Assembly (NCBI GenBank): GCA_026395685.1
Contig: JAPLYG010000007.1
Location: 1 to 54,994, forward strand
DNA from: Candidatus Parcubacteria bacterium
GTDB taxonomy: Bacteria; Patescibacteriota; Patescibacteriia; CAIXNZ01
Reading direction: 5' to 3'
Length of the DNA: 54,994 bases
Part shown: one piece after another, positions 1 through 54,994 of the stretch
Layout of the letters: every line of letters starts with the position of its first letter
Position numbering within the stretch: the first letter of the stretch is position 1
Made by a program: the position numbers and the translations under genes
Notes under the pieces: model-generated
The model's database searches: none
What the model saw: the letters and a program-made list of their open reading frames with translations, nothing else
Told to the model about the DNA's origin: nothing

Positions 1-66
1 CAAGGGAATTATGACAGAGGTGTTGATGTTACGGCTGAAATATCGTCGCTGAATTCTCATGAGTAG
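1..66 (+). CDS. 3' end of a truncated upstream ORF (…QGNYDRGVDVTAEISSLNSHE*)
   Basis: Open frame from window edge to TAG at 64-66, followed by a terminator-like hairpin; too short to identify. Confidence 0.35.
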   Translation, partial: QGNYDRGVDVTAEISSLNSHE

Positions 67-89
67 CGGAGCAAAGGAAACCCCGTATG

Positions 90-120
90 AAAAAAACCGA
101 CCCGTTAGGGGCGGTTTTTT
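90..120. terminator. Bidirectional intrinsic terminator
   Basis: A-tract, ACCG-CCC/GGG-CGGT stem, T-tract between convergent genes. Confidence 0.6.
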
Positions 121-148
121 GAGTGCGGGGAGGACGTCATTGGTTGTC

Positions 149-1510
149 TTATAATTCAAAAGATTGTTCATAATTGGGAACTTCTGCCGGATAACCAATT
201 TTGCTTTGGATTGCATCTCTCAAAGCATCGGCCGCTTTGCGTTCGCCCTGCACTATAAAGATATTTTTTGGAGGCTTTGAAAGATTTCCGACAAACTTTA
301 GAAGCTGCTTTTGATCGGCATGGGCGGAATAGGCGCCAATAGCCTTAATTTCAGCCTTGTTTTTTACAGGCATGCCCAGAACTTGTACAATCGGCATTCC
401 ATCAAGAATTTTTCTTCCCAAAGTGCCTTCAACCTGAAAGCCGATAACTAAAAAGCAGTTGTTAGGGTCTGCTAAATAGTCCTTTTCATGGAATAAAATG
501 CGGCCGCCGGTTGACATGCCGCTGCCGGCAATAATTATTTTCGGTTTGGGTGAAAAGAATATTTCCTTGGATTCATCTTTGGACATGGTCATTTTTAATC
601 CCCGGAAAGCAAAAATATCATCGCCTGATTTGATAATAGATCGGGTTTTAGTATTAAAATATTGTTGGTGTTTTTTATAGACTTCAGTGATTTTGATGGC
701 CAGCGGGCTGTCAATGAAAATATTAACCGGCGGAAGTAGCCTGTGCTCTACAAAATCATTTAATTCATAAAGCAACTCTTGGGTACGCTCAATGGCAAAA
801 GAGGGGATTAAAAGCACGCCTTTGCGCTTGATAACATTAAGAATTGTTTGTTTAAGTAATTCCTTTCTCAGTTTTTTCGGCTCATGATTGCGGTCGCCAT
901 AGGCAGATTCAATAATAAGGTAGTCTGTATCAGTAACAGTATCAGGCGGATTTAAAAGCGGAGTCGGCGGATTTCCCAAATCCCCGGTAAAGACCAATTT
1001 GCGGCAAAGATTATTTTCATTTAGCCAAAGTTCAATAATGCTGGAACCCAAAATATGTCCGGCATCATTAAAGCGAAAGGTCAGGCTATCATTAATTTTA
1101 ATTTTCTTATGATAGTCATAAACATTTATCATTTTTAGCATCTTTTTCAAATGATCTTCGCCGTACAAGGGTTCCAGGTTTTTTTGTTTTGCTTCTTCCT
1201 GTAAAAGTCTGACCGCATCAGCCAGAGCAACTGCCATTAAATCTCTAGTCGGAGGAGTGCAGATTATTTTTCCGCGAAAACCGTATTTGATCAGGCGCGC
1301 AACTCGTCCGCAATGATCCAAATGGGAATGAGTAACAAAAACACAACTAACCTTTGAGGGGTTAAAAGGAAATTTCAGATAATTTAATTCTGTCAATTCA
1401 GGCGAACCCTGAAAAATTCCACAATCAACGAGGATTTTATTCTGACCCGTTTCAATTAGGTAATTGGCGCCGGTGACAACCTTGGCGCCGCCAAAGAAAT
1501 GTAGTTTCAT
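149..1510 (-). CDS. MBL-fold metallo-hydrolase, beta-CASP family RNase
   Basis: GGAKVVTG N-terminus, THSHLDHCG (HxHxDH), AGHILGS, IESAYGDR, SAHADQ motifs. Confidence 0.9.
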   Translation of the reverse strand: MKLHFFGGAKVVTGANYLIETGQNKILVDCGIFQGSPELTELNYLKFPFNPSKVSCVFVTHSHLDHCGRVARLIKYGFRGKIICTPPTRDLMAVALADAVRLLQEEAKQKNLEPLYGEDHLKKMLKMINVYDYHKKIKINDSLTFRFNDAGHILGSSIIELWLNENNLCRKLVFTGDLGNPPTPLLNPPDTVTDTDYLIIESAYGDRNHEPKKLRKELLKQTILNVIKRKGVLLIPSFAIERTQELLYELNDFVEHRLLPPVNIFIDSPLAIKITEVYKKHQQYFNTKTRSIIKSGDDIFAFRGLKMTMSKDESKEIFFSPKPKIIIAGSGMSTGGRILFHEKDYLADPNNCFLVIGFQVEGTLGRKILDGMPIVQVLGMPVKNKAEIKAIGAYSAHADQKQLLKFVGNLSKPPKNIFIVQGERKAADALRDAIQSKIGYPAEVPNYEQSFEL

Positions 1511-2160
1511 AAGGTTATATAACTTCTGAACTAATTATATCACACCCAATACTTAAAGGGGATAAAAATAAAGATTTGTAGTATAAAATCAAATATTCGC
1601 ATAAAATAAAAAGGCCGGGGCAGGCCCATCTGGAAATGGACTGTCTGCCCCGGGTTAAGGAGAAAAAAAGTTTTTTGGTTGATTTTTTTGATTTCCCCCA
1701 TGGGAACCTTTGCCTGAGAAAAGCAGGAAGATGAACAGTGAGTTGTTAACGTTAAATAATTCGTTGGAGCCGATATTAAAGCCGATAAAGTCGCCTCTTC
1801 GCGAAGCGATTTTTGTTTATGCGTAAATCCGCAGATGGGATCACGCGCCTTCAGCCTATTTTGTTTTCCTCCTTAAGAAATTTTGCCAGGCATAGTGCCT
1901 GAGGTTTGTATCCCACTCAAGTTTTTCCCATCAGCACCTCCCTGTGTGGTTTTGCTGGTGATTTAACCGGTGATACTTCCTGACCTCTTACATCAATAAT
2001 AGCAGGCAAAGAAAATAGGTCAAGTAATTTGTGGATAAAGGTAGGTATAAAAATAAAACTTCCCGGATAGCTTGATAGATTCCGTATAAATTAAAAGCAT
2101 CAAACTAAAAATAGCCGATGCTTTTAATTGATCCTGTCTCGAGCAGGAATCCTTACGTAT

Positions 2161-3468
2161 CTATTTATTTTTTGGTTTTTTTGCCGGCTTTTTTCCCTTG
2201 TCCTCCGAAGCCTTGCTGGAGGAGGGTTCTTTTTCTGCTTTAGCGGTGAGTGCTTTTTTTTCTTTTTTTTCTGCTTTTTCTTCCGCAACATCATCAATCT
2301 TTTTTTCTTCAGCCTTTGATTTTTTTCCCTCTGATCCTTCTGTTGCGGTTTGGGCAGAAGATGGTTCCTTAGGAGCTTTTAAGCTTAAGCCCAGCCGGTG
2401 ATCTTTAGGTTCAATGGAAATAATGCGGAATTTGATGGTTTGTCCGGCTTTGGCAATTTCATTAACATCAGTAATTGGTTTATCAGAGAGCTCTGAAATA
2501 TGAGCCAGACCGTGGATGTCAGCATCAAGTTCGACAAATAATCCAAAAGGATTTACTTTGAGCACTTTACCGTCAACCATATCGCCGACATTATATTTTT
2601 CATTTATATTATCCCAAGGATCCTTTTGCAGTTTTTTCATGGATAAGAAGATCTTGGTGCCTTCAATATTAATAATTTCCGCTTCTACCTGATCTCCCAG
2701 TTTGACAATATCTCTTGGGTCGTCGATTCTCTGCCAGGCCAATTCTGAAATATGGACCAAGCCTTCCATTTTAGTGCCAAATTCTACAAAAGCGCCGAAA
2801 TCAGTAACTGCTGTAATTTTGCCTTTGATTTTATCGCCGACCTTATACTGGGAAACTGCTTTTTCCTGCACTTCTTCCCAGGCGGCTTTTTCTGAAACAA
2901 TTAGTTTTTCTTCTTTTTCGTCCACATCAAGCACCTTTACCTGCAAATTAGTATTAATGAATTTTCTTAAAAATTCTAAAATTTTTGCCTTATCACCGCC
3001 TTCAACTCGGGGATAATGCTCAGGAATTAATTGAGAAACCGGTAAAAAGCCGGTAACGTTTCCGATTTTAAGCATTAAGCCGCCTTTGTTGGCATCAGTG
3101 ATTTTAAGCGATAAAACTTCGCCTTTTTTCATCAAGTCTCTTAAGCTATCCCAGGCGCGTTGCTGACCGGCAAAGCGGAATGATAATTCCATTTCGCCAT
3201 TTTCATTTTCCATTTCAATTACAGTAGCCTCCACCATTTCATCTGGTTTTAAATGGCCGTATTCATCAGATTCATTGAAAAGTTCGCGTCCACGTACAAT
3301 GCCTGTTTTAATGCCTTCAAAGTCTAATTTCACTTCAGCCTTTGAAGCGCTGATTACTTTTACTTTAATTACATCGCCGACTTTTGGCAGCTTTAAATAC
3401 TGATTATCGGCAATCAGTTTGGCAAACTCTGAATTATCATTGGCTTGTTGGTTGTTTTGGTCTTCCAT
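2161..3468 (-). CDS. rpsA: 30S ribosomal protein S1 (four S1 domains, Lys/Glu-rich tail)
   Basis: Repeated S1 motifs (GFLPVSQL, FGAFVEF…EGLVHISEL, FGLFVEL…GLAHISEL). Confidence 0.9.
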   Translation of the reverse strand: MEDQNNQQANDNSEFAKLIADNQYLKLPKVGDVIKVKVISASKAEVKLDFEGIKTGIVRGRELFNESDEYGHLKPDEMVEATVIEMENENGEMELSFRFAGQQRAWDSLRDLMKKGEVLSLKITDANKGGLMLKIGNVTGFLPVSQLIPEHYPRVEGGDKAKILEFLRKFINTNLQVKVLDVDEKEEKLIVSEKAAWEEVQEKAVSQYKVGDKIKGKITAVTDFGAFVEFGTKMEGLVHISELAWQRIDDPRDIVKLGDQVEAEIINIEGTKIFLSMKKLQKDPWDNINEKYNVGDMVDGKVLKVNPFGLFVELDADIHGLAHISELSDKPITDVNEIAKAGQTIKFRIISIEPKDHRLGLSLKAPKEPSSAQTATEGSEGKKSKAEEKKIDDVAEEKAEKKEKKALTAKAEKEPSSSKASEDKGKKPAKKPKNK

Positions 3469-3823
3469 AATAAATGTTACTAATCTACAAATTGGCTACG
3501 AATCTACTAATATAATTACTTTTGAATAAATTATTAGTAGATTAGAAGTTATTAGAAAATTAGTAGCCCTATAAAACAAATAAACTCCCCTTAAAGAGAG
3601 CTATCATTTTAAGGTTAACCTGAAGGAAACTTTTTAGGGTGTTTCTTTCAAGTCCCCATCCTTCGCTAAAGCTTCGGAGGGGTAATTAATTAAATTGTTA
3701 AGTATTTATAGATTATATTATTAATTTAGATGTGTCAAGCTCGAGTTGTATCTATTGACAAGCATTATTATTTTTGTTAAGATGCCGAATTAGCTTTTAA
3801 AAAGCTAAAAGGAGGATAAAATC

Positions 3824-4762
3824 ATGACACAAGAACCGAAATCCTTGGCTAATGATGCTCGTAATCATGACGATTGGTTCATCCGAAGTCATTCTGCTCA
3901 TTGTTTGGGCACTTATGGCGGGGTGGAATCAAAAAAGACTCTGATCGAATGCCTGTCGGATAAGGAATGGCTAGTCAGATATTCTGCCCTTCTTGCTTTG
4001 CGGAATCAAGTTGATCAGGAGATTTTGGCATCAGTGCTATTGCTGGCTGAAGATAGTATCGCTGACATTCGCATTAAGGCGCTCAGCATTATTTGCAAAT
4101 ATTTCGGCGCTGAATTAACGCAGCAGTCCGAATATTGGCAAAAAGTGGTCAACGCATTCGAAGATGATGATGTCACGGTTCGCCTGGCTGTGCTTGATGG
4201 TTTGAAAAACATCAAAAACCAGGCCGTTAGCGATTTTCTTTTTTCTAAGCTGATCGATGACAGCTTCGTGGTAAGGGAAAATATCGCCAAGATCTTGATC
4301 TCCCAGCTTGATCAGCAGGAGCCGAAAATCGGAACCGAAAAGCTGAAGGAAAAGGTTTGGCAGCATCGCGACGATCCTGACCAGCGCTGGTGCACTGCCA
4401 TCATTGAAATCATGGCCATTGAACTGGATGAAAATTCAGTTAAGATCATTGAAACTTACCTTGATCATCCGAGCTTCACATTGAAGGACTTGGCTCTTTT
4501 CCAGATCAGCAGATTCAACTCGCCCAAGGTTCTGGCAATTTTGCTGAAAAACAGCGCGCCTGATAATAATTGGCTCTTGAGGCGAACAGCGGTTGAGGGC
4601 TTGGCAAATCACGAAAAACCCGAAGCCATTTCCTGTCTGAAAGGATTGCGCAAAGATGCGGATCCAGCCATTCGGGCTACTGCCGAAATGATCTTGAATC
4701 AGTGGGAATCGAAAAATTTGCCTCCGGTCAGCGGAATCAAACCCAAAGAAGATACCAAGTAA
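3824..4762 (+). CDS. HEAT-repeat protein
   Basis: Repeats of L-x-D-x-x-x-x-VR-x-x-A-x-x-x-L; AGGAGG RBS; TTGACA promoter near 3755; terminator 4766-4792. Confidence 0.8.
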   Translation: MTQEPKSLANDARNHDDWFIRSHSAHCLGTYGGVESKKTLIECLSDKEWLVRYSALLALRNQVDQEILASVLLLAEDSIADIRIKALSIICKYFGAELTQQSEYWQKVVNAFEDDDVTVRLAVLDGLKNIKNQAVSDFLFSKLIDDSFVVRENIAKILISQLDQQEPKIGTEKLKEKVWQHRDDPDQRWCTAIIEIMAIELDENSVKIIETYLDHPSFTLKDLALFQISRFNSPKVLAILLKNSAPDNNWLLRRTAVEGLANHEKPEAISCLKGLRKDADPAIRATAEMILNQWESKNLPPVSGIKPKEDTK

Positions 4763-4887
4763 GAAAATAGCCCCGGCTCGCGGGGCTTTTTTATTTATCA
4801 TTGAATCTGAAGTTGACAAGTATTGCTCCCATTGTTATATTGAAGAATCAGCGATCAAGCTGATCAATCTTTTCAAGGAGGACAATC

Positions 4888-5256
4888 ATGAAAATAGGGT
4901 ATTGGGTTTTGGCAATCATTTTGTCGTTTTGTTTGGCCGGGTGCAGTCACTCAGCAGCTACGGATAAAAAAGCCGTGCCCGAAAAGCAGTGTCCTTTTAC
5001 CGAAGAGGCCGAGGGGATTAAATTTACCTGCAATGTCGTCTTCACCGCCAATAATAGCAAAATCTTTCCGGCCCTGCTGGAAAATCCCACCGCTCATGCG
5101 ATCCGAGTCAAAGAAGTAGCATTTACTGCGGATGGAACAGAAGTTACCGTGGCGATTTATCGATTGGAGGCGCATTCGAATAAAAAAGTGTCTCGCGATG
5201 GGCACGCTTATTATCTCTCAACTCTTGAGGGTATCACATTCGGTTTTTTCAAATGA
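4888..5256 (+). CDS. Hypothetical lipoprotein
   Basis: Signal peptide with LAGC lipobox; AGGAGG RBS; TTGACA promoter at 4813. Confidence 0.7.
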   Translation: MKIGYWVLAIILSFCLAGCSHSAATDKKAVPEKQCPFTEEAEGIKFTCNVVFTANNSKIFPALLENPTAHAIRVKEVAFTADGTEVTVAIYRLEAHSNKKVSRDGHAYYLSTLEGITFGFFK

Positions 5257-5417
5257 TTTGCCTGATCTCTTCCGCCAGATCTTCGGGTATTGGCGGTTTT
5301 TTTATTTTCCGCTAATCTCCCAAAATGTCTGGAAATATTGTTCGTATGATTGGTTGATTGTATTTAAAACTAAAAGCGGCCCCGCGCATCGGGACCGCCT
5401 TTTTTTATTGAAGTAAT

Positions 5418-5963
5418 TTACTTTTTCTTTTTGGCCACTTTTTTAGCAGGAACCTTTTTGGCTTTTTCAGCTTTAACTTCAGCTTTTGCCTTAGCTTCTG
5501 GTTTTTTTTCTTTAGCTTCCGGAGCTTTAGCTGGTTTAATAATTTTAGCCTCAATTAAGGCATTCATAATTTTATCCAGCTTGGCATTAATTTGCTGTAA
5601 TTGATCGCCGCCTTTTCCGGCTCCGCTTGGTTTTTCCTTGCTAAAGCAGGCATCGCAGAAAACAGGTTTGCCTGGAGTTGGTTGAAAAGGAATCTGGCAG
5701 GGTTTGCCGCATTTATCACAGATGGCAGAATACATTCTGCGGTCACGCCTATCATCACGTCTGTCATCTCTTCTTTCAGGTCGGCCTTGTTCGCCTCTGA
5801 TTTTGGCAAAACAGTCAGAACAATAAACTGGCTTGTCGCCGGTCGGGCGAAAAGGCACTTCGCATCTTTTGCCGCATTCAGCGCAGGTGGCTTCATGCAT
5901 GGCAGGCCTTCCGCCAAAATCGCCCCTGCCGCCTGAGCGGTCGTTTCGTTGAAAATTTCTCAT
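5418..5963 (-). CDS. CxxC-x17-CxxC zinc-ribbon domain protein (two copies)
   Basis: CAECGKRCEVPFRPTGDKPVYCSDC and CDKCGKPCQIPFQPTPGKPVFCDAC; RG-rich start and Lys/Ala tail. Confidence 0.88.
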   Translation of the reverse strand: MRNFQRNDRSGGRGDFGGRPAMHEATCAECGKRCEVPFRPTGDKPVYCSDCFAKIRGEQGRPERRDDRRDDRRDRRMYSAICDKCGKPCQIPFQPTPGKPVFCDACFSKEKPSGAGKGGDQLQQINAKLDKIMNALIEAKIIKPAKAPEAKEKKPEAKAKAEVKAEKAKKVPAKKVAKKKK

Positions 5964-6008
5964 AAAATAAGTTTCTTAATGATTAATAAATAATTATTTT
6001 AATGTTTG

Positions 6009-6494
6009 TTATGATATTTTTTTTACCATGTCAATTACCCGATCATGATATTCGAGTTTTTTATAAAAATTATGGGTGTTAGTATTGGGTTCAAAAACTT
6101 CTACCCGAATTATATCACAGCTTTGGTCGAGAAAATACTTTTCTATTGTTTGCATCAGTAATGAGCCGATATTTTGGCCGCGTAATTTTTCACTTACAAT
6201 TAATTCTAAAATTCTACCTGCCTTTGACGGGATGCATTCTAGCTCATCTCCCGGGCTTTGTTTTTCAATTATCCCGGCAATCATGCCTATTGCGGTGCCC
6301 TCAATTTCAGCTATATAAATGATGCCCTCTTGATTCTCTATTTTTTTAAGCAGGTTAGCTGTATAGCTTTTGCCATAGCCCGGCAGTCTGTGCAGTCTTT
6401 TTAAGGGATCAAGCTGAATTAAATAATCCTGTAACTCTTCAATTAGCTTAATGAGCACTTCTTGCTCGTCTTGAAATTTAATGATTTTGACCAT
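6009..6494 (-). CDS. GNAT family N-acetyltransferase
   Basis: LIVSEKLRGQNIGSLLM motif A; N…FYKKL. Confidence 0.85.
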   Translation of the reverse strand: MVKIIKFQDEQEVLIKLIEELQDYLIQLDPLKRLHRLPGYGKSYTANLLKKIENQEGIIYIAEIEGTAIGMIAGIIEKQSPGDELECIPSKAGRILELIVSEKLRGQNIGSLLMQTIEKYFLDQSCDIIRVEVFEPNTNTHNFYKKLEYHDRVIDMVKKIS

Positions 6495-6567
6495 TTATGA
6501 AAACTAACTTATTTCTTATTATCAATGAAGAGTAGCACGAAAGGATAGATATGTACAGGTATCGGGT

Positions 6568-7014
6568 TTAAGTGCTTAATAATTCAAGCGCCTCAAGGGC
6601 AAGCACTTTGGTATTTTCAGGCGCACCGTCAAGATTTTTAATTTCTTCCGCAGTAAACCATTTAAGAGCGGATGTTTCTCCGTCTTGAGGATGCAACTCG
6701 TCAGTTTGCGCTGTTGCATAGTAAATAAAATCAATATGCTGATGAAATTGATTGATATCTTCAAGTAAAATATGCGCCGGACGGAATAATTGTCGCACAT
6801 CAGGCATTGCCGGCGTTATATCGGGAGTATATAATTTTACTTCCAAACCTGTTTCTTCTTTTATTTCCCGTATAGCCGTATCTTCTGGCAGTTCATCGCG
6901 ATCAATATGCCCGCCGACCGGAATCCAAATACCCAGCTTTTTATGCATATGCAAAAGAGCTTTGTCTTTATAGATAATAACGGTAGTGGCGGTAAAATGG
7001 CGGGTAATTTCCAT
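6568..7014 (-). CDS. NUDIX hydrolase
   Basis: GGHIDRDELPEDTAIREIKEETGL Nudix box. Confidence 0.9.
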   Translation of the reverse strand: MEITRHFTATTVIIYKDKALLHMHKKLGIWIPVGGHIDRDELPEDTAIREIKEETGLEVKLYTPDITPAMPDVRQLFRPAHILLEDINQFHQHIDFIYYATAQTDELHPQDGETSALKWFTAEEIKNLDGAPENTKVLALEALELLST

Positions 7015-7030
7015 AATGTTTATTTATCAT

Positions 7031-8383
7031 TTATTCACCGTAATCATCCGATATATTAATTTGTAATTCAAAATTATCACCATAAGCCTGCTGTAATTTG
7101 GCTTCTATCTGTTTACGAAAATGTTCCATAACTTCTCGGCTGTAGAATTTATAATCACCGCTAGAACGGGTCATCCTAATTTTCATTTTTCCTTCCTCTT
7201 CAAATAAACCAATATAGCCACCGCTTTTGGCTGTCAGATGCGGCAATGCTTTCTCAAATATATCACGGTGATATTGAAAATAATCCGTATTGCTCCAGGC
7301 AATATAATATTTGCCTTCACCGACACCCACGACAAATTTATTTTTTGCTTCTTTTCTGCCATAGTGACCTGTTTCATCCTTTTTTAAAGGATCGAGGGTA
7401 ACGATTTCTGGTTCGTTAGCCAGCGCTCTAGCGATATTTCCCGCATAAGCGGTGACTTTTTTACGTTGTTCATCGGTTAAGCTGGAGAAAATTTTTTCCT
7501 CGGCTTTCAGCGAACCAAGAAGCTTTACATCCGAGACGAATTTAAGCAGATATAATATATCATCAGGCTCAGAGGAGCATCTTGCTAATTTAATTAAAAT
7601 TGTTGGTTCGTTACCCAGCTTATGTAAAAATTCCTTACAGCAGCCCAGCGCTAAGGTTTTGTTTTTTACCAAATTAACAATTCGCTTAATATCGCCGGCT
7701 TTAAATAATTTTTTGGCAATTTTTTCTCCCGTTGATTTTAAGTCGTTTTCGTCCGAGTATGAGTCTTTATCCGCAGACTTTACTATTTTGGTGTACATTT
7801 TAATGGCCAAATCCATATTTTCAATTTCATCAACTATATCGCAGGCTATAGACACGCGCTGTTTACATATTTTAAAAAGTTCAGTGCGCTGTGTATCGTC
7901 AGATAATTTTCTAAGAAGTTCATAATTTGCATGAATTTTTTCATCTTTTAATAGTTCGCCCATAGCTTCGATATCTTCTGCTTCAATACCTTTGGCTAAT
8001 TTGTCAGTGAGTATTTTTGAGTAACTGAGATCAATATATTTTTTCCCCAAAAAATCCTTCAATTGGTCGTCAATGGGTTTGCCTTTTAATCTGGCCAGAT
8101 CAGCATGCTGAAACAATAAATCCTTCAATTTATCCTTTTCGTCATAGCTCAATCCGTTTTGAGACAATTTTTCTATAATTTGCTCTACGGACAGATTGCT
8201 TTGTTTGATACTTTCTCCCAGATCTCCGAAGGCTTCATTTTCTAAAAGGGCCAGTCGGTGAGCCACTTCTGGATTTTCGACTGCAGTTTTTTCAACAAAA
8301 TCGCCTTTTCTGTTTATTTTTTTGTACTTCCCCTTAATATCTTCTGTTAATTCGCTGTAAGTGTTGAAATTTCCCGGTTTCAT
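7031..8383 (-). CDS. Hypothetical protein (mostly helical, 450 aa)
   Basis: Long uninterrupted ORF, no motif recognised. Confidence 0.7.
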   Translation of the reverse strand: MKPGNFNTYSELTEDIKGKYKKINRKGDFVEKTAVENPEVAHRLALLENEAFGDLGESIKQSNLSVEQIIEKLSQNGLSYDEKDKLKDLLFQHADLARLKGKPIDDQLKDFLGKKYIDLSYSKILTDKLAKGIEAEDIEAMGELLKDEKIHANYELLRKLSDDTQRTELFKICKQRVSIACDIVDEIENMDLAIKMYTKIVKSADKDSYSDENDLKSTGEKIAKKLFKAGDIKRIVNLVKNKTLALGCCKEFLHKLGNEPTILIKLARCSSEPDDILYLLKFVSDVKLLGSLKAEEKIFSSLTDEQRKKVTAYAGNIARALANEPEIVTLDPLKKDETGHYGRKEAKNKFVVGVGEGKYYIAWSNTDYFQYHRDIFEKALPHLTAKSGGYIGLFEEEGKMKIRMTRSSGDYKFYSREVMEHFRKQIEAKLQQAYGDNFELQINISDDYGE

Positions 8384-8633
8384 AGGTTCAAATTTATATA
8401 TTAGGTCGTTAAGGTTGAGCTTTTATTAATGTACTAATTATAACAGAATAGCTTTAAACTAAGAAATCGGTATTTTGATGGCAGTTTTTTCTGATTAACC
8501 CCAATTTTTCCACTGCAAACGGATTTTTGCCCCTTGGAAAAATTTTTACTTTATGCTAAAATACTAGTATTAAATTCGCTTTCCGCCGTTGGTGGCGATT
8601 CTTTATTTACTTATTAGCTTAACTTACTTAAAT

Positions 8634-9257
8634 ATGACAATATTTTGGCACGGCCAGGGGGCCTTCAAAATAGTGGAAAAGGATGTGGTTGTGGCTATTG
8701 ATCCCCATGACAAGACCGGCTTAAAAATGCCGAAATTTCAGGCTCAGATCTTATTGATAACTGACACTAAAGATCAATATATTAATGCCGAAGGCTTGCG
8801 CGGTGATTCTTTTATGATTGACGGCGCAGGCGAATATGAAGTTAAAAATGTTTTTGTCTATGGCATTCCGGCTGAAAAAAAAGATAATGAGAAGATTACT
8901 ATATATTTAATAGAGATGGAGGGTATTAAAATAGCTCACCTGGGCATGACAACTCAGGATACTTTAACTGATAAGCAGTTGGAGATTTTAGAAGGAGTTG
9001 ATATTTTGTTAGTGCCAGTCGGCGGAGGAGATTCGTTAAAGGCTGCAAGTGCGGTTAAAATTATTTCGCAGATTCAGCCCAGGGTAGTAATTCCCATGTA
9101 TTATAAGTTACCGGGTTTAAATCAAAAACTCGATTCTTTGGATGTATTTTTAAAGGAATACGGTGCGGCTCAGCCAGAAACAGTTGATAAGTATAAAATA
9201 AGCAAAAAGGATTTGCCGCAGGAAGAAACCAGGGTTGTAGTGCTGGCGGCGACATAA
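8634..9257 (+). CDS. MBL-fold (Lactamase_B_3-like) protein with degenerate metal site
   Basis: MTIFWHGQ..F.I, IDP, GEYEVKNV, DILLVPVGG, PRVVIPM; ATG at 8634 preferred over upstream TTG. Confidence 0.8.
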   Translation: MTIFWHGQGAFKIVEKDVVVAIDPHDKTGLKMPKFQAQILLITDTKDQYINAEGLRGDSFMIDGAGEYEVKNVFVYGIPAEKKDNEKITIYLIEMEGIKIAHLGMTTQDTLTDKQLEILEGVDILLVPVGGGDSLKAASAVKIISQIQPRVVIPMYYKLPGLNQKLDSLDVFLKEYGAAQPETVDKYKISKKDLPQEETRVVVLAAT

Positions 9258-9326
9258 CTGACTGGCGAATCCGCGAATCGTATGCTGATAAGAAAAAAAT
9301 AGTTATAAATATTAATATATATTAAA

Positions 9327-10082
9327 ATGAAGGGGAAAAATAAAAAAACAAAAGTTAAAAAGGTAAAAAAGACGGCCAGCAAGTCAGTGGCAAAAAAGCC
9401 TAAAAACATTAAAAAAGCTGTTAAGGTTAAAAAAATCAGTGCAAGTATTTTAGGCGCAAAAATTGAGGTTGCTCAAAGCCTGGGTAAAAAAATTAATGTC
9501 GTGGAGGTCAGAGAGGAAACTCCTGAGATATTGAGAGCCGATCTTTCTCCCCAAGATGATAATCAGCCGGCAACACCGGAAGAAAATGATTTTGAAAATG
9601 ATAATCAGCCAGCTGAACCTGAAGATGAGAATGAAAATAAAAAAACAGAAGCAGAACAGGAGGATGTTTTGGAGTCAGAGGTTTCTGCTGCTGATTCAGA
9701 TATTAAAGAAAACGAATATATGCCCAAAAAGGACTTAACGCCCTTACAAAAAAATATTATTATGTATACTGGCATTGCTTGCGTAATGGCAGCGCTGGTT
9801 GTTTTTTGGGGTTTAAGCATAAAAGCAAGTCTTAGCCAGAATTTACCCGCTGAAAATTATTTGGAAGAAATAAAAAGCGAAGACCTGATTGATCAGATGA
9901 AGGATACTATAGATGGGGTTAAAGACGGCTTATCGCAGGCTCAAAATTTAAATCAAAATACAAATGATTTGCAGGCAGTTAAGGAAAAAATCATTGAGAC
10001 ACAGTTGAAAAATGAAATTGCCGATCAATTGAAAGATAAACTGGAAAATTTAAATACGAATAATATAAACATCAATAAATAA
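9327..10082 (+). CDS. Hypothetical single-pass membrane protein
   Basis: Lys-rich N-terminus, acidic region with DNQP duplication, one TM helix, C-terminal coiled coil. Confidence 0.7.
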   Translation: MKGKNKKTKVKKVKKTASKSVAKKPKNIKKAVKVKKISASILGAKIEVAQSLGKKINVVEVREETPEILRADLSPQDDNQPATPEENDFENDNQPAEPEDENENKKTEAEQEDVLESEVSAADSDIKENEYMPKKDLTPLQKNIIMYTGIACVMAALVVFWGLSIKASLSQNLPAENYLEEIKSEDLIDQMKDTIDGVKDGLSQAQNLNQNTNDLQAVKEKIIETQLKNEIADQLKDKLENLNTNNININK

Positions 10083-10196
10083 TAAACAATCATCAAGCAA
10101 TATTTAATAGCCAAATTCTAAGACTATTTGTGAATTAGATATTAAAAATTTGAAATTGTTTGAATATTGAGATTTGGTTATTGGTGATTATCAAAT

Positions 10197-12755
10197 ATGG
10201 CAAGACTCAAGAAAATTATAAAAGCAAAAAAGATAGCGTTGGAAAAAGACGCAGCTTCCTCTCCAGAGAAAAATGAGGAGGCAAAATTAAGGCAGCCAAA
10301 ATTAATGGAAATTGCCAATTTGGGTAATATTGAAGAAAGATCTTTGGTTGATGAAATGCAGGATTCATATTTGGATTATGCCATGTCTGTCATTGTTTCC
10401 CGCGCCTTGCCTGACGTGCGCGACGGCTTAAAGCCGGTTCACCGCAGGATTTTATATGCCATGTGGGATATTGGTTTAAAGCCCAGCGCTAAATTCCGTA
10501 AATCCGCAACCATCGTCGGTGAAGTTTTGGGTAAATATCATCCGCACGGTGACGCGGCGGTTTATGAATCCATGGTCAGAATGGCGCAGGATTTTTCCAT
10601 GCGCTATCCTTTGGTCTGGGGCCAGGGTAATTTTGGTTCCATGGACGGAGACAGCGCCGCTGCTTATCGTTATACTGAAGCCAAATTGAAGCACGTGGCC
10701 GAAGAAATGCTTTTTGATATTGAAAAAGATACAGTTGATTTTATACCTAATTATGACGGCGTTTATAAAGAACCTTTGATTTTACCGGCGAAACTGCCCA
10801 ATTTGCTTTTAAATGGCGCCATGGGTATCGCGGTCGGTATGGCTACCAATATTCCGCCTCATAATCTTGGTGAATTATGTGACGGCATTACTTATTTGAT
10901 TGATAATCCTAATGCCACGGTTGATGATTTGATGAAATTTATCAAAGGTCCTGACTTTCCGACCGGCGGTATTATTTATGACATCAAAGAGATCAGGCAG
11001 GCTTATGCCACGGGCAAGGGCAAGGTTGTAATGCGCGCTAAAGCCGAGATTATAGAAGACAAGGGCGGTAAATTTAAAATTATTATTACGGAAATTCCTT
11101 ATCAGGTAAACAAAGCTACTTTGGTGGAAAAAATTGCCGAATTGGTTCGTGACAAGAAAATAAAAGACATCAAGGATTTGCGTGATGAGTCTAATAAGGA
11201 CGGCGTGCGGGTGGTGATTGAATTGAAAAAAGAATCTTATCCCAAGAAAATATTAAATCAATTATATAAGCTGACTCAGCTGCAGGAAACTTTCCATGTA
11301 AACACTTTAGCGCTGATTGATGGCTTGCAGCCGCGTATTTTGACTTTAAAGATGATTTTAGAAGAATATGTCAAACATCGCGAATTGGTGATCAAGCGCA
11401 GAACCGAATATGATTTAAACAAGGCAAAGGCCCGAGCGCATATTTTGGAGGGTCTGGTTAAGGCTCTAGATATTATTGATCAGGTAATAAGTACAATTAA
11501 AAAATCCAAAGATAAGGAAGAAGCCAAGCAGAATTTGATGAAAAAATTCAAATTTACGAAAATTCAGGCAGTAGCGATTTTGGAAATGCGATTGCAGCAG
11601 CTGGCTAATATGGAACGTCAGAAATTGATTGACGAACTGAAAGAAATTAAAAAATTAATTGCGGAGTTAGAATCAATTTTAAAATCACGTACCAGGATTT
11701 TAAGTATTATTAAAAATGAACTTGCTGATTTGAAGAAAAAATATGATGACGGACGCAGAACCGAAATTGTAAAAGGCGCTGTCGGTGAATTTTCCGTTAA
11801 AGACTTGATTCCTAATGAGCCGACAATTGTTATTGTCACTGCCGACGGCTATATTAAGAGACTACCGACCGATACTTTCAAGACTCAGGCCAGAGGCGGC
11901 AAGGGAGTCGTTGGTTTAACTACTAAAGAAGAAGATATAGTTGAACACTTTTTTACAACTACTACCCATTCGGATTTATTATTTTTTACCACCAGCGGTC
12001 GCGTTTTCCAGCTGAAAGCCTATGAAGTGCCGCAGGCAACCAGAACAGCCAAGGGTCAGGCTTTGGTTAATTTCCTGCAATTGGCACCTCATGAAAAAGT
12101 TACTTCTATTTTGGATCTGGCTGATCTATCAGATTATAAATATCTGGTTTTGGTAACTAAAAACGGTTTGATTAAAAAAGTTGATATTACGGAAATTACC
12201 AAGGTCAGAAAGAGCGGTTTGATTGCCATTAAATTAAAATCAGGCGATGGTTTGAACTGGGCTAAGCCTTCAACCGGTAATGATGAAATTGTTTTAGTCA
12301 GTTCCAACGGCATTTCTATACGTTTTAAGGAAAAAGGCATCAGGCCAATGGGACGCGCCGCTTCTGGCGTCCGCGGCATCAGATTGAAAAATGGCGATCA
12401 TGTGGTGCGGATGGATATTAATGAAAAAGCCGTCAAAGAGGAACATATGGATTTATTGGTTGTAATGGAAAACGGCTTTGGCAAACGCAGTCCGATTGGT
12501 GAATATCGCTTGCAGGGACGCGGCGGTTCCGGCATCAAAGCTGCCAAGGTAACTTCCAAGACCGGTAAAATCGTTGGCGCGCGTTTGATTAATAATAAAG
12601 ATTTGGATCGCGATATGATCATTATTTCTTCTCATGGCCAGGTGATCAGATTGCCTCTTAGCAGTGTCAGCCAATTGGGTCGCGCAACTCAAGGCGTCAG
12701 GTTGATGAGATTCAAGGAAGAAGGGGACAAAGTGGCAAGTATTACGGTGATTTAA
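10197..12755 (+). CDS. gyrA: DNA gyrase subunit A
   Basis: [41 protein letters not shown], GyrA-box QARGGKG. Confidence 0.97.
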
Positions 12756-12757
12756 AT

Positions 12758-12791
12758 AAAAGACTCCGTGCCATTGTGGCGCGGAGTTTTT
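12758..12791 (+). terminator. Intrinsic terminator after gyrA
   Basis: ACTCCGTGCCA-TTG-TGGCGCGGAGT followed by T-tract. Confidence 0.7.
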
Positions 12792-12973
12792 GTTTCAATT
12801 TGGTTGGAATAGCGATGTATAAAAAGGATAACAGAACCTCAGATTTAATTCACTGATAGCACAGATACCACATCAGTGTAATCTGTGATAAAAAATCAGT
12901 GGTTAAGTTTTCTCATATAATAAAAAAATCCCGCACCACTTCGTGGGGGGATTTTGGTAATCGTGAAAGAACG

Positions 12974-13234
12974 TCATTCGCGGATGCTGGCGATCTCTCC
13001 TTTCTGCTTAAACGCTGATTGCAGCTTCTCCAGAGCTACTCTTTCTCCAGTAATTTCAATGTGCTGGCCGTTTTCTGAAACATGGCCTAATTTCACCTGT
13101 ACATCGTGTTGGCCGTTTTCTGAAATAGGGCCCAATCTCTCTCGCACATCGCGTTGATACTCCCTGACCGTGTCGTCAACAAGTTTAAAAACCTCGCCGC
13201 GATCCTTATCAATTGTCAGATTCAACGTTGCCAT
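12974..13234 (-). CDS. Hypothetical protein with internal SENGQH duplication
   Basis: AAGGAGGTG RBS, TTGACA promoter near 13340, hairpin terminator near 12923-12955. Confidence 0.7.
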   Translation of the reverse strand: MATLNLTIDKDRGEVFKLVDDTVREYQRDVRERLGPISENGQHDVQVKLGHVSENGQHIEITGERVALEKLQSAFKQKGEIASIRE

Positions 13235-13555
13235 GTTATCACCTCCTTGTTTTGTTCTGGCCGCAATTACGGCGTTTTAAAGCCAATTGTATGGGATAAC
13301 CTTTCTAATTTTTAGCTTAGCAGAATCTATCCAAGTGTCAAGGGATAATAAAATCGAACTCTTGCCCAGTCGTTCGCGAGCGACAACTCTTGCCAAAAAT
13401 TGGGATTTTAGGTATACTGGATTATAGTTAATTATAATTAATAATGAAACCTTGGAACCACGGATTTCATTCACTGATTGCACTGATATGTAATTCGATT
13501 AAATAATCTGTGTTATCTGTGAGGATAAATCAGTGGTTAAGGTTTCCCAAATACT

Positions 13556-13801
13556 ATGTCAGTACCAGCAAAAAAACGACCAGCAGGGGAGAAAAGACGA
13601 CGAGCAGCCCATTTTGCCTTAAAAAGAGTAAAATACGCAACTTGTCCCAAATGTAAAAAATCAAAAATGCCTCACGCTGTTTGCCCGTTTTGCGGCAGTT
13701 ATAAAGGTAAGGAAGTTTTGAAGTCTCATTTGGATAAAAAAGAATTGAAAAAGGCACAAAAACAGAAAGTTCGCGCAGCAGAGAAGCAACAGGGTAGATA
13801 A
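13556..13801 (+). CDS. rpmF: 50S ribosomal protein L32
   Basis: MSVPAKK…CPKC…PHAVCPFCGSYKG. Confidence 0.92.
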   Translation: MSVPAKKRPAGEKRRRAAHFALKRVKYATCPKCKKSKMPHAVCPFCGSYKGKEVLKSHLDKKELKKAQKQKVRAAEKQQGR

Positions 13802-13896
13802 GAATAGCTGAAACACAGAAATAATTCACTGAAAACACAGAATATTTTCACTGAATTCTGTGAATTTTATTCAGTTGTTAAACCATCTCAATTTCT

Positions 13897-14331
13897 ATGT
13901 CCAACCGACATCTTTCTAGAACCATGGCCATGCAAACCTTATATCAGTGGGATTTCAACGGCCAAAAGGACAACAATCTTAAAGATTTGTTGGCTTATAA
14001 TTTGCAGGAATTTGCGCCCGGGTTCAATGATGAAAATTTTTCCTGGCATTTAATCGAGGGTGTCATTAAATATCATGAAGAAATTGATGGTTTGATAAAA
14101 AAATATGCAACTGAGTGGCCGATTGAACAGATTACCATTATTGACCGCAATATTTTGCGCATTGGCGTATATGAGCTGAAATTTGATCAGGATATTCCAT
14201 CCAAGGTTGCTATTAATGAAGCCATTGAAGTGGCTAAAACTTTTGGCGGCGAATCTTCCGGCAAGTTTGTTAACGGTGTTTTGGGTGCGATTTATAAGGA
14301 ACTGGAAGCAGCTGGGCAAATAAAAGAATAA
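13897..14331 (+). CDS. nusB: Transcription antitermination factor NusB
   Basis: [32 protein letters not shown]…FVNGVL. Confidence 0.95.
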
Positions 14332-14598
14332 GGTTTAAAATAACCAATCATCAAACAAATACTAAATCCGAAATCCTGAATTCTAAACAAATTCTAAATT
14401 CCAAATCCAAATGACTAAAATGATTTTGAATTTTGAGAATTTGGGCTTTGATATTGTTTAGGATTTAGATATTAGTGCTTAGAATTTTATTGGTTGTTGA
14501 TTATTGGTAATTGGATATTATAATAAATTATTATTAATCGGCTTTGAGTTGTGTGCTTTGAATAAACAGAGCCCATAGCCTAATGCCCATAGCTAACT

Positions 14599-15291
14599 AT
14601 GAGCGAAATCTCTAAATTAGAAAAAAATCTGGGAGTTAAATTTGTTAACCGCGATTTGATTACCCAGTCCGTAGTGCATCGTTCCTATTTGAATGAGCAC
14701 CCGGAATTTGAACTGGATCATAATGAGCGCCTGGAATTTTTAGGCGATGCTGTTTTGGAATTAATTGTTACGGAACATCTTTATCGTACTTATCCTAATC
14801 CCGAAGGCGAATTAACAAATTGGCGCGCATCTTTGGTTAACGCAATCATGCTTGCGGGAATTGCCAAGGATTTGGGTATTGAAGATTTTCTTTATTTAAG
14901 CAAGGGGGAATCAGCCGATGCCAATTCTAAAGCGCGTATGTATATTTTGGCCAATGCCATGGAAGCAGTTATAGGCGCGATTTATCTGGATCAGGGGTAT
15001 GAAGTTTCCCGCAAGTTTGTGCATGATAAGGTGATTTCTAAATTACCAGAAATTTTGGAAAAAAAATTATACGAAGATCCGAAATCACGATTTCAGGAGA
15101 TTAGTCAGGACAAAGTCGGCGTTACCCCGACTTACAAGGTGCTGGAAGAATCAGGCCCGGATCATGCCAAGCATTTTGTCATTGGCGTATTTCTGAAAAA
15201 GGACATGATTGCCAAGGGCGAAGGCACCAGCAAGCAGGAAGCTCAGGTATCTGCGGCTGAAGAAGCATTAAAAATTAAAAATTGGGAATAA
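14599..15291 (+). CDS. rnc: Ribonuclease III
   Basis: NERLEFLGDAVL signature plus C-terminal dsRBD. Confidence 0.96.
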   Translation: MSEISKLEKNLGVKFVNRDLITQSVVHRSYLNEHPEFELDHNERLEFLGDAVLELIVTEHLYRTYPNPEGELTNWRASLVNAIMLAGIAKDLGIEDFLYLSKGESADANSKARMYILANAMEAVIGAIYLDQGYEVSRKFVHDKVISKLPEILEKKLYEDPKSRFQEISQDKVGVTPTYKVLEESGPDHAKHFVIGVFLKKDMIAKGEGTSKQEAQVSAAEEALKIKNWE

Positions 15292-15301
15292 AAAAACACT
15301 C

Positions 15302-15377
15302 TGTCATCCAGAGCGAAGCGAAGGATCTCCTTGGACATCGATGACCAAAGAGATTTCTCATCTTATTCGGAATGACA
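15302..15377. repeat. Palindromic REP-like element TGTCAT…GAGCGAAGCGAAGGATCT…AGATTTCTC…GAATGACA
   Basis: Inverted repeat; related copies at 41292-41345 and 48466-48577. Confidence 0.7.
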
Positions 15378-15429
15378 GAGCGTTTTTGTTTTTCAAAAAA
15401 GCCGATTTTTTTATTTATCCTGACCTTCG

Positions 15430-15807
15430 TCAGCCGTAGCTGACTTCGGTCAGCGAAGGCTGGTCAATTAATATCTGCCAGCCGCGGATGGATTCGCGGT
15501 TTTTGAACTGCTCTGGCGCTTCTCCTTCAAATTCAATTTCCCAGCGGGAAAATTGCTTGTCTGTAATTTTTAATTCTAGGTAAGTCGGAACAGTGATTCC
15601 TGGCAGTTCAAGCTTCATGCCGATTTTGGCCAGTTTGCCGGAAACTGGGGTGGGATAATCTTTTTCTTTTGTTTCCCTCAGGTCGCTAAAACGGATTCTT
15701 TTGGTGCCGGTATATTCATCAACAGCATGGTAGCTGAAAATTATTTTTGCCTGGTTTAAGAGATCTGTGGCTTCTTTTTGAGTTAAAACACAGCGGAATT
15801 CTTCCAT
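15430..15807 (-). CDS. Hypothetical protein (possibly CYTH-like)
   Basis: Intact ORF; ExEF motif and beta-rich pattern only suggestive. Confidence 0.6.
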   Translation of the reverse strand: MEEFRCVLTQKEATDLLNQAKIIFSYHAVDEYTGTKRIRFSDLRETKEKDYPTPVSGKLAKIGMKLELPGITVPTYLELKITDKQFSRWEIEFEGEAPEQFKNRESIRGWQILIDQPSLTEVSYG

Positions 15808-15894
15808 AATGATAAAATTAGTTTTTAATAAATTTATGCCCCACTTTAGTGGGTGTTCGGAATGCCTGCTAAAGCAGGGTATAAAATATTTTAT

Positions 15895-16362
15895 TTAAAT
15901 TTTTTCGTGTTTAAGATAGTTATTATTTTCATCAAAGAAAAATCTGAATTTTGTTTTTTTTCCATTTAAGGCATCCTTAAGCCAGTAAATATCATCCGGC
16001 CACATTTGAGCAAAGGGGATTTGTGAAATTTCCCACCATTGAGGAAAACATTCTTCACATTCGCACAGATCTCCGCTAAATTCTTTGGCTAGAAAAATAT
16101 GACAGACTTGATTGTTGTCCGGCTTATGCGGCCAAATAAATTCGATGTATCCCAAATTAGTTAAATTATTAGGTTTATATCCTGTTTCTTCCTCAACTTC
16201 ACGAATCGCTGCTTGTTCCGGCGTTTCTCCCGGTTTAACTTTGCCGCCCGGACCATTCCAGCGGCCCTGGCCAAAGCCTTTTTTCTTCATAATTAAAAGA
16301 ACCTTGTTTTGGTCATTCAGCAGATAACATAAGTTGGTTATATAATTAAAGGAGTTGAGCAT
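15895..16362 (-). CDS. NUDIX hydrolase, MTH1/8-oxo-dGTPase-like
   Basis: KKKGFGQGRWNGPGGKVKPGETPEQAAIREVEEETG; MWPDD.YW. Confidence 0.9.
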   Translation of the reverse strand: MLNSFNYITNLCYLLNDQNKVLLIMKKKGFGQGRWNGPGGKVKPGETPEQAAIREVEEETGYKPNNLTNLGYIEFIWPHKPDNNQVCHIFLAKEFSGDLCECEECFPQWWEISQIPFAQMWPDDIYWLKDALNGKKTKFRFFFDENNNYLKHEKI

Positions 16363-16431
16363 TGTTGACAAAAGGCTAATTTAGGTGTATTATTAATTGA
16401 TGAAAATCAAATATCAAGGGAGGAGGATGCC

Positions 16432-16650
16432 ATGGCAGATGTGATTTTGTTGCCGCTTTCCCAGTTGAGTTTTGCCCAGTTGTTGGAGCGTCAAAAAACG
16501 CGCAGGCGTCAGCTCGTCGAGTTCGGTCATTCTCCTTTGATTGTTGAGATTGCCGAGAAAGATCTCGAGGATATCGAGGCGGAGTTGAAAAAAATTTCCT
16601 TGCGTACTAAGGCCAGAGTTAAGTCGCAATTGCGGCTGGTTCCGGACTAG
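16432..16650 (+). CDS. Small hypothetical protein
   Basis: GGAGGAGG RBS; TTGACA-N17-TATTAT promoter at 16365. Confidence 0.65.
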   Translation: MADVILLPLSQLSFAQLLERQKTRRRQLVEFGHSPLIVEIAEKDLEDIEAELKKISLRTKARVKSQLRLVPD

Positions 16651-16759
16651 GAACCCTAGGCCAGTTTATTAAAGAGTCTATCTCAAAGTGAGCGGCTCTT
16701 TTTATTTTGTCATAAAAAAGTCGTTAATGCAAAAAGCCCCGCGTCGCGGGGCTTCGATA

Positions 16760-16846
16760 CTATTTTTTTAATCTTCCAGCTCTTTTTTCGCGCCATTTCA
16801 GTTTGGGACATTTGACGCCGGTAGAGATTTTTTTACCTTTAGCCAT
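16760..16846 (-). CDS. 28-aa basic peptide MAKGKKISTGVKCPKLKWREKRAGRLKK
   Basis: ATG..TAG frame read by hand; immediately followed by a GC-rich terminator (16731-16754). Confidence 0.5.
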   Translation of the reverse strand: MAKGKKISTGVKCPKLKWREKRAGRLKK

Positions 16847-16919
16847 ATTTGGAGAATTATGAATTATGAAATTTTTGTTAAGTCGTATAATTATCTTGAA
16901 ATTATTCTTATCACTTTTA

Positions 16920-17699
16920 TTATTCTAAAGGATTCGGATGGCAAGTACCAGTTATAGAATCTCCAGCTTCTTGCCAATAGATAACATCACCAGTGTCAAT
17001 ATTAATTTCATAATGATCAACATTGCTGCTATGTTCATCACAAAGACCCCAATCACCTCCAATATTAATCATACGAAGAATGTCTGCTTTTATTATCGCT
17101 TTCTCTTGTTTTATTTGTTGAGCAATTACAGTTCCCATAGCGCTTCGTAATTTCTGTAAAAAGGCAATATATCCGGTTGCTTCAGTTTGTGAGATTCTAC
17201 GGGGAATATTAGCAATTTTTGTTGGTTCTCTATTGTAAGCCACGGTTTGGGAAGTAAACTTAATATAATTGCAATTAATAAAATATGACTTTTGCAATTT
17301 ATAGCGTCCCTGATCTTCTATGGCAAAATAGGTACCAGTATCTTCTATAACTTTAGAATTTGAGTAATCTCCTCTTATTATTTCATTCAAGTATTGTTTA
17401 TGGCGTGTCAAGGCTTCATTAGCATCTTGAGCGCAATCCCTCACTAAAAAGGCGTTATCATAGTAGCGTATAGACTCATAAAGAGCATTTACCCTTTGTC
17501 CGGAGAAATTAATATTTGGTTGCCAAGGATTCACTTTAGGGCGGAGATCCGGATGGTCTATAAAATTTTTTAGTTCCGTTTTATTTAATGGATGTAATGT
17601 ATTTTGCGTCAATACTGTTGATTTACTTAAATATAAAAAAATTAAAGCTATCGCCACGACTATGGCTATAGCCAGAAGTGAGTAGAAAATCTTTTTCAT
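16920..17699 (-). CDS. Hypothetical exported/membrane-anchored protein
   Basis: N-terminal hydrophobic helix after MKK; four Cys. Confidence 0.7.
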   Translation of the reverse strand: MKKIFYSLLAIAIVVAIALIFLYLSKSTVLTQNTLHPLNKTELKNFIDHPDLRPKVNPWQPNINFSGQRVNALYESIRYYDNAFLVRDCAQDANEALTRHKQYLNEIIRGDYSNSKVIEDTGTYFAIEDQGRYKLQKSYFINCNYIKFTSQTVAYNREPTKIANIPRRISQTEATGYIAFLQKLRSAMGTVIAQQIKQEKAIIKADILRMINIGGDWGLCDEHSSNVDHYEINIDTGDVIYWQEAGDSITGTCHPNPLE

Positions 17700-17769
17700 A
17701 AAGTTAAGATAAATTAGTTATATACTTAACAATAACATAAGAATAGATTCGGTGACAACTAGAAAATGT

Positions 17770-18186
17770 TTAATTTATTTTATTTAAATCGCCGTTTAAA
17801 ATGATGGGTTTGGCAAGTTTTACTTCCAGGCTGTATTTCAGATCTTTTTCATCCGGAAAATCATTAAGCAGAAAAATTTTTTTGCCCAGATAATAGGCTA
17901 ATCCGATTTCCATCAAAACTGAACCGCCGATGTAGCCTTTAATATTATTTTTAGGATAATTTAGGACTAAAATGGCGTCGCTGGATTCTATTTTTTTGAA
18001 GTGATCCATCATCACATCATTTTGAAAACAAAATTCCAGATCCTCATTAATATTTTTATCAGGATTAGCAGCACCATGTTCAGTTGTGCATGGGATCATT
18101 ACCTCATGCCCCATTTTTTCCAATTGGACTTTAACCTCAAGAATTTTTGGGGCAAAGACTATGCTGCTGCATATGGTAATTTTCAT
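17770..18186 (-). CDS. Nucleoside 2-deoxyribosyltransferase-like (NDT-fold) protein
   Basis: MKITICSS…HFKKIESSDAILVLN…GYIGGSVLMEIGLAYYLGKKIFL. Confidence 0.7.
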   Translation of the reverse strand: MKITICSSIVFAPKILEVKVQLEKMGHEVMIPCTTEHGAANPDKNINEDLEFCFQNDVMMDHFKKIESSDAILVLNYPKNNIKGYIGGSVLMEIGLAYYLGKKIFLLNDFPDEKDLKYSLEVKLAKPIILNGDLNKIN

Positions 18187-18264
18187 AAAAACAAATTAAC
18201 CAATTTCCGCCAAAGGCGGATCAGCCTTTGATGGAAACTAATTAATAATTAAACCAACAAAATG

Positions 18265-18337
18265 TGGGTCGGCTGGGACTCGAACCCAGGACCAATTGCT
18301 TAAGAGGCAACTGCTCTACCAGCTGAGCTACCGACCC
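18265..18337 (-). tRNA. tRNA-Lys(CTT)
   Basis: Cloverleaf GGGTCGG…GTTGC-CTCTTAA-GCAAT…GGTTCGAGTCC…CCGACCC-A; CCA not encoded. Confidence 0.95.
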
Positions 18338-18417
18338 GTAATAATAAGTCTAAAGTATAAAGTCTAAAGTTTAAAGCGCTGTCGGTAGTGAAGTTGCAAG
18401 CTACCGACCTGTATTTA

Positions 18418-18491
18418 TGCACCCAGAAGGACTTGAACCCTCAACCTCCTGGTCCGAAGCCAGGCGCTCTATCCAGTTGAGCTATAGGTGC
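18418..18491 (-). tRNA. tRNA-Arg(TCG)
   Basis: Cloverleaf GCACCTA…CCTGG-CTTCGGA-CCAGG…GGTTCAAGTCC…TGGGTGC-A; CCA not encoded. Confidence 0.95.
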
Positions 18492-18782
18492 GTATTAAAA
18501 TTTAAAAATCAAAATTCAAATGTCAAAACTAATAATATTCATAATAATTAGAAGCTACGAGCCCGGAGCTTAGTCATATCTTAGCAGAAAATTATTGGTA
18601 AGTCAATGTTAAGATGCTCGCCATCAGTATGTTTTTTTGCTATAATTTAAGGTAATAGGATTGAGAGGATATAGATGTAGAAGATGATAAGGGGATTATT
18701 AGGACTATCATTTCATTCTTTTAATCAAATCTTCCTTTGTGATCCTATTCTTCATCTTCTTCCTATGAATTCCTCTTAGTTT

Positions 18783-19322
18783 ATGATTATACTTCAAGCT
18801 CTCTATTTCATGCTGCCGGGTTACTGCGCCAATATGGCGCCTGTTTTTGCCGCTAAAATATTCGGCGAATTTTTTTCTTATCCACTTGATTTTGGCTGGA
18901 AAATGAATAATAAGCCGGTTTTGGGAAAAAATAAGACCTGGCGCGGATTAATTGCCGCAATTTTGGTTGGTATACTAATTGTCACTTTGCAGTCTTGTTT
19001 GTATCCATTTATATTTTTTAAGAATTTAAGCATTTTGGATTATACGCAAATCAATGTCTGGCTTTTTGGATTATTATTCGGCCTGGGTGTGATCTTGGCC
19101 GACGCAATAAAAAGTTTTTTTAAACGCCGAAAAAATTTAAAGCCGGGCGATAAGTGGTTTCCCTGGGATCAGCTTGATTTTGTCGGTGCGTTAATTTTAA
19201 TTTCTTTAGTATATTTACCATTGTTGGAAATAATAATTATCATTTCTTTTATTTCCCCATTATTGCCTATCGCAGCTAATTGGATAGGGTATAAATTAAA
19301 ACTTAAGAAAGTGGCGTGGTAG
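18783..19322 (+). CDS. CDP-archaeol synthase (CarS/DUF46)-like cytidylyltransferase
   Basis: PGYCANMAPV, PLDFG, LGKNKTWRG, SFFKRR, DQLDF motifs; multi-TM. Confidence 0.85.
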   Translation: MIILQALYFMLPGYCANMAPVFAAKIFGEFFSYPLDFGWKMNNKPVLGKNKTWRGLIAAILVGILIVTLQSCLYPFIFFKNLSILDYTQINVWLFGLLFGLGVILADAIKSFFKRRKNLKPGDKWFPWDQLDFVGALILISLVYLPLLEIIIIISFISPLLPIAANWIGYKLKLKKVAW

Positions 19323-19465
19323 GTGATTAATCTTCAATCATCAATAACCAATATCCAAACAATACCTAATAATCAATTTTTAATAACAAAATTAAATATT
19401 TAGGCATTTGAATTTAGAATTTGTTTGATTATTGCGTTATTAATTATGGGTTATTTATAAGTATT

Positions 19466-20071
19466 ATGTTCCTAAGCGACTTTTACGAACAATATAAAAA
19501 ATTTTCCATAGAGTTTCGGGCGAAAAATTTTCAGCCGATTTTAAAGCTGCTTGTGAAATTAAAAATTACGCCCAGCCAAATTACTACTTTTCGAGTTATA
19601 TTTTTGCTGCCGGTTATTTATTATTTTTATTATGGCCGGTTTTGGGGAGTTTTTATTTTTTATTGTCTATTCTGGTTTTTAGATCTATTTGACGGCGCTT
19701 TAGCCCGTTATTCAAATAACGCCAGTGACAAGGGAAGGTTTCTGGATACTTTTGTGGATAATTTTGCTTACGGCATTGCAGTGATTGGCTTTCTTTATTG
19801 GCAGATTGCCTTACCCTGGCTGTTGGCCGCCAATTTGTTATTGGAATATTCTGCTCAGCTTTTGGCAATTATTAAAAAACAAAGAAATGTGCCCAGTGAT
19901 TTTATTATCAAAGCCCAGGCCGACCTGCCCTATTTTAAATCAGCCGCCCATCTCGCCATGTTTTGTTATGTCTGCGGCATTGATTTTTTGAATTTCGCCT
20001 TTGCTATTATCAATATAGTTCTTCTGGCAATTATCATCAAATACTATTTTAATATTAAAAATAAATCTTAA
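19466..20071 (+). CDS. CDP-alcohol phosphatidyltransferase
   Basis: DLFDGALAR…GRFLDTFVD signature; ATG 19466 preferred. Confidence 0.88.
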   Translation: MFLSDFYEQYKKFSIEFRAKNFQPILKLLVKLKITPSQITTFRVIFLLPVIYYFYYGRFWGVFIFYCLFWFLDLFDGALARYSNNASDKGRFLDTFVDNFAYGIAVIGFLYWQIALPWLLAANLLLEYSAQLLAIIKKQRNVPSDFIIKAQADLPYFKSAAHLAMFCYVCGIDFLNFAFAIINIVLLAIIIKYYFNIKNKS

Positions 20072-20631
20072 TGCTATTAAGCGCTTTGGCCGTAGTTAAA
20101 TATTTACTGCTCTTTGCCTTTTTTCTAGTCTTGGGCGTCTTGGGTTTTATTATGGTGAGTTTCCGTAATATAGTGCCCTTTGTGCCTACACCCAAAAAAG
20201 TTGTACGCAAAATGGTGGAAGCTGCGGATGCCCGTCCCGGAGAAAAAATTTGCGACCTTGGTTCCGGTTCCGGCCGGATAATTTTTCAGGCGGCAAAAGA
20301 GTATAAAAATAATTTAGTTTTTGGTTTCGAAACATCTTTCTTGTTGCGTATGTTCAGCAAGAGTTTATTGCTTTTTCATCCGTTAATCAAAAAAAGAATC
20401 CAGATTGTCAATCGGGACTTTTTTAATATTAATTTAGCCGACTTCGATGTGATTTTTTGTTTTTTAACACCTGAAGCATTGAGAATTTTGTCGCCGAAGT
20501 TTCAGACACTTTTGCCCGGAACCAGAATTATTACCTATATGTTTCACTTAGAAAATCAGCAGGGTTTATCTGAAATAATAGATAATTACAGCGCAAAGGA
20601 TATTATATACTATTATAAAAAAATATCTTAA
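20071..20631 (+). CDS. Membrane-anchored class I SAM-dependent methyltransferase
   Basis: TM helix, PFVPTP, DLGSGSGR; start overlaps upstream stop (TAATG). Confidence 0.85.
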   Translation: MLLSALAVVKYLLLFAFFLVLGVLGFIMVSFRNIVPFVPTPKKVVRKMVEAADARPGEKICDLGSGSGRIIFQAAKEYKNNLVFGFETSFLLRMFSKSLLLFHPLIKKRIQIVNRDFFNINLADFDVIFCFLTPEALRILSPKFQTLLPGTRIITYMFHLENQQGLSEIIDNYSAKDIIYYYKKIS

Positions 20632-20651
20632 GGTAATTTTAAGAAAAAAAT

Positions 20652-21431
20652 ATGCTAGCAAAACAGCTTCAAGGTTTGGGCTTTACGGAAAAAGAAGCCA
20701 GAATTTATGTCGGCCTTTTGGAATTAGGCGAGTCCGCACCCTCCCAATTATCACAAAAGACGGGAATAAATCGCGCGACTGTTTACGTAACCCTGGAAAG
20801 CCTGCAAAAACGGCACTTAGTAAGCAAAATTGAAAAACATAAAAAAATTGTTTTTAGCATTGAGCATCCTTTGCAGATTCTGGATCATCTGGAACGAGAG
20901 AAAAATAATGTGGAAATAAAAATCAATCTGGCCAAGACTTTAATGCCGGAACTGGAAATGCTGGAAAAAGTTACCGGTGAAAAAGCCAGGGTAAAATTTT
21001 ATGAAGGCAAAGAGGGTATAGCTATAATGCAAAATGATTTTGTGCGTTCCAATCCGAAGGAATGGCTAGAAATATATAATTTAAATATTGCGCTCAAGCA
21101 TTTTCCGGTTTCAAAGAATGATCATCGTCAGATAATAAGAAAGAAAAAATTAGGAGGCAGGGCTATCGCAATCTATGATCCCAAAATTCCTATTCCGTTT
21201 ATTCCCCCCTTTCCTAATGCGGAAAGAAGATATTTGCCCCTAAATAAATTTCAAGTACCTTTTAATGCGGATATTTCTATATATAATGATAAGGCTGTTT
21301 TTATATCTTATCAGGGGAAACTCATGGCAGTAGTAGTCCAAAATAAAGCAATAGTGAATGGTTTAAGGTTTTTATTTGAGCTAGCCTGGCAGGGAGCAGA
21401 CAAATTTGCTGAAATAAAAAAAGGACTCTAG
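20652..21431 (+). CDS. TrmB family transcriptional regulator
   Basis: LGFTEKEARIYVGLL…TGINRATVY.TLESL HTH; VKFYEGKEGI. Confidence 0.88.
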   Translation: MLAKQLQGLGFTEKEARIYVGLLELGESAPSQLSQKTGINRATVYVTLESLQKRHLVSKIEKHKKIVFSIEHPLQILDHLEREKNNVEIKINLAKTLMPELEMLEKVTGEKARVKFYEGKEGIAIMQNDFVRSNPKEWLEIYNLNIALKHFPVSKNDHRQIIRKKKLGGRAIAIYDPKIPIPFIPPFPNAERRYLPLNKFQVPFNADISIYNDKAVFISYQGKLMAVVVQNKAIVNGLRFLFELAWQGADKFAEIKKGL

Positions 21432-21986
21432 GCTGGGGAAGCATAGAGTCATTATTAAAGGCGGGGGTAGAGAAAAATTAGATTAGGGTTATATTTAGAA
21501 AAAGCAACGTTCATTGTTTCTCCTTCGGGTAAGTTATATGGTTTTTGGAAATTTTGCTGAACACTTTTTATTTTAAGGAAATATCTATCATTAGTTTTGC
21601 GTAAAAACGAAACTAACAAAGCAATATAGTTAGCTGCCTTCTTGGCAATGCGCGATTGGTCGTAACATCCATCTTCGGTAAACAGGAACTCCGTCAACAG
21701 TAGAATTGTTAATCAAATTCCCTCTGATAGACATTTTTCTCCATTTAATTTAGGTTGAATAAACTAAATGAAATTCCAACTTATTAGAAGTTGGGCTGCT
21801 GCCTATTTTGATTAACTTCTGGTGATCTCACCCCCTTGTTTCAAGATTCAAAGAACAATTGTTCTCTACCAATATTATAGCAAGAAATCGGCAATGGCTG
21901 GTTGTGGATAAAGTCACGGATTTAACAAATTGGCAAATTTTTAGTATAATATAGATAACAAAAAAGTGAATAAATCCCAATAAATT

Positions 21987-22469
21987 ATGGAAGATAAAAC
22001 TCCTGTATTTTTTACTAGTTTTGATGATTTAAAGCAGAAGCTTAAAGACGATCAATATAAAGATCAGTCTGTTTTTAGCCGTTTAAATAAAGATGAATTA
22101 GAACCTGAAGCCAATTGGTTTAATGAAGATTATGAAGGGGAACTCTCGGTTGATGTATATCAGGAAGGTAAAAATTTGGTTGTTAAAGCCGCAATTGCCG
22201 GCGTTAAGCCGGAAGATTTGGAAATTTATATTCATAATGATCTGCTAACGATCAGAGGAAAAAGGGAAAGTGAAGAGGAGGAAACAACTCCTGGATATTT
22301 TTATCAGGAATGTTATTGGGGCGGATTTTCCCGCTCGATTCTTCTGCCGGTTGAGGTGCAGGTAGATAGCGTAGAAGCAATTTTAAAAAATGGAATATTG
22401 AAAATAGTGATGCCGATTGCCAATAGGTCAAAACTAGTCAATGTAAACGTTAAGGTAAGGGAAAATTAA
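21987..22469 (+). CDS. Hsp20/alpha-crystallin small heat-shock protein
   Basis: VDVYQE, GVKPEDL, ECYWGGFSRSILLP, LKNGILKI. Confidence 0.92.
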   Translation: MEDKTPVFFTSFDDLKQKLKDDQYKDQSVFSRLNKDELEPEANWFNEDYEGELSVDVYQEGKNLVVKAAIAGVKPEDLEIYIHNDLLTIRGKRESEEEETTPGYFYQECYWGGFSRSILLPVEVQVDSVEAILKNGILKIVMPIANRSKLVNVNVKVREN

Positions 22470-22471
22470 TT

Positions 22472-22702
22472 ATGCCTGAGCTAACAGCGATTATTGACCG
22501 GTTTGAGGGGGAATATGCTGTTTTAATTTTAACAGACGGGCAAATCCTAAACGTTTACAGAAATTTTCTTGATAAAAATTCCAGAGAAGGTGATCAGGTG
22601 ATATTAACTTTAAATAGCAGTTCAAAGAAAAATATTAAGGGGGAAAAGAAAATTAGGCAGCTTTTAGCTGAATTAACACATAAAGATCATGAAAATTCTT
22701 GA
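22472..22702 (+). CDS. DUF3006-like protein
   Basis: IIDRFEGEYAVL…REGD. Confidence 0.75.
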   Translation: MPELTAIIDRFEGEYAVLILTDGQILNVYRNFLDKNSREGDQVILTLNSSSKKNIKGEKKIRQLLAELTHKDHENS

Positions 22703-24560
22703 TATCCTGGGATTACAAAAGAAAACAGAACCGGCGCCGAAGAGGTTTCAATTAATAACCGCTTTTTTTATTTTAGCGGCTGTTTTGGTTTTATTTGTCA
22801 TTCCTTTTATTACCTATGAAGTAATGTATAAAGATAAGATTTATTCCGGTGTTTATATAGACGGCATCAATATCGGCGGCTTGAATAAGGCTGAAGCGAC
22901 TAAGGAGCTTTATCGAAATTACGATGCCGTAAAACGCAACGGTTTTACTTTTGTTTATAATAATCAGAATTATTATATTGCGACAACTTCTGTTTCTCCC
23001 AGCGATCCAGATTTAGCGCGGGAAATATTATCCATGCCGATTGAAGATATGGTCGGCACCGCATATGAATATGGACGCCGGGGAACTATTGCCGATAGGG
23101 TCAGAGAGCAGGTGGTCGCCTTAATCAATAAATCCAAATTTACCTTGCTATACACTTTAGATGAAGCGGAATTAAAGAATTTATTGCTGGAAAATTTTAA
23201 TAAATTTGAAAAGCCTGCTCAAGATGCCAGGATTTCCTTTATTGACGGCAATGTCTTTGAAATTCTGCCAGAAAATGACGGCTATATTATTGATTATGAT
23301 CAGGCGATTAATGATTTGAAGAAAAATATCAATTTAATCGCAATCAATCCCGTCCAGGTAGAAACTTTACAGTCATCTGCCAATGTGCGCAAGACAGAAG
23401 CTGAAGTTTTATCGGCTCAAGTGAAAGAAATACTTGCCCTAAATAATTTGAAATTAAAATATCAGGATAAAAGCTGGACCATTGCCAACAGCGAATTTAA
23501 AAATTGGGTGGAATTCAACCGGCAGGATTCTGTGGTTTATCTGCAGTTCAATCCGGAGCGTTTAAATGAAAAGCTTGATTTGTTGGCGCAGGAAATAAAT
23601 GTCTTGCCTCAGGATGCCAAGTTTGTAATGGCTGAAAATAAAGTTACTGAATTTAAGCCGGCCATGCCCGGACTGGAAGTTGATAAAGAGGTAACCGTCA
23701 GTAAAATTAACCAGGAATTCATTGTTGATAAAAAAGAGGAGATTGAACTGGCCGTGAAAGTATCTGAACCCAAAATCAAAACAGTTGATTCTAATACTTT
23801 GGGTATTAAGGAACTGATCGGCAAAGGCGTTTCTGATTTCGCGGGCAGCCACACCAACAGAATTTTAAATATAAAAAATGCGGTTGAGCATTTAAACGGC
23901 ATTATTATTCCGACCGGAGAATTTTCCATTGTTGATGCTATCGGAGAGGTGACTGCGGAAACAGGTTATTATCCAGAATATGTCATTAAAGGGGATCGCA
24001 CAATCAAAGAATACGGCGGAGGTTTATGTCAGATCGGCACCACAATGTTTCGAGCTGCTTTGTATAGCGGTATGCCGATAACTGAAAGGCGTCCCCATTC
24101 CTATATTGTTTCTTATTACAAACCCTTGGGTATGGATGCTACGATTTACGGTCCGCATCCGGATTTGAGGTTTATCAATGATACCGGCAATAATATTTTA
24201 TTGCAGATCAAAATTGAAGGCACAATTTTGACTTTTGAATTCTGGGGAACCGGGGACAATAGAAAAATTGAAATCACTGATCCCGTGCTTTATAACTGGA
24301 CAGCACAGCCGCCTGACAAGCTGATTGAAAATAAGGATTTAAAGCCTGGAGCCAAGATTCTGAAAGAACAAGGCCGCCGCGGCGCTGACGCTCATTTTTA
24401 CCGCTACATCACCAAAGCTGACGGCACTAAAAATGAAGAAATTTTCCGCAGTCACTATGTGGCCTGGCCCAATATATATGAAGTCGGAATTACGCCTGAA
24501 GCACCTGCCGAAGGATCCGCAGAAGGGGCAACTAATACTAATATAAATACCAGTCAATAA
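22689..24560 (+). CDS. VanW family protein with putative peptidoglycan-binding repeats and G5-like C-terminus
   Basis: TM anchor, IYSGVYIDGINIGGL, YGGGLCQIGTTMFRAA, ERRPHSY, GMDATI. Confidence 0.88.
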   Translation: MKILDILGLQKKTEPAPKRFQLITAFFILAAVLVLFVIPFITYEVMYKDKIYSGVYIDGINIGGLNKAEATKELYRNYDAVKRNGFTFVYNNQNYYIATTSVSPSDPDLAREILSMPIEDMVGTAYEYGRRGTIADRVREQVVALINKSKFTLLYTLDEAELKNLLLENFNKFEKPAQDARISFIDGNVFEILPENDGYIIDYDQAINDLKKNINLIAINPVQVETLQSSANVRKTEAEVLSAQVKEILALNNLKLKYQDKSWTIANSEFKNWVEFNRQDSVVYLQFNPERLNEKLDLLAQEINVLPQDAKFVMAENKVTEFKPAMPGLEVDKEVTVSKINQEFIVDKKEEIELAVKVSEPKIKTVDSNTLGIKELIGKGVSDFAGSHTNRILNIKNAVEHLNGIIIPTGEFSIVDAIGEVTAETGYYPEYVIKGDRTIKEYGGGLCQIGTTMFRAALYSGMPITERRPHSYIVSYYKPLGMDATIYGPHPDLRFINDTGNNILLQIKIEGTILTFEFWGTGDNRKIEITDPVLYNWTAQPPDKLIENKDLKPGAKILKEQGRRGADAHFYRYITKADGTKNEEIFRSHYVAWPNIYEVGITPEAPAEGSAEGATNTNINTSQ

Positions 24561-24780
24561 GAAAATAAAAATCGCTTCCTCGGAAAGGAGGCGGTTTTTT
24601 TGTCTACGTTGGCTGGAAACCGATCCCAGCTCTGTCTTGTCTTATCCCCACCCCCCCCATTAATTTTGCAGTTATGTTATACTATTTACAATAGGCAATT
24701 GGCTTGTTTATAGTTTAATAGATGCTAAAAGACAATCCTTTTTATAAAATTTTTAAATTTATTAAAACTAATTAATCGAA

Positions 24781-26247
24781 ATGAGAAATCAAACTTCAAC
24801 AAAAAGTAAAATTGCGTCGGATGTCGATGTGCAACTTGCCATTGCTACGGCTGTCCTCCTCGGAGTCAGCGCTCTGGCTTTTTTAATTATGCCGGCATTG
24901 AATCTAAAATCCAGTGACAATATAAATTTTGTAATTAATGAGCCTTCAAATGGTTGCTACGGATTAATGGGCGACCTAAATGGAAACGGGGTACTTGATG
25001 AAGATGACCAGGCAATGATCGCAGCAATTATCTCAGGAACCGCATCATTTAATCCATGTGCAGACTTGGAGGGTAGTGACGGTATTATTGGTCCCGGGGA
25101 TTTAGCAGTCTTTAAAACAGTAAGAATAAAACAGGATACCCCGTTGTGTACTGATTCTGACGGAGGCAGAGAATATTTTACGAGCGGAAGTGTAACCTCG
25201 TTTTTCCCGTCTCAAAATCAATATGAATCCATAAATGATGTCTGTCGAAACACTACTGACGGAGGGGATATAGCTACAGGCAAATTTTTGATTGAAGGGA
25301 CATGTGAAGAAAACGGTGGAACTGGGGTTATGAAAATAGCCTACGAATGCCCCAATGGGTGTAAAAATGGAGCTTGCATACCCTCAGTTGGCGATACCAG
25401 AAAATTTCTTTGCCAGCCTAAGCCGAAAGGCACAGATTGGAATACTGTAGGAGAATATACCCAGACCTGGACAGGCGCCACAAAGTGGCAACCGATAGGA
25501 TCTGCACCTCAATATAATACTGAACCAAGCGCTACTTCCTGCCGCTATATATGCGCGTCAGACTATCAATTGAATGAAGAGACTGGACAATGTTTACCAA
25601 TTCCACTATCTCAAACTTTATCCTGTGGTTATTTATTTCCAGGAGAGGAATGGATTGGCGACAGTACTTATGTATCAACATGGAATGGAACAGAATTTCT
25701 TCCTATTTATACAAAGACTTATAATTTAACTCCCGGCACTTGCAATTTTAAATGCATATCAAATTATGTTTATGATAATAGCTATGGGAAGTGCAAACCA
25801 AGTGGTCAAACAAGAAAGTTTTTTTGTGGAGCAAAACCAGCTAACACTGTTTGGAGTTATCCTGGTAGTTCTGTCAGTTATAAATATTATGTACAAGGCC
25901 TAAATACAGCTACAAACTTATGGGTACCAGTGGCAACGCCTACTATTTATGCCACGATCGGAACAGAATATGATTGTAATTATAAATGTAGTCCTGGGTA
26001 TATTACGATCCATGGTTTATGTATTTCAAGCGGCCCTGCTCCGATAACTAATATATATTATTGTGGTAGCTTGCCGGAAAATGCGGAATGGAATTCCGTT
26101 GGGAATTATACCCAGCAATGGAGCGGAACATCATGGGTACCTCCAGTAGCCATCCCGACCTATAGTACAACTTCTAGTAACCAAAGCTGCAACTATAAAT
26201 GTAAATCCGGCTTTGTTTGGGACGGTGGAACTTGTAAAAGTCAATAG
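24781..26247 (+). CDS. Surface protein with dockerin-like Ca-binding loop and Cys/Trp-rich repeats
   Basis: TM helix, GDLNGNGVLDEDD, CTDSDGG, about four ~70-aa repeats (C..KP..T.W…YTQ.W.G..W.P…C.Y.C). Confidence 0.75.
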   Translation: MRNQTSTKSKIASDVDVQLAIATAVLLGVSALAFLIMPALNLKSSDNINFVINEPSNGCYGLMGDLNGNGVLDEDDQAMIAAIISGTASFNPCADLEGSDGIIGPGDLAVFKTVRIKQDTPLCTDSDGGREYFTSGSVTSFFPSQNQYESINDVCRNTTDGGDIATGKFLIEGTCEENGGTGVMKIAYECPNGCKNGACIPSVGDTRKFLCQPKPKGTDWNTVGEYTQTWTGATKWQPIGSAPQYNTEPSATSCRYICASDYQLNEETGQCLPIPLSQTLSCGYLFPGEEWIGDSTYVSTWNGTEFLPIYTKTYNLTPGTCNFKCISNYVYDNSYGKCKPSGQTRKFFCGAKPANTVWSYPGSSVSYKYYVQGLNTATNLWVPVATPTIYATIGTEYDCNYKCSPGYITIHGLCISSGPAPITNIYYCGSLPENAEWNSVGNYTQQWSGTSWVPPVAIPTYSTTSSNQSCNYKCKSGFVWDGGTCKSQ

Positions 26248-26264
26248 CAGTATTTATAACCTAA

Positions 26265-26292
26265 AAAAAGAACCCCTCGGGGTTCTTTTTTT
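26265..26292. terminator. Bidirectional intrinsic terminator
   Basis: AAAAAAGAACCCC-TC-GGGGTTCTTTTTT. Confidence 0.75.
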
Positions 26293-26717
26293 GTCGGCAA
26301 GACCTTGATAGGCATCGCCTAAGCGGGCATAGGCAAACGAAAACGGCTCGCTACAAAACAAATGCTTTTTAAACAAAACAAAAAATACTCTGTAAAACAG
26401 AGTATTTTTCTTTCCGAAATCTGCAGACAAGAATATCTGAATAAGGAATAATCTAGCCGGAGCCGGATTGGATCCTTTTTTAGATACCCATGCTTATCGT
26501 GCCTGCAGATTTCGAAAAACAATCAGGTTTGGATTGCTTCCCCAAAGTCGCTCAAATAGATGGTCATGCTGTTTTCAGGGGGAATAGAAACAGCTCTAAC
26601 CGCCAGTTGAGCGATACTTAAACTTATCATAATACAGAAAACTTGTCAATAGGATGACAAGCTTTCTTATTCTTGGCCCCAAAGGGGCCCTTTCAGGGCT
26701 TATTTTAGGGCAGATTA

Positions 26718-27323
26718 TTATTTTATAATTTTATCAATAATGCCATATTTTAGTGCCTCTTCCGCGCTCATAAAATAGTCGCGATCAGAGTCTTTTTCAA
26801 TCTTTTCAATCGGCTGTCCAGTGTGTTTTGCCAAGATAACATTGAGTTTATCTTTGATTTTAAGGATATGTTCTGCTCTGATTTTGATGTCTGTTGCCTG
26901 TCCTTCTGCCCCGCCCATTACCTGGTGAATCATTACTTCGGAATTTGGCAGGCATAAACGCTTACCTTTGGCGCCGGCGCTCAAAAGCACAGCTGCCATA
27001 GAAGCGGCAATGCCTATACAGATTGTTGAAACATCAGGTTTAATGTATTGAATAGTGTCATAAATCGCCAAGCCGTCAGTGACAGATCCGCCCGGTGAAT
27101 TGATATAAAGTTTAATATCTTTTTTGTCATCTTCGCTGGCCAGAAAAAGCAGTTGGGCAATTACAGTATTGGCCACTGCATCATCAATCGGAGAACCAAG
27201 GAAAATTATCCGTTCCTTTAAAAGACGGGAATAAATATCATAGGCGCGTTCGCCCATGGATGATTTTTCCACGACAGTCGGGATTAAGTAATTTTGGGTT
27301 TCTTGGGTATTTTTTTTAGTCAT
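26718..27323 (-). CDS. clpP: ATP-dependent Clp protease proteolytic subunit
   Basis: [33 protein letters not shown]. Confidence 0.97.
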
Positions 27324-27395
27324 AAAATTTAAATTAAGTATGAAGGCCGAAGTATGAAGTCTAAAGTATTAAATTTGGCTTTCGGCCTTCGGCCT

Positions 27396-28397
27396 TCAGA
27401 CTTCGGACTTCTTTAGTTTTGTAATTATAGCATTTATAATAAAATTTTTCCAATCAGTATCTGCGCTTAAAGCCGTAATATCGATTTTAAAACCGGCTGC
27501 TTTTCTATGCCCGCCCCCTCCCATTTTCTGGGCAATTTCCGCCATATCAATTTCGTCCCTTACAGTTCTCAGACTCACTTTAATTTGATTATTATCTTCT
27601 TCAGTCATAACAATGATAAAGTTTACATCCTGAATTAGACTTAAAAAATTTGCCATGCCGTCAAGGCTTTCCGGTGAGGTAATTTGGCATTCCTCCAAAT
27701 CTTTTTTCGCAATGGCCGTAAAGGCAAAGTTGTATTCCGGATTGTGTTCCAAACGATACAGTATTTTGCCCCAAAGCTTTAAAGCGTCAATATTTTTATT
27801 TTGGCTGATGCTGGAAATTATCTGGTTAATGCGGGCGCCCAGATTTAATAATTCCGAGGCTATTTTGAGGCTGTCATTTGTGGTCGCCGCATTAGTAAAA
27901 TTCATAGTATCCGTAATGATTCCGGTTAATAAATTGGTAGCCATATATTTATCAATTTCTATCTGATGTGCCTGGAAAAAATCGTAAAGAATTTCGCTGG
28001 TAGAAGATGCCTGGGGGACGACCAAATTAAGGTGGCCGAAATTATTATTACTTTGATGATGATCGATATTGATCAGGGTAATATTATATTTTTTTATTTC
28101 CTCAAAGATTCCAGTACGTTCAATGGCGCCACAGTCAACGGTAATAATTAAATCGTGATCAATGATATTTAATAATGCTAAATCAGTAATTAAATTTTCA
28201 ATTTTTGGCAGATAAGAAAAATAATTGGCAGGCTTATCGACGCAGAAGTGTTTATGAACTTTTTGAGTATTTGCTAAGAATCGAGACAAGGCTAAACTGG
28301 CGCCCAAAGTGTCTCCATCTGGCTTTTCATGGCAAATGATAAGCGGATTTTTTGCCTCAATAATAGCATTAAGAATGCTTTTCGTCTGTACCGTCAT
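27396..28397 (-). CDS. nrnA: DHH/DHHA1 phosphoesterase (NrnA-like oligoribonuclease)
   Basis: HEKPDGD, VDCG, IDHH, GGGGHRKAAG; follows rbfA. Confidence 0.88.
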   Translation of the reverse strand: MTVQTKSILNAIIEAKNPLIICHEKPDGDTLGASLALSRFLANTQKVHKHFCVDKPANYFSYLPKIENLITDLALLNIIDHDLIITVDCGAIERTGIFEEIKKYNITLINIDHHQSNNNFGHLNLVVPQASSTSEILYDFFQAHQIEIDKYMATNLLTGIITDTMNFTNAATTNDSLKIASELLNLGARINQIISSISQNKNIDALKLWGKILYRLEHNPEYNFAFTAIAKKDLEECQITSPESLDGMANFLSLIQDVNFIIVMTEEDNNQIKVSLRTVRDEIDMAEIAQKMGGGGHRKAAGFKIDITALSADTDWKNFIINAIITKLKKSEV

Positions 28398-28440
28398 ATA
28401 TATCTAAGTTAGCCATATTAGCAGCTAATGGCTCAGATTA

Positions 28441-28779
28441 TCACTCGGGTTTAATTTCGTCAAGAATTTGGTTAACTTTGTTGGCAAAAATTTCCTGCTC
28501 ATCGATTTGGAAAGTGAGGTTGGGGATGAATTTGGTGGTGAGTTCTTTTTTTAATAATTCATGGAGGCGGCGGCTGTTTTTCTGCAGTATTTTTAAAATT
28601 GATCCGCGAATATTTTCCGGAAAGATAGTGACTATGATTTTGGCCACTTTCATGTCCGGAGTCGTATTTACCTCGGTTACAGTTACAAAGGCTTCAGCCG
28701 GCAAATCAATATCCTCCCTGATAAATCGGCCCAGCTCTTGTTTTAGCAATTCATTTATACGTTCAATTCGTTGTGACAT
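28441..28779 (-). CDS. rbfA: Ribosome-binding factor A
   Basis: RIERINELLKQEL, VTVTEV.TTPDMKVAKI, PNLTF..D. Confidence 0.9.
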   Translation of the reverse strand: MSQRIERINELLKQELGRFIREDIDLPAEAFVTVTEVNTTPDMKVAKIIVTIFPENIRGSILKILQKNSRRLHELLKKELTTKFIPNLTFQIDEQEIFANKVNQILDEIKPE

Positions 28780-28797
28780 ATTTTTTAGTTAATAATA

Positions 28798-28975
28798 GGG
28801 TTAAGGTTAAGGTTGAGAGGCTGGAAGGTGGTAAGTGTTTGGGTTAGGAATACTTTCTAGCATCATTACCTTTGCACTTAGGACGAGAGGGTTAGGGTTA
28901 TGGTTAGGAGGCTGGTAGGATGCTGGGTTAAGGTTAGGGTTGAGAGGCTGGAAGGTGATAAGTGTTTAGTTAGGG
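28798..28975. repeat. G/T-skewed repeat tract with GGTTA(A/G) units and a ~48-nt direct repeat
   Basis: GGGTTAAGGTTARGGTTGAGAGGCTGGAAGGTGRTAAGTGTTT at 28798 and 28925. Confidence 0.75.
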
Positions 28976-29086
28976 AAAATAATTAGCTTCAATGTAATTT
29001 TTTGCTAACATTAGCTAATATGACTTAAAAAATGGATTCTAGCTTTAATCTTAGCCTATAATTATACACTAACTGATAATAAACTT

Positions 29087-29116
29087 CTTGACAACCCCTG
29101 AGGCTTTTGTTATCAT
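29087..29116 (+). promoter_or_regulatory. Putative sigma70 promoter of rpoBC
   Basis: TTGACA-N17-TATCAT with extended TG. Confidence 0.6.
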
Positions 29117-29247
29117 AATATCACTAGATGATTTCCCGCTATAGTTTAACAAATAAGCTCAAAATAGTGGGGTTTAATTATACTTCCTAATCAAATATTA
29201 ATTTTTTAAAAACTCGCCATATAAAGACGGGAGGCGAGGTATTTTTT

Positions 29248-32200
29248 ATGTCTAGCAAAAAAACTTCTTCTTCAATTACTACTAATCAACCTACTACCTC
29301 ACTTAGTAAAAGAAAATTTTTTACTAAAGCTCATCAGGCAATGGAAGTGCCTAATCTGGTCGAGGTACAAAGCAATTCCTATCGCTGGTTTTTAAAAGAA
29401 GGATTGCATGAGCTTTTTGATGAAATTTCTCCGATCAAAGATTTTGGCGGACGAAATCTGGAACTTTATTTTAAAGATTATTATTTGGATGAGGCGAAAT
29501 TTGATGAAAAAACTTCGAAAGCCAAAAACATCACCTATGAAGCGCCCTTGCGCGTTAAGGCCTCTTTAGTCAACAAAAAGGATAATACTAAAAAAGAACA
29601 GGAAATATTTTTGGGAGATTTCCCGATCATGACTGATCGCGGTACTTTTATTATTAATGGCATTGAAAGAGCAGTCATTTCTCAAATTATCAGATCAGCC
29701 GGCGTTTTCTTTACTTCTAATTATACCAGAGGCAAAAGATATTATGGGGCAAAAATTATTCCTAATCGCGGTGCTTGGCTGGAAATAGAAACTGATACCA
29801 ATAATATTTTGTGGGTAAAAATTGATCGTAAAAGAAAAGTCGCCCTGACCTCTTTATTAAGGGCTTTCGGCTATTCTTCCGAAGAAGAAATTTTAGCCTT
29901 GTTTAAAGATGTTGATAATAATCCTAATGTAAAATTTATTGCCAATACCCTGACCAAAGATATTGCTAAAAACATGGATGACGGCCTGATTGAAGTATAT
30001 AAAAGAATCAGACCCGGTGATTTGGCTACTGCAGATAATGCCAAGTCTCTGATTTATTCCATGTTTTTTCGTTTTGAACGTTATGATTTGGGCAAAGTCG
30101 GCCGTTATAAAATAAATCAAAGATTTAATTTGGATCTGGCAAATATCCCTGATAATAGAATTTTACGCAAAGAAGATTTGATAAATATTATCAAAGAAAT
30201 TATAAAATTGAATATTTCTCAAGACGACTCTGATGATGTTGACCATTTATCAAACAGGCGCATTCGCGCAGTAGGTGAATTGATCCAAAATAGATTCAGA
30301 ATCGGTTTAGCCCGCATGGAAAGAATCGTCCGCGATAAAATGAGTACCTTGGACATTGAATCAATGACTCCCAGCAAATTAGTAAATGCCAAACCTGTGA
30401 TGGGCGTGGTTAAAGAATTTTTTATGTCTTCACAGCTGTCTCAATTCATGGATCAGGTTAATCCTTTGGCTGAATTAGAGCATAAACGCAGAATTTCAGC
30501 CATGGGTCCGGGCGGTTTATCCAGAGAAAGAGCAGGCTTTGAAGTTCGTGACGTACATACTACTCACTATGGACGCATTTGTCCGATTGCTACTCCGGAA
30601 GGTCCCAATATCGGCTTGGTCGGCCATTTAGCCAGTTATGCAAGAGTTAATGAATATGGCTTTATTGAAACACCTTATCGTATAGTTGAACGCACGGCTT
30701 TAGAAGACATTAAAGATCCGGAGACAAATAAAGTCGCGGTGAAAAAAGGCCAGGTAATTCCCCGAGAAATAATTGATAAATTGCGAGCTAAAAATATTTT
30801 ATTGAAAGCAAAGGCAAGAGTTACAGACAGCATTGTTTATGTAAATGCTTTAAGTGAAGAGCGCTCAGTTACAACTGCCGCCACTACTGAATTAGACGCC
30901 GATGGCTATTTTATTAATGAAAAAGCTGAAGTGCGCAGATTTGGCAAACCCGAAGTTGCTGTTGTAGAGCAGATCGATTATATGGATGTTGCCTCAAATC
31001 AGATTGTAAGTATTTCTACTTCCTGTATTCCATTCTTGGAGCATGATGACGCTGTCCGCGCCTTGATGGGTACAAACATGCAACGTCAGGCCGTGAATTT
31101 AATTCGTCCGGTAACTCCTTATGTCGGAACCGGCATGGAAAAAAATGCCGCACTTTATTCTGGTTATTTGGCAATTAGTTCTCATGACGGCAAGGTAACA
31201 GCTGTCGATGGCAGCGGCATTGAGGTGCTGGAGGATAATGGCGAATTAAAACATTATGATATTTCTAAATTTCAGCGTTCTAACGCCTCAACTTGCATTA
31301 ACGGCCATCCAACCATCAAATTAAACGAACATGTTAAAAAGGGACAAATAATGTCAGATGGTCCTTCTATTACAGACGGTGAATTGGCTTTAGGCCAAAA
31401 TGTTTTAGTCGCTTTCATGGCTTGGCAGGGCTATAACTATGAAGATGCCATCATTATTTCCGAGAGGGTGGTGCAAAAAGATTATTTTACCTCTATTCAT
31501 ATTGAGAATTATCAGGTGGAAGTGCGCGAGACAAAATTAGGGCCCGAATTGATTACTGCTGATATTCCTAATATTGCCGAAGAAAAATTAAAAAATTTGG
31601 ATGAGAATGGAGTTGTCAGAATAGGCGCTGAGGTTTCTTCCGGAGATATTTTAGTCGGTAAAATTACGCCTAAAGGCGAAACTGAATTATCTGCAGAAGA
31701 AAAATTATTGCGTGCAATTTTCGGTGAAAAAGCCCGCGATGTGCGCGACAGCTCATTATATTTAGAGCATGGTGATCACGGCAAAGTAATTGATATAAAA
31801 ATATTTACCCAGGAAAATGGTGATAAGCTTCCGCCGGGAGTTACTCAGATGGTTCAGGTTGCTGTTGCGGATTTAAGAAAAGTACAGATTGGTGATAAAA
31901 TGGCTGGTCGTCATGGTAATAAAGGAATTATTTCTAATGTGGTTCCGGTTGAAGATATGCCGTTTTTAGAAAATGGAACTCCTATAGATATTATTTTAAG
32001 TCCCTTGGGCGTAGTTTCTCGTATGAATTTGGGACAAATTTTAGAAACACATTTAGGTTTAGCAGCCCATAAATTAGGCTTTAAAGTGGCGACTCCGGTA
32101 TTCTATGGCGTAGCCGAATCAAAAATAAAAGAATTGTTAGTTCAGGCAGGATTTCCGGAAAGCGGCAAATTAACTTTATATGATGGCAGGACCGGAGATG

Positions 32201-32625
32201 CTTTTGGCCATGAGGTGACTGTGGGCTACAAATATATGCTTAAATTGAACCATATGGTGGAAGATAAAATTCACCAGCGTTCAATCGGACCATATTCGCT
32301 CATTACGCAGCAACCATTGGGCGGCAAAGCTCAGTTCGGCGGACAAAGGTTTGGTGAAATGGAGGTTTGGGCGTTGGAGGGTTACGGCGCAGCGCATACT
32401 TTGCAGGAAATTTTGACTATTAAGTCTGATGATGTGCCTGGTCGCGCCAAAGCATATGAATCAATTATCAAAGGCGAACCAATAAGAAAATTAAATATTC
32501 CCGAATCTTTCAATGTCTTGGTCAGAGAACTTAAAGGCTTAGGTTTGGATGTGGAATTATTGCAGGGCAAAGAAAAGATTGCCGAGGAATCTTCAGATAC
32601 TTCTAAAAAAGAACGAGACAAATAA
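29248..32625 (+). CDS. rpoB: RNA polymerase beta subunit
   Basis: GTFIINGIER, SQFMDQVNPL, TPEGPNIGL, GDKMAGRHGNKG, GGQRFGEMEVWALE. Confidence 0.98.
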   Translation: MSSKKTSSSITTNQPTTSLSKRKFFTKAHQAMEVPNLVEVQSNSYRWFLKEGLHELFDEISPIKDFGGRNLELYFKDYYLDEAKFDEKTSKAKNITYEAPLRVKASLVNKKDNTKKEQEIFLGDFPIMTDRGTFIINGIERAVISQIIRSAGVFFTSNYTRGKRYYGAKIIPNRGAWLEIETDTNNILWVKIDRKRKVALTSLLRAFGYSSEEEILALFKDVDNNPNVKFIANTLTKDIAKNMDDGLIEVYKRIRPGDLATADNAKSLIYSMFFRFERYDLGKVGRYKINQRFNLDLANIPDNRILRKEDLINIIKEIIKLNISQDDSDDVDHLSNRRIRAVGELIQNRFRIGLARMERIVRDKMSTLDIESMTPSKLVNAKPVMGVVKEFFMSSQLSQFMDQVNPLAELEHKRRISAMGPGGLSRERAGFEVRDVHTTHYGRICPIATPEGPNIGLVGHLASYARVNEYGFIETPYRIVERTALEDIKDPETNKVAVKKGQVIPREIIDKLRAKNILLKAKARVTDSIVYVNALSEERSVTTAATTELDADGYFINEKAEVRRFGKPEVAVVEQIDYMDVASNQIVSISTSCIPFLEHDDAVRALMGTNMQRQAVNLIRPVTPYVGTGMEKNAALYSGYLAISSHDGKVTAVDGSGIEVLEDNGELKHYDISKFQRSNASTCINGHPTIKLNEHVKKGQIMSDGPSITDGELALGQNVLVAFMAWQGYNYEDAIIISERVVQKDYFTSIHIENYQVEVRETKLGPELITADIPNIAEEKLKNLDENGVVRIGAEVSSGDILVGKITPKGETELSAEEKLLRAIFGEKARDVRDSSLYLEHGDHGKVIDIKIFTQENGDKLPPGVTQMVQVAVADLRKVQIGDKMAGRHGNKGIISNVVPVEDMPFLENGTPIDIILSPLGVVSRMNLGQILETHLGLAAHKLGFKVATPVFYGVAESKIKELLVQAGFPESGKLTLYDGRTGDAFGHEVTVGYKYMLKLNHMVEDKIHQRSIGPYSLITQQPLGGKAQFGGQRFGEMEVWALEGYGAAHTLQEILTIKSDDVPGRAKAYESIIKGEPIRKLNIPESFNVLVRELKGLGLDVELLQGKEKIAEESSDTSKKERDK

Positions 32626-32701
32626 TTTATCGTCTTAAGCTTGGGATTCGGATGAAACAGAAATTATTTAGAATTAAGATATTATAAATAAATTTCAATA
32701 T

Positions 32702-35700
32702 ATGATTTTCAATCAAACAAAGCCCTTGGAATTTGATAGCATACGCTTAAAATTAGCTTCGCCCGAAGTTATTAAAGGCTGGTCTTATGGGGAGGTGACT
32801 AAACCGGAAACCATAAATTATCGCACACAGAAGCCGGAAAAAGACGGTTTGTTTTGTGAGAAAATTTTTGGTCCCTCGAAAGATTGGGAGTGCTATTGCG
32901 GAAAATACAAAAAGATCAGATATAAAGGAATTATTTGTGATAAATGCGGAGTAGAAGTCACTCATTCCATGGTTAGGCGTGAAAGAATGGGTCATATTGA
33001 ATTGACTAGTCCGGTTACTCATATCTGGTTTTTACGCGGCGTGCCTTCACGCTTAGGTTTGATTTTGGATATCCCGGTTCAGAGTTTGGAAAAAGTTATT
33101 TATTTTGCCAATTTTATTATTATCAAGGTTGATGAAAATTTAAAAACCCAGGCGATGGAAGCTTTAAAGGAAGAATATAAGGGCAAGGTAAAGCAAATTG
33201 ACGCTAATTTTAAAAATAGGGTGAATCAGATTAAGGTCAATAAAGATCTAAAAGATAAAGAAAAAGATAAGAAAATTATTGCTTTAAATAAAGAAAAGGA
33301 TCTGGAGGCGGCCGAACTGGAAAAGGAATATATAAAAACTGAGGCTGAGCTCAAAGATCTAAAGGTTAAAAAAATTATTACCGAGGATTTATATCAGGAT
33401 CTGTCATTAAAATTCGGACATATTTTTGAAGTCAGCATCGGAGCTGAAGCTGTTAAGAAACTGGCCGAAGCAATTGATTTGGAAAAATTAGAGAAGAAGT
33501 TAAACGCCGATGTAGAAGAAGCAGTTGGGGCAAAAAAGGAAAGATTGGTAAAAAGAATTAAGCTGGTAAAAAATTTGGTAAAAAATAAAATCAGGCCGGA
33601 ATGGATGATTATGACGAGTGTTCCGGTTATTCCTCCTGATTTGCGGCCGATGGTGCCTTTGGATGGCGGTCGTTTTGCCACTTCTGATTTAAATGATTTA
33701 TATAGACGCGTAATTAACCGCAATAACAGATTAAAAAAATTAAAAGAATTAAACGCTCCGGAAGTTATTATCCGCAATGAAAAAAGAATGCTTCAGGAAG
33801 CGATTGATGCTTTATTGGATAATAGTGCGCGCCATACTAAAACAACTACGGCTTCAACCGGACAAAAAAGACAATTAAAATCCATTGCTGATATTTTAAA
33901 AGGCAAGCAGGGTCGTTTCCGTCAGAACTTACTGGGTAAAAGAACTGATTATTCCGGACGCTCAGTAATTGTTGTCGGCCCTAATTTAAATCTGTCTCAA
34001 TGCGGCTTGCCCAAAAGAATGGCTTTGGAATTATTCAAGCCTTTTATCATCAGCCAGTTAATTAAACGTGAATTTGTACATAATATAAGAAGCGCTAATC
34101 GTTTTATTGAAAGCAACAGGCCAGAAGTCTGGGATATTTTGGAAGAAGTCGTGAAAGACGCTCATGTCCTTTTGAATCGTGCACCGACCCTCCATCGTTT
34201 GGGTATTCAGGCATTTAAGCCCATTTTAATCGAAGGTAAAGCTATCCAGCTTCATCCTTTGGTTTGCGCTGCTTTTAATGCTGATTTTGACGGCGATCAA
34301 ATGGCTGTCCATGTGCCTTTAACTGAGCAGGCAAAACTGGAAGCAAAAGAAATAATGCTTTCTTCCAAGAATTTACTCAAGCCTGCTACTGGTAATCCTA
34401 TTACTACTCCAAGAATGGATATTGTCTGGGGCTGCTATTATATTACAGCTTTAGAAAAACGGGAAAAACCGAAAATGTTCGGATCTTTTGAAGAAGCGGT
34501 TTTAGCCTACAATTCCAAGGTGATCTCTATCCAGGAAGAAATTGAAGTCCGTGAAATTCTGCCGGGGAAAACTAAAGTTGAAAGGATAAAAACCAATGTC
34601 GGCCGTATTTTATTTAATCGCGTTTTGCCCAAAGAAATCCCATATTTTAATGATCAGGTTGATACCAAAAAATTAGGCGATTTGATTAAATATGTTTTAG
34701 AAATTTTAGGCAAGGAACCGACTGCTAAGCTGCTTGATGATATAAAAAATTTGGGCTTTACCTATTTGACAATCAGCGGGTATTCCTGGGGCATGAATGA
34801 TTTGCCGGATTTAACTGGTAAAAAAGTACTTATAACTGAAGGCAATAAGCAGATTGATGAAGTTAATGAACAATATTTACAAGGTTTATTAACAAAGAGC
34901 GAACGTCATTCCAAAATAATTGAAATCTGGACAGCGATTAAGGATAAAATAGTTCAACTGGGTAAAGATGCTTTGAATAAAGAAGGCCCGGTATATTCCA
35001 TGGTTACTTCCGGCGCTCGCGGTTCTTGGGCCCAGGTTACACAGATGGTTGGTATGAAAGGCTTGGTGTCCAATCCTGCCGGTGAAATTATTGAATTGCC
35101 TGTCAAAGCCAGCTTTAAAGAAGGTTTTGATGTGCTGGAATATTTTATTTCCACTCATGGTTCCCGTAAAGGCTTATCTGATACTGCGTTAAGAACAGCT
35201 AATGCCGGTTATTTAACCCGTCGTTTAGTGGATGTCTCTCAGGACGTGGTAATCTTGGAAGAAGACTGCGGTGATAAAAAAGGAATGGTATATACCAAAA
35301 AAGACAGCGATGAAATCGGCGTTAATTTGCTGGAGCGCGTTTGGGGCAGAGTTTGTCTGGAAAAGATAACTGATCCCAAAAGCGGTGAAGTAATTGTTGA
35401 TAAAGACCAGTTAATTACTGAAGCAGTAGTCCGTAAATTAAAGGATATTGAATTGCCGCAAGTTACTGTCCGTTCTGTGTTAACCTGCAGATTGACAAAA
35501 GGCGTTTGCCAAAAATGCTATGGTTATGATTTAGCTTACAATGAAATGGTTAAGCTGGGAGTCGCAATCGGCATTATTGCCGCGCAAAGTATCGGTGAAC
35601 CAGGTACACAGCTGACAATGAGAACTTTTCATACTGGTGGTGTTGCCGGCACTGATATTACTCAGGGCTTGCCCAGAGTAGAAGAATTATTTGAAGCTCG

Positions 35701-36604
35701 TCCGCCAAAACGCAAGGCAACTTTAGCTGAAGAAGACGGATTAGTCAGTATCTCAGATGCGCCTAAGCAAATTGAAAATGCTAGCGGAAAAGTAATTTTA
35801 AGCACTAGCCACGGCCAAAAGATTTTAAAAATAAAGTATGATGATGTTGATGAAGCTTCATATTCTTTTAAGGGCGATAAACCGGCTCTAAAAATTAAAG
35901 ACGGAGACAAGGTGGAAAAAGATGAAATCCTTTTTAAAGTGGGCCGCACCGAGATTAAAGCAAAAAACGCAGGCATTGTTAAAGTCGGTGAAAAAAATAT
36001 TAAAATCATCAGTAATGTCCAAAAAGAAAAAGAATATATTATCCCGACAGGATATCGCTTATGGGCAAAAGAAGGGGATTTTGTTAAAAAAGGCGACCAA
36101 TTGACCGAAGGCAGTTTGGATTTGCATCAACTTTATAAGCTTAAAGGCAGAGATGAAGTAAAACGTTATGTCGTTAAAGAAATTCAATATATTTATGCTT
36201 CCCAGGGCCAAAGATTAAATGAAAAGCATATTGAAGTAATCATTAAACAGTTATTCAGCAGGGTCATGATTAAAGATGCCGGCGATACCAATTTATTGCC
36301 CGGTGAAATAGTCGAAAAAGCAGAATTTGAAGAAGCAAATCTGGAATTAAAAGCAGTTAATAGAAAGGCAACTTGTGAAGATTTATTTTTGGGAATTACT
36401 AAAGTTTCATTGACCACCCGCAGTTTCTTATCTGCTGCGTCTTTCCAGGAAACCTCTCGCGTCCTGATCAATGCTGCCTTAACCGGCAAAGTTGATAAAC
36501 TCGAAGGCTTAAAGGAAAATGTAATTATTGGACGGTTGATTCCGGCTGGCACAGGTTTTCGGAAAAAGGTAAAAGAAGTGAAAGTTGCCACGAATGAAGA
36601 ATAA
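32702..36604 (+). CDS. rpoC: RNA polymerase beta' subunit
   Basis: [50 protein letters not shown]. Confidence 0.98.
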
Positions 36605-36619
36605 TTAAAACAGTCATAT

Positions 36620-36649
36620 AAAAAACACTCCCTGCGGGGAGTGTTTTTT
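36620..36649 (+). terminator. Intrinsic terminator after rpoC
   Basis: AAAAAACACTCCC-TGCG-GGGAGTGTTTTTT. Confidence 0.8.
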
Positions 36650-36915
36650 GTTATTTGAAAAATTGCCTATGAAGCAGGTGTGTGAGTTTAGAGCTAAGCT
36701 TTTAGGAAAGCGCATAATAACACCTTAAATATATAATAATGTTTTAATAAAGTCAGTAGCTTTAAATCAAAAAATCCAATACATTTGCTGGCGTAGCCCG
36801 CAAGATAAATATTGCCAGCTATTTTGCCTGCGGTAGCTTGTGTATACAATTAGCTAAAAACAGGAGAAAATTTCATTTTTAAGTTAGATAAATATCAGAA
36901 ATTAGTCAAAATCCA

Positions 36916-37073
36916 TTGACAAAACAACTTTCATAATTATGATATTTTGCCAATTTTAGCCAAAATGACCCAAGAGACTCTTGACAGGTCCATTTAGATT
37001 TGCTATACTGGCTAATCAAAGTTAAGAAGGAATAGGCGTTTATCTTGACAAAATTTCAAAAATGTGCTATACT
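36916..37073 (+). promoter_or_regulatory. Three tandem sigma70-type promoters
   Basis: TTGACA at 36916, 36981 and 37045 with TATGAT (N16), TGnTATACT (N17) and TGnTATACT (N17); about 65-bp spacing. Confidence 0.75.
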
Positions 37074-37100
37074 TATAAATCACCTTGAAAATATAAAAGC

Positions 37101-37431
37101 ATTTAGTCGACAGAAATATGGGGGTAGTAGTGCATCAGAATAGTAGAATTTTTTGGCCTAGCTGAAAAATCTCTACGACTGGTGTTTAACTGGTAAGACT
37201 CTGTTCTATACCAGCCGTTCCGCTTGCGGAACAACACCTCCATATTCCTGTCTGCTAAATTCAGTTTAAGTTCCGAGCCAAGGGCAGGCAGATAGTTCTT
37301 AATTATTTAAAATGTACATTATAAATTTAGAGAACTTATCTAAAGCCCTTTGTCTGGAACTTAAATAAAAATTCGTTGCCTGATTCCAAGACGGGATAGT
37401 CTCGTGTAGATTATTTTGTCTTGAAATGAGG
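37101..37431 (+). ncRNA. Structured RNA/leader: multi-branched domain plus two long hairpins
   Basis: 37101-37125 pairs with 37236-37260 enclosing three helices; hairpins 37265-37365 and 37379-37431. Confidence 0.55.
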
Positions 37432-37469
37432 AAGTGAATTTTTTTCAACAACTAGCAAAGGAGCATATA

Positions 37470-37598
37470 ATGTTTCAGGTAAAGTTCACGGAAGAAAACG
37501 GGGGATACATCAAGACCCTCGACACCCTGGCAGAGGTCAATTTCTGCCTCCACCTCAAGCTCATCGAGCATGACAGCGTCAAGCTGCTCCTCGGATGA
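37470..37598 (+). CDS. 42-aa small protein MFQVKFTEENGGYIKTLDTLAEVNFCLHLKLIEHDSVKLLLG
   Basis: AAGGAG RBS, C-ending codon bias matching the two downstream genes; below ORF-track cutoff. Confidence 0.65.
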   Translation: MFQVKFTEENGGYIKTLDTLAEVNFCLHLKLIEHDSVKLLLG

Positions 37599-37759
37599 AC
37601 TACCTCTAGAGGCCTAAACAAAGGCCCTTCACCTGAGTACAAAATAAAAATTTTGTCTTCAGGCGAGGTTCCCAAACCTCTTGATCGTATAAACAGTTAA
37701 TTAGTGTTTTTTCATAATCACAAAAACGTCTGCCAACCACCCTTAAGGAGGGATTTACC

Positions 37760-38527
37760 ATGGCAAAGAAAACCGCGTCCAAGAAAGAAGCGACCAAACC
37801 CGCCACCACCAACCTGACCCCGACCCCGGCCGAGACCCCCGAGCAGAACGGCAAGCAGTCGGAACTCACGTACCTCTGCTCCGCCTGCTCCAAGACCTAC
37901 GGCACGGCCAGCGAAGGCGTCACCACCGACGAAGACGGCAAGCCCGACTACACGAACGCCAAGATGTGGGCCAAACCGAAAACCGTGGGCGCCGAGCACG
38001 AGCCCGAGGCCATCTGCGCCGAGTGCAAGGCTCTCGCCGAGGAAGAGGCCAAGGCCGCCGGCAATCAGCCCCCGGTCTACCACCCGCTCCTGGCCACGAT
38101 CGAGCGCGACAAGCGCTGGGTCGAGAACAGGGCCCGCTACGAGGAACGGAAGCTGAACGCCGAGACCAATCGGGACAACTTCCTGGGCAAGCTCTACGAC
38201 CAGAGCCTGCGCACCGTCCGCGAAGACGTGGTCTGCCACGTCTGCGGCAAGTACCATGGATTCATCCAGTACTTCAAACCGCGGGGCGAGCGCTTCACCG
38301 TGATCGAGCACGCCACCACCGCCGTGAAGGACGGGAAGACCATGGTCCTGCCGATCTGCCGCTCCTGCAGAGCCGAAGCCGCCGAGGCCCTGGGTGACCA
38401 GTACCACGACGTCTACTTCCGCGAAGCAGTCCGGCAGACCGCCGACGCCAACGCGAAGGCCGAGAAGTTCGCGGCCTTCGTGAAACCCGCAACCCCGCGC
38501 TACATCCCGCGCGGCAAAAGGGGCTAA
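37760..38527 (+). CDS. Hypothetical double zinc-ribbon protein (4 CxxC)
   Basis: AAGGAGG RBS; CSAC, CAEC, CHVC, CRSC; strong G/C third-position bias in this frame. Confidence 0.8.
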   Translation: MAKKTASKKEATKPATTNLTPTPAETPEQNGKQSELTYLCSACSKTYGTASEGVTTDEDGKPDYTNAKMWAKPKTVGAEHEPEAICAECKALAEEEAKAAGNQPPVYHPLLATIERDKRWVENRARYEERKLNAETNRDNFLGKLYDQSLRTVREDVVCHVCGKYHGFIQYFKPRGERFTVIEHATTAVKDGKTMVLPICRSCRAEAAEALGDQYHDVYFREAVRQTADANAKAEKFAAFVKPATPRYIPRGKRG

Positions 38528-38711
38528 CCAGCTCCTCATCTTGTTCGGCAGACTGATCAACATCATGTTGGCGGGGCATTTCATCATCCGATGATTGCCC
38601 CGCCTCTTCATCTTAAAACAGAATTTTACATTGTGTTTTTAGACGAAGAAGATTCCAGTAAGTAAGTTCATAAAAAACAAACATTTAACAGCCCTAAGGG
38701 GAGGAGGAAAC

Positions 38712-39518
38712 ATGTCGAAAGCAAGCAAACTGGCTCGCCAGGCTCGTAAGAACGGGCAGGTCATGCAGGATCTTCAGACTCAGGAAGGCATGGTCAGGTG
38801 CGTCTACTGCAACACCGTCGGCCATCGTGACGAGATCACGATCGACCCGGACACCGATGCTGTGCGCAAGACTTTCCATGCTCTCCCGCGACCCCTTTCG
38901 GGTTCGACCGAGGGTATCCAGGCCGTGTGCATCTACTGCACCTTCACGCACCGCCAGGACCTGCGCAAGCAGTTTCCCGAGTGGTTCACGACCCACAAGA
39001 ATCTGCCGGTCTACGTGCATCTGCTCGAGCAGGAGATCGAGTGGGGCAAGAAGTATCCGCCGGCCATGAAGCGGGTCAACCAGTACATGGAACAGCTGCA
39101 CATCGTCCCGAACTCCTGGCAGAAATGCCACAAGTGCGGGAAGACGCACGGCGAGGTCTTCATGACTAGCTTTCTGCCCAACCTGCAGTTCCGCTGCGCC
39201 AACGTCGCCTGGGTTCTCGGCTTCCACCAGACCCTCGCCGAAGTGATGGAGCACCTGATCTGCCAGGATTGCCGCGAGACTAAAAACCAGGAAGGTATTC
39301 GTACCTTTTACCTGGAACGGACTCTGGACTTCCTGTCGGAAAAAGAGGCCAGGATCAAGCGCTTCTACCTGCACGGCAAGACTCAGCAGAAGAACTCGGC
39401 GACCGCGTCGACTCCGGCGACTGCGAAGCCCCAGGTGTACAAGGGAAATGATCCCAAATACCGGGGCGTTCCCACGCAGTTCATTCCCAAGGCGGTATTT
39501 GGCAGCAAGCACCGCTAA
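38712..39518 (+). CDS. Hypothetical double zinc-ribbon protein (4 CxxC), likely paralog of the previous gene
   Basis: GGAGGAGG RBS; CVYC, CIYC, CHKCGKTHG, LICQDCRE; strong G/C third-position bias. Confidence 0.8.
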   Translation: MSKASKLARQARKNGQVMQDLQTQEGMVRCVYCNTVGHRDEITIDPDTDAVRKTFHALPRPLSGSTEGIQAVCIYCTFTHRQDLRKQFPEWFTTHKNLPVYVHLLEQEIEWGKKYPPAMKRVNQYMEQLHIVPNSWQKCHKCGKTHGEVFMTSFLPNLQFRCANVAWVLGFHQTLAEVMEHLICQDCRETKNQEGIRTFYLERTLDFLSEKEARIKRFYLHGKTQQKNSATASTPATAKPQVYKGNDPKYRGVPTQFIPKAVFGSKHR

Positions 39519-39585
39519 ACAACAAGCGCCCACCATGGCTATAAGCTAGGTGGGCTCCATACTAAAAAACATGATCAGTTATAGC

Positions 39586-39614
39586 TTGACAAGATTATTA
39601 TAATCTGCTATCAT
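39586..39614 (+). promoter_or_regulatory. sigma70 promoter of the large non-coding unit
   Basis: TTGACA-N17-TATCAT with extended TG. Confidence 0.7.
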
Positions 39615-39620
39615 AAGATC

Positions 39621-41106
39621 ACGCTTTTCAGTAAGGAACAAGGGATATCAGTCAGAAAACTCAAAGACCTATGGCCATCGCTCGGCTCAGGTCTGCAACC
39701 CCCAATGGAGGTTCCCATGTTCACGAGCGGATTTGTCCGATGAATAGCCCACAACGTGGCTAGCCGTCCCGGGCATAAAACGGGCGTTGTTTGTCACCGT
39801 TTTGCACGTTAGCAAAATGGCGTAGTGTTGAAGGAGCAGGCCTTCCGGATGATTCGTGATCATCACTATGGAGCCGGGATTTAAATACGGCTCCACCTCA
39901 TCCAAGAACGCAAATCTTGCAAAGTAATAAAACTGCTGAACTGGCAGAGAAACAAGTTTACGTTCTTAGATGAGGTAGAACATTGAAAGAGAAAGAAAAA
40001 AAATTTTAATATAGACTGAAGCAAAGGTTCGCGGCAGAGAAATCTGCTGCGAGAGGTGAAGGCAACCACAAAGGAGCAAGGATGAAACCACGTTTTCCGA
40101 GTGGCTTTACCGCACGCCTAGGGACGCCTGGTCTCCGCAATGCGGAGTCCCGCCCCGAATAACCAGGCGCCGTATTCTTCACACCCGCAGAGTCTGACAA
40201 AGCGAAAGGAGAGGTTGCAGTGGCAGTGCTGAACTGGCTGCTGGAAGTTATTTGCCGCCTGATCCCGAAAAAGATCCGGGTGACGAGGCTTTCGGTGGCT
40301 TACTGGTTCAACGAGCACACCGTGCTTTTGAGCCAAGAGGTTTCTGTCAATGTGCAACCGCAGTCATTCGGCGACTGTATGGTGCGTTGATCAGATACCT
40401 TCAGGACGACAACATCTTCACAAAAGTACTGCTCCGCCCAAAGCGGCCTACGTCGGCTGCTAGGAGTCAGTAACTGACTGTTCTGGACATTGCCGGGGTG
40501 CGTTTGAAAGAAATATCGTTTTTACCCACGGCAATTGTTCGGACCAGTTTTTCCGAAAACCAAAGCGGGAGGGTATAAGATGCTGAGCCCGTTTGCATTC
40601 AAGACTAAACAGGGTTCCTGGTCCCCCTGCACAAAACCAGGCGCAAAGAGCTTCGCCCACTGAGCCATAATCAGCGGGCAACAGCAGAGCAGAGAGTTAA
40701 CGGGACAGCGTTCCCTTGCACGGCTTGCTCAAAAAACAGGGGATCTACGTTCGGGCTGTCCGAACAAATGACCCACGAAGTAAAAACGAGCAGCTGACTC
40801 CTTTTGTCCCGCATCGGTACCCCCGCCGACCAAAAAGGGGATTCGCGGAAACGCATGACGGAAGGAACGACCTTGTTCTCCGCCTGCGTTCCTCGATACC
40901 TGCTGACAAGCGCCGACATTTGTTCGGACCTTACCACGGCGCTTGTGCAGCGAGCCGTATGCCGGATGCGTTGGACCATCCTAAAAACCGGCCGAAAAAA
41001 AAGTGTCTGGGGTTTCCTCTGAACCCAAGCTTGCATGGCGCAGGCAGAAAAAACAGAGGCCTGGGCGGAAGCGATCGTCACCCGACGATGCGCTTCCGCC
41101 CTTTTT
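39621..41106 (+). ncRNA. Candidate large (~1.48 kb) structured non-coding RNA of unknown class
   Basis: Promoter and terminator bound it; no convincing ORF; continuous helices, A-rich linkers and long-range pairings. Confidence 0.65.
41063..41106 (+). terminator. Strong intrinsic terminator
   Basis: GGGCGGAAGCG-ATCGTC-ACCC-GACGAT-G-CGCTTCCGCCC-TTTTT. Confidence 0.8.
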
Positions 41107-41291
41107 AAATTAATGCGAATAGTATTTAGATTGCCTTAATAAAATTATCAATAAACAATTCTCAATCATCAAGCAATACCTAATACCAAAGACCTAATAA
41201 CCAAAACACATCTTTAATTTAGTATTTAAATGTTTTAATTTGTTTGGTTATTGAGAATTTATTATTTGATATTAGAAAAAGCGGTCTGAGC

Positions 41292-41345
41292 TATCATACC
41301 GAGTGAAACGAGGGAAATGGATTCCTTGCTTCGCTCTGAATGACA
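41292..41345. repeat. Degenerate copy of the REP-like TCAT…GAATGACA palindrome
   Basis: TCATACCGAGTGAAACGAGG…CCTTGCTTCGCTCTGAATGACA inside a terminator stem. Confidence 0.6.
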
Positions 41346-41378
41346 ACTAGACCGCTTTTTTTATATGTGTGTAGTAGT

Positions 41379-41684
41379 TTATTCAGAAACTGCTGCTGGC
41401 GCGCTCTTGCCTTTTAAGGCGTCTTTTAAAGCTTTGCCTGATTTGAATTTGGGGATGACAACTTCAGGAATATCAATTTTTTCATTAGGCTTCTGAGGAT
41501 TTACACCTTTACGCGCATGTCTGACTTTAGCGGAAAATGTTCCAAATCCGGTTAAGACTACTTCCTCCTGTTTTTTTAGAGTTTCAGTAATAGTATCCAG
41601 GCTGGTTTCCAGAATTTCTTCCACTTGTTTCTTAGTCAAATTTGTTTTGGAGGCAACGGCCTCGATTAAAGCTGCTTTGTTCAT
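41379..41684 (-). CDS. hup: DNA-binding protein HU
   Basis: MNKAALIEAVA, LTGFGTF, RKGVNP, PKFKSGKALKD. Confidence 0.95.
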   Translation of the reverse strand: MNKAALIEAVASKTNLTKKQVEEILETSLDTITETLKKQEEVVLTGFGTFSAKVRHARKGVNPQKPNEKIDIPEVVIPKFKSGKALKDALKGKSAPAAVSE

Positions 41685-41785
41685 ATTGGTTGATAATGTT
41701 AGATTAAGTTATATAAGATTATATTGGGTTTATGAGGTTAATTTTTAGCCAATATTACCTTAAATATATTATACACCCTGTAAAG

Positions 41786-42589
41786 CTAGATATCAACTTC
41801 TGTCCACACCCTTTCAACTTTGACGGTTTTTTGTGTTTTAGGGTTAATTTCCAGGTAGACACCGTTAATTTGGCAAGTTCCTGTTTCTGGAATTTCTCCC
41901 GGCTCATTAATTTGCGTTAAAAAGTTCTTAATTATAATTTTTTTATCCAGTCCGATTACTGAATCTTTCGCCCCGGTAAATCCCAGGTCAGTAATATAAG
42001 CAGTACCGTCGGGTAAGATTTGTTCATCGGCTGTTTGGACATGGGTATGGCTGCCGATTACGGCTGAAACCTTACCGTCAAGATAAAATCCCATGGCTCT
42101 TTTTTCACTTGTTGCTTCAGCATGAAAATCAACAATAATGGCTGAGGGCTTTTGTTTCTGGTATTTGGCTAAAATTCTTTCAACAGCATGGAAAGGGCAG
42201 TCAAAATCTTCTCTGAAAAAAACCCGGCCGACAATATTTACCAGCAGAATATTTTTGGTACCTAGGGTAATCATCTTTTCGCCGCTTCCCGGTGTGTTTT
42301 CCGGATAATTAGCCGGCCTGATAATCGGGCAGTCTTTTTTGCTCAAAAGAGTATATGCGTCTTTTTTGTCCCAGATGTGGTTGCCAGATGTAAAATAATC
42401 AATGCCCGCTTCAGTCATTTCTTTGACAGTAGTTTCAGTGATGCCCTTGCCATGTGATAAATTTTCACAATTGGCAAAAACTAAATCAGGCTCATATTGC
42501 TTTTTGAGCTTAGGCAATTCTTGGCAAATGGCTTTGCGGCCGATTCTGCCAAAAATGTCGCCGAGAAAAAGTATTTTAATGTTGGGCAT
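41786..42589 (-). CDS. ymdB: YmdB-like metallophosphoesterase
   Basis: GDIFGRIGR, TSGNHIWD, RPANYP, DFHAEATSEK, GSHTHVQTAD; downstream of rny. Confidence 0.9.
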   Translation of the reverse strand: MPNIKILFLGDIFGRIGRKAICQELPKLKKQYEPDLVFANCENLSHGKGITETTVKEMTEAGIDYFTSGNHIWDKKDAYTLLSKKDCPIIRPANYPENTPGSGEKMITLGTKNILLVNIVGRVFFREDFDCPFHAVERILAKYQKQKPSAIIVDFHAEATSEKRAMGFYLDGKVSAVIGSHTHVQTADEQILPDGTAYITDLGFTGAKDSVIGLDKKIIIKNFLTQINEPGEIPETGTCQINGVYLEINPKTQKTVKVERVWTEVDI

Positions 42590-42686
42590 ATATTATTCGT
42601 TATTGGTTATTCGGTATCGTTTGGCGTTACGTTTTTCGATATACGATTAACAAAACTAATATCGACACCGAATTACGAGAAACCAT

Positions 42687-44210
42687 TTAGCGGGCGTACT
42701 CCGTTACGCGCATTTCCCTGATGACATTAACTTTAATTTCACCGGGGTATTTGAGTTCCTCTTCAATTTTGTGAGCAATGTTTTGCGCCAGCTTAACTGC
42801 TTCCAAATCATCAATTTGATCGGGGAAAACAAAGACGCGGATTTCTCGGCCTGCTTGAATTGCATAAGTGCGCTGTACTCCGCTGAAGGAATTAGCCACA
42901 TTTTCTAATTCTTCCAAACGTTGCAGATAGCGTTCATAGGTATCTTTACGCGCGCCCGGACGAGCACCGGAAATAGCATCAGCCACTTTGACTATGATGC
43001 CTTCCAGTGTTTTTGGCATGTCTTCATGATGAGCGATGCACATATAGGAAATTTCTTCCGGCATATTGAATTTTTTCATGATATCATAGCCGATTTCCGG
43101 ATGGCCGCCTTTGACTTCATGATCCACAGCTTTGCCGATATCATGAAATAAGCCGCCCTTTTTACAGACAGTTACGTCTGCTTTTAATTCTTCAGCTAAA
43201 AGTCCTGCTAAGTGGGCGACTTCCAATGAATGCAATAATACATTATGTCCATAGCTTGTTCTGAATTTTAAACGGCCTAAAATTTGAGAAAGTTTAGGTT
43301 CAATGCCGGTAATGCCCATCTCATAAAGAGCATCTTCGCCGGCTTTTTTAATTTCAACGGCAATTTCTTTTTTGGCGGTTTCAATCGCTTCTTCAATTCT
43401 GGTAGGATGAATGCGTCCGTCAAGAATTAAAGCTTGTAAAGCGCGTTTAGCTACTTGGCGCCTGATCGGAGAAAATCCGGAGATGGTGATTGCCATCGGA
43501 GTATCATCAACTACAATTTCAACTCCGGTTAATTGTTCGATTGAGCGGATATTGCGTCCTTCGCGTCCGATAATCCTGCCTTTCATTTCATCACTGGGTA
43601 AATCAACCGTAGAAGTGGTGATTTCTTGGGCATGGGAAATTGAACAGCGCTGAATGGCTAAGGCTAAAACATCTCGGGCTTTGGCATCAAGCTCTTCCTG
43701 TCCCTCCACTTGAACTTTTTTAAAGCGGGCGATAATGTCTTCTTTGATTGTTTTTTCCGTGTTATCCAAAAGAACCTTGACTGCTTCCTCTTTTGTCATT
43801 TTGGCAATTTTTTCCAGTTTTTCAAACTGTTCTTCTTTGATCTTATTTATTTTTTCTTTTACATCTTCGATTTCCTTGGCACGGTCAAGCAGTCTCTGCT
43901 GCTTGTTTTCCAGATCCAGTAACTTTTGGTCAAAGATACTTTCTCTTTTTTCCAGTCTTTGCTGTAAATAAGTAAGATCCTTGCGTCTCAGCTGTTCGTC
44001 TTTTTTTGCATCATCGATAATTTTTATAGCCCTGTCTTTGGCCTGAAGTAGAAATTCTTTTTGTTTGTTTTTTGCTTCTGTGATTAAACTTTCTGCCTTG
44101 GCTTCAGCTCCCTGAACTTCTTTTTTGGCAAGATAGCGTCTTACAAAATATCCCAGGATAAATGCAAAAAGAGCCGCTAAAGCAGAAATTAAAAAATAGA
44201 TAATGTCCAT
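42687..44210 (-). CDS. rny: Ribonuclease Y
   Basis: TM helix, coiled coil, KH (KGRIIGREGRNIR), HD (HDIGK), ADAISGARPGAR. Confidence 0.96.
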   Translation of the reverse strand: MDIIYFLISALAALFAFILGYFVRRYLAKKEVQGAEAKAESLITEAKNKQKEFLLQAKDRAIKIIDDAKKDEQLRRKDLTYLQQRLEKRESIFDQKLLDLENKQQRLLDRAKEIEDVKEKINKIKEEQFEKLEKIAKMTKEEAVKVLLDNTEKTIKEDIIARFKKVQVEGQEELDAKARDVLALAIQRCSISHAQEITTSTVDLPSDEMKGRIIGREGRNIRSIEQLTGVEIVVDDTPMAITISGFSPIRRQVAKRALQALILDGRIHPTRIEEAIETAKKEIAVEIKKAGEDALYEMGITGIEPKLSQILGRLKFRTSYGHNVLLHSLEVAHLAGLLAEELKADVTVCKKGGLFHDIGKAVDHEVKGGHPEIGYDIMKKFNMPEEISYMCIAHHEDMPKTLEGIIVKVADAISGARPGARKDTYERYLQRLEELENVANSFSGVQRTYAIQAGREIRVFVFPDQIDDLEAVKLAQNIAHKIEEELKYPGEIKVNVIREMRVTEYAR

Positions 44211-44224
44211 ATTTTTCCTATTCA

Positions 44225-44386
44225 GAAATAGAGTTTGAGATCAATAAAAGAACTAGCGCGATAGCCCGACAGCTGCGCTCGGAAGTGAAAAAGCTTGTTG
44301 TGTTTTATATGAGTTCATGAATAAAAGTTGGCGTTAAGTAGTTTGTCGAGGCTAAAACTAGTTGAATTATCCTAAAAACCCTATTC
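44225..44386 (-). ncRNA. Candidate 6S RNA (rod-shaped RNA upstream of rny)
   Basis: End-to-end pairing GAATAGGGTTT/AAACTCTATTT, AACTAG/CTAGTT, TAGCCTCGACA/TGTCGGGCTA around a central bubble; TTGCCA-N17-TAAGCT promoter just upstream. Confidence 0.5.
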
Positions 44387-44637
44387 GGTTATTTATTAGG
44401 TATATTAAGCTTAACATGGAATGCGTTTTTTGGCAAGCTTAAGGCATAAATTGACTTTTTATCGATAATTACGTATATTTATATATGTAAAGGATGTAAG
44501 GTCCTTATTTTTAAATTAGTGTATAGGTTAAGGTTATGATGCTAGTAGGTGTATGGTGCATAGGTTAAGTGAATAAAAAAACTTAACCAAAACACTCGGC
44601 ACTTACCAGCATCATAACCTATTCACTTTTCACCATT

Positions 44638-46635
44638 ATGAATGTTACCGAATTAGCGCGAAAACTTAAAGTCAACACTACAGAGCTTTTAGATATATTG
44701 CCTGAGTTTGGTTTTGATATTGGCAAAAGAGCGATTAAAGTAGATGAAAAAGTTGCCCAGAAAATAATTGCCTTAGGCTCGCAGTTAACGGACAAAATTT
44801 TGGCTAGGCAAAAGGAGCTCCAATTTGGTCCGGAAAAAGTAAATATTGCGGCAATTGAAACAACTCAGCCCAAAGAAATAAAAATTCCGGGAGCTATAAC
44901 TGTCCGTGAATTTGCTCAAGTGGTTAATAAGCCGGTCAGTGAAATAATCAAAGAATTAATGAAAAATGGCGTGCTGGCTTCTTTAAATGAAAGAATTGAT
45001 TTTGAAACAGCAGCCATTATTGCTGATGAATTAGGTATAAAGATTGTTCAATCAGATGAAGATGGCGAGCAGCTTGCAGATTTGGGCCAAAAAGTTAAAG
45101 ATGTCTTAGCCCAGGAAAAGAAGAAAGACTTGCTGGAAAGGCCGCCTGTTGTTGTGGTTATGGGCCATGTTGATCATGGGAAAACAAGGTTATTGGATAC
45201 AATCAGGAAAACTAATGTGCTTGAAACTGAATCCGGAGGCATTACCCAGCACATCGGCGCTTATCAGGTGACAAAAAAGGGCAAGGTAATAACTTTTATT
45301 GATACGCCAGGCCATGAAGCTTTTACTGCAATGCGTGCCAGAGGCGCCAAAGTAGCTGATATTGCGATTTTAGTTGTGGCGGCCAATGATAGCGTTAAAC
45401 CCCAGACTTTAGAGGCGATAAAGATAATACAGCAGTCTCAAATTCCCATGATTGTCGCGATAAATAAAATTGATTTGCCTGAAGCAGACATTGAAAAAGT
45501 AAAAAAAGATTTAAGCTCATTGAATTTGATTCCGGAAGACTGGGGCGGGAAAACCATTTGCCAGCCGATTTCGGCCAAAGGAAATATCGGCATTGATGAC
45601 CTTTTGGACACGGTCTTACTGGTGACTGAAATGGAAAAGGATAAAATCGTAGCTAATCCTGACGGGGTGGCCATCGGCACGATAATCGAAGCCCATGTTG
45701 ATAAAGGTGAAGGCCCGGTAGCTACTGTTTTGGTGCAAAACGGAAGTTTGAAGCTCGGCGACAACTTATGTATAAATAATGTTTTTTTTGGTAAAGCCAG
45801 AGCGTTGAAGGATTTTCAGAATTTGGAAGTGAAAACAGCTGTGCCTGCAATGCCGGTTAAAATTATTGGCCTGAAATATGCTCCCAAGGTCGGTGATCTG
45901 GTTGAAGTTTCAGAAGAAGTTGATCGCAAACAGAAAAAAGTTAAAGAGCATGAATTAAAAAGAGAAAGCCAGCTGTCAGCAAAAACTTTGCATCAAAGCG
46001 AAGAAGCCGGCGATGAAAATATTAAAAAATTCAATCTGGTTATCAGGACAGATGTGCTCGGTTCTTTGGAGGCAATTACCGAATCTTTAGAAAAAATAAA
46101 TTCATCCGAAATTAAGGCTGATATAATTGCCAAAGGACTAGGCAATATCACTGATTCTGATATTGATTTGGCCTTGTCCAGTAATGCTATGGTTATCGGC
46201 TTTAAAGTTAAGCCGACAGCAACCGCGGCAAATTTAGCGAGAGATAAGAAGATTGAAATAAAATATTATGATATAATTTATAAGTTATTGGAAGAAGTAA
46301 AGGCCAGAATGTCTGCCCTGCTGGAGCCGGAAATAATCAAGAAAGTGTTTGGCAAGGGAGAAGTCCTGGCAATTTTTAAGGCCGAGACTAAACGTATGAT
46401 TATCGGCATTAAAGTAACCGAGGGAAAAGTTACTAAGGGGTTGCATGTGAATATTTACCGCAAAAAAGATTTAGTGGGAAACGGTGAAGTTGAAGAAGTT
46501 CAAATCGGCAAAGAAAGAGTATCCGAAGTGGTGATTGACCAAGATTGCGGCGTAAGTATAATTTGTAAAGTAGAAATTAATAAAGGAGACCATCTGGAGT
46601 TTTTTCAGGAAGAAAAAATTATAAAAAAATTATAA
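44638..46635 (+). CDS. infB: Translation initiation factor IF-2
   Basis: [38 protein letters not shown]. Confidence 0.97.
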
Positions 46636-46687
46636 AAGAAAAAGGCGACCTAAAGTGGCCGCCTTGTCAGCTGTTTTTTTGAGCTTC

Positions 46688-46939
46688 TTAGAGCTTCTGC
46701 CCCTTGATTGCCGCTACTGCCCAGCGCCCGATCCCGTAGATTAGCGCCAACGGCGATAACGCGACGATAATCACGACACCTATCAACAGGGGAACATATA
46801 CACAGGTCTTGAGCAGGTCGGAGAAGACTCCGAGATCGAAGAAGAGGCAGTGCAATAAAGCGAACGTGCAGTAAAGAATAAACAAACCGAAGACGATCAT
46901 GATGATTGTGGCCAATGTTTTTCTATCCTTAGTATTCAT
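46688..46939 (-). CDS. Small two-TM membrane protein
   Basis: AAGGAG RBS, two hydrophobic helices, TTGACA…TGnTATAAT promoter near 47008-47036. Confidence 0.65.
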   Translation of the reverse strand: MNTKDRKTLATIIMIVFGLFILYCTFALLHCLFFDLGVFSDLLKTCVYVPLLIGVVIIVALSPLALIYGIGRWAVAAIKGQKL

Positions 46940-47060
46940 CTTTTTTCTCCTTTTTGGGGGGTATGTGTAAGGGTGAAAAAGGACTATCTTAATTTAGCCA
47001 TTATTTCATTATAGCATATTTAACTAATTTTGTCAATATTTAACAATTTAATTTGAATAT

Positions 47061-47387
47061 ATGGAAATTAAGCTAACTACAGCAAATTATAATGAGGAAG
47101 TATTAACAAGCTCAGGTTTGATATTAGTTGATTTTTGGGCTGAATGGTGTGGTCCTTGTAAAATGATGGGGCCTGTTTTAGAAGAATTAGCCAAAGAATT
47201 TGAAGCAGCAGGCAGTTTAATAAAAATCGGTAAATGTAATGTTGATGAAAATCCGGATTTAGCTCAGAAGTACGAGGTCATGTCGATACCGGCTTTTAAA
47301 GTTTTCAAAAACGGCAATATTGTGGATGAATGGGTGGGCGCCCAGCCAAAGGAGGCGATAAAACAAAGATTGGAGAAACTAATATAA
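47061..47387 (+). CDS. trxA: Thioredoxin
   Basis: DFWAEWCGPCK. Confidence 0.95.
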   Translation: MEIKLTTANYNEEVLTSSGLILVDFWAEWCGPCKMMGPVLEELAKEFEAAGSLIKIGKCNVDENPDLAQKYEVMSIPAFKVFKNGNIVDEWVGAQPKEAIKQRLEKLI

Positions 47388-47482
47388 TTTAAAGTCTAAG
47401 GGCTAAAGACTAAAGGCTAAATTTAGGAAATAGTTATTCAATATTTTAGACTTTAGACTTTCTACTTTAGACTTATACTTTT

Positions 47483-48442
47483 ATGCCAGACAACATTTAC
47501 GATCTCATAATCATTGGCGGCGGGCCGGCCGGCTTGACTGCGGGCATTTATGCTTCTCGCCGCAATTTGAAAAATTTAATAATTACCAAAGATATCGGCG
47601 GACAGGCCAGTACTACTAATCACGTTGAAAATTATCCTGGCTATGACAAAGTCGGTGGTTTTGAATTAATGCAGAAATTCCAAAAGCAGGCTGAAAATTT
47701 TGGCAGTCAGTTTAAATATGAAGAAGTTGAACATATCAGCAAGGAAAATGACCAGTATAAAATAAAAACATTTTCCGGCAATGAATATCAGGCATTGGCT
47801 TTGATTTTAACTTTTGGCAAGACCCCCAGTAATTTAAATGTTCCCGGTGAAAAAGAATTCACTGGCAAGGGCGTGGCTTATTGCGCGACCTGCGACGGGC
47901 CTTTATATAAAAATAAAACAGTAGCGGTTGTCGGCGGCGGCAATGCAGCTTTGGAGTCAGCGGATTATTTGTCCCAGATTTGTAAAAAAGTTTATTTGAT
48001 TCACCGTCGCAATGAATTTCGCGGGGAAGAAATTATGATTCAAAGAGTAAAGGCTATAAAAAATGTTGAAATTCTTTTGGAAAAAACAGTAGTTAAAATA
48101 TTAGGAGATAAATTTGTCAAAGCTGTGGAAATTGAAGATGTAAATTCTAAAGCTAAACAGGAAATTGTCCTGGACGGAGTATTTATTGAAATTGGACATT
48201 CAGTCAATGCCGCTCCGATTAAAGAAATTGTTAAAGTAAATGAAAATAATGAAATTATTGTTGATATGGAAGGCCAGACCAGTGATGCCGGAATTTTTGC
48301 AGCCGGCGATGTTACCAATAGTAAATATAAGCAGATTGTAATCTCCGCAGGTGAGGGCGCAAAGGCAGCTTTGTCAGCATATAAATATGTTTCTCAAATA
48401 AAAGGATTAAAAGGGCCTGTTTTTGACTGGGGTAAAAAGTGA
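47483..48442 (+). CDS. trxB: Thioredoxin reductase
   Basis: GGGPAGL, CATCDG, VGGGNAA, FAAGD. Confidence 0.93.
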   Translation: MPDNIYDLIIIGGGPAGLTAGIYASRRNLKNLIITKDIGGQASTTNHVENYPGYDKVGGFELMQKFQKQAENFGSQFKYEEVEHISKENDQYKIKTFSGNEYQALALILTFGKTPSNLNVPGEKEFTGKGVAYCATCDGPLYKNKTVAVVGGGNAALESADYLSQICKKVYLIHRRNEFRGEEIMIQRVKAIKNVEILLEKTVVKILGDKFVKAVEIEDVNSKAKQEIVLDGVFIEIGHSVNAAPIKEIVKVNENNEIIVDMEGQTSDAGIFAAGDVTNSKYKQIVISAGEGAKAALSAYKYVSQIKGLKGPVFDWGKK

Positions 48443-48465
48443 AGCTGAACGGTAAAAACGCTCTT

Positions 48466-48577
48466 TGTCATTCTGAATAAAATGAAAAAATCTGTGAAGT
48501 CACAGATCCTTCAGTTCGACTACGCTCACTGTAAACTCAAGCCAAAGTACTGAGCTTGCCGAAGTATCAGGATGACA
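48466..48577. repeat. REP-like TGTCAT…ATGACA element with a second palindromic element nested inside
   Basis: TGTCATTCTGA…AATCT/AGATCCTTC…TCAGGATGACA interrupted by TTCGACTACGCTCA…TGAGCTTGCCGAA. Confidence 0.6.
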
Positions 48578-48647
48578 GTGACCCGACAAAGGGCGTTTTC
48601 GCCTTTTTTATTTTTTTTATAAAATTTGCTAAGATATAAGCTGATAT

Positions 48648-49052
48648 ATGAAAGATGAAGAATTACAAGAATTTATTGATAAAAATTTTATTTATGCGAT
48701 TGTCGGCGCCACTATAAACCAAGAGAAATACGGATACAAGGTTTTGGTTGATTTGAAGAGAAAAGGCTATAATGTCGTGCCGATCAATCCTAAATATGGT
48801 GAAGTTGCAGGTTTAACCTGCTATCCTGATTTGATTGTTATGGATGAGCGGCCAGATGTCGTTGTTTTGATTGTCGGCGAGGAAAATGCCAAAAAGGCAG
48901 TGCAGGCGTGTATTGATTTAAATTTAAATAAAATTTGGTTTCAGCCCGGTTCTGAATATGGCGAGGCCGTAAAACTTGCCAGCTCAGCCGGTTTTGATAT
49001 AGTCATAGGTAAGTGTATTATGCAGGAAACTGCTCAAGTTCAGAGCAACTAA
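48648..49052 (+). CDS. CoA-binding protein (YccU-like)
   Basis: AIVGAT…KYG, VVPINP, CYPDL, IWFQPG, CIM. Confidence 0.88.
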   Translation: MKDEELQEFIDKNFIYAIVGATINQEKYGYKVLVDLKRKGYNVVPINPKYGEVAGLTCYPDLIVMDERPDVVVLIVGEENAKKAVQACIDLNLNKIWFQPGSEYGEAVKLASSAGFDIVIGKCIMQETAQVQSN

Positions 49053-49068
49053 CCAAAGGAGGCAAAAC

Positions 49069-49602
49069 GTGTTATTGAAAGGGATTCCTTTTTTAAGGCA
49101 AGAGCAAATCGTCTTTCCTGAAGGCACTTTGAGTCTGGAACAAAGCAGGCTCCTGGATCTGCAAAAATTGTTGGAGCAGGAAGGATTTATTGATCCTGAA
49201 TTGCCGCTTTTGGCCAATCATCGCTGCTTTAATCATCTCAAAGGTAAAATACTGGCGCTGTTTGCCCCTGGAACAAAACTTCAGCCTGAGTCGGAAATTC
49301 TGGCGCTTGATTATCTTTTGGGTGACAACTTGTTCTTATCCAGATTCCTCTCCTTTTATCATCGTACTTTTGAATCCGTCCCCAGAATTTTGCTGGAGGG
49401 TGATAAATTTGTAGCCATTTTAGGCTTGAATTTACAGCTGACCTGTGAAAAAGGTCAAAGTTCGGTGGAAAGCCTAAGTTTTGTCAGCAGTAAGCATATC
49501 ACGGTCTGTTCTTGCGACATTTGTGAAACCGTGCGCATGTTGCTTGGCTACCAAAAACAAGGGCATGATTTGGATAAAGGGAAAAACGTATTTGTTCATT
49601 AA
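49069..49602 (+). CDS. Hypothetical protein
   Basis: AAGGAGG RBS before GTG; hairpin terminator 49611-49635. Confidence 0.6.
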   Translation: MLLKGIPFLRQEQIVFPEGTLSLEQSRLLDLQKLLEQEGFIDPELPLLANHRCFNHLKGKILALFAPGTKLQPESEILALDYLLGDNLFLSRFLSFYHRTFESVPRILLEGDKFVAILGLNLQLTCEKGQSSVESLSFVSSKHITVCSCDICETVRMLLGYQKQGHDLDKGKNVFVH

Positions 49603-49748
49603 CTTCCAGCCCCGCTATCACTAGCGGGTTTTTTTATCCTTGCGCTAAACTCTGTCCTTAAAAGCCGACTAGTCGGGCGGATTTTCATCATTTGACTTGA
49701 ATTTATAATTAAGATAAAATTAAGGTGTTATTAAAATCACCTAAATTT

Positions 49749-49994
49749 ATGCTTACTCAAGAAGACATCCAAAAATTAATGGAAGCTTTTGCAACTAAGG
49801 ATGAAATTAAAGAGTTGATTACCCCCTTAACCACTAAGGAGGATTTTTCTGATTTACAGACGGCTGTTGATTCTTATGCCAAAAAAGCCGATACATACTT
49901 TCAGGAAATGGTTATGATGAATCAAAAGCTAAATCGCCACGAAAAGTGGTTTCATATGATCGCTGATAAGCTTGATATTAAGCTGGAATATTAA
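49749..49994 (+). CDS. Hypothetical coiled-coil protein
   Basis: MLTQEDIQKL..FATKDE…TKEDF…RHEKW pattern; ATG 49749 preferred. Confidence 0.7.
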   Translation: MLTQEDIQKLMEAFATKDEIKELITPLTTKEDFSDLQTAVDSYAKKADTYFQEMVMMNQKLNRHEKWFHMIADKLDIKLEY

Positions 49995-50266
49995 GTTATT
50001 TTTTATAATTATTGGGCAGGGATTCTTTGCGGAGTTTCTGTTTTTTGTTTTATAGGCAGAATTCTTTAAGGCTTAGCCTTAAAGTAAAATTTCGCTGATT
50101 TCAGCGTAAAATAATTAAAATTTAAGTGCCAGCTATTGACTATTATTGCAAAATATGTTAATTTTTAGGCGGTTTCGAACCTTAGGAATTCCCCTTTGAG
50201 GGTAAATAATCCGGTCATGCGACCGGACATAAAGCCGGCGGGCTAAAAACGCAAAGGAGGTTTGTC

Positions 50267-50983
50267 ATGACGACACAAGTTGTCACCGACGAACAGTACG
50301 GCAAGGTAGCCAAGCGTATGCACGAATTGCAGGAGCGTCTGGCTAAGGGAGCAGTTGAATTCCAGCCAGTGATGGATGGTTTGCAGCAGCTGATTGAAGG
50401 AAAAAGCGTGGTCGAGGCGCCAAACCCGGAAAAGAAGCTGGCGGACATGATCGCTGACTGGCAGATTTTTTACCGCGAGGTTTTCGGCCAGGAAGTGGAT
50501 TTTTCCGGGCTGAAAATTCCCGAGAGGAGAAAAGGCTTTGACCGCCTGATCATCCTGGCCCAGGGCATGACACCCCAGCGCCTCTACGACAAGTGCAAGC
50601 AACTTTTCCCGACCTGGAAATGGACAGAGAAAGACCTTGACGAAATCGTGACTTCGGACAGAACGGCAAAAGACGGAGCGTATGCCATCTGGGTTAGAGA
50701 TCGTGTTGAGGCTGATAAGGAGCTAAAAAACCTGTCGGCAAATGCTCTTAAAGAGAAAAAGATCAACGGCATTACCCTGGAAGAAAGGTTCGTTTATGAG
50801 CTCACGTACTTCAGGGAGTGTGGCCGGCATCTGGATGGGCAAAATGTGACACTGTGTTCGGGTTCGCGCTATTCGGATGGGGATGTGCCTAGCGTCGGCT
50901 TCTACACTGACAAGGTCTACGTCGATTACTACAACCCAGACGATGCTAATGCGGGCCTGCGGTCCCGCGCAGTTTCTTGCTAA
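50267..50983 (+). CDS. DGR target protein with C-terminal variable region (probable CLec fold)
   Basis: 3' end contains the VR; ends GLRSRAVSC; AAGGAGG RBS. Confidence 0.92.
   Translation: MTTQVVTDEQYGKVAKRMHELQERLAKGAVEFQPVMDGLQQLIEGKSVVEAPNPEKKLADMIADWQIFYREVFGQEVDFSGLKIPERRKGFDRLIILAQGMTPQRLYDKCKQLFPTWKWTEKDLDEIVTSDRTAKDGAYAIWVRDRVEADKELKNLSANALKEKKINGITLEERFVYELTYFRECGRHLDGQNVTLCSGSRYSDGDVPSVGFYTDKVYVDYYNPDDANAGLRSRAVSC
50857..50972 (+). repeat. DGR variable repeat (VR)
   Basis: 116-nt ungapped match to 51286-51401 with 17 substitutions. Confidence 0.96.
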
Positions 50984-51010
50984 CCCTTGAAGCTTGTACC
51001 TTGTACCCTT

Positions 51011-51041
51011 ATCCCGCACTTTTCGAAAGAAAGTGCGGGAT
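51011..51041 (+). other. Hairpin downstream of VR/IMH (DGR homing hairpin and/or terminator)
   Basis: ATCCCGCACTTTTC-GAAA-GAAAGTGCGGGAT, 28 nt after the target stop codon. Confidence 0.7.
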
Positions 51042-51285
51042 TTTCTTTTTGTGATATAATTAATATGGCTAATACAATCGGCTTCGTCCTGTCGCTCGCG
51101 AGCGACAGGACGGGTAGCGATTTGCCTTTTTAAAGAAACTGCTTATCTGATCCTGTGGAGCGGTTCACCTGTCTTGACCAAGGCCAGGCCATGGCGGATT
51201 GGCTCAAAACTTAGCTTCGCAACGCGGAGAAACACAGGCAATTTAGAAATAAAAAGCCGGTGACATAGAAGGGAGCAGATAAAAT

Positions 51286-51401
51286 TTCGGGTTCGCGCTA
51301 TTCAAATGGAAATGTGCCTAACGTCAACTTCAACAATGACAAGGTCAACGTCAATAACTACAACCCAGACAATGCTAATGAAAACCTGCGGTCCCGCGCA
51401 G
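51286..51401 (+). repeat. DGR template repeat (TR)
   Basis: 13 AAY codons in the target frame; every VR difference is at a TR adenine. Confidence 0.96.
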
Positions 51402-51426
51402 AAGTTTCTCGGGCAAGAAGTCTTTT

Positions 51427-51795
51427 TTAAGGCTTCTTGTTTGTTAAATATTTCTGCCAGCCAGTCGCCATTTTAGAAACTTCCTGCAGTTGGTTCTGCA
51501 GATCCAGATAAGTTTTATCTGGAATTATCGTCAGTTCATTTTGCACACGGATTAATTGTTTTAAAGTTTCTATCTTGGTTCTTAGCTTAGATACAAATAC
51601 AATTTTATTTTCGCTGCTTGATAGCGCGGCTTCAATGGCTAAATTTAAACAATCAAGACAGGAATCTTCAATCCTTTTGCCAATGCCAAACCGGTCTTGT
51701 TTGGGCAGCTTTTTGTTAATTTTATAAATATTTTTGTATAAATCAGCAATATTATGGATAATAGCAGGCGGGGAGAAAGTTTTAGCAGGGATCAT
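51427..51795 (-). CDS. avd: DGR accessory variability determinant (Avd, four-helix bundle)
   Basis: LPKQDRFGIGKRIE…KIETLKQLIR…EVSKMATGW; lies between TR and RT. Confidence 0.88.
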   Translation of the reverse strand: MIPAKTFSPPAIIHNIADLYKNIYKINKKLPKQDRFGIGKRIEDSCLDCLNLAIEAALSSSENKIVFVSKLRTKIETLKQLIRVQNELTIIPDKTYLDLQNQLQEVSKMATGWQKYLTNKKP

Positions 51796-52806
51796 AATTT
51801 TGAAAATATTATTTCATTAGCCAATCTTTTGATTTCCTGGAAAGAATTTAAACGCGGCAAGACTAAAAATCCTGACGTGCAAAAATTTGCGATGTTTTTA
51901 GAAGATAACTTGTTTGAGCTACATCAGGAATTAGAACAGAAAACTTATAAGCATTCAAATTATACTGATTTTTACCTCAAAGATCCAAAATTGCGCCATA
52001 TCCATAAAGCCCAGGTTAGAGATAGGGTGTTGCATCACGCCATATATCGGATTTTATACCCCATTTTTGATAAGAGTTTTATTTACGACTCTTATTCTTG
52101 TCGCAATAAAAAAGGAACACATAATGCGGTTTTGAGATTAGAAAAGTTTTGCAGAAAAATCAGCAGTAATTATACAAAATCCTGTTATTGCTTGAAGTGT
52201 GATGTCAGGAAATACTTTGACACTATTGATCATAAAATACTTTTTAAGCTGATTAAAACGACAGTTAAGGACGAAAATGCTCTCTGGCTGATTAATGAAA
52301 TTATTTTTAGCTTTTATAAAGGTGGCAATCAGGGCAAAGGCTTGCCACTCGGTAATTTGACTTCCCAGCTTTTTGCCAATATCTATTTGAATGAATTGGA
52401 TAAATTCATTAAGCATCGTCTGAAAGCTAAATTTTACTTACGCTATACTGATGATTTTATTATAGTCCACCAAAATGAAATTTATCTTAAAAGATTAATC
52501 CCTGAAATAAGTGAGTTTTTAAAGCAAGAGCTGAAGTTGGATTTACATCCCCAAAAAGTTACAATCAGAAAAATAGGACAAGGCATAGATTTTCTGGGGT
52601 ATGTGGCTTTACCGCATTACAAAATATTGAGGACGAAAACGAAAAGACGGATTTTAAAAAAGTTAGAATTTCGGCGACAGCAGGCGGTTGCGGGCGAAAT
52701 TGCCGGTCAATCTTTTGAACAGGTCAGACAATCTTATCTTGGAGTTTTGAGCCATTGTTATTCTAACAAATTGCGGCAAGAATTGATGCATGAATTTAGC
52801 ATATAA
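51754..52806 (+). CDS. DGR reverse transcriptase
   Basis: RDRVLHHA, LKCDVRKYFDTIDH, GLPLGNLTSQLFANIYL (SQ motif), RYTDDF, IDFLGY; exact start uncertain. Confidence 0.95.
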   Translation: MDNSRRGESFSRDHNFENIISLANLLISWKEFKRGKTKNPDVQKFAMFLEDNLFELHQELEQKTYKHSNYTDFYLKDPKLRHIHKAQVRDRVLHHAIYRILYPIFDKSFIYDSYSCRNKKGTHNAVLRLEKFCRKISSNYTKSCYCLKCDVRKYFDTIDHKILFKLIKTTVKDENALWLINEIIFSFYKGGNQGKGLPLGNLTSQLFANIYLNELDKFIKHRLKAKFYLRYTDDFIIVHQNEIYLKRLIPEISEFLKQELKLDLHPQKVTIRKIGQGIDFLGYVALPHYKILRTKTKRRILKKLEFRRQQAVAGEIAGQSFEQVRQSYLGVLSHCYSNKLRQELMHEFSI

Positions 52807-53016
52807 TTACTTGAATAAAATCTTAATTTGTTGTAAGATTAAGTAAATTTAAAGTTCAAAGTTTAAAGTGCAAAGTTATGCCGCGAAGCGGCATCCCGCT
52901 TTGCGGGACAGTTATAGTTTAAAGTTTTTGAAGATTATTTTAAATAATTATTCCAAAATTTTTAATTTTACTATGTAACTTTAAATTTTGCATTTTGAAT
53001 TTTTAACTATAACGTT

Positions 53017-54994
53017 ATGAATCAATACGAACCATCACAAATCGAGCCCAAGTGGCAAAAATATTGGGCAGACAATAAATTACACCAGGCTGAAGATTTT
53101 TCCAAAAAGCCTAAGTTTTATTGTCTGATTGAGTTTCCTTATCCTTCAGCTGAAGGTCTGCATACTGGTCATCCGCGCTCATTCACGGCTTTGGATATTT
53201 TGGCGCGCAAAAGAAGAATGCAGGGTTTTAATGTTTTGTATCCTATTGGCTGGGATGCTTTTGGCTTGCCGGCTGAAAATTATGCGATTAAAACAGGGAC
53301 TCATCCCAAAGAAACAACTGCCAAAAATATTGCCAATTTCACCAGGCAGATAAAATCTCTGGGCTTATCTTTTGATTGGTCGCGTGAAATCAATACTACT
53401 GATCCTGAATATTATAAATGGACCCAATGGATATTCTTAAAATTATTTGAAAAAAATTTAGCCTATAAATCAAAAATGGATATAAACTGGTGCACCAAAT
53501 GCAATGTTGGTTTAGCCAATGAAGAAGTTGTCGCCGGCAAATGCGAACGCTGTGGCGGGGAAGTGATCCGCAAGGAGCGTGAGCAATGGATGATGAAAAT
53601 TACAGAATATGCTGATCGTTTAATCGCTGACCTGGATACTGTCGATTATCTGGAAAAAATTAAAAAGCAGCAGATTGACTGGATCGGTAAAAGTTATGGC
53701 GCCCAAGTGGTTTTTAAGGTGCACAGCAAACTGGCTTTAGCTGAAGATGCGCCTTACTTTTTCGCAGTTTATACCACTCGTCCCGACACTTTGTTTGGCT
53801 GTACTTATGCAGTAGTTGCGCCAGAACATGAATTGATTGAAAAATTCCGAGATCAAATTGATAATTATAATGAAGTGCTGGATTATAAAGAACAATCCAA
53901 GAGTAAATCAGAATTTGAACGAACTAATCTGGAAAAAACTAAATCCGGAGTGGAATTGGCAGGTCTTAAAGCCATCAATCCTGTTACCGGGGAAGAAATT
54001 CCGATTTTTGCTTCTGATTATGTGTTGGCGAGTTATGGCACGGGCGCAATTATGGCAGTACCGGCGCATGACCAGCGCGATTATGACTTTGCTAAAAAGT
54101 TTGATTTGAATATTAAGGAGGTGATTAGCGGGGGAGATATTAACAAAGAAGCCTGGACCGGTGATGGGGAATTGATTAATTCCGATTTTCTTAATGGATT
54201 GGACGTGGCCCAGGCAACTAGTAAAATGATTTCCTGGCTGGAACAGAAGGAAATGGGTTTTGGCACGGTTAATTATAAATTGCGCGACTGGGTTTTTTCC
54301 CGCCAAAGATATTGGGGAGAACCGATTCCGATTATTATTTGTCCTCATTGTGGCGAAGTGCCTGTGCCGGAAAAAGATTTGCCAATACTTTTACCGGAAA
54401 TTGAAAATTACCGGACTACGGAAACCGGTGACTCTCCATTGTCTTTAATTACAGAATGGGTAAATGTTCCTTGTCCCAAATGCGGGGAAGATGCCAAACG
54501 CGAAACAGATACAATGCCTCAGTGGGCAGGCTCATCCTGGTATTTCTTACGCTATATTGACCCTCATAATGACAAAGCTTTAGCTGATCCCAAAAAATTA
54601 AAATATTGGACACCGATTGACTGGTATAATGGCGGCATGGAACATACGACTTTGCATTTGCTATATTCACGCTTTTGGCATAAATTTTTATTTGATATCG
54701 GAGTTGTGCCGACTGCTGAGCCGTATGCGAAAAGAACTTCGCACGGTATGATTTTGGGTGAAGACGGCGAAAAGATGTCCAAGTCGCGAGGTAATGTAAT
54801 TAATCCTGATAAAGTGGTTGAAGAATTCGGAGCTGATTCATTCCGAGTCTATGAAATGTTTATGGGGCCGTTTGATCAGGTTACCCCCTGGAGCACACAG
54901 GGTTTGGTTGGCGTGCGAAGATTTCTTGACCGAGTCTGGCAAATCGGCAATAATCTGGATAAAAAGAAGCGGACCGCAGATGACGATCTGGTCA
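53017..54994 (+). CDS. leuS: Leucine--tRNA ligase (runs off window end)
   Basis: [59 protein letters not shown]; absent from ORF track because it lacks a stop. Confidence 0.96.

Follow-up and report, generated by a model that had tools for sequence, protein, structure and literature searches.

A conserved GC-rich operon 3′ of rpoC in Patescibacteria carries a structured leader RNA, genes of fast-diverging basic proteins, and a non-coding tail

The stretch of DNA analyzed, hereafter the window, comprises 54,994 nucleotides of a Candidatus Parcubacteria bacterium contig (JAPLYG010000007.1). In it, a GC-rich block lies 3′ of rpoC with all of its elements co-oriented, and a convergent HU gene (41379..41684, − strand; Pfam Bac_DNA_binding, 2.6e-28) forms the conserved right border of the locus. 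GC content was 0.55-0.69 across 37.7-41.1 kb versus 0.30-0.44 in the flanks. rpoC is followed by two to three consensus promoters, a structured leader RNA of ~270 nt, a small ORF, a 23-bp hairpin, a GC-rich protein gene, and a GC-rich, ORF-poor tail, and then by the HU gene; 12 of 13 genomes of the family have this same locus. Because this element order recurs, the parts belong together, as had been proposed in a preliminary description of this DNA, which had also correctly placed them, co-oriented, between the rpoC terminator and the convergent HU gene. The island it described is not peculiar to one genome, since the locus is shared by the family. The block is a real operon kept across the lineage, not a private island. 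The sharp jump in GC could have arisen from an assembly chimera or from a contaminant contig joined to a Patescibacteria contig. However, contigs of other studies bridged both edges, with X3 record 16 covering 36107-36649 plus 36848-37419 and X4 record 26 covering 40569-41106 plus 41207-41608, and the same architecture occurred in independent genomes. A chimera, whose probability we regard as negligible, was thereby refuted, and the concern about breakpoints at the block edges raised in the preliminary description does not apply.

At the left edge, rpoC ends in an intrinsic terminator (36620..36649, + strand) with a 13-bp perfect stem and a U run (z −8.0). It is followed on the same strand by three tandem consensus promoters (36916-36943, 36981-37009, and 37045-37073), each matching the sigma-70 consensus at 11 of 12 positions, so that the tandem promoters described earlier before the leader were confirmed. 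Four such 11/12 matches were detected on the + strand, starting at 36916, 36981, 37045, and 39586, and promoter-like sites numbered 18, compared with 4.9 ± 2.4 in shuffles. The tandem promoters are conserved in relatives, and by consensus match the promoters of the block are as strong as any in the window. A TTAGCYAA-N2-TTAGCYAA-like motif (36946-36963, + strand) is conserved as well, and the same motif lies upstream of the rpoB promoter. The high expression claimed previously is thus a prediction from sequence that these very strong promoter signals bear out.

Between the promoters and the first Shine-Dalgarno sequence (SD) sits the leader, which consists of two domains on the + strand. Domain A (37102..37258) is modeled with closing helices P1 and P2, three inner hairpins, and an invariant, unpaired GUAGUAGU; domain B (37262..37368) is a long hairpin with an invariant AAAUGUAC loop, in which RNAalifold placed pairs at alignment columns 189-299, compensatory changes included. 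When domain A from 13 genomes was aligned on a manual structure, 88.3% of the cells were paired and 22 of 50 pairs changed on both sides; none of 500 shuffles equaled this covariation, and slid controls were only 36-53% paired. Over the leader, 29 of 65 RNAalifold pairs were compensatory, and the covariance model R1 scored 132.8 bits at domain A of the window. These data substantiate the structured leader of the preliminary description and demonstrate that it is a new RNA family with strong covariation. Searches with the 6S and SRP RNA models (RF00013, RF00169, and RF01854) gave no match in the genome at E ≤ 1 and none within the block, and domain A is a multi-branch fold rather than a rod; both assignments were rejected. 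Leader DNA was matched in 12 of the 13 genomes of the family. A 16-mer of domain A was present in all 14 loci examined, and the 23-bp hairpin, designated hairpin C, lay within 1 kb of it in 12 of them, the other two loci being cut by contig ends. More distant look-alikes of the locus occur in three other families: model matches of 28-32 bits were obtained in all three f16 genomes, and in families f72 and f15, leader-like RNA stood 5′ of zinc-ribbon-like genes, the model matches being weak (17-20 bits) and the architecture of G086 in this comparison being read by eye. The leader matches outside the family are, in general, weak.

With its covarying, conserved structure in the 5′ UTR of the genes that it would regulate, the leader has the make-up of a cis-regulatory leader. 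It may function as a cis-acting control element and, by analogy with ribosomal-protein operons, most simply as a feedback binding site for an encoded basic protein; alternatively, it could sense a ligand or act in trans. The last option bears on a direct repeat of 13-16 nt that flanks the block, TGGGGGTAGTAGT at 37119 and TGTGTGTAGTAGT at 41366, the pattern of which occurs nowhere else in the 1.24-Mb genome. The preliminary description had seen no att-like ends, and this repeat overturns that statement. Its left copy (37116..37131, + strand) forms the 5′ strand of leader helix P2 plus the junction, and its right copy (41363..41378, + strand) lies between the HU stop codon and the HU terminator, the complement being part of the HU mRNA 3′ UTR. 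Thus, the leader might mainly be a trans-acting small RNA whose invariant 5′ segment pairs with the HU mRNA 3′ UTR, or the HU mRNA might open helix P2; the operon would thereby be coupled to the expression of a nucleoid protein. Supportively, the right copy beside the HU stop codon is kept in 8 of 12 relatives' loci plus L128, both copies are extended by the same TGG in G011 and G013, the predicted leader/HU 3′ UTR duplexes reach −14.8 to −28.3 kcal/mol versus shuffled means of −6.6 to −11.7, and the leader model leaves the invariant GUAGUAGU unpaired. However, 4 of 12 tails did not show the repeat, although segment ends may have missed it; the duplex of the window genome contains two mismatches and was equaled by one shuffle; and the repeat could just as well be a DNA-binding site shared by both places. 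We consider a mainly trans-acting leader improbable.

Downstream of the leader, hairpin C (37379..37433, + strand) is a G·U-rich RNA duplex of ~23 bp with a CGUGU loop (−24.8 kcal/mol, z −5.8). Sixteen distinct copies were found, their outer stems covarying; a second copy lies at G000:C19, and G002:C89 carries three copies in tandem, one before each GC-rich ORF. Given its 4-5 G·U pairs, hairpin C is predicted to fold only as sense-strand RNA, not as bottom-strand DNA. The window also holds, on the + strand, a degenerate copy (37627..37668; direct repeat D13; −18.1 kcal/mol, z −5.4) and two inter-cistronic hairpins (38570..38649; z −6.1 and −4.2). The small ORF of 42 aa (37470..37598, + strand; SD plus ATG, GC3 0.77) keeps its position in relatives, while its sequence varies between genomes and is not conserved. 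The assertion that each ORF has an SD and is followed by hairpins proved accurate, with AGGAG-type SDs at all three ORFs and z-scores of −3.7 to −6.3 for the hairpins named. Furthermore, the genome encodes RNase III (rnc, window 14650-15042; PF14622, 129 bits), and hairpin C offers the duplex of at least ~20 bp that makes an RNase III substrate. As modeled, hairpin C is likely a cassette boundary and an RNase III-type site at which transcripts would be processed and stabilized between cistrons. Its near-invariant inner stem and loop across genera suggest a specific binding partner beyond duplex recognition.

The two large ORFs of the window encode a 255-aa protein (ORF1; 37760..38527, + strand; GC3 0.89) and a 268-aa protein (ORF2; 38712..39518, + strand; GC3 0.80), which belong to subfamilies 1 and 2 of one profile family of double zinc-ribbon proteins. 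Pairwise, ORF2 matched ORF1 at E 0.001 over the second ribbon. The family comprises 29 clusters at E ≤ 1e-3 among 1.84 billion representatives and has four invariant or near-invariant CxxC pairs; C40, C43, C86, C89, C159, C162, H166, G167, and C200 of ORF1 are invariant, and the AlphaFold2 model (pLDDT 89.9) places strands at each pair. The two proteins are thus distantly related paralogs within a new family of predicted double zinc ribbons. No Pfam zinc-ribbon family reached its cut-off for either protein. At six sister loci, in sister genera, the ORF1/ORF2 slot is occupied by an unrelated beta-rich protein family (six sequences, 16 invariant columns, one family), and these loci keep the leader, the hairpin, some tail modules, and mostly the mini-ORF of the tail. 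Relatives of either cargo family were found neither in Pfam, PHROGs, NCBIfam, and PADLOC nor among PDB sequences, and no ribosomal or other known family was matched; disordered Lys/Arg tails are present on the cargo proteins. Between genomes of the same genus, RpoC is 86% identical versus 30% for ORF1 homologs. This difference, together with a tail that aligns over ~95 nt, is the basis for reading the cargo between the conserved flanks as exchanged or very fast-evolving.

Such turnover would also be expected of an integrated mobile element or a defense/conflict hot spot, in which foreign cargo sits between direct repeats and is exchanged horizontally. The repeats that flank integrative elements are present here and unique in the genome, GC3 of ORF1/ORF2 is 0.80-0.89 versus 0.33-0.39 for the genome, two unrelated cargo families use one slot, and divergence is fast relative to RpoC. 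Moreover, tail segment 39625-40211 differs by 1-1.3% in other samples versus 7-12% for the rpoC and ymdB contigs, although these contigs possibly represent different strains. Nevertheless, no ORF or Pfam match for an integrase or transposase was found in the block, as already reported, nor was any integrase, transposase, or phage gene found at the locus, and no PADLOC family matched above chance. Integrative elements also bring an integrase or excisionase and leave empty sites, whereas here 12 of 13 family genomes carry the locus at the same place and empty sites were not observed. In addition, the two repeat copies fall within the conserved leader RNA (left) and the HU 3′ UTR (right). A mobile element or hot spot is therefore, in our judgment, hardly probable.

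In the window genome, the tail has a promoter of its own (39586..39614, + strand; 11/12 match with a TG extension), found in 1 of 12 tails scanned, and a strong terminator that folds (41063-41106, + strand). The GC-rich tail RNA of ~1.5 kb (39621..41106, + strand) may form a separate transcript in this genome. Over 39.6-41.1 kb, neither the standard code nor the reassignment of any one stop codon gave a long ORF, and the GC3 periodicity of ORF1 and ORF2 was lacking except at 40220-40340. The folding z-scores were −3.3 and −5.1, and 17 of 97 hairpin pairs covaried in an alignment of G001, G002, and G009. In relatives, the tail is likewise GC-rich, hairpin-rich, and non-coding, at 0.8-2 kb, and only ~95 nt of it could be aligned with same-genus relatives. 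Common to relatives are modules M2 (39764-39822, + strand) and the M3 hairpin (39892-39979, + strand). A mini-ORF codon pattern (M-x-F-x-S-G-F-T) had 10 forward matches in 18,587 nt, compared with a mean of 0.3 and a maximum of 2 in 200 shuffles and with 2 matches on the reverse strand; it was present in 8 of 12 genomes and varied at third codon positions. The giant RNA of the preliminary description stands as a non-coding, structured RNA, but it is not entirely free of ORFs, because it contains SD-led mini-ORFs (39717-39743 and 40082-40162, + strand) and a possible 56-aa ORF with coding-like GC3 (40220-40390, + strand). Only short modules of it are conserved.

Rapid turnover and GC that is evenly high at all three phases could indicate that the tail has no function of its own and is a by-product of recombination, through GC-biased gene conversion, or consists of decayed genes; recombining bacterial genes are reported to be GC-richer as a tendency (PMC4450053). 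Against this, blastx of the tail detected no remnants of either cargo family (best match, E 0.36), the mini-ORF and hairpin modules are conserved across genera, tail hairpins show compensatory changes, and the window genome has a consensus promoter and a strong terminator. A functionless tail thus seems very improbable, and the tail may instead serve as a stabilizing and/or protein-bound RNA.

Whether protein binding would amount to a dedicated ribonucleoprotein, with the zinc-ribbon or beta-rich protein bound to the tail and/or leader in an abundant particle comparable in kind to the OLE ribonucleoprotein, can be judged from co-occurrence. At every locus examined, and in more distant families too, a structured RNA lies together with a basic protein that bears a tail; zinc ribbons and disordered Lys/Arg tails occur among these proteins; the tail RNA, structured and lacking coding signal, has its own promoter and terminator in the window genome; and the M3 hairpin was seen exclusively with zinc-ribbon cargo (at 4 of 6 of these loci versus 0 of 6 with the other family). 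However, the tail sequence is barely conserved within the genus, both protein families are accompanied by modules M1 and M2 and by the mini-ORF, the G086 protein is trailed by only ~480 nt of non-coding sequence, and the tail promoter is peculiar to one tail. The zinc-ribbon/giant-RNA co-occurrence that the preliminary description had put forward as a check fails at the six sister loci, which keep the RNA parts with an unrelated protein family. Since the tail keeps only short modules, the mini-ORF is shared, and the own promoter is confined to this genome, the data do not support a giant RNA dedicated to the zinc-ribbon proteins; judged from sequence, they do support a conserved link between structured RNA and basic proteins. 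We hold a dedicated ribonucleoprotein to be rather unlikely.

The reading that we favor, to which we assign a little less than an even chance, is a lineage-conserved, strongly promoted leader-plus-cassette operon of Falkow-/Buchananbacteria-type Patescibacteria rather than a recent island. In this operon, the tandem promoters would drive a two-domain leader of ~270 nt and then cistrons for a small variable peptide and for one or two fast-diverging, basic proteins, with the ~23-bp hairpin between them; a GC-rich, hairpin-rich tail with an SD-led mini-ORF would close the transcript. A more far-reaching reading, rather unlikely in our estimation, is that ultrasmall (CPR) bacteria have an abundant RNA-protein system not described before. 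In it, exchangeable basic proteins (double zinc-ribbon or beta-rich) would bind the conserved, structured leader and the long, fast-evolving tail RNA, a dedicated hairpin would be the place of processing, the duplex with the HU 3′ UTR would cross-wire the system to the nucleoid protein HU, and a translated heptapeptide mini-ORF would serve as a ribosome sensor. Patescibacteria/CPR make up a large share of bacterial diversity, and their RNA biology is almost unexplored; here, a structured RNA family, two protein families, a boundary hairpin, a mini-ORF, and an HU mRNA complementarity, all new, adjoin core transcription genes. A particle or feedback circuit built from these RNAs and proteins would count among the cellular components that define the lineage, whereas cargo that proved to be a recombining conflict module would offer a first way into how strains of these organisms diversify. 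The GC3 contrast inside a small genome also provides a clean test case for the upkeep of GC-rich genes in AT-rich genomes.

Among known systems, the OLE RNA ribonucleoprotein of Firmicutes is described as a large non-coding RNA beside partner-protein genes and as lineage-restricted (PMC10898510, PMC9723947). The present locus likewise couples a large bacterial non-coding RNA to adjoining partner-protein genes in a restricted lineage. However, OLE RNA (~600 nt) shows extensive sequence conservation, whereas the tail here keeps short modules and turns over within a genus, and its presumed partners are soluble proteins, zinc-ribbon or beta-rich, that belong to new families. Rfam cmscan of 36600-41400 at E ≤ 10 gave eight chance-level matches, none to OLE or another large-RNA family, and across the whole window only two tRNAs reached the gathering score; with no Rfam model match, OLE, GOLLD, ROOL, HEARO, group I/II introns, and other known large non-coding RNA families were rejected. 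A ToxIN-like type III toxin-antitoxin system was likewise rejected, as a repeat search of 36600-41300 found no tandem repeat family and PADLOC gave no match above chance.

Integron cassette arrays resemble the locus in that one promoter serves a series of promoterless cassettes, which carry unrelated small genes and are each bounded by an imperfect hairpin. They differ in that no integrase was found here and in that the G·U pairs of hairpin C make folding RNA-strand-specific; as no IntI ORF or Pfam match was detected and hairpin C is not foldable as bottom-strand DNA, an integron was rejected. RNase III processing hairpins stand between the cistrons of phage T7 early mRNA and of rRNA operons. 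Hairpin C shares with them a duplex of about two turns between cistrons, repeated before each, in a genome with rnc, but its inner stem and loop are almost invariant across genera. Finally, autoregulated ribosomal-protein operons combine strong promoters and a structured 5′ leader with small, basic, often zinc-ribbon RNA-binding proteins. The locus is like them in its strong promoters, structured leader, basic proteins, and place beside the rplKAJL-rpoBC cluster, whereas its cargo matches no family, evolves far faster than RpoC, and is replaceable by an unrelated family.

The GC-rich block between rpoC (32702-36604) and the convergent HU gene (41379-41684, on the opposite strand and followed by ymdB and rny) was found to be a conserved locus. 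Contigs from runs of other studies spanned both the junction of rpoC with the leader RNA and that of the tail with HU, indicating that the block is not an assembly artefact. Among the sequencing runs listed for the stretch, none was an RNA run. Of the 13 genomes of the family, 12 contained a DNA match to its 5′ part, so the block is not an island private to this genome. The order of elements was constant in all fetched loci, namely rpoC, two to three consensus promoters, the leader RNA, a small ORF led by a Shine-Dalgarno (SD) sequence, hairpin C, a GC-rich ORF (the protein slot, or cargo), the tail and HU, with 0.8-2 kb of GC-rich, ORF-poor sequence between the GC-rich ORF and HU. A contig search with an exact 16-mer returned 85 stretches; 80 fetched loci were BLASTed, 8 of which were true relatives, and the remainder were taken as chance. 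Two of the alignments (A5 and A2) contained no segment sufficiently conserved for retrieving related loci. A full-text literature search, which was not exhaustive, yielded no description of this kind of locus, and none of structured RNAs from these lineages, among the matches listed.

The genome (G000; 1.24 Mb in 23 contigs, the window being C17), whose organism occurs in sediment communities, has 39.6% GC, and between rpoC and HU the GC content climbs to 0.55-0.69. Third-position GC reached 0.89 in ORF1 (37760-38527, 255 aa) and 0.80 in ORF2 (38712-39518, 268 aa), compared with 0.33-0.39 in rpoB, rpoC, HU, ymdB and rny. Four near-consensus promoters, each with 11 of 12 matches, were located on the forward strand at 36916, 36981, 37045 and 39586, and every hairpin named at the outset folded, well below shuffled controls. 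In addition, a TTAGCYAA-N2-TTAGCYAA-like palindrome was observed at 29001-29018, upstream of the rpoB promoter, and at 36946-36963, upstream of the second promoter of the operon; a similar motif also lies ahead of the promoter of a cassette array on contig C89 of genome G002. This palindrome may be a shared regulator site or an UP-like site.

The leader constitutes a new family of structured RNA. In an alignment of 13 genomes, RNAalifold predicted 65 pairs, 29 of which had compensatory changes. In the structure that we drew for domain A (37102-37258), 88.3% of cells pair and both sides change in 22 of 50 pairs; none of 500 shuffles matched any of these measures, and slid controls reached 36-53%. 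A fourth helix of the hand-drawn structure is not claimed because it was poorly aligned (53-57% paired). The leader had no match in Rfam. The genome is rated 100% complete, and RNase P RNA (at 99.7 bits, narrowly below the cut-off) and tmRNA were both located elsewhere in it, while the Rfam models of 6S RNA and of the small and large bacterial SRP RNAs found nothing at E≤1 in the whole genome. The branched fold of the leader resembles neither a 6S nor an SRP RNA; possibly, SRP RNA has diverged too far in this lineage for the Rfam models to recognise it.

When a covariance model of the leader, R1, was run over 151 genomes sampled from the class, 7 contained it: apart from the genome of the window itself, two of three genomes of family f1 were positive, and weaker matches occurred in all three genomes of family f16 and in one further genome. 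G086 and G247 also gave weak matches, of 17-20 bits, at sites upstream of zinc-ribbon-like genes, and when the G086 locus was read by eye, it had the same plan, with a promoter, A-like and B-like domains, a hairpin, a small ORF, a zinc-ribbon gene and a structured 3′ region. A 28-bit R1 match within the window (26369-26507, minus strand) was dismissed as weak, its score being like that of reverse-strand noise matches. At the f16 locus on contig C34 of G097 (L122, minus strand), several RNA domains stood in tandem, each closed by a AAGAAAGAUUUGGAGG / CCUCCAAUUCUUUCUU-type helix; one was upstream of a small membrane-protein ORF, and a tRNA-like sequence lay between domains.

Hairpin C (37379-37433, plus strand) marks cistron boundaries. 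Among 16 distinct copies, the inner stem and loop were almost invariant and the outer stems covaried. Its duplex of approximately 23 bp includes four to five G·U pairs, and hence the structure forms at the RNA level, from the sense strand. On G002 contig C89 the hairpin occurs three times in tandem, each copy ahead of a GC-rich ORF; a further copy lies on contig C19 of the window's genome, and a degenerate second copy is found 3′ of the small ORF in the window. Separate cassette arrays were observed on C89 and C19 (L114, G002 C89, 1550-3230; L113, G000 C19, 1-480), in which a single promoter is followed by three repeats of a unit made up of hairpin C, a conserved 5′UTR, a small ORF of high GC content and a GC hairpin; none of the array ORFs matched Pfam. 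An RNase III gene is encoded in the genome, and we infer that this enzyme would process the transcript at hairpin C.

Four CxxC pairs and a CGKxHG motif are common to ORF1 and ORF2, and a direct comparison matched the two over the second ribbon only (E 0.001). When 1.84 billion representatives were searched with a profile, 29 proteins were recovered at E≤1e-3, and Candidatus Buchananbacteria was the only organism name on a family member in the clusters read. P0010, an ORF1 relative, was labelled peptide methionine sulfoxide reductase MsrB by one source; the CxxC pairs are the probable cause of this likely mis-annotation. The zinc-ribbon family was matched in 8 of 401 genomes sampled from the class. 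The AF2 model of ORF1 was confident (pLDDT 89.9), with disordered, basic ends; Foldseek against the PDB gave no match at E≤1e-3 and only weak rows to zinc-ribbon ribosomal proteins. The homologue P0006 had no match of at least 0.9 in the ESM Atlas, and scanning metagenome proteins for ORF2 gave 110 pattern matches and no relatives.

Six sister loci (G005, G006, G007, G010, G011 and G013) carry a different protein in the slot. These proteins form one family with 16 invariant columns, a beta-rich core and ends that are disordered and rich in Lys/Arg (model pLDDT 71.3; core 80-95), and it matched nothing in any protein library searched. The KTGT motif, common in the zinc-ribbon family, also ends one of the six. 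Pfam, PHROGs, PADLOC and NCBIfam returned chance-level matches only, and PDB sequence profiles no significant match.

The tail (39621-41106, plus strand), described at first as a giant RNA, ends in a strong terminator and has no second copy in the genome, the only match being to itself. Between 39.6 and 41.1 kb, no long ORF appeared under any single stop reassignment, and an alternative genetic code was rejected because none of 12 tails gained a long frame when TGA, TAG or TAA was reassigned; apparent TGA read-through in G001 and G009 could be traced to a compensatory hairpin change. Third-position GC periodicity was absent except over a 56-aa ORF (40220-40390), which has a good SD and a coding-like GC3 of 0.78, and whose end (QPQSFGDCM) shows 93% nucleotide identity to a stretch of the G006 tail. 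Decayed cargo genes were likewise rejected as its origin, since blastx against 83 cargo-family sequences was empty (best E 0.36). The tail was more stably folded than shuffled sequences (z -3.3 and -5.1), yet so was ORF1 (z -4.5).

In comparisons with genomes of the same genus, the tail could be aligned over only about 95 nt, the M3 hairpin, despite 86% RpoC identity, and across the family only short modules recurred. M1 is a hairpin whose UAAAGCAAUUUG-type loop is conserved, and the 8 genomes that have it include both cargo types; M2 occurs in G000, G006, G012 and the fetched locus L128; and M3, in G000, G001, G002 and G009/L128, accompanies zinc-ribbon cargo only. Compensatory changes affected 17 of 97 predicted pairs in the G001/G002/G009 tail alignment. 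Of 12 tails, 8 contain an SD-led mini-ORF ending F-x-S-G-F-(T), of which the window has two copies and G010 a variant; it varies at third codon positions only, and its codon pattern had 10 forward-strand matches versus 0.3 in shuffles. Just 5′ of the M3 hairpin, contigs of three other runs carry 102 other letters in place of the 75 nt at 39823-39897, with flanks 94-99% identical. Tail variants with roughly 95-99% identity were present in runs X2-X4. The tail is preceded by a promoter in this genome only; in other genomes it would be the 3′ part of the operon.

A direct repeat (37116-37131 and 41363-41378) brackets the block, and the 13-mer TGKGKGTAGTAGT occurs genome-wide only at 37119 and 41366. 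The left copy comprises the 5′ strand of leader helix P2 together with GUAGUAGU, which is invariant and unpaired. The right copy is situated 3′ of the HU coding sequence, between its stop codon and its terminator, a position at which 8 of 12 loci, and also L128, retain it. In G011 and G013, the same three bases extend both copies. As HU is transcribed from the opposite strand, the 3′UTR of its mRNA contains the complement of the repeat. Duplexes of -14.8 to -28.3 kcal/mol were predicted, and the HU 3′UTR could pair with the 5′ strand of the leader. Such an RNA-RNA contact is one of three readings of the repeat, the others being a shared protein site and an old recombination scar.

Collectively, the parts form one conserved unit, and the association of structured RNA with a basic protein extends over several families; to this extent the idea put forward in the preliminary description holds. 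A dedicated pairing of the two zinc-ribbon proteins with this giant RNA is not supported, because two unrelated families fill the slot, the tail undergoes rapid turnover and the majority of its modules occur with both cargo types. For this reason we rank first, as a plausible though still tentative reading, a leader-controlled, hairpin-processed cassette operon; a ribonucleoprotein, a reading that overlaps with the first, ranks second and appears rather unlikely. The block may owe its GC-richness to a gene pool that is foreign or recombining, and GC-biased conversion is a candidate cause (PMC4450053).

What the first reader, a model, noticed from the sequence alone, without database searches (positions are those of the whole stretch)
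39586..41106. Candidate giant (~1.48 kb) structured non-coding RNA of unrecognised class
Seen: a near-consensus promoter (TTGACA-N17-TGnTATCAT, 39586-39614) and a strong terminator (41063-41106) bracket ~1.48 kb that is more GC-rich than normal intergenic DNA here, yet holds only short ORFs without codon bias. It is tiled with helices separated by A-rich linkers: CCGTTTTGC/GCAAAATGG (~39797-39820), GGAGCCG/CGGCTCC (39870-39894), ACCTCATCCAAGAACG/CGTTCTTAGATGAGGT (39895-39976), TCGCGGCAGA-GAAA-TCTGCTGCGA (40029-40052), CGCCTGGT/ACCAGGCG, TGGTTCAA/TTGAGCCA, ACATTGCCG/CGGCAATTGT and more. Many G-U pairs work on the + strand, and the ends can pair (39653-39668 with ~41005-41021). Known: large bacterial ncRNAs such as OLE, GOLLD, ROOL and HEARO are generally shorter than this, and I see no hallmarks of rRNA, RNase P, tmRNA or self-splicing introns. 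Inference: a new large RNA class in a streamlined genome that otherwise wastes little space.
Basis: partly seen in the sequence, partly recalled or inferred. Interest (0 to 1): 0.9.

Follow-up and report, generated by a model that had tools for sequence, protein, structure and literature searches.

The report
Modular structured RNA with conserved micro-ORF
The 1.5 kb stretch is a real, hairpin-rich RNA gene without a normal protein frame, but it is built from smaller conserved RNA modules and carries a tiny conserved peptide gene, so it is a new kind of mixed coding and structural RNA in ultra-small bacteria and not one giant conserved fold.

Summary
Window 39586-41106 is a promoter-to-terminator unit with no long ORF under three genetic codes. 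Its predicted folding is far below shuffles (z -5.4), and Rfam has no match.

It is the 3' part of a 3.4 kb GC-rich island (50-68% GC in a ~38% GC genome). A comparable island lies beside the HU gene in every related locus examined.

The RNA is not one conserved 1.5 kb fold. Orthologous regions measure 0.8-2.2 kb and share only short modules:
- Module A is a two-hairpin unit (17 copies; 12 of 17 pairs change on both sides).
- Module B is a helix plus a hairpin with an AAGCAGA loop (19 copies, found across the class).
- A Shine-Dalgarno-led micro-ORF encodes M-x-F-P-S-G-F-T-stop. It shows synonymous changes and AGY/TCN serine switches.

In the window the conserved core is about 450 nt (39717-40165): micro-ORF, module B, module A, micro-ORF. 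Module A also precedes both island protein genes.

A close strain keeps 39898-40595 about 98% identical despite 1-nt indels.

No transcription data exist. Function is inferred: probably a translation-coupled regulatory or RNP RNA.

The parts
39586..39614 (+). sigma-70-type promoter, TTGACA-17-TGcTATCAT
   Evidence: Scores 11 of 12 with an extended -10 TG. In a close strain the differences at 39594 and 39605 fall in the spacer, not in the hexamers.
39621..41106 (+). predicted transcript, ~1486 nt, no long ORF
   Evidence: for ORFs. MFE z = -5.4. The ends are predicted and not mapped; no RNA run was listed.
39707..39743 (+). GGAGG, 5 nt, then micro-ORF 1 (MFTSGFVR, stop TGA)
   Evidence: It sits at the same relative place as MKVFLSGEG in L027.
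39763..39787 (+). conserved block 'P' (contains CCGTCCCGGGCA ... CGGGCG)
   Evidence: Nearly identical in L027 and G006. It is invariant, so it gives no covariation information.
39789..39849 (+). module B: helix 39797-39805/39812-39820, then a 5-bp stem (39830-39834/39841-39845) with an AGCAGG loop
   Evidence: Model R2 gives 26.5 bits. It is the only hit in the whole genome, but this copy was in the model's seed. Covariation.
39823..39897 (+). variable segment
   Evidence: Replaced by 102 other letters in contigs of runs X2-X4 (table 5).
39867..39978 (+). module A copy: H1 39870-39894 and long H2 39895-39976 with a ~42-nt insertion at its tip
   Evidence: Model R1 gives 24.9 bits, E 2.4e-4, and 18.4 bits with filters off. 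About 80% identical in G001, G002, G009 with one compensated pair.
40029..40052 (+). 10-bp hairpin with GAAA loop
   Evidence: Only partly alignable with L027.
40071..40162 (+). AAGGAG, 5 nt, then micro-ORF 2 (MKPRFPSGFT plus a 16-residue extension)
   Evidence: It aligns with MKRFTSGFL-stop of L027 with a 3-nt gap and synonymous differences.
40355..40382 (+). block D hairpin (40361-40365 with 40373-40377)
   Evidence: Shared with G006, and with G011, where one pair is compensated.
40607..40786 (+). block E, weak similarity to L027
   Evidence: nhmmer E 2.3e-4.
41063..41106 (+). intrinsic terminator
   Evidence: -31.9 kcal/mol hairpin plus T5. A plus-strand terminator-like hairpin near the 3' end was found in 11 of the 12 other loci (all but G005).
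37606..37670 (+). module A copy about 90 nt upstream of P0001
   Evidence: R1 gives 26.2 bits, E 4e-5 to 1e-4.
38570..38651 (+). module A-like pair of hairpins between P0001 and P0002
   Evidence: R1 gives 15.1 bits, E 0.04-0.1, which is weak.
37760..38527 (+). P0001, 255 aa, protein with two zinc ribbons, 65% GC
38712..39518 (+). P0002, 268 aa, paralogue of P0001, 58% GC

Best explanation
WHAT IT IS. The stretch is the local member of a lineage-restricted, previously undescribed family of modular, hairpin-dense RNAs that also carry translated micro-ORFs. It belongs to a GC-rich island that a family of Patescibacteria keeps beside a convergent HU gene, downstream of rpoC where the upstream flank could be read. 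Public record titles of relatives read Candidatus Falkowbacteria or Parcubacteria.

SHOWN
- It is a promoter-to-terminator unit without a long ORF.
- It contains module B and module A, whose base pairs covary in relatives and in other families of the class.
- It has two Shine-Dalgarno-led micro-ORFs of the conserved type [F/L/Y]-x-S-G-F-x-stop.
- Its first ~1 kb is more conserved between two strains than the neighbouring protein gene, despite frame-breaking indels.

INFERRED MECHANISM (about 35% for this version; the confidence of 0.6 given here is for the descriptive reading above)
- The RNA works in cis as a translation-coupled regulatory or RNP scaffold.
- Ribosomes load on the micro-ORF. 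Its peptide is selected at the amino-acid level and, in most copies, one residue and then a stop follow S-G-F. This is the pattern seen in arrest peptides.
- Ribosome occupancy would then remodel the neighbouring A and B hairpins.
- Module A stands about 60-110 nt before the island ORFs examined in the window (P0001, P0002, micro-ORF 2). It is probably the operator or binding site for an island-encoded protein, or a processing or anti-termination signal.

The ~940 nt downstream of 40165 is lineage-specific structured RNA whose role is unknown.
For: NO KNOWN FAMILY, NO HIDDEN GENE
- Rfam: only two tRNAs in the window at gathering score. In 39400-41400 there are three matches at E 5.5-9.2, all far below gathering.
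- No long ORF under tables 11, 25 or TAG=Q.
- No third, decayed copy of the zinc-ribbon gene: the profile finds only the two genes in G000.

FOLDING
- Whole-transcript z = -5.4. In 200-nt windows inside the RNA, plus-strand z is -0.4 to -5.7.

SYNTENY
- All 13 loci examined have a GC-rich ORF, then a 0.8-2.2 kb GC-rich ORF-poor region, then a convergent HU gene. The 13 loci are 12 of the 14 family genomes including the window, plus metagenome contig L027.
- rpoC lies upstream in 11 of the 13; G001 has other genes there and G005's contig begins inside the island.
- A plus-strand terminator-like hairpin near the 3' end was found in 12 of the 13 (all but G005).

MODULE A
- 17 copies in 12 loci. 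91.3% of cells are paired and 12 of 17 pairs change on both sides.
- 0 of 500 shuffles reach the observed value. Slid controls give 31-52% paired.
- G-U pairs dominate two columns, which fits the plus strand only.
- Window copies lie at 37606-37670, 39867-39978 and, weakly, 38570-38651.
- In family genomes the strong hits are nearly confined to this island.
- 12 of 147 sampled non-family genomes of the class have a hit at E <= 0.001.

MODULE B
- 19 copies (14 genomes of other families plus 5 family loci, including the window). 95.9% are paired.
- The loop hairpin has 4 of 4 pairs changed on both sides, and 0 of 500 shuffles reach the observed value.
- It is a single hit in G000 (that copy was in the model's seed) and is found in 9 of 147 non-family genomes (5 of those 9 were also in the seed).
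- B and A lie about 0.7 kb apart on one strand in G048 and G138.

MICRO-ORF
- All 12 copies encode S-G-F. Codons used are Ser AGC x8, AGT x1, TCC x2, TCG x1; Gly with all four third bases; Phe TTT x7, TTC x5.
- There are 25 SD-led ATG ORFs of <=12 aa on the plus strand, against 2 on the minus strand and 5.4 +/- 2.4 in 200 shuffles.
- 7 of the 25 end in SGF-x-stop. No tripeptide exceeded 2 in any shuffle.
- GGAGG occurs 48 times on the plus strand against 20.8 +/- 4.8 in shuffles.

NUCLEOTIDE-LEVEL CONSERVATION
- Six-frame similarities between loci are spread evenly over strands (25 plus, 23 minus). The other blocks are therefore conserved as nucleotides, not as protein.

STRAIN COMPARISON
- 39625-39822: 2 differences.
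- 39898-40595: 13 differences and 4 gaps.
- 40569-41106: 45 differences and 11 gaps.
- End of P0002: about 13 differences in 105 nt.
Against: - No transcription or translation data exist. No RNA run was listed, so the promoter, the RNA ends and translation of the micro-ORFs are all predictions.
- The window's own micro-ORFs are atypical. Copy 1 ends VR-TGA. Copy 2 has lost the immediate stop and runs to 26 aa.
- SD-like motifs are not enriched in the window's RNA itself: GGAG occurs 8 times against 7.0 +/- 2.5 in shuffles.
- The window was not in the seed alignment of module A. Its copies score only 15-26 bits, and the 39895-39974 hairpin scores about as well on the minus strand.
- Module B was not found in the two same-genus genomes G001 and G002.
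- No micro-ORF of this type was seen in 3 of the 13 loci: G005, G008, G012.
- Nothing lies downstream on the same strand for a leader peptide to regulate. The next gene is convergent.
- In several relatives a promoter-like site lies after module A rather than before it. There module A would be a 3' element of the protein gene.
- Kin are few and related, so the shuffle controls overstate significance. For about two thirds of the window's RNA (40165-41106) there is almost no comparative information.
Confidence: 0.6

Rival explanations
1. One reading: one giant (~1.5 kb) stand-alone structured non-coding RNA with a single global fold, comparable to GOLLD, ROOL or OLE. The short ORFs would be incidental.
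For: - The whole-length folding z-score is -5.4.
- A strong promoter and terminator bracket the stretch.
- There is no Rfam match.
- A GNRA tetraloop caps most module A copies. This is a feature common in large folded RNAs by general knowledge.
- 39898-40595 is 98% conserved between strains.
Against: - Length varies from 811 to 2217 nt, and module content and order differ between genera.
- Same-genus genomes share only about 95 nt with the window.
- The micro-ORF is under amino-acid selection.
- Module A also occurs outside the stretch, in front of protein genes.
- The proposed pairing of the ends is absent from the MFE and centroid.
Confidence: 0.15
2. It is chiefly an mRNA for very small peptides, either a signalling peptide or the precursor of a modified peptide made with the neighbouring zinc-ribbon proteins. 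The hairpins would serve only to stabilise the message.
For: - The peptide is conserved at the amino-acid level and has a strong SD.
- G004 and G011 carry 48-50 aa hydrophobic ORFs that end in the same SGF[T/A] motif. They are 38% identical over 53 aa with diverged DNA.
- The peptide genes sit next to genes of unknown function in the same island.
Against: - 7-9 residues without a leader is shorter than nearly all known precursors (recalled, not tested).
- The island proteins match no enzyme family or solved fold.
- Islands with the other protein family carry the same micro-ORF.
- Simple stabilising hairpins would not need conserved loops, a conserved C-A mismatch and covarying stems.
Confidence: 0.15
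3. It is decaying or selfish GC-rich foreign DNA, a remnant of a mobile element at an integration hot spot, with no function of its own.
For: - GC content is 50-68% in a ~38% GC genome, and this includes the protein genes.
- Gene content differs between relatives, with two protein families.
- Sequence turns over fast.
- An IS200-like ORF lies upstream of the island in G001 (name recalled from its sequence).
Against: - The island holds the same place and layout in all 13 loci, across 8 genera.
- No integrase was seen, and no hit in viral contigs.
- No phage or defence family matches.
- It is single copy.
- Base pairs covary, and the micro-ORF changes synonymously.
- Strain-level conservation exceeds that of the adjacent gene.
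Confidence: 0.05

Closest known systems
Large bacterial ncRNAs of unknown function (OLE, GOLLD, ROOL; Rfam families; cryo-EM paper PMC12286853 seen as search listing and abstract only)
   Same: It is long, GC-rich relative to the genome, hairpin-dense, bracketed by its own promoter and terminator, and lineage-restricted. Its function is unknown.
   Different: No sequence or structure match to any of them. Length and architecture are not conserved. It carries translated-looking micro-ORFs, and its modules recur in front of neighbouring protein genes.
Dual-function RNAs that are both regulatory RNA and small-peptide mRNA (RNAIII/hld, SgrS/SgrT, SR1/SR1P; recalled, no call)
   Same: A structured RNA and a conserved short ORF with its own SD lie in one transcript.
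   Different: The peptide here is only 7-9 residues in most loci. There is no evidence of base-pairing targets, and the RNA is several times longer.
Sequence-dependent regulatory micro-ORFs and arrest peptides (TnaC, ErmCL, cat86 leader, eukaryotic MAGDIS uORF; recalled, no call)
   Same: A very short ORF whose amino-acid sequence is conserved. In most copies the stop follows one residue after S-G-F, and TAG is the usual stop.
   Different: No downstream gene on the same strand. No known arrest motif resembles F-P-S-G-F-T. Stalling is untested.
HK022 put RNA and lambda nut sites (cis-acting hairpin elements that modify RNA polymerase; recalled, no call)
   Same: Module A is two adjacent hairpins about 75 nt long, separated by 1-2 nt. 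It is repeated along one transcription unit that is full of terminator-like hairpins.
   Different: No sequence likeness was tested or is known. In some relatives a promoter-like site lies downstream of module A. The organisms are not phages.
TIGR-Tas guide-RNA arrays of phages and Patescibacteria (PMC12045711; passages read)
   Same: A non-coding array lies next to a small protein of unknown family in Patescibacteria.
   Different: TIGR arrays are regular 8-12-nt repeats with 9-nt spacers, or box C/D stem-loop arrays, next to a Nop-domain protein. Here there is no tandem repeat in 39586-41106 and no Nop domain.

Membership tests
Any Rfam 15 family (including OLE, GOLLD, ROOL, HEARO, RNase P, tmRNA, 6S, group I/II introns) | Covariance-model score at or above the family's gathering score | tested here: not met
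   Window: only two tRNAs at 18.3-18.5 kb. In 39400-41400 at E <= 10 there are three matches of 16-21 bits, against gathering scores of 43-57.
SRP RNA (Bacteria_small_SRP RF00169, large RF01854) | Helix 8 with a GNRA tetraloop and the AGCA segment in an internal loop | tested here: not met
   Module B contains GGAAGCAG-like letters. Covariation, however, places AAGCAGA in the apical loop of a 4-6 bp hairpin, with 4 of 4 pairs changing on both sides.
SRP RNA (Bacteria_small_SRP RF00169, large RF01854) | Match to the Rfam models, and presence of the partner protein Ffh | tested here: not met
   RF00169: 0 of 14 family genomes and 0 of 5 other class genomes. RF01854: 0 of 1. PF02978 and PF00448 were not found in G000. 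PF00448 scored over its cut-off in 0 of 5 further genomes.
TIGR-Tas | Regular tandem array of short repeats and spacers | tested here: not met
   Tandem Repeats Finder finds nothing inside 39586-41106.
TIGR-Tas | Adjacent Nop-domain protein | tested here: not met
   Pfam scan of P0001 and P0002 finds no Nop domain and nothing above cut-off.
Leader or arrest-peptide micro-ORF | Short ORF with a ribosome-binding site | tested here: met
   GGAGG or AAGGAG lies 4-8 nt before ATG in 10 of 12 copies; the other two are the ends of 48-50 aa ORFs.
Leader or arrest-peptide micro-ORF | Conservation of the peptide rather than of the nucleotides | tested here: met
   12 of 12 copies encode S-G-F using both serine codon families, all four glycine codons and both phenylalanine codons. 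7 of 25 short SD-led ORFs end SGF-x-stop, against at most 2 for any tripeptide in 200 shuffles.
Leader or arrest-peptide micro-ORF | A regulated gene or terminator choice downstream | tested here: inconclusive
   No gene follows on the same strand in the window. In G010 and G011 the micro-ORF lies 25-70 nt before the terminator, and elsewhere hundreds of nt before it.
Leader or arrest-peptide micro-ORF | Ribosome stalling on the peptide | not testable with these tools
   Needs toeprinting or ribosome profiling.
Conserved structured RNA motif (general criterion) | Compensatory base-pair changes beyond controls | tested here: met
   Module A H2. Module B. For the window-specific 3' 940 nt it was not testable, because there are too few alignable relatives.
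Transcribed RNA | Reads from RNA libraries covering the stretch | not testable with these tools
   No RNA run was listed.

The most novel reading that the evidence does not exclude
The whole 3.4 kb GC-rich island would be one self-contained ribonucleoprotein system of Patescibacteria. In this reading a heavily structured RNA both encodes and is bound by its own zinc-ribbon proteins, through the module A hairpins placed before each cistron. A ribosome-arresting micro-peptide (F-P-S-G-F-T-stop) would gate it, and module B would be a class-wide sensor or ribosome-contacting element. That would be a new class of translation-coupled RNA machine in organisms that, by the searches here, appear to lack the SRP pathway.
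Probability: 0.12. Interest if true: 0.9.

Novelty: new variant of a known kind. Interest (0 to 1): 0.72.

Why it matters
Patescibacteria make up a large share of bacterial diversity, have tiny genomes and are almost unexplored for RNA biology. This work found three things:
- a conserved locus that spends 1-3 kb on GC-rich structured RNA;
- two covariation-supported RNA motifs that are absent from Rfam, one of them spread over many families of a class;
- a 7-9 residue ORF whose peptide is conserved through synonymous and serine-family codon changes.

A peptide this small and this conserved is a directly testable candidate for a new ribosome-arrest or signalling peptide. The hairpin module placed in front of each island cistron is a testable candidate operator for a protein family that has a confident predicted fold but no solved relative.

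Tried and rejected
REJECTED EXPLANATIONS
- Hidden protein gene under another genetic code: rejected. The 130-aa ORF 40716-41108 is broken by 1-nt indels in a close strain.
- Decayed third copy of the zinc-ribbon gene: the profile finds only the two genes.
- Divergent SRP RNA: rejected.
- TIGR array: rejected.
- Phage or defence origin: no PHROG or PADLOC family. There were no viral contigs with P0001 or with the micro-ORF pattern.

SEARCHES THAT GAVE NOTHING USEFUL
- Names for the island proteins: Pfam, NCBIfam, ESM Atlas and Foldseek against PDB gave nothing usable.
- Expression: no RNA holder was listed. The four DNA runs laid are contigs and say nothing about transcription.
- RNAalifold on four copies of the P and B region gave a weak consensus of -7.3 kcal/mol.
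- Genome-wide pattern scans:
  - Metagenome scan with the hairpin pattern: 4 hits, 2 of them chance.
  - Genome scan with the micro-ORF pattern: 7 hits, 3 of them probably chance. One of those three, L033, is a Patescibacteria record with a CxxC ORF nearby; it was not followed up.
- The raw pattern for module B hit 67 of 401 class genomes, but the reversed control pattern was also frequent. That count is not used as a prevalence.
- Literature: three searches were read as listings and abstracts only. They showed no description of this RNA, so the claim that it is not in print rests on these three searches and on Rfam. Supplementary tables of PMC12045711 were not seen; they might list loci in these organisms.

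TOOL FAILURES
- The search for related loci with alignment A2 failed because no stretch was conserved enough.
Full report
THE OBSERVATION

- A TTGACA-17-TATCAT promoter with an upstream TG lies at 39586-39614 and scores 11 of 12.
- A -31.9 kcal/mol hairpin followed by five T ends at about 41106. My script found it; the consensus scanner did not list it.
- Between them no ORF exceeds 136 aa. Reading TGA as Gly or TAG as Gln does not open a convincing frame.
- Rfam gives nothing. The window has only two tRNAs at gathering score. In 39400-41400 there are three chance-level matches.
- The predicted folding energy of the 1486-nt transcript is -563.9 kcal/mol, against -483.2 +/- 14.8 for 25 dinucleotide shuffles (z = -5.4). 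The minus strand gives z = -5.05, so energy alone does not choose a strand.
- In 200-nt windows the plus-strand z inside the RNA runs from -0.4 to -5.7. Inside the two upstream protein genes it runs from +0.2 to -2.3.

CONTEXT

The GC-rich tract is wider than the finding.
- From about 37650 to 41100 the DNA is 50-68% GC, in a window that is otherwise 33-45% GC.
- The first 1.8 kb of the tract holds two plus-strand genes with strong ribosome-binding sites: P0001 (37760-38527) and P0002 (38712-39518). They are paralogues with eight invariant cysteines in four CxxC pairs.
- The protein family is rare. There are 31 representatives at E <= 0.001 among 1.84 billion.
- It matches no Pfam, PHROG, PADLOC or NCBIfam family.
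- AlphaFold gives a confident model (pLDDT 89.8), and Foldseek finds no solved relative (best E 0.07).
- The stretch is single copy in the 1.24 Mb genome.

THE LOCUS IS CONSERVED, THE SEQUENCE IS NOT

- The family holds 14 genomes. An HU gene like the window's (41379-41684, minus strand) was found in 13 of them.
- I read 13 loci: 12 genomes including the window, plus metagenome contig L027. G009's contig is cut inside the RNA, and G003 had no HU hit.
- In each locus a GC-rich ORF of 216-391 aa is followed by 811-2217 nt of GC-rich, ORF-poor DNA and then the convergent HU gene.
- In 11 of the 13 loci a large ORF lies upstream of the island. I take it to be rpoC from its sequence; no family search was run. 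G001 has other genes there, and G005's contig begins inside the island.
- The GC-rich ORF is of the CxxC type in 6 loci (the window carries two copies). In the others it belongs to what appears to be one other family (by eye, not tested).
- A plus-strand terminator-like hairpin near the 3' end was found in 12 of the 13 loci (all but G005).
- Nucleotide similarity is limited to short colinear blocks. The two same-genus genomes share only about 95 nt with the window's RNA. L027 aligns over about 400 nt plus a weak second block.

MODULE A

- In 17 copies from 12 loci the second hairpin (H2) has 91.3% of cells paired. 12 of 17 pairs change on both sides, 0 of 500 shuffles reach the observed value, and slid controls give 31-52% paired.
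- By inspection of the alignment, H2 has a conserved C-A mismatch and, in most copies, a GNRA-type tetraloop.
- G-U pairs are the commonest state in two columns. This fits folding of the plus strand only.
- A covariance model of these copies (R1) did not include the window. It finds three plus-strand sites in the window:
  - 37606-37670, 26.2 bits, about 90 nt before P0001;
  - 39867-39978, 24.9 bits;
  - 38570-38651, 15.1 bits and weak, about 60 nt before P0002.
- The long hairpin at 39895-39974 scores about as well on the minus strand.
- In the family genomes the strong hits are almost confined to this island.
- 12 of 147 sampled genomes of other families in the class have a hit at E <= 0.001, some of them in GC-rich patches.
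- In G086 the module flanks a CxxC gene on both sides.

MODULE B

It is a helix, a conserved single-stranded segment, and a 4-6 bp hairpin with an AAGCAGA-like loop. In the window that hairpin is 39830-39845.
- Within the family there are 8 copies in 6 loci, all on the plus strand.
- The motif is class-wide. In an alignment of 14 genomes of other families plus 5 family copies, 95.9% of cells pair, all 4 pairs of the loop hairpin change on both sides, and 0 of 500 shuffles reach the observed value.
- Model R2 has one hit in the whole G000 genome, at 39789-39849. That copy was in the seed.
- R2 also hits 9 of 147 non-family genomes, 5 of which were seeds.
- In G048 and G138, modules B and A lie on one strand about 0.7 kb apart.
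- Rfam recognises nothing at the motif in 14 such loci.
- R2 found no copy in G001 or G002.

THE MICRO-ORF

- In 10 of the 13 loci the plus strand carries a strong Shine-Dalgarno motif, an ATG 4-8 nt later, and an ORF with [F/L/Y]-x-S-G-F near its end. In 9 of the 12 copies one residue and then a stop, usually TAG, follow directly.
- All 12 copies encode S-G-F. Serine uses AGC, AGT, TCC and TCG. Glycine uses all four codons, and phenylalanine both.
- Across the 13 loci there are 25 SD-led ATG ORFs of 12 aa or fewer on the plus strand. The minus strand has 2, and 200 shuffles give 5.4 +/- 2.4.
- 7 of the 25 end SGF-x-stop. No tripeptide exceeded 2 in any shuffle.
- GGAGG and AGGAG are two- to three-fold enriched on the plus strand only.
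- The window has two atypical copies:
  - 39717-39743 encodes MFTSGFVR.
  - 40082-40162 encodes MKPRFPSGFT plus 16 residues, because an insertion displaced the stop.
- The window's RNA is not itself enriched in SD motifs.
- Other similarities between loci appear equally in all frames and on both strands. They are therefore nucleotide-level blocks, not proteins. The exception is a 48-50 aa hydrophobic ORF of G004 and G011 that ends in the same motif.

ARCHITECTURE IN THE WINDOW

- The window and L027 belong to different genera but share one order over about 450 nt: micro-ORF, block P, module B, variable hairpins, module A, A-rich linker, hairpin, micro-ORF.
- Downstream of 40165, only a compensated hairpin (40361-40377, shared with G006 and G011) and a weak block (40607-40786, shared with L027) are shared.

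STRAIN-LEVEL CONSTRAINT

Contigs of three runs from two studies hold a close relative.
- 39625-39822: 2 differences and two 1-nt indels.
- 39823-39897: replaced by 102 other letters.
- 39898-40595: 13 differences and 4 gaps.
- 40569-41106: 45 differences and 11 gaps, many of 1 nt.
- Last 105 nt of P0002: about 13 differences.
- The promoter hexamers are unchanged.

The region is thus non-coding in the usual sense, yet its first kilobase is better kept than the adjacent gene. This rests on one relative.

INTERPRETATION

Shown:
- a conserved, plus-strand, modular structured RNA locus with an embedded peptide-level-conserved micro-ORF;
- no match to any described RNA family.

Inferred:
- that it is transcribed as drawn;
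- that the micro-ORFs are translated;
- that ribosome occupancy and the hairpin modules act together, with module A as an operator or processing or anti-termination site before each island cistron.

I put about 0.6 on the descriptive reading and about 0.35 on that mechanism.

LIMITS

- No expression data exist.
- The relatives are few and related to each other.
- The window's copies of module A score modestly.
- Two thirds of the window's RNA has no comparative support.
- Literature was covered by three searches only.

Noticed in passing
window 36916-37073: Three near-consensus plus-strand promoters (each 11 of 12, two with an extended -10 TG) lie 64-65 nt apart in the AT-rich gap after the large upstream gene, pointing into the island. 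The region has 8 promoter-like sites against 3.0 +/- 1.7 in shuffles.
   Followed up: partly
window 37101-37700: Downstream of those promoters the 200-nt windows fold far better than shuffles, with plus-strand z of -4.2 to -7.1. A 42-codon ORF by eye at about 37471-37596 precedes the first module A copy. This may be a further structured leader of the island.
   Followed up: no
window 37760-38527 and 38712-39518: P0001 and P0002 form a rare family with two zinc ribbons (8 invariant Cys plus an invariant His-Gly). The AlphaFold model is confident, yet there is no Pfam, PHROG, PADLOC or NCBIfam family and no Foldseek hit in PDB. Their 58-65% GC in a 38% GC genome is unexplained.
   Followed up: partly
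G000 whole genome, plus G001, G004, G096, G192, G211, G216, G349: Three searches for the SRP pathway were negative. The Rfam SRP RNA models found nothing in 14 family genomes or in 5 other class genomes. The Ffh M domain (PF02978) was not found in G000. The SRP54 GTPase domain (PF00448) was not found in G000 and scored over its cut-off in 0 of 5 further genomes. The control genomes all ring. This class may lack the SRP pathway or have very divergent parts.
   Followed up: partly
L050, L051, L055, L056 (genomes G096, G216, G029, G349): In other families, module B is preceded by GGAGG, a short spacer and a two- or three-codon ORF (GTG AGA stop; GTG AGA CCC stop). It is followed by a terminator-like hairpin. 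This is a possible start-stop element tied to module B.
   Followed up: no
window 41276-41378: A long hairpin with A/T-rich tails lies between the RNA's terminator and the stop of the HU gene. It is 83% identical over 103 nt in G001, and G012 shares a 28-nt core, with local z of -7 on both strands. It is probably the HU terminator or 3' UTR element.
   Followed up: no
L009 (G001) and L010 (G002), non-coding part: The same-genus relatives carry an internal duplication of about 340 nt that includes a module A copy. G001 positions 4-258 match G002 positions 18-274 and 355-611.
   Followed up: no
L033 195-229 and 347-664: A Patescibacteria genome record outside the family has GGAGG, ATG and M-S-N-S-G-F-T-stop about 120 nt upstream of a 105-aa ORF with CxxC pairs. 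It could be chance (about 6 chance hits were expected by my estimate) or a distant instance.
   Followed up: no
window 41143-41205: Short AT-rich 7-nt and 14-nt tandem repeats lie just after the terminator. The close strain has this 100-nt stretch replaced by 65 other letters.
   Followed up: no
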